Shown here piece by piece: positions 1-11,583 of a stretch of DNA of 11,583 nucleotides. Position 1 is the stretch's first letter, and the number at the start of each line of letters is the position of its first letter. The translations under genes and the position numbers were made by a program. This stretch comes from Puniceicoccales bacterium (GTDB lineage: Bacteria > Verrucomicrobiota > Verrucomicrobiia > Opitutales > JAIRLG01): the NCBI GenBank assembly GCA_031288595.1, contig JAITRB010000017.1:1-11583 (forward strand), in the 5' to 3' direction. Under the pieces are notes generated by a model. It worked only from the letters and a program-made list of their open reading frames with translations. It made no database searches and had not been told where the DNA came from.

Positions 1-8
1 CGGTGGAC

Positions 9-103
9 TTATTCACAGTTATTCACGGCTTATTCTTGGGTTATTCACAGGTGTCTGTGAATGGAGAGGGCGCATTTTCAGCGAGATCTGGCTTTGTGAA
101 TTG
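9..103. promoter_or_regulatory. Phased DnaA-box array (candidate oriC segment or DnaA-regulated region), truncated by the window edge
   Basis: TTATTCACA at 9-17 and 41-49 fits the TTWTNCACA DnaA-box consensus exactly. TTATTCACG at 19-27 has 1 mismatch and TTATTCTTG at 30-38 is weak. All four share one orientation with 1-2 bp spacers, giving a 10-11 bp period. Inverted copies are TGTGAATGG at 56-64 and TGTGAATTG at 95-103, each 7/9 on the other strand. Confidence 0.55.
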
Positions 104-149
104 TTTTTCTCGCGTGCTATGGGGATCCCGCTCTGCATGCCATGCTGCC

Positions 150-185
150 CCTGCCGGCGATCTTTGTACCTCTGGCAGGTTTTTC
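150..185 (+). terminator. Weak hairpin plus T-run, possible plus-strand intrinsic terminator
   Basis: CCTGCC (150-155) pairs with GGCAGG (174-179) and is followed by TTTTT (180-184). The 18-nt loop is long for a terminator and no upstream plus-strand gene is visible in the window. Confidence 0.25.
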
Positions 186-229
186 GCTTAAAATCCCCTA
201 GGAAAACCGGGGCTTGTCTGGTAGCTGAC

Positions 230-871
230 TTAGCGGCGCGTCCGCCGAAAGATGTATTCCTGACAGAAGAAGTAGCCGGAGCCAGCGATGAGGCCGCCCA
301 GGTGGGCAGAGTGCGCGATAAGGTCGCGTCCCGGAAGCTCGAGGAGAAGAAAAGCACCGATCTCGAAGGCGAAGAGAAGCCCGAGCAATGTTCTCAGCCG
401 CAACCGGACAGGGATGACGAGAAAGAGCAGCAGCGACGCGCAGTGCTGGGGAAAGCAGAGGCAGGCATAGGCCAGGAGGCCGGCGATGCCGGCCGAAGCG
501 CCGATGAGACTGCCCGTCGCTGTCGGCTGAAGGCAGAGCCAGAAGCAGGCACCGGCGAGGGTAGAACTGAGGAAGATTTTTAGAAAATGCCCAGGGCCTA
601 GCCCTTGCTCGATAAAACGGCCGATGAAGTGCAGCGTGAGGCCGTTGACCAGCAGGTGGAGGCAGGAGCCGTGAAGCAAGGCATAGCTCAGGAGGGTCCA
701 GACATGGCCATCCTGGAGGGAAGAAGCCGAGAGTACCATGTAGTTTCTAAAAAAAACCGAGCCGAACAAGACCTGTCCGATGTGCTGGAGGAGGAAGAAT
801 GCGACGAGGAGTCGGAGGAGGCAGCGATGGGCCGCCATCCGCCTGAAGGGGTTGCCGTAGCTGCGGAACAT
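230..871 (-). CDS. Rhomboid-family intramembrane serine protease (GlpG-like)
   Basis: The 213-aa polytopic membrane protein has the family motifs in canonical order: WTLLSYALLH, HLLVNGL (HxxxN), GASAGIAGL (GxSxG catalytic Ser) and AHLGGLIAG (catalytic His). It has an ATG start at 871. The overlapping plus-strand ORFs are Arg/Glu-rich antisense shadows. Confidence 0.9.
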   Translation of the reverse strand: MFRSYGNPFRRMAAHRCLLRLLVAFFLLQHIGQVLFGSVFFRNYMVLSASSLQDGHVWTLLSYALLHGSCLHLLVNGLTLHFIGRFIEQGLGPGHFLKIFLSSTLAGACFWLCLQPTATGSLIGASAGIAGLLAYACLCFPQHCASLLLFLVIPVRLRLRTLLGLLFAFEIGAFLLLELPGRDLIAHSAHLGGLIAGSGYFFCQEYIFRRTRR

Positions 872-1065
872 GGCCGGGATGAGAAGAATGCCCCGGAATT
901 TTACCGGGAGCTGGGAATCCAGAAAACTTTCTTCAGTTTAGCAAGAATTTCCCTGCCGGCAAACCATTCAGGGGCATCTATCGGCCTTATCCTCCGTTCG
1001 CTCGGGTTTTATCCACCTTGGATTTTCCTCGTCAGGAGGGCGAAATTGGCTATATTATCAGCCGG

Positions 1066-3084
1066 ATGAGGTTTATGGGTGATCCTGGTAGAGTAGGGGC
1101 TCCTTCGGCTGCTGTTCCAAGTGCCACAACGCAGTCCGTGCAGAGAAGCGTGGTCAGGCTGCTCGAGGACGTCGCCCGCGGCGCGAAGGTCTCGTCTCAT
1201 GGCGGCATGCCCAGTGTCGTGTCGCTGTCCTCCCTGGCGTTGGCGAAGCCGGGATCGCGCACCGAAGCCCTTCAGGCTGTCAACTCCCTTCTGCGGGAGA
1301 ATGGCGGTCCGAATCTCGGGCATTTGCTCGCCCAGCAAATCCCCAAGGATGGCCCCGATGCGCTGAAGCAGAGAGAACGGGCCGAGAGCGTCCTCCTGGG
1401 GACGTTGATCTCTTTGCCCCCTGCCGAGCGTGAGGCGGTGATGCAGGAGCAAAATCGCCTGCGGATTATCTGTAAAAACGCCATTTTCGGCTCGCTGGTC
1501 TCGAAGAACGACAGGATCTGCGCGATCTGCACCAGCAATGTGCAGAAATCTCCATCCTATCAGGGCATGTCGGCTCTTCCGCAAGAGATGCAAGCTGTGG
1601 CCAAGCAGGGTGCCCAACGGCTGGAGATGCTCATGGCCCGGGCGCCTGGCCTCAACGAGGCACAGAAGGAGGCCATTCGGAGCAAGGCGATGAATTTTTT
1701 CAAGGAGACAACCTGCAAGGATGCTGTGATGAGCTTCCCTTTGCCCTCCGCTTCCAGACCCACTGATCCGGCGAGGGCACGCCTCGGCGAGGAATGGACA
1801 GATATGCGCCATTTCGGCTATCTGCTAAAATTGCTCGGGAAGGAAATCTACGATCAGTTCGACATTCCGGATCAGCTCTACATGCAGCGTAGGGCCGATG
1901 GAATGGCTGATGGCGGCATGACGCTCAGGAGATGGTTGGAGCGGGGGCCAGGGGAAGGGGAGGCCTTCGGCATTCTCACGGATGTCGCCGGCGCGCCAGG
2001 GGAAGAGAACGCTTTGAATATTCCCGCAGATGCTGCCGGCGCGCCGCTCCCAGCTCCAGTAGGACCTCCACCGCCTCCACCGCCAGCTGCCGAACCGCCT
2101 CTGCCAGGAGGAGCAGCCGCCACGGCTCCTCCTACTGACACGCCAGCGCTGGCAGGAGACCTGGCAGCGGCACTGACTGCCGCGAAAGGGAGATTGAAGA
2201 GAGTTGATCTGCCTGTGGTGGGCGGGCAGCTCCATCAGCCCCAGTTGAACCCAGCTGCGGCGAAGGTGCGGGATGGAATAAATACTTTTTATAGGCAGCT
2301 GTCCCAGGGAGCCAACGCAGCGCCGGCAACAGACGCGGTCATCGCCCACCGAGAGACGCGGGATGCGCTCAGCCAACTCCTGCAATTCGCAGAAGGATTT
2401 TCGCTCGAGGGCTGCCCACCAGGCGAGGGGGGAGTGTTTACAGAAACACAGGGGGATCTGTTTCGCCTGCAGGCAGGGTGCTTGCAGGGACTTCTGGAAA
2501 ACGTCCGGGGGCGCGTGCCGTATTGTGATGAGGGTAGCGGCGAGGCGCAGCTGATGCGGGAGGTTTTGCGGCATGTCCAGGGATCCCTGGCCCCGCTTCT
2601 GAAACAGGTGGCGGAATTGAAAGGATCCGACGGAGAAGGGAAGGTTGCCGCCAACGCAAGAGCTGTGCAGCAACAAGGGCAAGGTCTCGCGAAGGCGATG
2701 GACACGTGCACCGGCTCGATCGATACCTTCATTTCCAAGGAGGCTGCGGCCAAAGCTAGAGCTGAAAAAGCAGTCGGCTTATTGAACAGAGCACAGCATG
2801 ACTTGGAAGGTGGTAACATAGAAGATGGAAAGAGGCGCATAATCGAGGATATAAAAAATGCGATTGAGGCGGATGAGGAACTGGCAGCGGTATTGGATCA
2901 GCTAGATTCGACCCTGAACCCATCGATACTCGAGCGATTGGGGGCATTGGATGAAGATTTTAAAAATTTTATGCAAGGACAGCTGGAGAGTCAGAGGAGA
3001 TTTGCCGATGATCCGAATAGGGCCAGGAACAGAGATGCAGAGGAATTGAGAAGGCTAGAGGAAGAGGGGCATGCATTCCATTGA
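1066..3084 (+). CDS. Large orphan protein, helical and Ala/Leu/Glu-rich, with a central polyproline tract and a WH2-like motif; candidate secreted effector-like protein
   Basis: The frame is open from TTG 1018 to TGA 3084 (688 codons). The first ATGs are at 1066 and 1075, and GAGG at 1068-1071 precedes 1075, so the start lies somewhere in 1018-1075. The amino-acid composition is protein-like, whereas overlapping antisense frames are Arg/Ser/Pro/Cys/Trp-rich. I see no signal peptide, no TM helix and no enzymatic motif. Confidence 0.8.
   Translation: MRFMGDPGRVGAPSAAVPSATTQSVQRSVVRLLEDVARGAKVSSHGGMPSVVSLSSLALAKPGSRTEALQAVNSLLRENGGPNLGHLLAQQIPKDGPDALKQRERAESVLLGTLISLPPAEREAVMQEQNRLRIICKNAIFGSLVSKNDRICAICTSNVQKSPSYQGMSALPQEMQAVAKQGAQRLEMLMARAPGLNEAQKEAIRSKAMNFFKETTCKDAVMSFPLPSASRPTDPARARLGEEWTDMRHFGYLLKLLGKEIYDQFDIPDQLYMQRRADGMADGGMTLRRWLERGPGEGEAFGILTDVAGAPGEENALNIPADAAGAPLPAPVGPPPPPPPAAEPPLPGGAAATAPPTDTPALAGDLAAALTAAKGRLKRVDLPVVGGQLHQPQLNPAAAKVRDGINTFYRQLSQGANAAPATDAVIAHRETRDALSQLLQFAEGFSLEGCPPGEGGVFTETQGDLFRLQAGCLQGLLENVRGRVPYCDEGSGEAQLMREVLRHVQGSLAPLLKQVAELKGSDGEGKVAANARAVQQQGQGLAKAMDTCTGSIDTFISKEAAAKARAEKAVGLLNRAQHDLEGGNIEDGKRRIIEDIKNAIEADEELAAVLDQLDSTLNPSILERLGALDEDFKNFMQGQLESQRRFADDPNRARNRDAEELRRLEEEGHAFH
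2041..2208 (+). other. Proline-rich (FH1-like) segment followed by a WH2-like actin-binding motif within the 1066-3084 CDS
   Basis: Nt 2041-2145 encode APLPAPVGPPPPPPPAAEPPLPGGAAATAPPTDTP, with seven consecutive Pro codons at 2065-2085. Nt 2146-2208 encode ALAGDLAAALTAAKGRLKRVD, an amphipathic helix followed by LKRV. Confidence 0.45.
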
Positions 3085-3290
3085 TAGACCGTCTCGAACC
3101 GGAAAACATTCGCATCGCCGGAGCCGATGGGAATGGCCATCGCGGGAATGGCAATGGCCTTTCGAGGAAAGGGAAAAGGAGTTTGGGCAAACGAGTGGAG
3201 ATGGGCTGTGGGGCTATTGCGAACACTTCCTCCTTTGCACTTGCCTTGGGTGCCGTAATGCTTAAACTAGAACCTATATGGGAGGTATGT

Positions 3291-5390
3291 ATGGTAGGAG
3301 GATCCACATCGTGGGTTGATACTGCGGGGGTCAGTGCTGCCGGAGGGCTGACTAGATCGGTGGCGACAACTAACCTTCAAAATGTGAAGCAGAATCCTGG
3401 AATGCCCGGTGTCGCCTCCAGGGCGAGCGGGCAGCCGAGTATTCCCGACTCTCAAGTCCTCAAGAATTCCCGAGGTGCAGCCCAAGCGGCCGGCAGTAGC
3501 TCTAGATCTAGAATACTGGCCGAGGCCTACCGGACATTTGACAGGACCTGCTCCAGTAATCTCGGGAAGATATACAGAGCGATGAAAGCAGGCGGAGAGG
3601 AGGGCAAGGCGCAAGTCAAGGAAGCCATAGGGGACTTCATATCGGCTGCGTCGAAAAATCCGGCCTATGCCGAGGTGTTTGCGGGGGTAGACGCAGGGCT
3701 GAGTCGAGACAATCCGGCGCCCGGGCAAATGCTGGATTCAGCACGCATGTGTATTTTCCTGGCCCGAAATCCCGATGTCGCAGAGGCCCTCAAGAGGGGC
3801 AATCCTAAGCTGGGCGAGCCAGTCGATTCAGCTGTGCAGAGGGGTTGGGAGAAGCTAACCCAAAGACTAGAAAATCCCAGGAACGGAAACGTCGCAGGTA
3901 AAAAGACCCTCGCCGAAAAAAGCGCGGTCGCCCAGCAACATCTGCAAAAGGCGATCAGCTCAAAATTGCAGCGTTTCGGGGCCAATCATGCTGCCAAGAC
4001 CGAAGTCCTAAAATTCGTGCGAGGAGCGGCCGGAGATCCCGTTAAGCTCCATGCCTTGAGTCAGCTTGCCCAAAGCAGTCCCAAGTACAGCTCGCTCATC
4101 GCCAGTGCTCTCGGTTCCGCCATGGGGGGAGCGAGCTGGATACGAGGTGCAGGCGATGCGATCGCGTTGTCCAAAAATGCGATGACGGCCTTTCTGTACC
4201 TCGGCAGGAGTGGCGCTTTATCCCCAAGCGACCAACAGGAGGTCGTGGCTAAACTCGGCGATGGCAAGCTCTCTAATGGTAAGAGTGTTTCCGCGACCCA
4301 CGCGCTCACAAATCCGCAATCTCCTTTCTGGCAGGCAACCCAAGAACTGTCTCTGGCGCAGCGCACGGAATTAGCCGATGCCATTGAGAACTCTCCGGAC
4401 TTTCAGGCGAAGAAAGATCGGTGTAATGATCTGGCTTCAGCACTGAATCGATCGGTCACAAGCCCGCCTCTGGCGAGCTTAAACGATGGCCTCAAGACGT
4501 TTGATGAGCATTGGGATCTTAGAGAAACCGGATTCGAAACGCCTTCGACCCCAGAGCATTTGAAAATGGATCCAGCCAAGTTTGCAAAACTGAAACAGGA
4601 CTGGAAGGGAGATGAATCGGCAGCTCAAAAGACGGTCGATACGGCAAGAGGGTGGGTGAAGAGCGCTCTGGCAGATTCGGGTGCCAGGCGTGAATTGAAT
4701 AAATGCAGAACTATGTCTGGTGAGCTGAAACAGCTGAAGGGGGAACTTTCTTCGCTCCGGGCAAGTATCATGACGGCTCACTGCGGTGCAACGAGCAGCG
4801 ATGCTTTAGATGCTAGTATGGGTGCCAATCTAGCATTTAAGGCTGCAGGTATCTCCAGCTATGCGGGCTTTGTGGATGTATGCCGTGAGAAGGGAGAGAG
4901 GCAGCATTCTGTGTCAGATCATGTCAGCTCGGCCATGAATATGCCGAGGAATGCAGCCGATAAACTGTCGAGCCTGGCCCGGTGCGCTGAAGAAGTTGAA
5001 GGTATTTGCCAATGGGCAAAGCCCATAGAAATAGCGGAGCAGAAACTGAATGATATCCGACCCAGTTTGGGGATACAGGGTGCGGATATTCCTCCAGAAG
5101 AAAAATTTGCCCCAGGAGGTCCCATGGCGTTGCAGTTTGGCCAGAGCAACATCAAGACTTTGCTGCTGGAGGCTATTGAATGTTCACTTTTGTCCGTGCC
5201 AGAGGAAAATCGGGCACAGATCAGGGAGGAGATACAAAAAATGGGTATGATGCCTCCCATGGACTATGTGAAGCTTTTGGGACGAGTGCAGCAAAATCCC
5301 TCCCAGTACAACTTAGGTGCCGATTTCCAGTTGCCGGACAGCGTCCTTCAGATCATGGAAGGAGCTAAGAAGATCGACAGCTATGCCTAG
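3291..5390 (+). CDS. Large orphan protein (699 aa from ATG 3291, or 769 aa if TTG 3081 is used) with no recognisable domain; candidate secreted effector or translocator-like protein
   Basis: The frame is uninterrupted from 3081 to 5390. ATG 3291 is preceded by GGAGG (3281-3285) with 5-nt spacing, the best ribosome-binding site in the window. The N-terminus MVGGSTSWVDTAGVSAAGGLTRSVATT... is Ser/Thr/Gly/Ala-rich. There is a Gly/Ala-rich hydrophobic stretch at nt 4086-4205 and a heptad-like ELKQLKGELSSLRASI at nt 4722-4769. Confidence 0.8.
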   Translation: MVGGSTSWVDTAGVSAAGGLTRSVATTNLQNVKQNPGMPGVASRASGQPSIPDSQVLKNSRGAAQAAGSSSRSRILAEAYRTFDRTCSSNLGKIYRAMKAGGEEGKAQVKEAIGDFISAASKNPAYAEVFAGVDAGLSRDNPAPGQMLDSARMCIFLARNPDVAEALKRGNPKLGEPVDSAVQRGWEKLTQRLENPRNGNVAGKKTLAEKSAVAQQHLQKAISSKLQRFGANHAAKTEVLKFVRGAAGDPVKLHALSQLAQSSPKYSSLIASALGSAMGGASWIRGAGDAIALSKNAMTAFLYLGRSGALSPSDQQEVVAKLGDGKLSNGKSVSATHALTNPQSPFWQATQELSLAQRTELADAIENSPDFQAKKDRCNDLASALNRSVTSPPLASLNDGLKTFDEHWDLRETGFETPSTPEHLKMDPAKFAKLKQDWKGDESAAQKTVDTARGWVKSALADSGARRELNKCRTMSGELKQLKGELSSLRASIMTAHCGATSSDALDASMGANLAFKAAGISSYAGFVDVCREKGERQHSVSDHVSSAMNMPRNAADKLSSLARCAEEVEGICQWAKPIEIAEQKLNDIRPSLGIQGADIPPEEKFAPGGPMALQFGQSNIKTLLLEAIECSLLSVPEENRAQIREEIQKMGMMPPMDYVKLLGRVQQNPSQYNLGADFQLPDSVLQIMEGAKKIDSYA

Positions 5391-5524
5391 AATTTTCCCG
5401 CCTGGTGGGGCAAAATTATCGAACAGCCCTACATTGAGTTAACGCCCCCCATCCGTTTTCCGCGAAAACCTTCCCCCTCCTTTTCCCCTTGCCAGTGGAG
5501 ATTTAAAGCTTCCATGGGCATTCC

Positions 5525-7129
5525 ATGAAGCAGATCTTCGTGACGGGAGGGGTAGTATCGTCATTGGGAAAGGGATTGACGGCGGGCGCGCTGGGGGCGC
5601 TGCTGGAGGGGCATGGCTTTCGGGTCGAGCTGAAGAAGTTCGATCCCTATTTGAACCTCGATCCGGGCACCATGAGCCCGCTGCAGCACGGCGAGGTCTA
5701 TGTGCTGGAGGATGGGACCGAGACCGATCTCGACCTGGGCCACTACGAGCGCTTCACGCATGCGGTGCTCGGCCGGAAGCATTCGCTCACCTCAGGCAGG
5801 ATCTACGAAAGCGTCCTGCAGAAGGAGCGGAGTGGGGAGTATCTGGGCCAGACCGTCCAGATCATCCCGCACGTGACCGATGCCATCAAGGAGCGGCTGC
5901 GGGCGGTGGATGAACAGGCCGATCTCTGCATCACCGAGATCGGGGGGACGATCGGCGACATCGAGAGCCTGCCCTTTCTGGAGGCGCTGCGGCAGTTCGC
6001 GCTGGAACAGGAGCGGGAAGATGTGATTTTCCTACACCTCACACTGCTGCCCTATCTGCGGGCGGCCGAGGAGCTCAAGACCAAGCCGACGCAGCAGAGC
6101 GTCGCAAAACTGCGGGAGATCGGCATCCAGCCGGACATCCTGGTCTGCCGCACGGAGCGGGAAATTTCGCCCGATGTGCGGAGGAAAATCAGCCTGTTCT
6201 GCAATGTCTCGCCGCGGGCGGTCGTCGAGGAGCGCGATCTGCAGGATTCGATCTATGAATTGCCCTCCGTGCTCCATCGGGAACAGCTCGACGCGCTGGT
6301 ATTGGAACGGCTGGACCTGCGCCCGCGACGGGCCTACGAAGACATTTGGTCAGGCATCCTGCGGAGGATTCGGGAGCCCTGCTGCCACAGCCGCATCGGG
6401 CTGGTGGGGAAATACGTCAGCTGCAAGGATGCCTACAAATCGGTCTATGAGGCACTGGCCCACGCCGGTATCGCCCTCTCTTGTCGGGTGGAAATACGGG
6501 TCATTGACGCCGAGGCCTTGGAATCTCCCGGGGCCGCGGAGCTCTTGAAGGACCTCGACGGGATTCTCGTGCCCGGAGGCTTCGGTACCCGCGGAATCGA
6601 GGGCAAGATCTTCGCTGCGGATTGGGCTCGGGAACGGGGCATTCCTTACCTTGGCCTCTGCCTGGGCATGCAGCTGGCCGCCATCGCCTTTGCCCGTCGG
6701 GTGCTGGGCTGGCCTGATGCTCACAGCGTGGAGTTCGATCCCCAGAGCGCGCATCCGGTTATCCGCCGCCTGGATTCCCAACGGGAAACGGCATCGCTGG
6801 GAGCGACGATGCGCCTCGGATCCAGGACCTGCCTCCTAAAAACAGGCAGCTTGGCCCATCGCCTCTACGGGGAGGAGGAAATTTTCGAGCGCCATCGGCA
6901 CCGCTACGAGTTCAATCGGGAGATGGAAGAGGCCTTTGAATCTCAGGGCATGCTCATTTCCGGCCGCTGTCCCGACGACGGCGCTGTGGAAATTCTAGAA
7001 TTCCCACAGCACCTGTACTACCTAGCGGTCCAGTTTCATCCGGAGTTCCAATCCAAACCCTGGCAGGCTCATCCGCTCTTCCTCGGCTTCCTCCAGGCTG
7101 CACTGGATCGGGCACGGGATCATGCATGA
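5525..7129 (+). CDS. pyrG: CTP synthase (glutamine-hydrolysing)
   Basis: The 534-aa product starts MKQIFVTGGVVSSLGKG. It contains DPYLNLDPGTMSP and GEVYVLEDGTETDLDLGHYERF. The C-terminal glutamine amidotransferase domain has LVPGGFGTRGIEGKI, the YLGLCLGMQ nucleophile Cys, and HRHRYEFN. Length is typical for the family. Confidence 0.97.
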   Translation: MKQIFVTGGVVSSLGKGLTAGALGALLEGHGFRVELKKFDPYLNLDPGTMSPLQHGEVYVLEDGTETDLDLGHYERFTHAVLGRKHSLTSGRIYESVLQKERSGEYLGQTVQIIPHVTDAIKERLRAVDEQADLCITEIGGTIGDIESLPFLEALRQFALEQEREDVIFLHLTLLPYLRAAEELKTKPTQQSVAKLREIGIQPDILVCRTEREISPDVRRKISLFCNVSPRAVVEERDLQDSIYELPSVLHREQLDALVLERLDLRPRRAYEDIWSGILRRIREPCCHSRIGLVGKYVSCKDAYKSVYEALAHAGIALSCRVEIRVIDAEALESPGAAELLKDLDGILVPGGFGTRGIEGKIFAADWARERGIPYLGLCLGMQLAAIAFARRVLGWPDAHSVEFDPQSAHPVIRRLDSQRETASLGATMRLGSRTCLLKTGSLAHRLYGEEEIFERHRHRYEFNREMEEAFESQGMLISGRCPDDGAVEILEFPQHLYYLAVQFHPEFQSKPWQAHPLFLGFLQAALDRARDHA

Positions 7130-7266
7130 CTTACGGATACACTGGCAGAAAGATGCCCGTTGGTTCGAGTATGGCCAATGGGCCTCGCTTCTCTTGTGCG
7201 GCAAAGCCTTTTGAGGAAATTGCTGAAAACGCTGCCGAAATCATTGAGGACGTCGCCGATTTTTGA
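7126..7266 (+). CDS. Hypothetical 46-aa small ORF between pyrG and asd
   Basis: Hand translation gives MTYGYTGRKMPVGSSMANGPRFSCAAKPFEEIAENAAEIIEDVADF. Its ATG (7126-7128) overlaps the pyrG stop TGA (7127-7129) as ATGA. Its TGA (7264-7266) overlaps TTG 7263 of the long asd frame as TTGA. I recognise no homology and it could be chance. Confidence 0.2.
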   Translation: MTYGYTGRKMPVGSSMANGPRFSCAAKPFEEIAENAAEIIEDVADF

Positions 7267-7313
7267 AAATCTTCGGACTTTTCAGATGGGGGCGAAACGC
7301 TAGCACCTGGGAG

Positions 7314-8372
7314 ATGCGATCCGCCACCATCGGTGTCATTGGGGCCAGTGGCCTTGTGGGGCAGGAGATCCTCGGCTGGCTCCAGCGCTTCCGCTACCCA
7401 TTGGAATCCGTTCGGGCATTGGCCTCGGAGCGCTCAGCCGGCCGGCGGCTATCCATAGGCTCTTGGGACTGGGAGGTCGAGGCGCTGACAGAGGAGCGGC
7501 TGGAGGGACTCGACCTGGCCCTCTTCGCGACGGAAGCCGAGGTCAGCCGGCACTGGATCCCTGTCGCCCATCGGCACGGCGTCCGCTGCATCGACAGCAG
7601 CTCCGCCTTCCGCCAAGATCCGTCGGTGCCGCTGCTCATCCCCGAGATCAATGGGGAACAGCTGGCCTCCCATCCGTCCCTCGTGGCCAGTCCCAATTGC
7701 TCGGCCACCCTCGCGCTGCTGGCCCTTGCCCCGTTGCACCGTGCTTTTGGCCTGAAAAGTTTCTCGGCCTGCACCTACCAGGCAGTGTCCGGTGTCGGGA
7801 GGGATGGCCTACGGGCGCTGGCTCAGGAGCGGGCAAATTCTGAAAAGTTTTCGGAAATCTTTTCCGACCGGATCGAGCAGAATATCCTCGCCACCATAGG
7901 GGAAATCCAGCCGAACGGTTTTGCGGCGGAAGAGGAGAAAATGGTCCATGAGAGCCGGAAAATTCTCGACCTTCCGGAACTTGGCGTCGTAGCCACCTGC
8001 GTGCGCGTACCGGTGGAACGGGCTCATTCGCTCGCGATTCAGGCACACTTTGCAGAGCCCGTCGACCTGGCAGCGGCCGAAGATGCGCTGCGCCATGCCA
8101 AGAGCCTGCGCTATACCCCTGAATGGCTCCCAACTCCTCTCCGCTGCGCCCGCAACGAGGACTGCTATGTCTCCCGCCTACGGCTCGTCCCGCCAAGGGC
8201 TGGCGATCACGACGAAACTCAGGTCATCGATAGCCATGATCTCCTCCTCTGGGTCGTCGGCGACCAGCTCTGGTCCGGCGCCGCCCTCAACGTCGTCCGC
8301 TTGGTAAATCTCCTCCTGCGGGACTGCTTCCCTCACAATCTCAATTCCAGTCCTCTGAAACTGCAAATTTGA
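7314..8372 (+). CDS. asd: Aspartate-semialdehyde dehydrogenase
   Basis: The product has the Rossmann motif IGVIGASGLVGQE directly after ATG 7314, the active-site motif SPNCSAT, YQAVSGVGRDG, RVPVERAHSLAI (catalytic His) and the C-terminal LWVVGDQLWSGAALN. The open frame extends to TTG 7263, but that would add an atypical 17-aa N-terminal extension. Confidence 0.93.
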   Translation: MRSATIGVIGASGLVGQEILGWLQRFRYPLESVRALASERSAGRRLSIGSWDWEVEALTEERLEGLDLALFATEAEVSRHWIPVAHRHGVRCIDSSSAFRQDPSVPLLIPEINGEQLASHPSLVASPNCSATLALLALAPLHRAFGLKSFSACTYQAVSGVGRDGLRALAQERANSEKFSEIFSDRIEQNILATIGEIQPNGFAAEEEKMVHESRKILDLPELGVVATCVRVPVERAHSLAIQAHFAEPVDLAAAEDALRHAKSLRYTPEWLPTPLRCARNEDCYVSRLRLVPPRAGDHDETQVIDSHDLLLWVVGDQLWSGAALNVVRLVNLLLRDCFPHNLNSSPLKLQI

Positions 8373-8460
8373 GGGGTTAATCCTACTGATCTTGTTTTGG
8401 GGATATCTTTTCCGAGAAAAGCTTGCCCTTCTTCGCCCTAATAGACTTTCCTGCAGAGCC

Positions 8461-8485
8461 CCTCTCAGCTGAGAGGCTTTTATTT
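8461..8485 (+). terminator. Rho-independent terminator downstream of asd
   Basis: The perfect palindrome CCTCTC (8461-8466), AGCT loop and GAGAGG (8471-8476) is followed by CTTTTATTT (8477-8485). It lies 89 nt after the asd stop codon. Confidence 0.6.
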
Positions 8486-9011
8486 GGATGCTGCTCTGAA
8501 TGCTTCCGTCCTGCTTCCCTTGGCTTTGAACTAGGCCTTAGTGCTTCCTAGGGGATGAGCTCTTGATTTAAAATGAAAATGATCGATCTCGGGTCTGTTT
8601 AGATTACCTGGACGCTGAAGTCATCGAAATCGAACCCAAAAACTGGGCTTGGATTCTCCTGATTCTGTCGGTGCTTGAGCTGGGTTTCCTCTGGGAAAGA
8701 GCTGTCCTCATTTCTGGAATGATGGATATTGGGAATCTTCCCCAAATCGAGGATGAGCGAGGAGGCCTGCTCGTGTTAAGAACCGGAATGCCTGGAGGCA
8801 TTTGCCACGTATGTACGCCGTTGTCTGCTTCGTGAAGGGGGCGTTCTTGAAGGTACTGGTTCAGAGCGGATCTCAAGAGGGCAGCTCATGCTCTGTCTCT
8901 CCGGGAGCTAGGTGATTCTGTGAGATAAGACCGGAGGAACTATTCCTCCCGTGTTCTTGTGTTTCGTGTGGGGAATTGAGAGGGAGCGATCTGGCTTGAT
9001 GGTGGGCGTCC

Positions 9012-9338
9012 GTGATTTCTCTTCTTGGTACAGAACTATCCTATCTAGACCACGCTGCTCTGCTTGTGGATTTCCTTGAAAGATTGGGTGGAAAAATAGA
9101 GCACCGGGATCCGGGGGAAGAAAATCGCCGGGATCGTAGCTCTCCGGTTCGAGATGAGGCCATCAAGGATCTCGTGAATGCGTCGGCGATGGCCAAAATG
9201 AGGGCATTCGGAGCTCCTGTTTCAGGAATGAAAAGAGGTGTATGGGTCGACGCGACGGAGTTTGCGCAAGACTATACCCCCCTTTTCTTTCGACGCAGAG
9301 ATGGTTTTGTTCTCTGCAGCGGAACCTTTCCCTGCTAG
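9012..9338 (+). CDS. Hypothetical protein (108 aa, GTG start), doubtful
   Basis: This is the only ORF of 60 codons or more in the 8880-9430 gap. Its composition is protein-like (ELSYLDHAALLVDFLERLGGKIEH...). It has no RBS and no recognisable motif, and it converges on the 621-aa gene. Confidence 0.25.
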   Translation: MISLLGTELSYLDHAALLVDFLERLGGKIEHRDPGEENRRDRSSPVRDEAIKDLVNASAMAKMRAFGAPVSGMKRGVWVDATEFAQDYTPLFFRRRDGFVLCSGTFPC

Positions 9339-9431
9339 AGCTTAGGCCGCTATTCCCACAGCTCTTTGGCTGAAAGCAGGGGCTGTTCCTGGAGTTCGGA
9401 TAGAGAGCGCTCAGAAAATGTTGCCTGCCTC

Positions 9432-11297
9432 TTAGTGGCCCATGAGGGCATGGAGCTCCATGAAAGGGTTTTTCGGCTTTGGCCGTTCGTTGCCATGCCT
9501 GTTTTCCCAGGCGGCGTGCATGGCCGCGACAAGCTCGGGGAGCGTTATATTGGCTGCGCTGTGGGATTGGACACTATCCATATCGCCTATATCGAACTTG
9601 TTTTCCAAAAGGATGTGCAGCGTTACAATAGCCGTCACCTCCGAGTCCCATGGTCTTTGGTCGCTATATTGCTTGCAATACTGCATGCATTTGCCCATTA
9701 CGACCGAGAAGAATGAACAGCTCACATCGTGATTGTCCGTTCCGGCGATGGGGCAGTTATTCGGTGAGGCGATCCAGATTCTGTCATCCGCGCCATTGCC
9801 AGTGTGCGTATGGACCTTCTTCAGACAAAATCCAGACGGTAGTGGGGCTGTGAAATGAGAAGTCCCCTGCTCGTTTGCGTTGTTCGCAAATTGCGCTCCA
9901 TAGAGCCGCATCGCGAAAAGCCCGCACACAAGGTCTTTTGCGCCACGTTGACAGGGCATGTTGGCCACTGCATAATGGGGCCGGAGGCAGTGAATCTTCT
10001 GTTCCCCTGGCATGTAGGGTTGAATGTTAACCTGGAAGCGTAATCTGGCAAATGGGGCATTGGGGTTGAAGAGAAGGTCTTGAAGGGCCTGCGGCAGTGC
10101 TTGGGTATTGAAGCGCGATTGGCAATATTTTTTCAATTCATTTCCTTTGGCACGCTGGTCCCAAACTAGATTGGCCAAGAGCGGCAAGAGCGACGCGGAC
10201 ATTGCATGGAAACGAGTATAGGCGTGGGCGTAAACTGCCTCTTGAAACAAGAAGCTTCCGTATAGCTGGGAAGGCCTAAGCTCTAGATCTGAGAAAAATT
10301 TTTTATTCGAGGCCTTGGCTTGCAATGCTCTCCTCGGCTGTTCCTCTCTTGGGCTTGGCGAGGGTCGTTCCACCGTGGCCGGTGATAGGAGCGTCAGGAG
10401 GGAATCCGTAGCGCTTGCCAGGGCTGTGAAATGCTCCGATGACGTGGTCCCCTCTCTTCTGTCGAGGGCAGGGCGATTGCTCTTTTGGGCGCACTCTGCT
10501 TTCAGCGCCCGTAGCTTACCCGGGATCACCGTTTGCAGCAACGTCCTCTGTGCGTCGGATGCATTGAGTTTCTGGCCAGGCTTGGGGGCGTAGTAGAGAC
10601 AGAGGATGGAGCCGTAACTTCCCGCGCCGATGTACGGACCCTGGACGCTGAGGGCAAAGACCCGAGAGTCGTTGGATTTGAGACGAATTTTCCTCAAATC
10701 TGCCGAACTGTTCCTGCGTCGCAAGATCCAGCCGTTTGGCAGGGAGCGATACCGGGTGCCCGGCATATCGTCCCAGGGACATTCCCATTCAGCAGCGCCG
10801 TAGAGCTTGACCGCGAACATTGCCTCCTGTCCCACACCTCCCAGGGAGGGGAAAGGAAAAATCAGCTCTGCCTGATCCGATTCGGTGATGAAAATCTGTA
10901 GGCCGTAGTGGGAATAGGGCAATTGGAAATCTCTCCCGGAGCACCGAAAATCGTTCAGAGGATTGCCTTGGGGAAAGGGAATGCGGGCAAAATCCTCTGT
11001 CCAGGCTTTGACGACGTCATTCCTTTCGGCCTTTTTATGCCGATAATGCACCTCTGTCCAGTGGGCCTCAAAAACAGGGAGATTGCTGTTTGAGCTCAGT
11101 CCAACGTGCCAGTCTTCCACGGTCTGGCGGCTCGGTGCTCGATGGATGTCCGTCACTTCCGGTTTGAAGTGGATCCATGTCTCACGCTCATTTGTCCGGA
11201 AGGCCCGGGACAGACCAAAGGTGTCGAAGTCAGCCAGGCAGAGACTCGTGGCCTGCCAGGCCATCGGGATTAGGAAGAGGTACGTTGAGCGCTTCAT
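9432..11297 (-). CDS. Secreted orphan protein (621 aa) with a Sec signal peptide, two domains and a Cys-rich C-terminal half
   Basis: It starts at ATG 11297. The N-terminus MKRSTYLFLIPMAWQATSLCLA/DFD has a basic n-region, a hydrophobic core and a small-residue cleavage site (nt 11232-11297). A low-complexity Ser/Pro/Arg linker covers about residues 265-333 (nt about 10299-10505). The last 230 residues contain nine Cys. I recognise no catalytic motif. Confidence 0.85.
   Translation of the reverse strand: MKRSTYLFLIPMAWQATSLCLADFDTFGLSRAFRTNERETWIHFKPEVTDIHRAPSRQTVEDWHVGLSSNSNLPVFEAHWTEVHYRHKKAERNDVVKAWTEDFARIPFPQGNPLNDFRCSGRDFQLPYSHYGLQIFITESDQAELIFPFPSLGGVGQEAMFAVKLYGAAEWECPWDDMPGTRYRSLPNGWILRRRNSSADLRKIRLKSNDSRVFALSVQGPYIGAGSYGSILCLYYAPKPGQKLNASDAQRTLLQTVIPGKLRALKAECAQKSNRPALDRREGTTSSEHFTALASATDSLLTLLSPATVERPSPSPREEQPRRALQAKASNKKFFSDLELRPSQLYGSFLFQEAVYAHAYTRFHAMSASLLPLLANLVWDQRAKGNELKKYCQSRFNTQALPQALQDLLFNPNAPFARLRFQVNIQPYMPGEQKIHCLRPHYAVANMPCQRGAKDLVCGLFAMRLYGAQFANNANEQGTSHFTAPLPSGFCLKKVHTHTGNGADDRIWIASPNNCPIAGTDNHDVSCSFFSVVMGKCMQYCKQYSDQRPWDSEVTAIVTLHILLENKFDIGDMDSVQSHSAANITLPELVAAMHAAWENRHGNERPKPKNPFMELHALMGH
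9453..9530. repeat. Copy A of an imperfect direct repeat (3' end of the 621-aa gene)
   Basis: GAGCTCCATGAAAGGGTTTTTCGGCTTTGGCCGTTCGT (9453-9490) aligns with 11365-11401. A second shared block, CAGGCGGCGTG at 9508-9518, aligns with CAGGCGCCGTG at 11419-11429 at nearly the same offset (27 versus 28 nt). Confidence 0.7.
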
Positions 11298-11335
11298 GGA
11301 AATAAGGGCGTTGAGGTTTCTACTTGGGCTAAAGT

Positions 11336-11482
11336 CTATTTCCCCTCACCTGCGGTGAATGGCAGAGCTCCGTGAGGGGTTTTCGGCTTTGGCCTTATCG
11401 TCAAGGCGCTTGATCTCTCAGGCGCCGTGGAGCATTGCGGCGGGATCAAGAGCGGCGTTCCGGCAGGAAGTACAGGTTTCAT
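11336..11482 (-). other. Upstream small ORF (48 aa from ATG 11482), either a leader peptide or a decayed remnant of a paralogue's 3' end
   Basis: It encodes MKPVLPAGTPLLIPPQCSTAPERSSALTIRPKPKTPHGALPFTAGEGK. Its RPKPKTP matches ERPKPKNP at the C-terminus of the downstream 621-aa protein. An in-frame TAG at 11533-11535 bounds the frame upstream. Confidence 0.25.
11365..11445. repeat. Copy B of the imperfect direct repeat (in the 5' leader of the 621-aa gene)
   Basis: GAGCTCCGTGAGGGGTTTTCGGCTTTGGCCTTATCGT (11365-11401) has a 15-nt exact core, TTTTCGGCTTTGGCC, shared with copy A (9470-9484 and 11380-11394). A 2-nt indel relative to copy A breaks frame conservation. Confidence 0.7.
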
Positions 11483-11503
11483 GCGTTTCTCTCTAGAATC
11501 TCT

Positions 11504-11531
11504 ATAATATTCTAAAAGAGGCATGTGTCTA
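11504..11531 (-). promoter_or_regulatory. Sigma70-like promoter for the 621-aa gene
   Basis: Read on the minus strand, the -35 is TAGACA (11531 to 11526, 5/6), the spacer is 16 nt, and the -10 is TATTAT (11509 to 11504, 5/6). It sits in the most AT-rich patch of the window. The predicted start near 11497 gives a leader of about 200 nt. Confidence 0.45.
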
Positions 11532-11583
11532 TCCTAAAAGCTCCTGTAAAGCTTAACTTGTCGGCGGGAGCTTCCCACGTAGG

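Follow-up and report, generated by a model that had tools for sequence, protein, structure and literature searches.

What two long, adjacent genes of no recognizable family do between a rhomboid protease gene and pyrG is the question raised by the locus described here. The window, that is, the whole stretch of DNA that was analyzed (11,583 nucleotides), comes from a Puniceicoccales bacterium. Two consecutive open reading frames, ORF1 and ORF2, lie on its forward strand at 1018/1066 to 3084 and 3081/3291 to 5390, flanked by a divergently oriented rhomboid-family protease gene (230 to 871, reverse strand; Pfam Rhomboid, E value of 1.5e-20) and by the conserved downstream neighbor pyrG (5525 to 7129, forward strand; NCBIfam CTP synthase, E value of 2.9e-232), an arrangement that a preliminary description of the sequence had given correctly. 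The starts proposed there were better than the database gene calls for both ORFs, which are truncated (P0001, 644 amino acids [aa]; P0006, 602 aa), but that of ORF1 is probably better placed at position 1075 than at 1066. As GAGG is found upstream of ATG 1075 and the ORF1 homologues begin with MGDPG or MSDPG, this codon is most likely the start, giving a protein of 669 aa (1075 to 3084; 672 aa from the alternative ATG 1066). ORF2 (3291 to 5390, 699 aa) starts at ATG 3291, 6 nucleotides past GGAGG. Judged by sequence, an ordinary sigma-70-like promoter appears to precede ORF2 (3241 to 3285, forward strand), with a putative TTGCCT-16 nt-TAAACT element (3241 to 3268) ahead of the Shine-Dalgarno sequence GGAGG (3281 to 3285); TTGC and TAAA[AC]T are kept in the ORF1-ORF2 spacers of five loci. 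No RNA structure signal was detected upstream of ORF2 (z score of 0.43).

ORF1 and ORF2 are real, vertically inherited genes under purifying selection. In the window and in loci L002, L003, L006, and L007, the two genes are immediate neighbors, ORF2 following ORF1, within a fixed, collinear housekeeping neighborhood, and both ORFs are intact in all five, with pN/pS below 1 in every block. Relative to L003, dN/dS was 0.41 for ORF1 and 0.47 for ORF2, with 0.34 for the adjacent rhomboid gene in the same genome pair, and the two proteins share only 38% and 34% identity, respectively, versus 71% for PyrG. The ORF1 and ORF2 families comprise five and three proteins among 5.8 billion, and when 1.84 billion representative proteins were scanned exhaustively with HMMs, only nine matches were returned, all attributable ones being from Puniceicoccales metagenome-assembled genomes (MAGs); no relatives outside these MAGs, free-living relatives included, were detected in these searches. 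The two are undescribed families, conserved as coding and fast-evolving, confined to a few Puniceicoccales (GTDB Opitutales) MAGs, with domains gained and lost modularly across homologues.

The general character ascribed to the proteins earlier was borne out. Neither matched any family in Pfam, NCBIfam, PADLOC, or PHROGs or, by sequence, in the PDB, and searches with the predicted structures returned no significant fold, effector-like or other. The maximum Kyte-Doolittle hydropathy over 19 residues is 1.01 in ORF1 and 0.96 in ORF2, compared with 2.02 in the rhomboid protein; therefore, neither has a transmembrane-grade segment or a Sec-type h-region, in agreement with the reported lack of signal peptides and transmembrane helices. 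The N termini are indeed rich in Ser, Thr, Ala, Gly, and Pro and poor in acidic residues (53% with one Asp/Glu in the first 30 aa of ORF1; 58% with one Asp/Glu in the first 50 aa of ORF2). AlphaFold models agree that both proteins would be helical, and predict disordered N termini.

In ORF1, the best conserved part of the family is an N-terminal domain of about 290 aa (1123 to 1950, approximately residues 17 to 292), modeled as helical with a small beta-sheet (AF2 pLDDT of ~80). A CxxC motif within it (CAIC, C149/C152; 1519 to 1530), part of the signature S..S..D..CA.C, is invariant in all eight aligned members and kept even in the distant P0014 (24% identity). There follows a hypervariable, Pro-rich linker (1948 to 2241) that is predicted to be disordered (pLDDT of ~30), with 21% Pro versus 4.7% in the remaining protein, a length of 35 to 268 aa among homologues, and pN/pS of up to 0.65 to 0.72; its Pro enrichment (15 to 27%) is held in high- and low-GC genomes alike. 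The C-terminal long-helix domain (2227 to 3081), which starts with QLHQPQL and contains CDEGSGEAQLMR, is moderately conserved and ends aberrantly in the L003 copy. The L006 homologue (P0009) retains the N-terminal domain only, so neither the linker nor the C-terminal domain is essential to the core function.

ORF2 is modeled, at low confidence (pLDDT of 54.7), as all helical apart from a disordered, Gly/Ser/Thr/Ala-rich, acid-poor N-terminal region of about 70 aa (3291 to 3500; pLDDT of <50), in which GVSA..GLTRS is conserved with L003. The peptides quoted earlier for 4086 to 4205 and 4722 to 4769 are exact translations. The first is a Gly/Ala-rich stretch for which a helical hairpin is predicted (helices at residues 264 to 278 and 290 to 306, joined by a loop); its core, ALGSAMGGASW (4107 to 4139; pattern ALGSAMGGA.W), is identical in all five full-length homologues and is the sole fully invariant block of ORF2. 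The second, ELKQLKGELSSLRASI, is a short heptad-like segment of only about two to three heptads within a long helix (residues 463 to 494) that has two invariant residues, E485 and R490. The amphipathic helix at the C terminus (DFQLPDSVLQIMEGAKKIDSYA; 5322 to 5387, modeled at residues 683 to 698) is conserved in L002, L007, and P0007. A module of approximately 65 aa is common to the ORF1 tail (2869 to 3000, diverged in the window's protein) and the ORF2 N-terminal region (3612 to 3815, …KNPAYAEVFAGVD…FLARNPDVAEALKRGNPKLG; hhalign E value of 7e-4), and an HMM made only from ORF1 tails picks up the L007 and L003 homologues of ORF2. The L003 segment equivalent to the ORF2 module gave sub-threshold Pfam matches to Ddi2_HDD (E value of 0.0022) and UBQLN1 (E value of 0.05).

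For the function of the pair, the reading we favor, as a plausible one short of probable, is that ORF1 and ORF2 are non-Sec host-interface proteins of new families. The secreted host-interaction module of the preliminary description is retained in this form, as new families in a host-associated lineage make a host role plausible, but its translocator and WH2 parts are not. Effector-like traits of the proteins are the disordered, acid-poor, Ser/Thr/Gly-rich N termini, fast divergence, and modular domain change, as well as the GC-independent Pro enrichment of the linker and a helix followed by LKRV placed as in WH2. The module common to both proteins and the neighborhood fit this reading as well: the flanks encode a modular family of signal-peptide proteins, some of which carry VAGDG[SN]CGFWA…NHYKAI with a weak OTU/otubain match. 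Traits of the opposite kind are the housekeeping neighborhood, the sigma-70-like promoter before ORF2, the lack of an effector-like fold or of secretion genes in the contigs read, a WH2-like element that is not family-wide, and the loss of the linker and C-terminal domain in L006.

Nearly as likely is that both proteins are cytoplasmic, with a structural, regulatory, or redox role peculiar to the lineage, in which the CxxC-bearing N-terminal domain is the core and the linker a mere spacer. The absence of signal peptides and transmembrane segments is consistent with this, as are the fixed position of the pair amid rhomboid/pyrG-type housekeeping genes in all loci, the promoter, the strongly conserved N-terminal domain with its invariant CxxC, and the dispensable linker and C-terminal domain in L006. 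The contigs read, about 60 kb, contained neither secretion-system genes nor chaperones nor any other such machinery, the sole candidate ATPase being the F-type atpA. Against a cytoplasmic role, the family is missing in all other bacteria searched, and long acid-poor disordered N termini and a Pro-rich linker independent of GC content are unusual in housekeeping proteins. The divergence of the pair also matches that of the neighboring Sec-secreted orphan family rather than that of PyrG.

A more specific proposal, which we consider unlikely, is that ORF1 manipulates host actin in the style of VopL/VopF, BimA, and TARP, with poly-Pro recruiting profilin-actin, a helix plus LKRV (likened to WH2 or the VASP GAB) binding G-actin, and the C-terminal domain oligomerizing. 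The elements themselves are present as described: PPPPPPP (2065 to 2085) and PPLPGG (2095 to 2112) lie in the linker about 25 to 40 residues upstream of the helix of a WH2-like element, GDLAAALTAAKGRLKRV (2155 to 2205), in which this lone, low-confidence helix of 11 residues (366 to 376 in the 672-aa numbering) is modeled as directly abutting LKRV (377 to 380). WH2 is defined as a 9- to 10-residue helix followed by LKK(T/V), the helix supplying most of the actin affinity (PMC7407642), and the helix and LKRV of ORF1 fit this definition. The layout parallels the verified actin-binding peptide of VASP (2PBD_V, APPLPAA…GLAAAIAGAKLRKV); P0005 has identical spacing (L…L..AK..L.K[VT]), and within the linker only L-[KRT]-[KR]-[VT] forms a conserved island. 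Four of the seven scored linker-bearing members have runs of four or more Pro, with expansion to four such runs in L003. As a WH2 motif, however, the element is weak. The helix with LKK(T/V) is found in only two of eight members, prolines occupy the expected helix site in three and the motif is missing in three, the region is absent from L006, and the Pfam WH2 model matched none of the eight family segments at an E value of ≤10. The alignment score with the VASP GAB was at chance, being equalled in 250 of 1,000 shuffles, and the tetrapeptide motif by itself turned up in 9% of shuffles.

It is very improbable that ORF2 is tied to the divergent rhomboid, its invariant small-residue helix (IASALGSAMGGASW) being a membrane-associating segment that the protease recognizes or cleaves. 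The rhomboid gene adjoins the pair in four of the five loci (the window, L003, L006, and L007), and the hairpin is rich in small, helix-destabilizing residues, which are typical of rhomboid substrates. However, the segment is not a transmembrane helix, L002 retains the pair without the rhomboid, and the protease is an ordinary rhomboid, not a rhombosortase (29 bits with that model, cutoff of 84). As the region is collinear throughout, adjacency need not imply a functional linkage.

Slightly more doubtful still is the analogy to type III translocators of the SipB/SipC, IpaB/IpaC, or YopB/YopD kind, in which the ORF2 hairpin would enter the host membrane. In its favor, both proteins are large and helical, lack a Sec signal, and are encoded next to each other, and ORF2 combines a small-residue hairpin and an amphipathic helix at the C terminus, both conserved, with a short heptad segment. 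The analogy, drawn earlier to the SipC/IpaC/YopD class, failed in every feature tested: the hairpin stands as a helical Gly/Ala-rich element but its hydropathy is far below transmembrane grade, no Pfam translocator family matched (E value of ≤1 for the window, ≤10 for all members), a small TPR chaperone gene is absent beside the pair in the five loci, no type III secretion genes occur in the contigs read, a plasmid search found no relatives, and the fold search matched only generic solenoids (TM score of ≤0.16). This reading is already contradicted on three defining features, and we think that the proteins do not look like pore-forming translocators.

That we are dealing with artefacts, or with pseudogenes decaying in a degenerating symbiont genome, a negligible prospect given some color by the truncated database calls, the fairly high dN/dS values, and the aberrant L003 C terminus, is refuted by the conservation data of the five loci, where some 670 and 700 codons stay open despite saturated synonymous sites (pS of ~0.8), pN/pS remains below 1 in all blocks, motif blocks are strongly conserved, and a Shine-Dalgarno sequence precedes the homologue-supported start.

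As host-interface proteins, ORF1 and ORF2 would be large, soluble, mostly alpha-helical, and exported without a Sec signal. The CxxC-bearing N-terminal domain may form the core functional unit of ORF1, its Pro-rich linker with L-[KRT]-[KR]-[VT] serving as a flexible stretch on which host partners of the proline-recognition or actin type could dock, and ORF2 would be a helical scaffold with a disordered N terminus and an invariant Gly/Ala hairpin; the shared module suggests that the two may bind each other or a common partner. At least two of the family-bearing MAGs are of lower-termite origin (Ct408, Calcaritermes temnocephalus; Pcl387, Procryptotermes leewardensis). In the literature, Opitutales of termite guts are regarded as putative, NTT transporter-bearing endosymbionts of flagellates (PMC11257099), nuclear as well as cytoplasmic endosymbionts make up the "Nucleococcus cluster" (PMC8204192), and the window's own MAG probably falls within the endosymbiotic clade (families LL51/UBA9783). 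The presence of related copies in MAGs of a putative flagellate-endosymbiont lineage makes a role of this pair in host interaction plausible.

Two consecutive plus-strand open reading frames, ORF1 (1018/1066-3084) and ORF2 (3081/3291-5390), were confirmed between a minus-strand gene of the rhomboid family (230-871; Pfam Rhomboid, E = 1.5e-20) and pyrG (5525-7129, plus strand; NCBIfam CTP synthase, E = 2.9e-232), just as the preliminary description had placed them; asd comes next, and the peptides that the description quoted are exact translations of nt 4086-4205 and 4722-4769. The pair is real, conserved, and limited to one clade; each of the two proteins represents a new family. The starts proposed in that description also proved superior to the database calls, which are cut at the 5' end, within 1066-1150 and 3291-3582, to 644 aa (ORF1) and 602 aa (ORF2). 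The database protein of ORF1 (P0001) begins at a GTG, and that of ORF2 (P0006; NCBI locus LBT57_03245 of a "Puniceicoccales bacterium" MAG) begins at ATG3582. Homologues and Shine-Dalgarno sites support the longer proteins, including their disordered N-termini, for both genes: GGAGG lies 6 nt upstream of the ORF2 start ATG3291, and ORF1 probably starts at ATG1075, because its homologues begin MGDPG or MSDPG.

Four other loci (L002, L003, L006, and L007), from different genomes or samples, carry intact homologues of the two genes side by side. Against the closest relative, L003, dN/dS was 0.41 for ORF1 and 0.47 for ORF2, compared with 0.34 for the rhomboid control in the same pair. Identity to L002 was 38% for ORF1 and 34% for ORF2, compared with 71% for the pyrG control, and synonymous sites in that comparison are saturated (pS about 0.8); pyrG, for reference, has a dN/dS of 0.09. 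With the ORFs intact across loci and pN/pS below 1 in each 100-codon block against L002, the chance that they are artefacts or pseudogenes is practically nil. ORF1 and ORF2 are fast-evolving but selected coding sequences, and the coding conservation on which the earlier proposal depended was thereby found in relatives.

The order rhomboid (minus strand), ORF1, ORF2, pyrG is found in the window, L003, and L006, and also in L007 as far as its contig extends, while in L002 an orphan gene occupies the rhomboid position. Across the five loci, the gene upstream of the pair is thus a rhomboid or a 692-aa orphan, and the gene downstream is pyrG. This recurrent gene order indicates that the pair is old and vertically inherited and is not a mobile island. 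The spacer between ORF1 and ORF2 (element at 3241-3285) shares 72% identity with L003 without a common reading frame; it holds a promoter-like TTGCCT-16 nt-TAAACT followed by GGAGG, with the TTGC and TAAA[AC]T cores kept in five loci, and ORF2 may have a promoter of its own. A structured RNA in this conserved spacer was ruled out (z = 0.43), and no Rfam families or tRNAs were found in the window. The asd ORF (7263-8372) is listed with a TTG start that gives approximately 17 extra N-terminal residues relative to its L002 orthologue; translation more likely begins at the ATG (about 7314) that yields MRSATIGVIGASG. In L002, ispD lies between pyrG and asd; it is missing from the window. Approximately 1 kb past asd (8373-9431) has a lower GC content (0.51-0.53) and contains no convincing ORF, Rfam family, tRNA, or similarity to the other loci.

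The related loci belong to MAGs Ct408_bin121 and Pcl387_bin38; according to the samples tabulated by Mies and Brune (mBio 2024, PMC11257099), Ct408 stands for Calcaritermes temnocephalus and Pcl387 for Procryptotermes leewardensis, two flagellate-bearing lower termites. In that study, the termite-gut Opitutales families LL51 and UBA9783 are described as established or putative protist endosymbionts with small genomes and NTT nucleotide transporters, in a group that takes in the endonuclear "Ca. Nucleococcus" (PMC11257099). We infer that the window's MAG falls within this LL51/UBA9783 endosymbiotic clade. A set of 5.8 billion clustered proteins contains five members of the ORF1 family and three of the ORF2 family. 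An exhaustive search of 1.84 billion representatives with an HMM built from the ORF1 alignment returned nine proteins, seven of which are the ORF1 family and its fragments, one a distant relative (P0012/P0014; E = 1.3e-4) from another Puniceicoccales MAG, and one a probable low-complexity match. The distant relative (LBJ81_03045; locus L005, 1893-3545) keeps the S.PP..R…D..CA.C core and has a C-terminal Pro-rich tract (19% Pro, with PPPP); its neighborhood differs, comprising an orphan, a TPR protein, clpX, and secA, and an ORF2 homologue is not nearby. Scans of metagenome contigs with both alignments yielded no relatives, the collection evidently being without these termite samples, and tblastn on 72,556 plasmids gave no match. 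Mapped in this way, the phyletic distribution of the pair is confined to one clade.

Searches for remote homology to known families by profile, PDB, and Foldseek methods returned nothing significant, in line with the earlier suggestion that the families were undescribed. No significant family was found for ORF1 or ORF2 in Pfam, NCBIfam, PADLOC, or PHROGs, with only noise in PADLOC (anti-phage defence; ZorA, E = 0.049, on long helices) and PHROGs (phage proteins; E above 0.2). PDB sequence and profile searches gave no match for ORF1 and, for ORF2, only matches at E > 0.2 to BiP and designed helical proteins, and Foldseek gave no significant match against PDB and BFVD. When every family member was scanned against the family libraries at E ≤ 10, sub-threshold noise was accompanied only by a recurrence of UBQLN1 and Ddi2_HDD.

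ORF1 comprises an N-terminal domain, a disordered linker, and a C-terminal domain that AlphaFold models as long helices. The N-domain (approximately residues 17 to 292) is strongly conserved and modelled at a pLDDT of about 80 as helical with a small sheet; its signature, S[LM]PP..R … A.F.S..S..D..CA.C … FP … LL, persists in P0014, which is only 24% identical, and the CxxC within it is invariant. In L006 the ORF1 homologue (P0009, 295 aa; 2526-3413) is the N-domain alone, terminated by a double stop, which points to this domain as the functional core of ORF1. Linker length runs between 35 and 268 aa, and the linker sequences defy alignment among members, their sole conserved island being L-[KRT]-[KR]-[VT] at the C-domain junction. 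Proline makes up 15 to 27% of six of the seven linkers (9% in P0004), compared with about 5% elsewhere in the protein, and in the L002 linker Ala/Gly is replaced by Ser/Thr while Pro is retained. As linker Pro still reaches 15 to 23% in genomes of 47 to 48% GC, a GC artefact was rejected. In the L003 homologue (4744-6813), the linker has grown to 214 aa, of which 27% is Pro, and carries two helix-plus-basic repeats besides four poly-Pro tracts; the C-terminus is aberrant and the tail module missing, which could reflect a frameshift, an assembly error, or decay.

The ORF2 model is all-helical with the first ~70 residues disordered, at an overall pLDDT of 54.7 and with moderate confidence only at residues ~210 to 490. 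The most conserved block, ALGSAMGGA.W, is identical in all five full-length homologues and forms the turn of a helical hairpin in the model; conservation also extends to a short heptad-like stretch and to the amphipathic helix at the C-terminus. By profile-profile comparison (hhalign, E = 7e-4, probability 26%), the ORF1 tail (2869-3000) aligns to ORF2 residues 108 to 175 (3612-3815). An HMM from ORF1 tails only was run on 487 six-frame segments; apart from self matches, it ranked two ORF2 homologues highest, that of L007 at E = 1.3e-4 and that of L003 at E = 1e-3, but it missed the ORF2 copy in the window (E = 6.8). The sequences align coherently as a set (…[DN]P.[LFY]A..[LF]A..D … L[LIQ].[KL]…[SQ]PEF..F[LV]..NP.[VI]..A[LF]), and the common module of ~65 aa appears real but modest. 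The ORF2 homologue of L006 (558 aa) also has no copy of it; as the L006 homologues are without linker, C-domain, and module, these parts are dispensable.

The module, with …FLARNPxVAEALKxGNPxL… and …QPEFKxFVxxNPxIKAAF…, may resemble the "NP" hairpin domains of the STI1/ubiquilin/Ddi2-HDD type found in eukaryotic ubiquitin-shuttle proteins. Weak Pfam matches recur to UBQLN1 (PF23195; E = 0.02 to 0.064, in three proteins) and Ddi2_HDD (PF24669; E = 0.0022); two of the three UBQLN1 matches and the Ddi2_HDD match fall on the module, and the third UBQLN1 match lies in the ORF1 N-domain, on an NP motif of similar kind. However, these scores (13 to 18 bits) lie under the Pfam cut-offs of 27 to 33, and a module-only profile retrieved no structure of this type from PDB. 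An affinity to ubiquilin/STI1 is unproven.

The preliminary description had likened the pair to translocators of the SipC/IpaC/YopD type. Its account of the termini and hydropathy was borne out: the N-termini are rich in S/T/A/G/P, nearly acid-free, and disordered in the AlphaFold models, and there is no TM or Sec-type hydrophobic segment, with 19-residue Kyte-Doolittle maxima of 1.01 (ORF1) and 0.96 (ORF2) compared with 2.02 for the rhomboid control. As with these T3SS translocators and their partners SipB/IpaB/YopB, the genes are in tandem and the proteins are helical and lack a Sec signal, and ORF2 combines a small-residue hairpin at its centre with a short heptad stretch and an amphipathic helix at the C-terminus. 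In contrast to them, neither Pfam nor NCBIfam gave a match to the IpaC_SipC, YopD, or SseC/IpaB families, the central stretch of ORF2 peaks at YSSLIASALGSAMGGASWI far from TM grade (0.79 to 0.97 in homologues), and no small TPR class II chaperone gene adjoins the pair in the five loci. Both are also about twice as large as the minor translocators. The analogy is thus unsupported, and a T3SS translocator pair is highly improbable. A candidate T3SS ATPase on L002 was rejected, as it is atpA. The generic features of a type III effector N-terminus (disordered, Ser/Thr-rich, acid-poor, and without a Sec signal) are present, being necessary but nonspecific. Similar Gly-rich starts were seen in several signal-less orphans (MGDGSVGGLGG, MDGLGGADRG, MANLGGVSGNSG, MSVGGVGGNAG, MVGGSTSW, and MGDPGRVG, drawn from L003 2528-2980 on the minus strand and the N-termini of ORF1, ORF2, and P0014) and could be a common N-terminal signal or mere shared composition.

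It is also very unlikely that the invariant small-residue segment of ORF2 is linked to the rhomboid gene that precedes the pair in most loci. That rhomboid scored 29.2 bits against the rhombosortase model TIGR03902 (cut-off, 84), and neither ORF1 nor ORF2 has a C-terminal TM segment of the GlyGly-CTERM anchor kind; a rhombosortase/GlyGly-CTERM system was rejected on both counts.

A WH2-like motif had also been proposed in ORF1. WH2 is a 9- to 10-residue amphipathic helix followed by LKK(T/V), with most of the affinity contributed by the helix (PMC7407642). The window ORF1 does fit this form, as a lone AF2 helix (366 to 376) abuts LKRV (377 to 380) downstream of P7 and PPLP, in a Pro-free run of 16 residues with three Leu. 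The layout resembles the poly-Pro-then-GAB order of Ena/VASP (reference sequence verified as PDB 2PBD chain V) and, with the helical C-terminal domain that follows, that of bacterial actin effectors; the bacterium also has relatives among the MAGs of a lineage that associates with eukaryotes. Vibrio VopL/VopF, Burkholderia BimA, Chlamydia TARP, and Rickettsia Sca2/RickA are built of Pro-rich and WH2 modules. The likeness did not extend to sequence, however: Pfam WH2 (PF02205) matched neither the full proteins (E ≤ 1) nor the eight linker segments or any member (E ≤ 10), and the local alignment score to the VASP GAB (29) was equalled by 250 of 1,000 composition-preserving shuffles and is not above chance. 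The helix is missing from most of the family: of the eight members, only the window protein and P0005 combine it with the motif; P0002, P0003, and P0004 have V.LRKV with prolines before it, and the L003 homologue, P0014, and P0009 have no motif. Further differences are that ORF1 has one motif and not tandem WH2 repeats, and that none of these effectors is known to have anything comparable to the large conserved CxxC N-domain. Because Pfam misses it, two of eight members fit, and a quarter of shuffles reach the VASP score, the actin idea is a lead and not a finding; as a special case of a host-interface function, an actin-targeting ORF1 is decidedly unlikely.

The neighborhood provides further context. 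In the window, a 621-aa ORF on the minus strand (9432-11297) carries a Sec-type signal peptide and is homologous over its full length (E = 2e-82) to the L002 gene directly upstream of the ORF1 homologue (7809-9887, plus strand). Its N-terminal ~200 aa are common to two L002 paralogues (17595-19730 and 19953-22139, both minus strand) as KLYGA.W.CPWDD.PG…LP.G[YW].LR, with variable C-domains, making a modular signal-peptide family. The two paralogues carry a C-terminal OTU-like motif, VAGDG[SN]CGFWA…NHYKAI, with a weak Pfam otubain match (E = 0.0059); PDB gave no sequence match for these neighbors. The arrangement weakly suggests a secreted repertoire of modular build, with ubiquitin as a possible target, which would fit a eukaryote-associated lifestyle.

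Like the vertically inherited, lineage-specific effectors of Chlamydiae, which are obligate intracellular PVC bacteria, ORF1 and ORF2 are orphans with disordered N-termini, set in stable synteny among housekeeping genes, fast-evolving, and present in one host-associated clade only, and their neighbors carry ubiquitin-system-like motifs. In Chlamydiae, ubiquitination-related gene families have reportedly expanded. Unlike in Chlamydiae, where a T3SS is documented, no secretion-system genes, sct genes included, were seen in ~60 kb of contigs, and the pair has no homology to any chlamydial effector. The favoured reading, tentatively held, is that both are non-Sec host-interface proteins. A cytoplasmic, lineage-specific function is nearly as likely and would still leave two new families without detectable relatives in 1.84 billion representatives, although of modest wider significance. 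A fuller version, in which they would be the first recognised host-targeting effectors of verrucomicrobial termite-flagellate endosymbionts (relatives of the intranuclear "Candidatus Nucleococcus"), is unlikely as a whole: the proteins would leave by an export route not yet identified in this lineage, the ORF1 linker would engage host proline-recognition or actin machinery, and the eukaryote-like ubiquilin/STI1-type module on both would dock to a common host or chaperone partner.

Very little is known of how the bacterial endosymbionts of termite-gut flagellates interact with their hosts, and our literature search turned up nothing that describes effectors or secretion systems in termite-gut Opitutales or verrucomicrobial flagellate endosymbionts. 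On the domain map, ORF1 has a CxxC N-domain and a Pro-rich linker with its motif, ORF2 has an invariant Gly/Ala hairpin, and the 65-aa module is common to both. The pair gives a clearly delimited candidate within a symbiosis that is poorly understood, with a mechanism that is predicted only; being conserved, clade-specific, and mapped into domains, it thus offers a concrete, testable host-interaction candidate and a marker for the symbiont clade.
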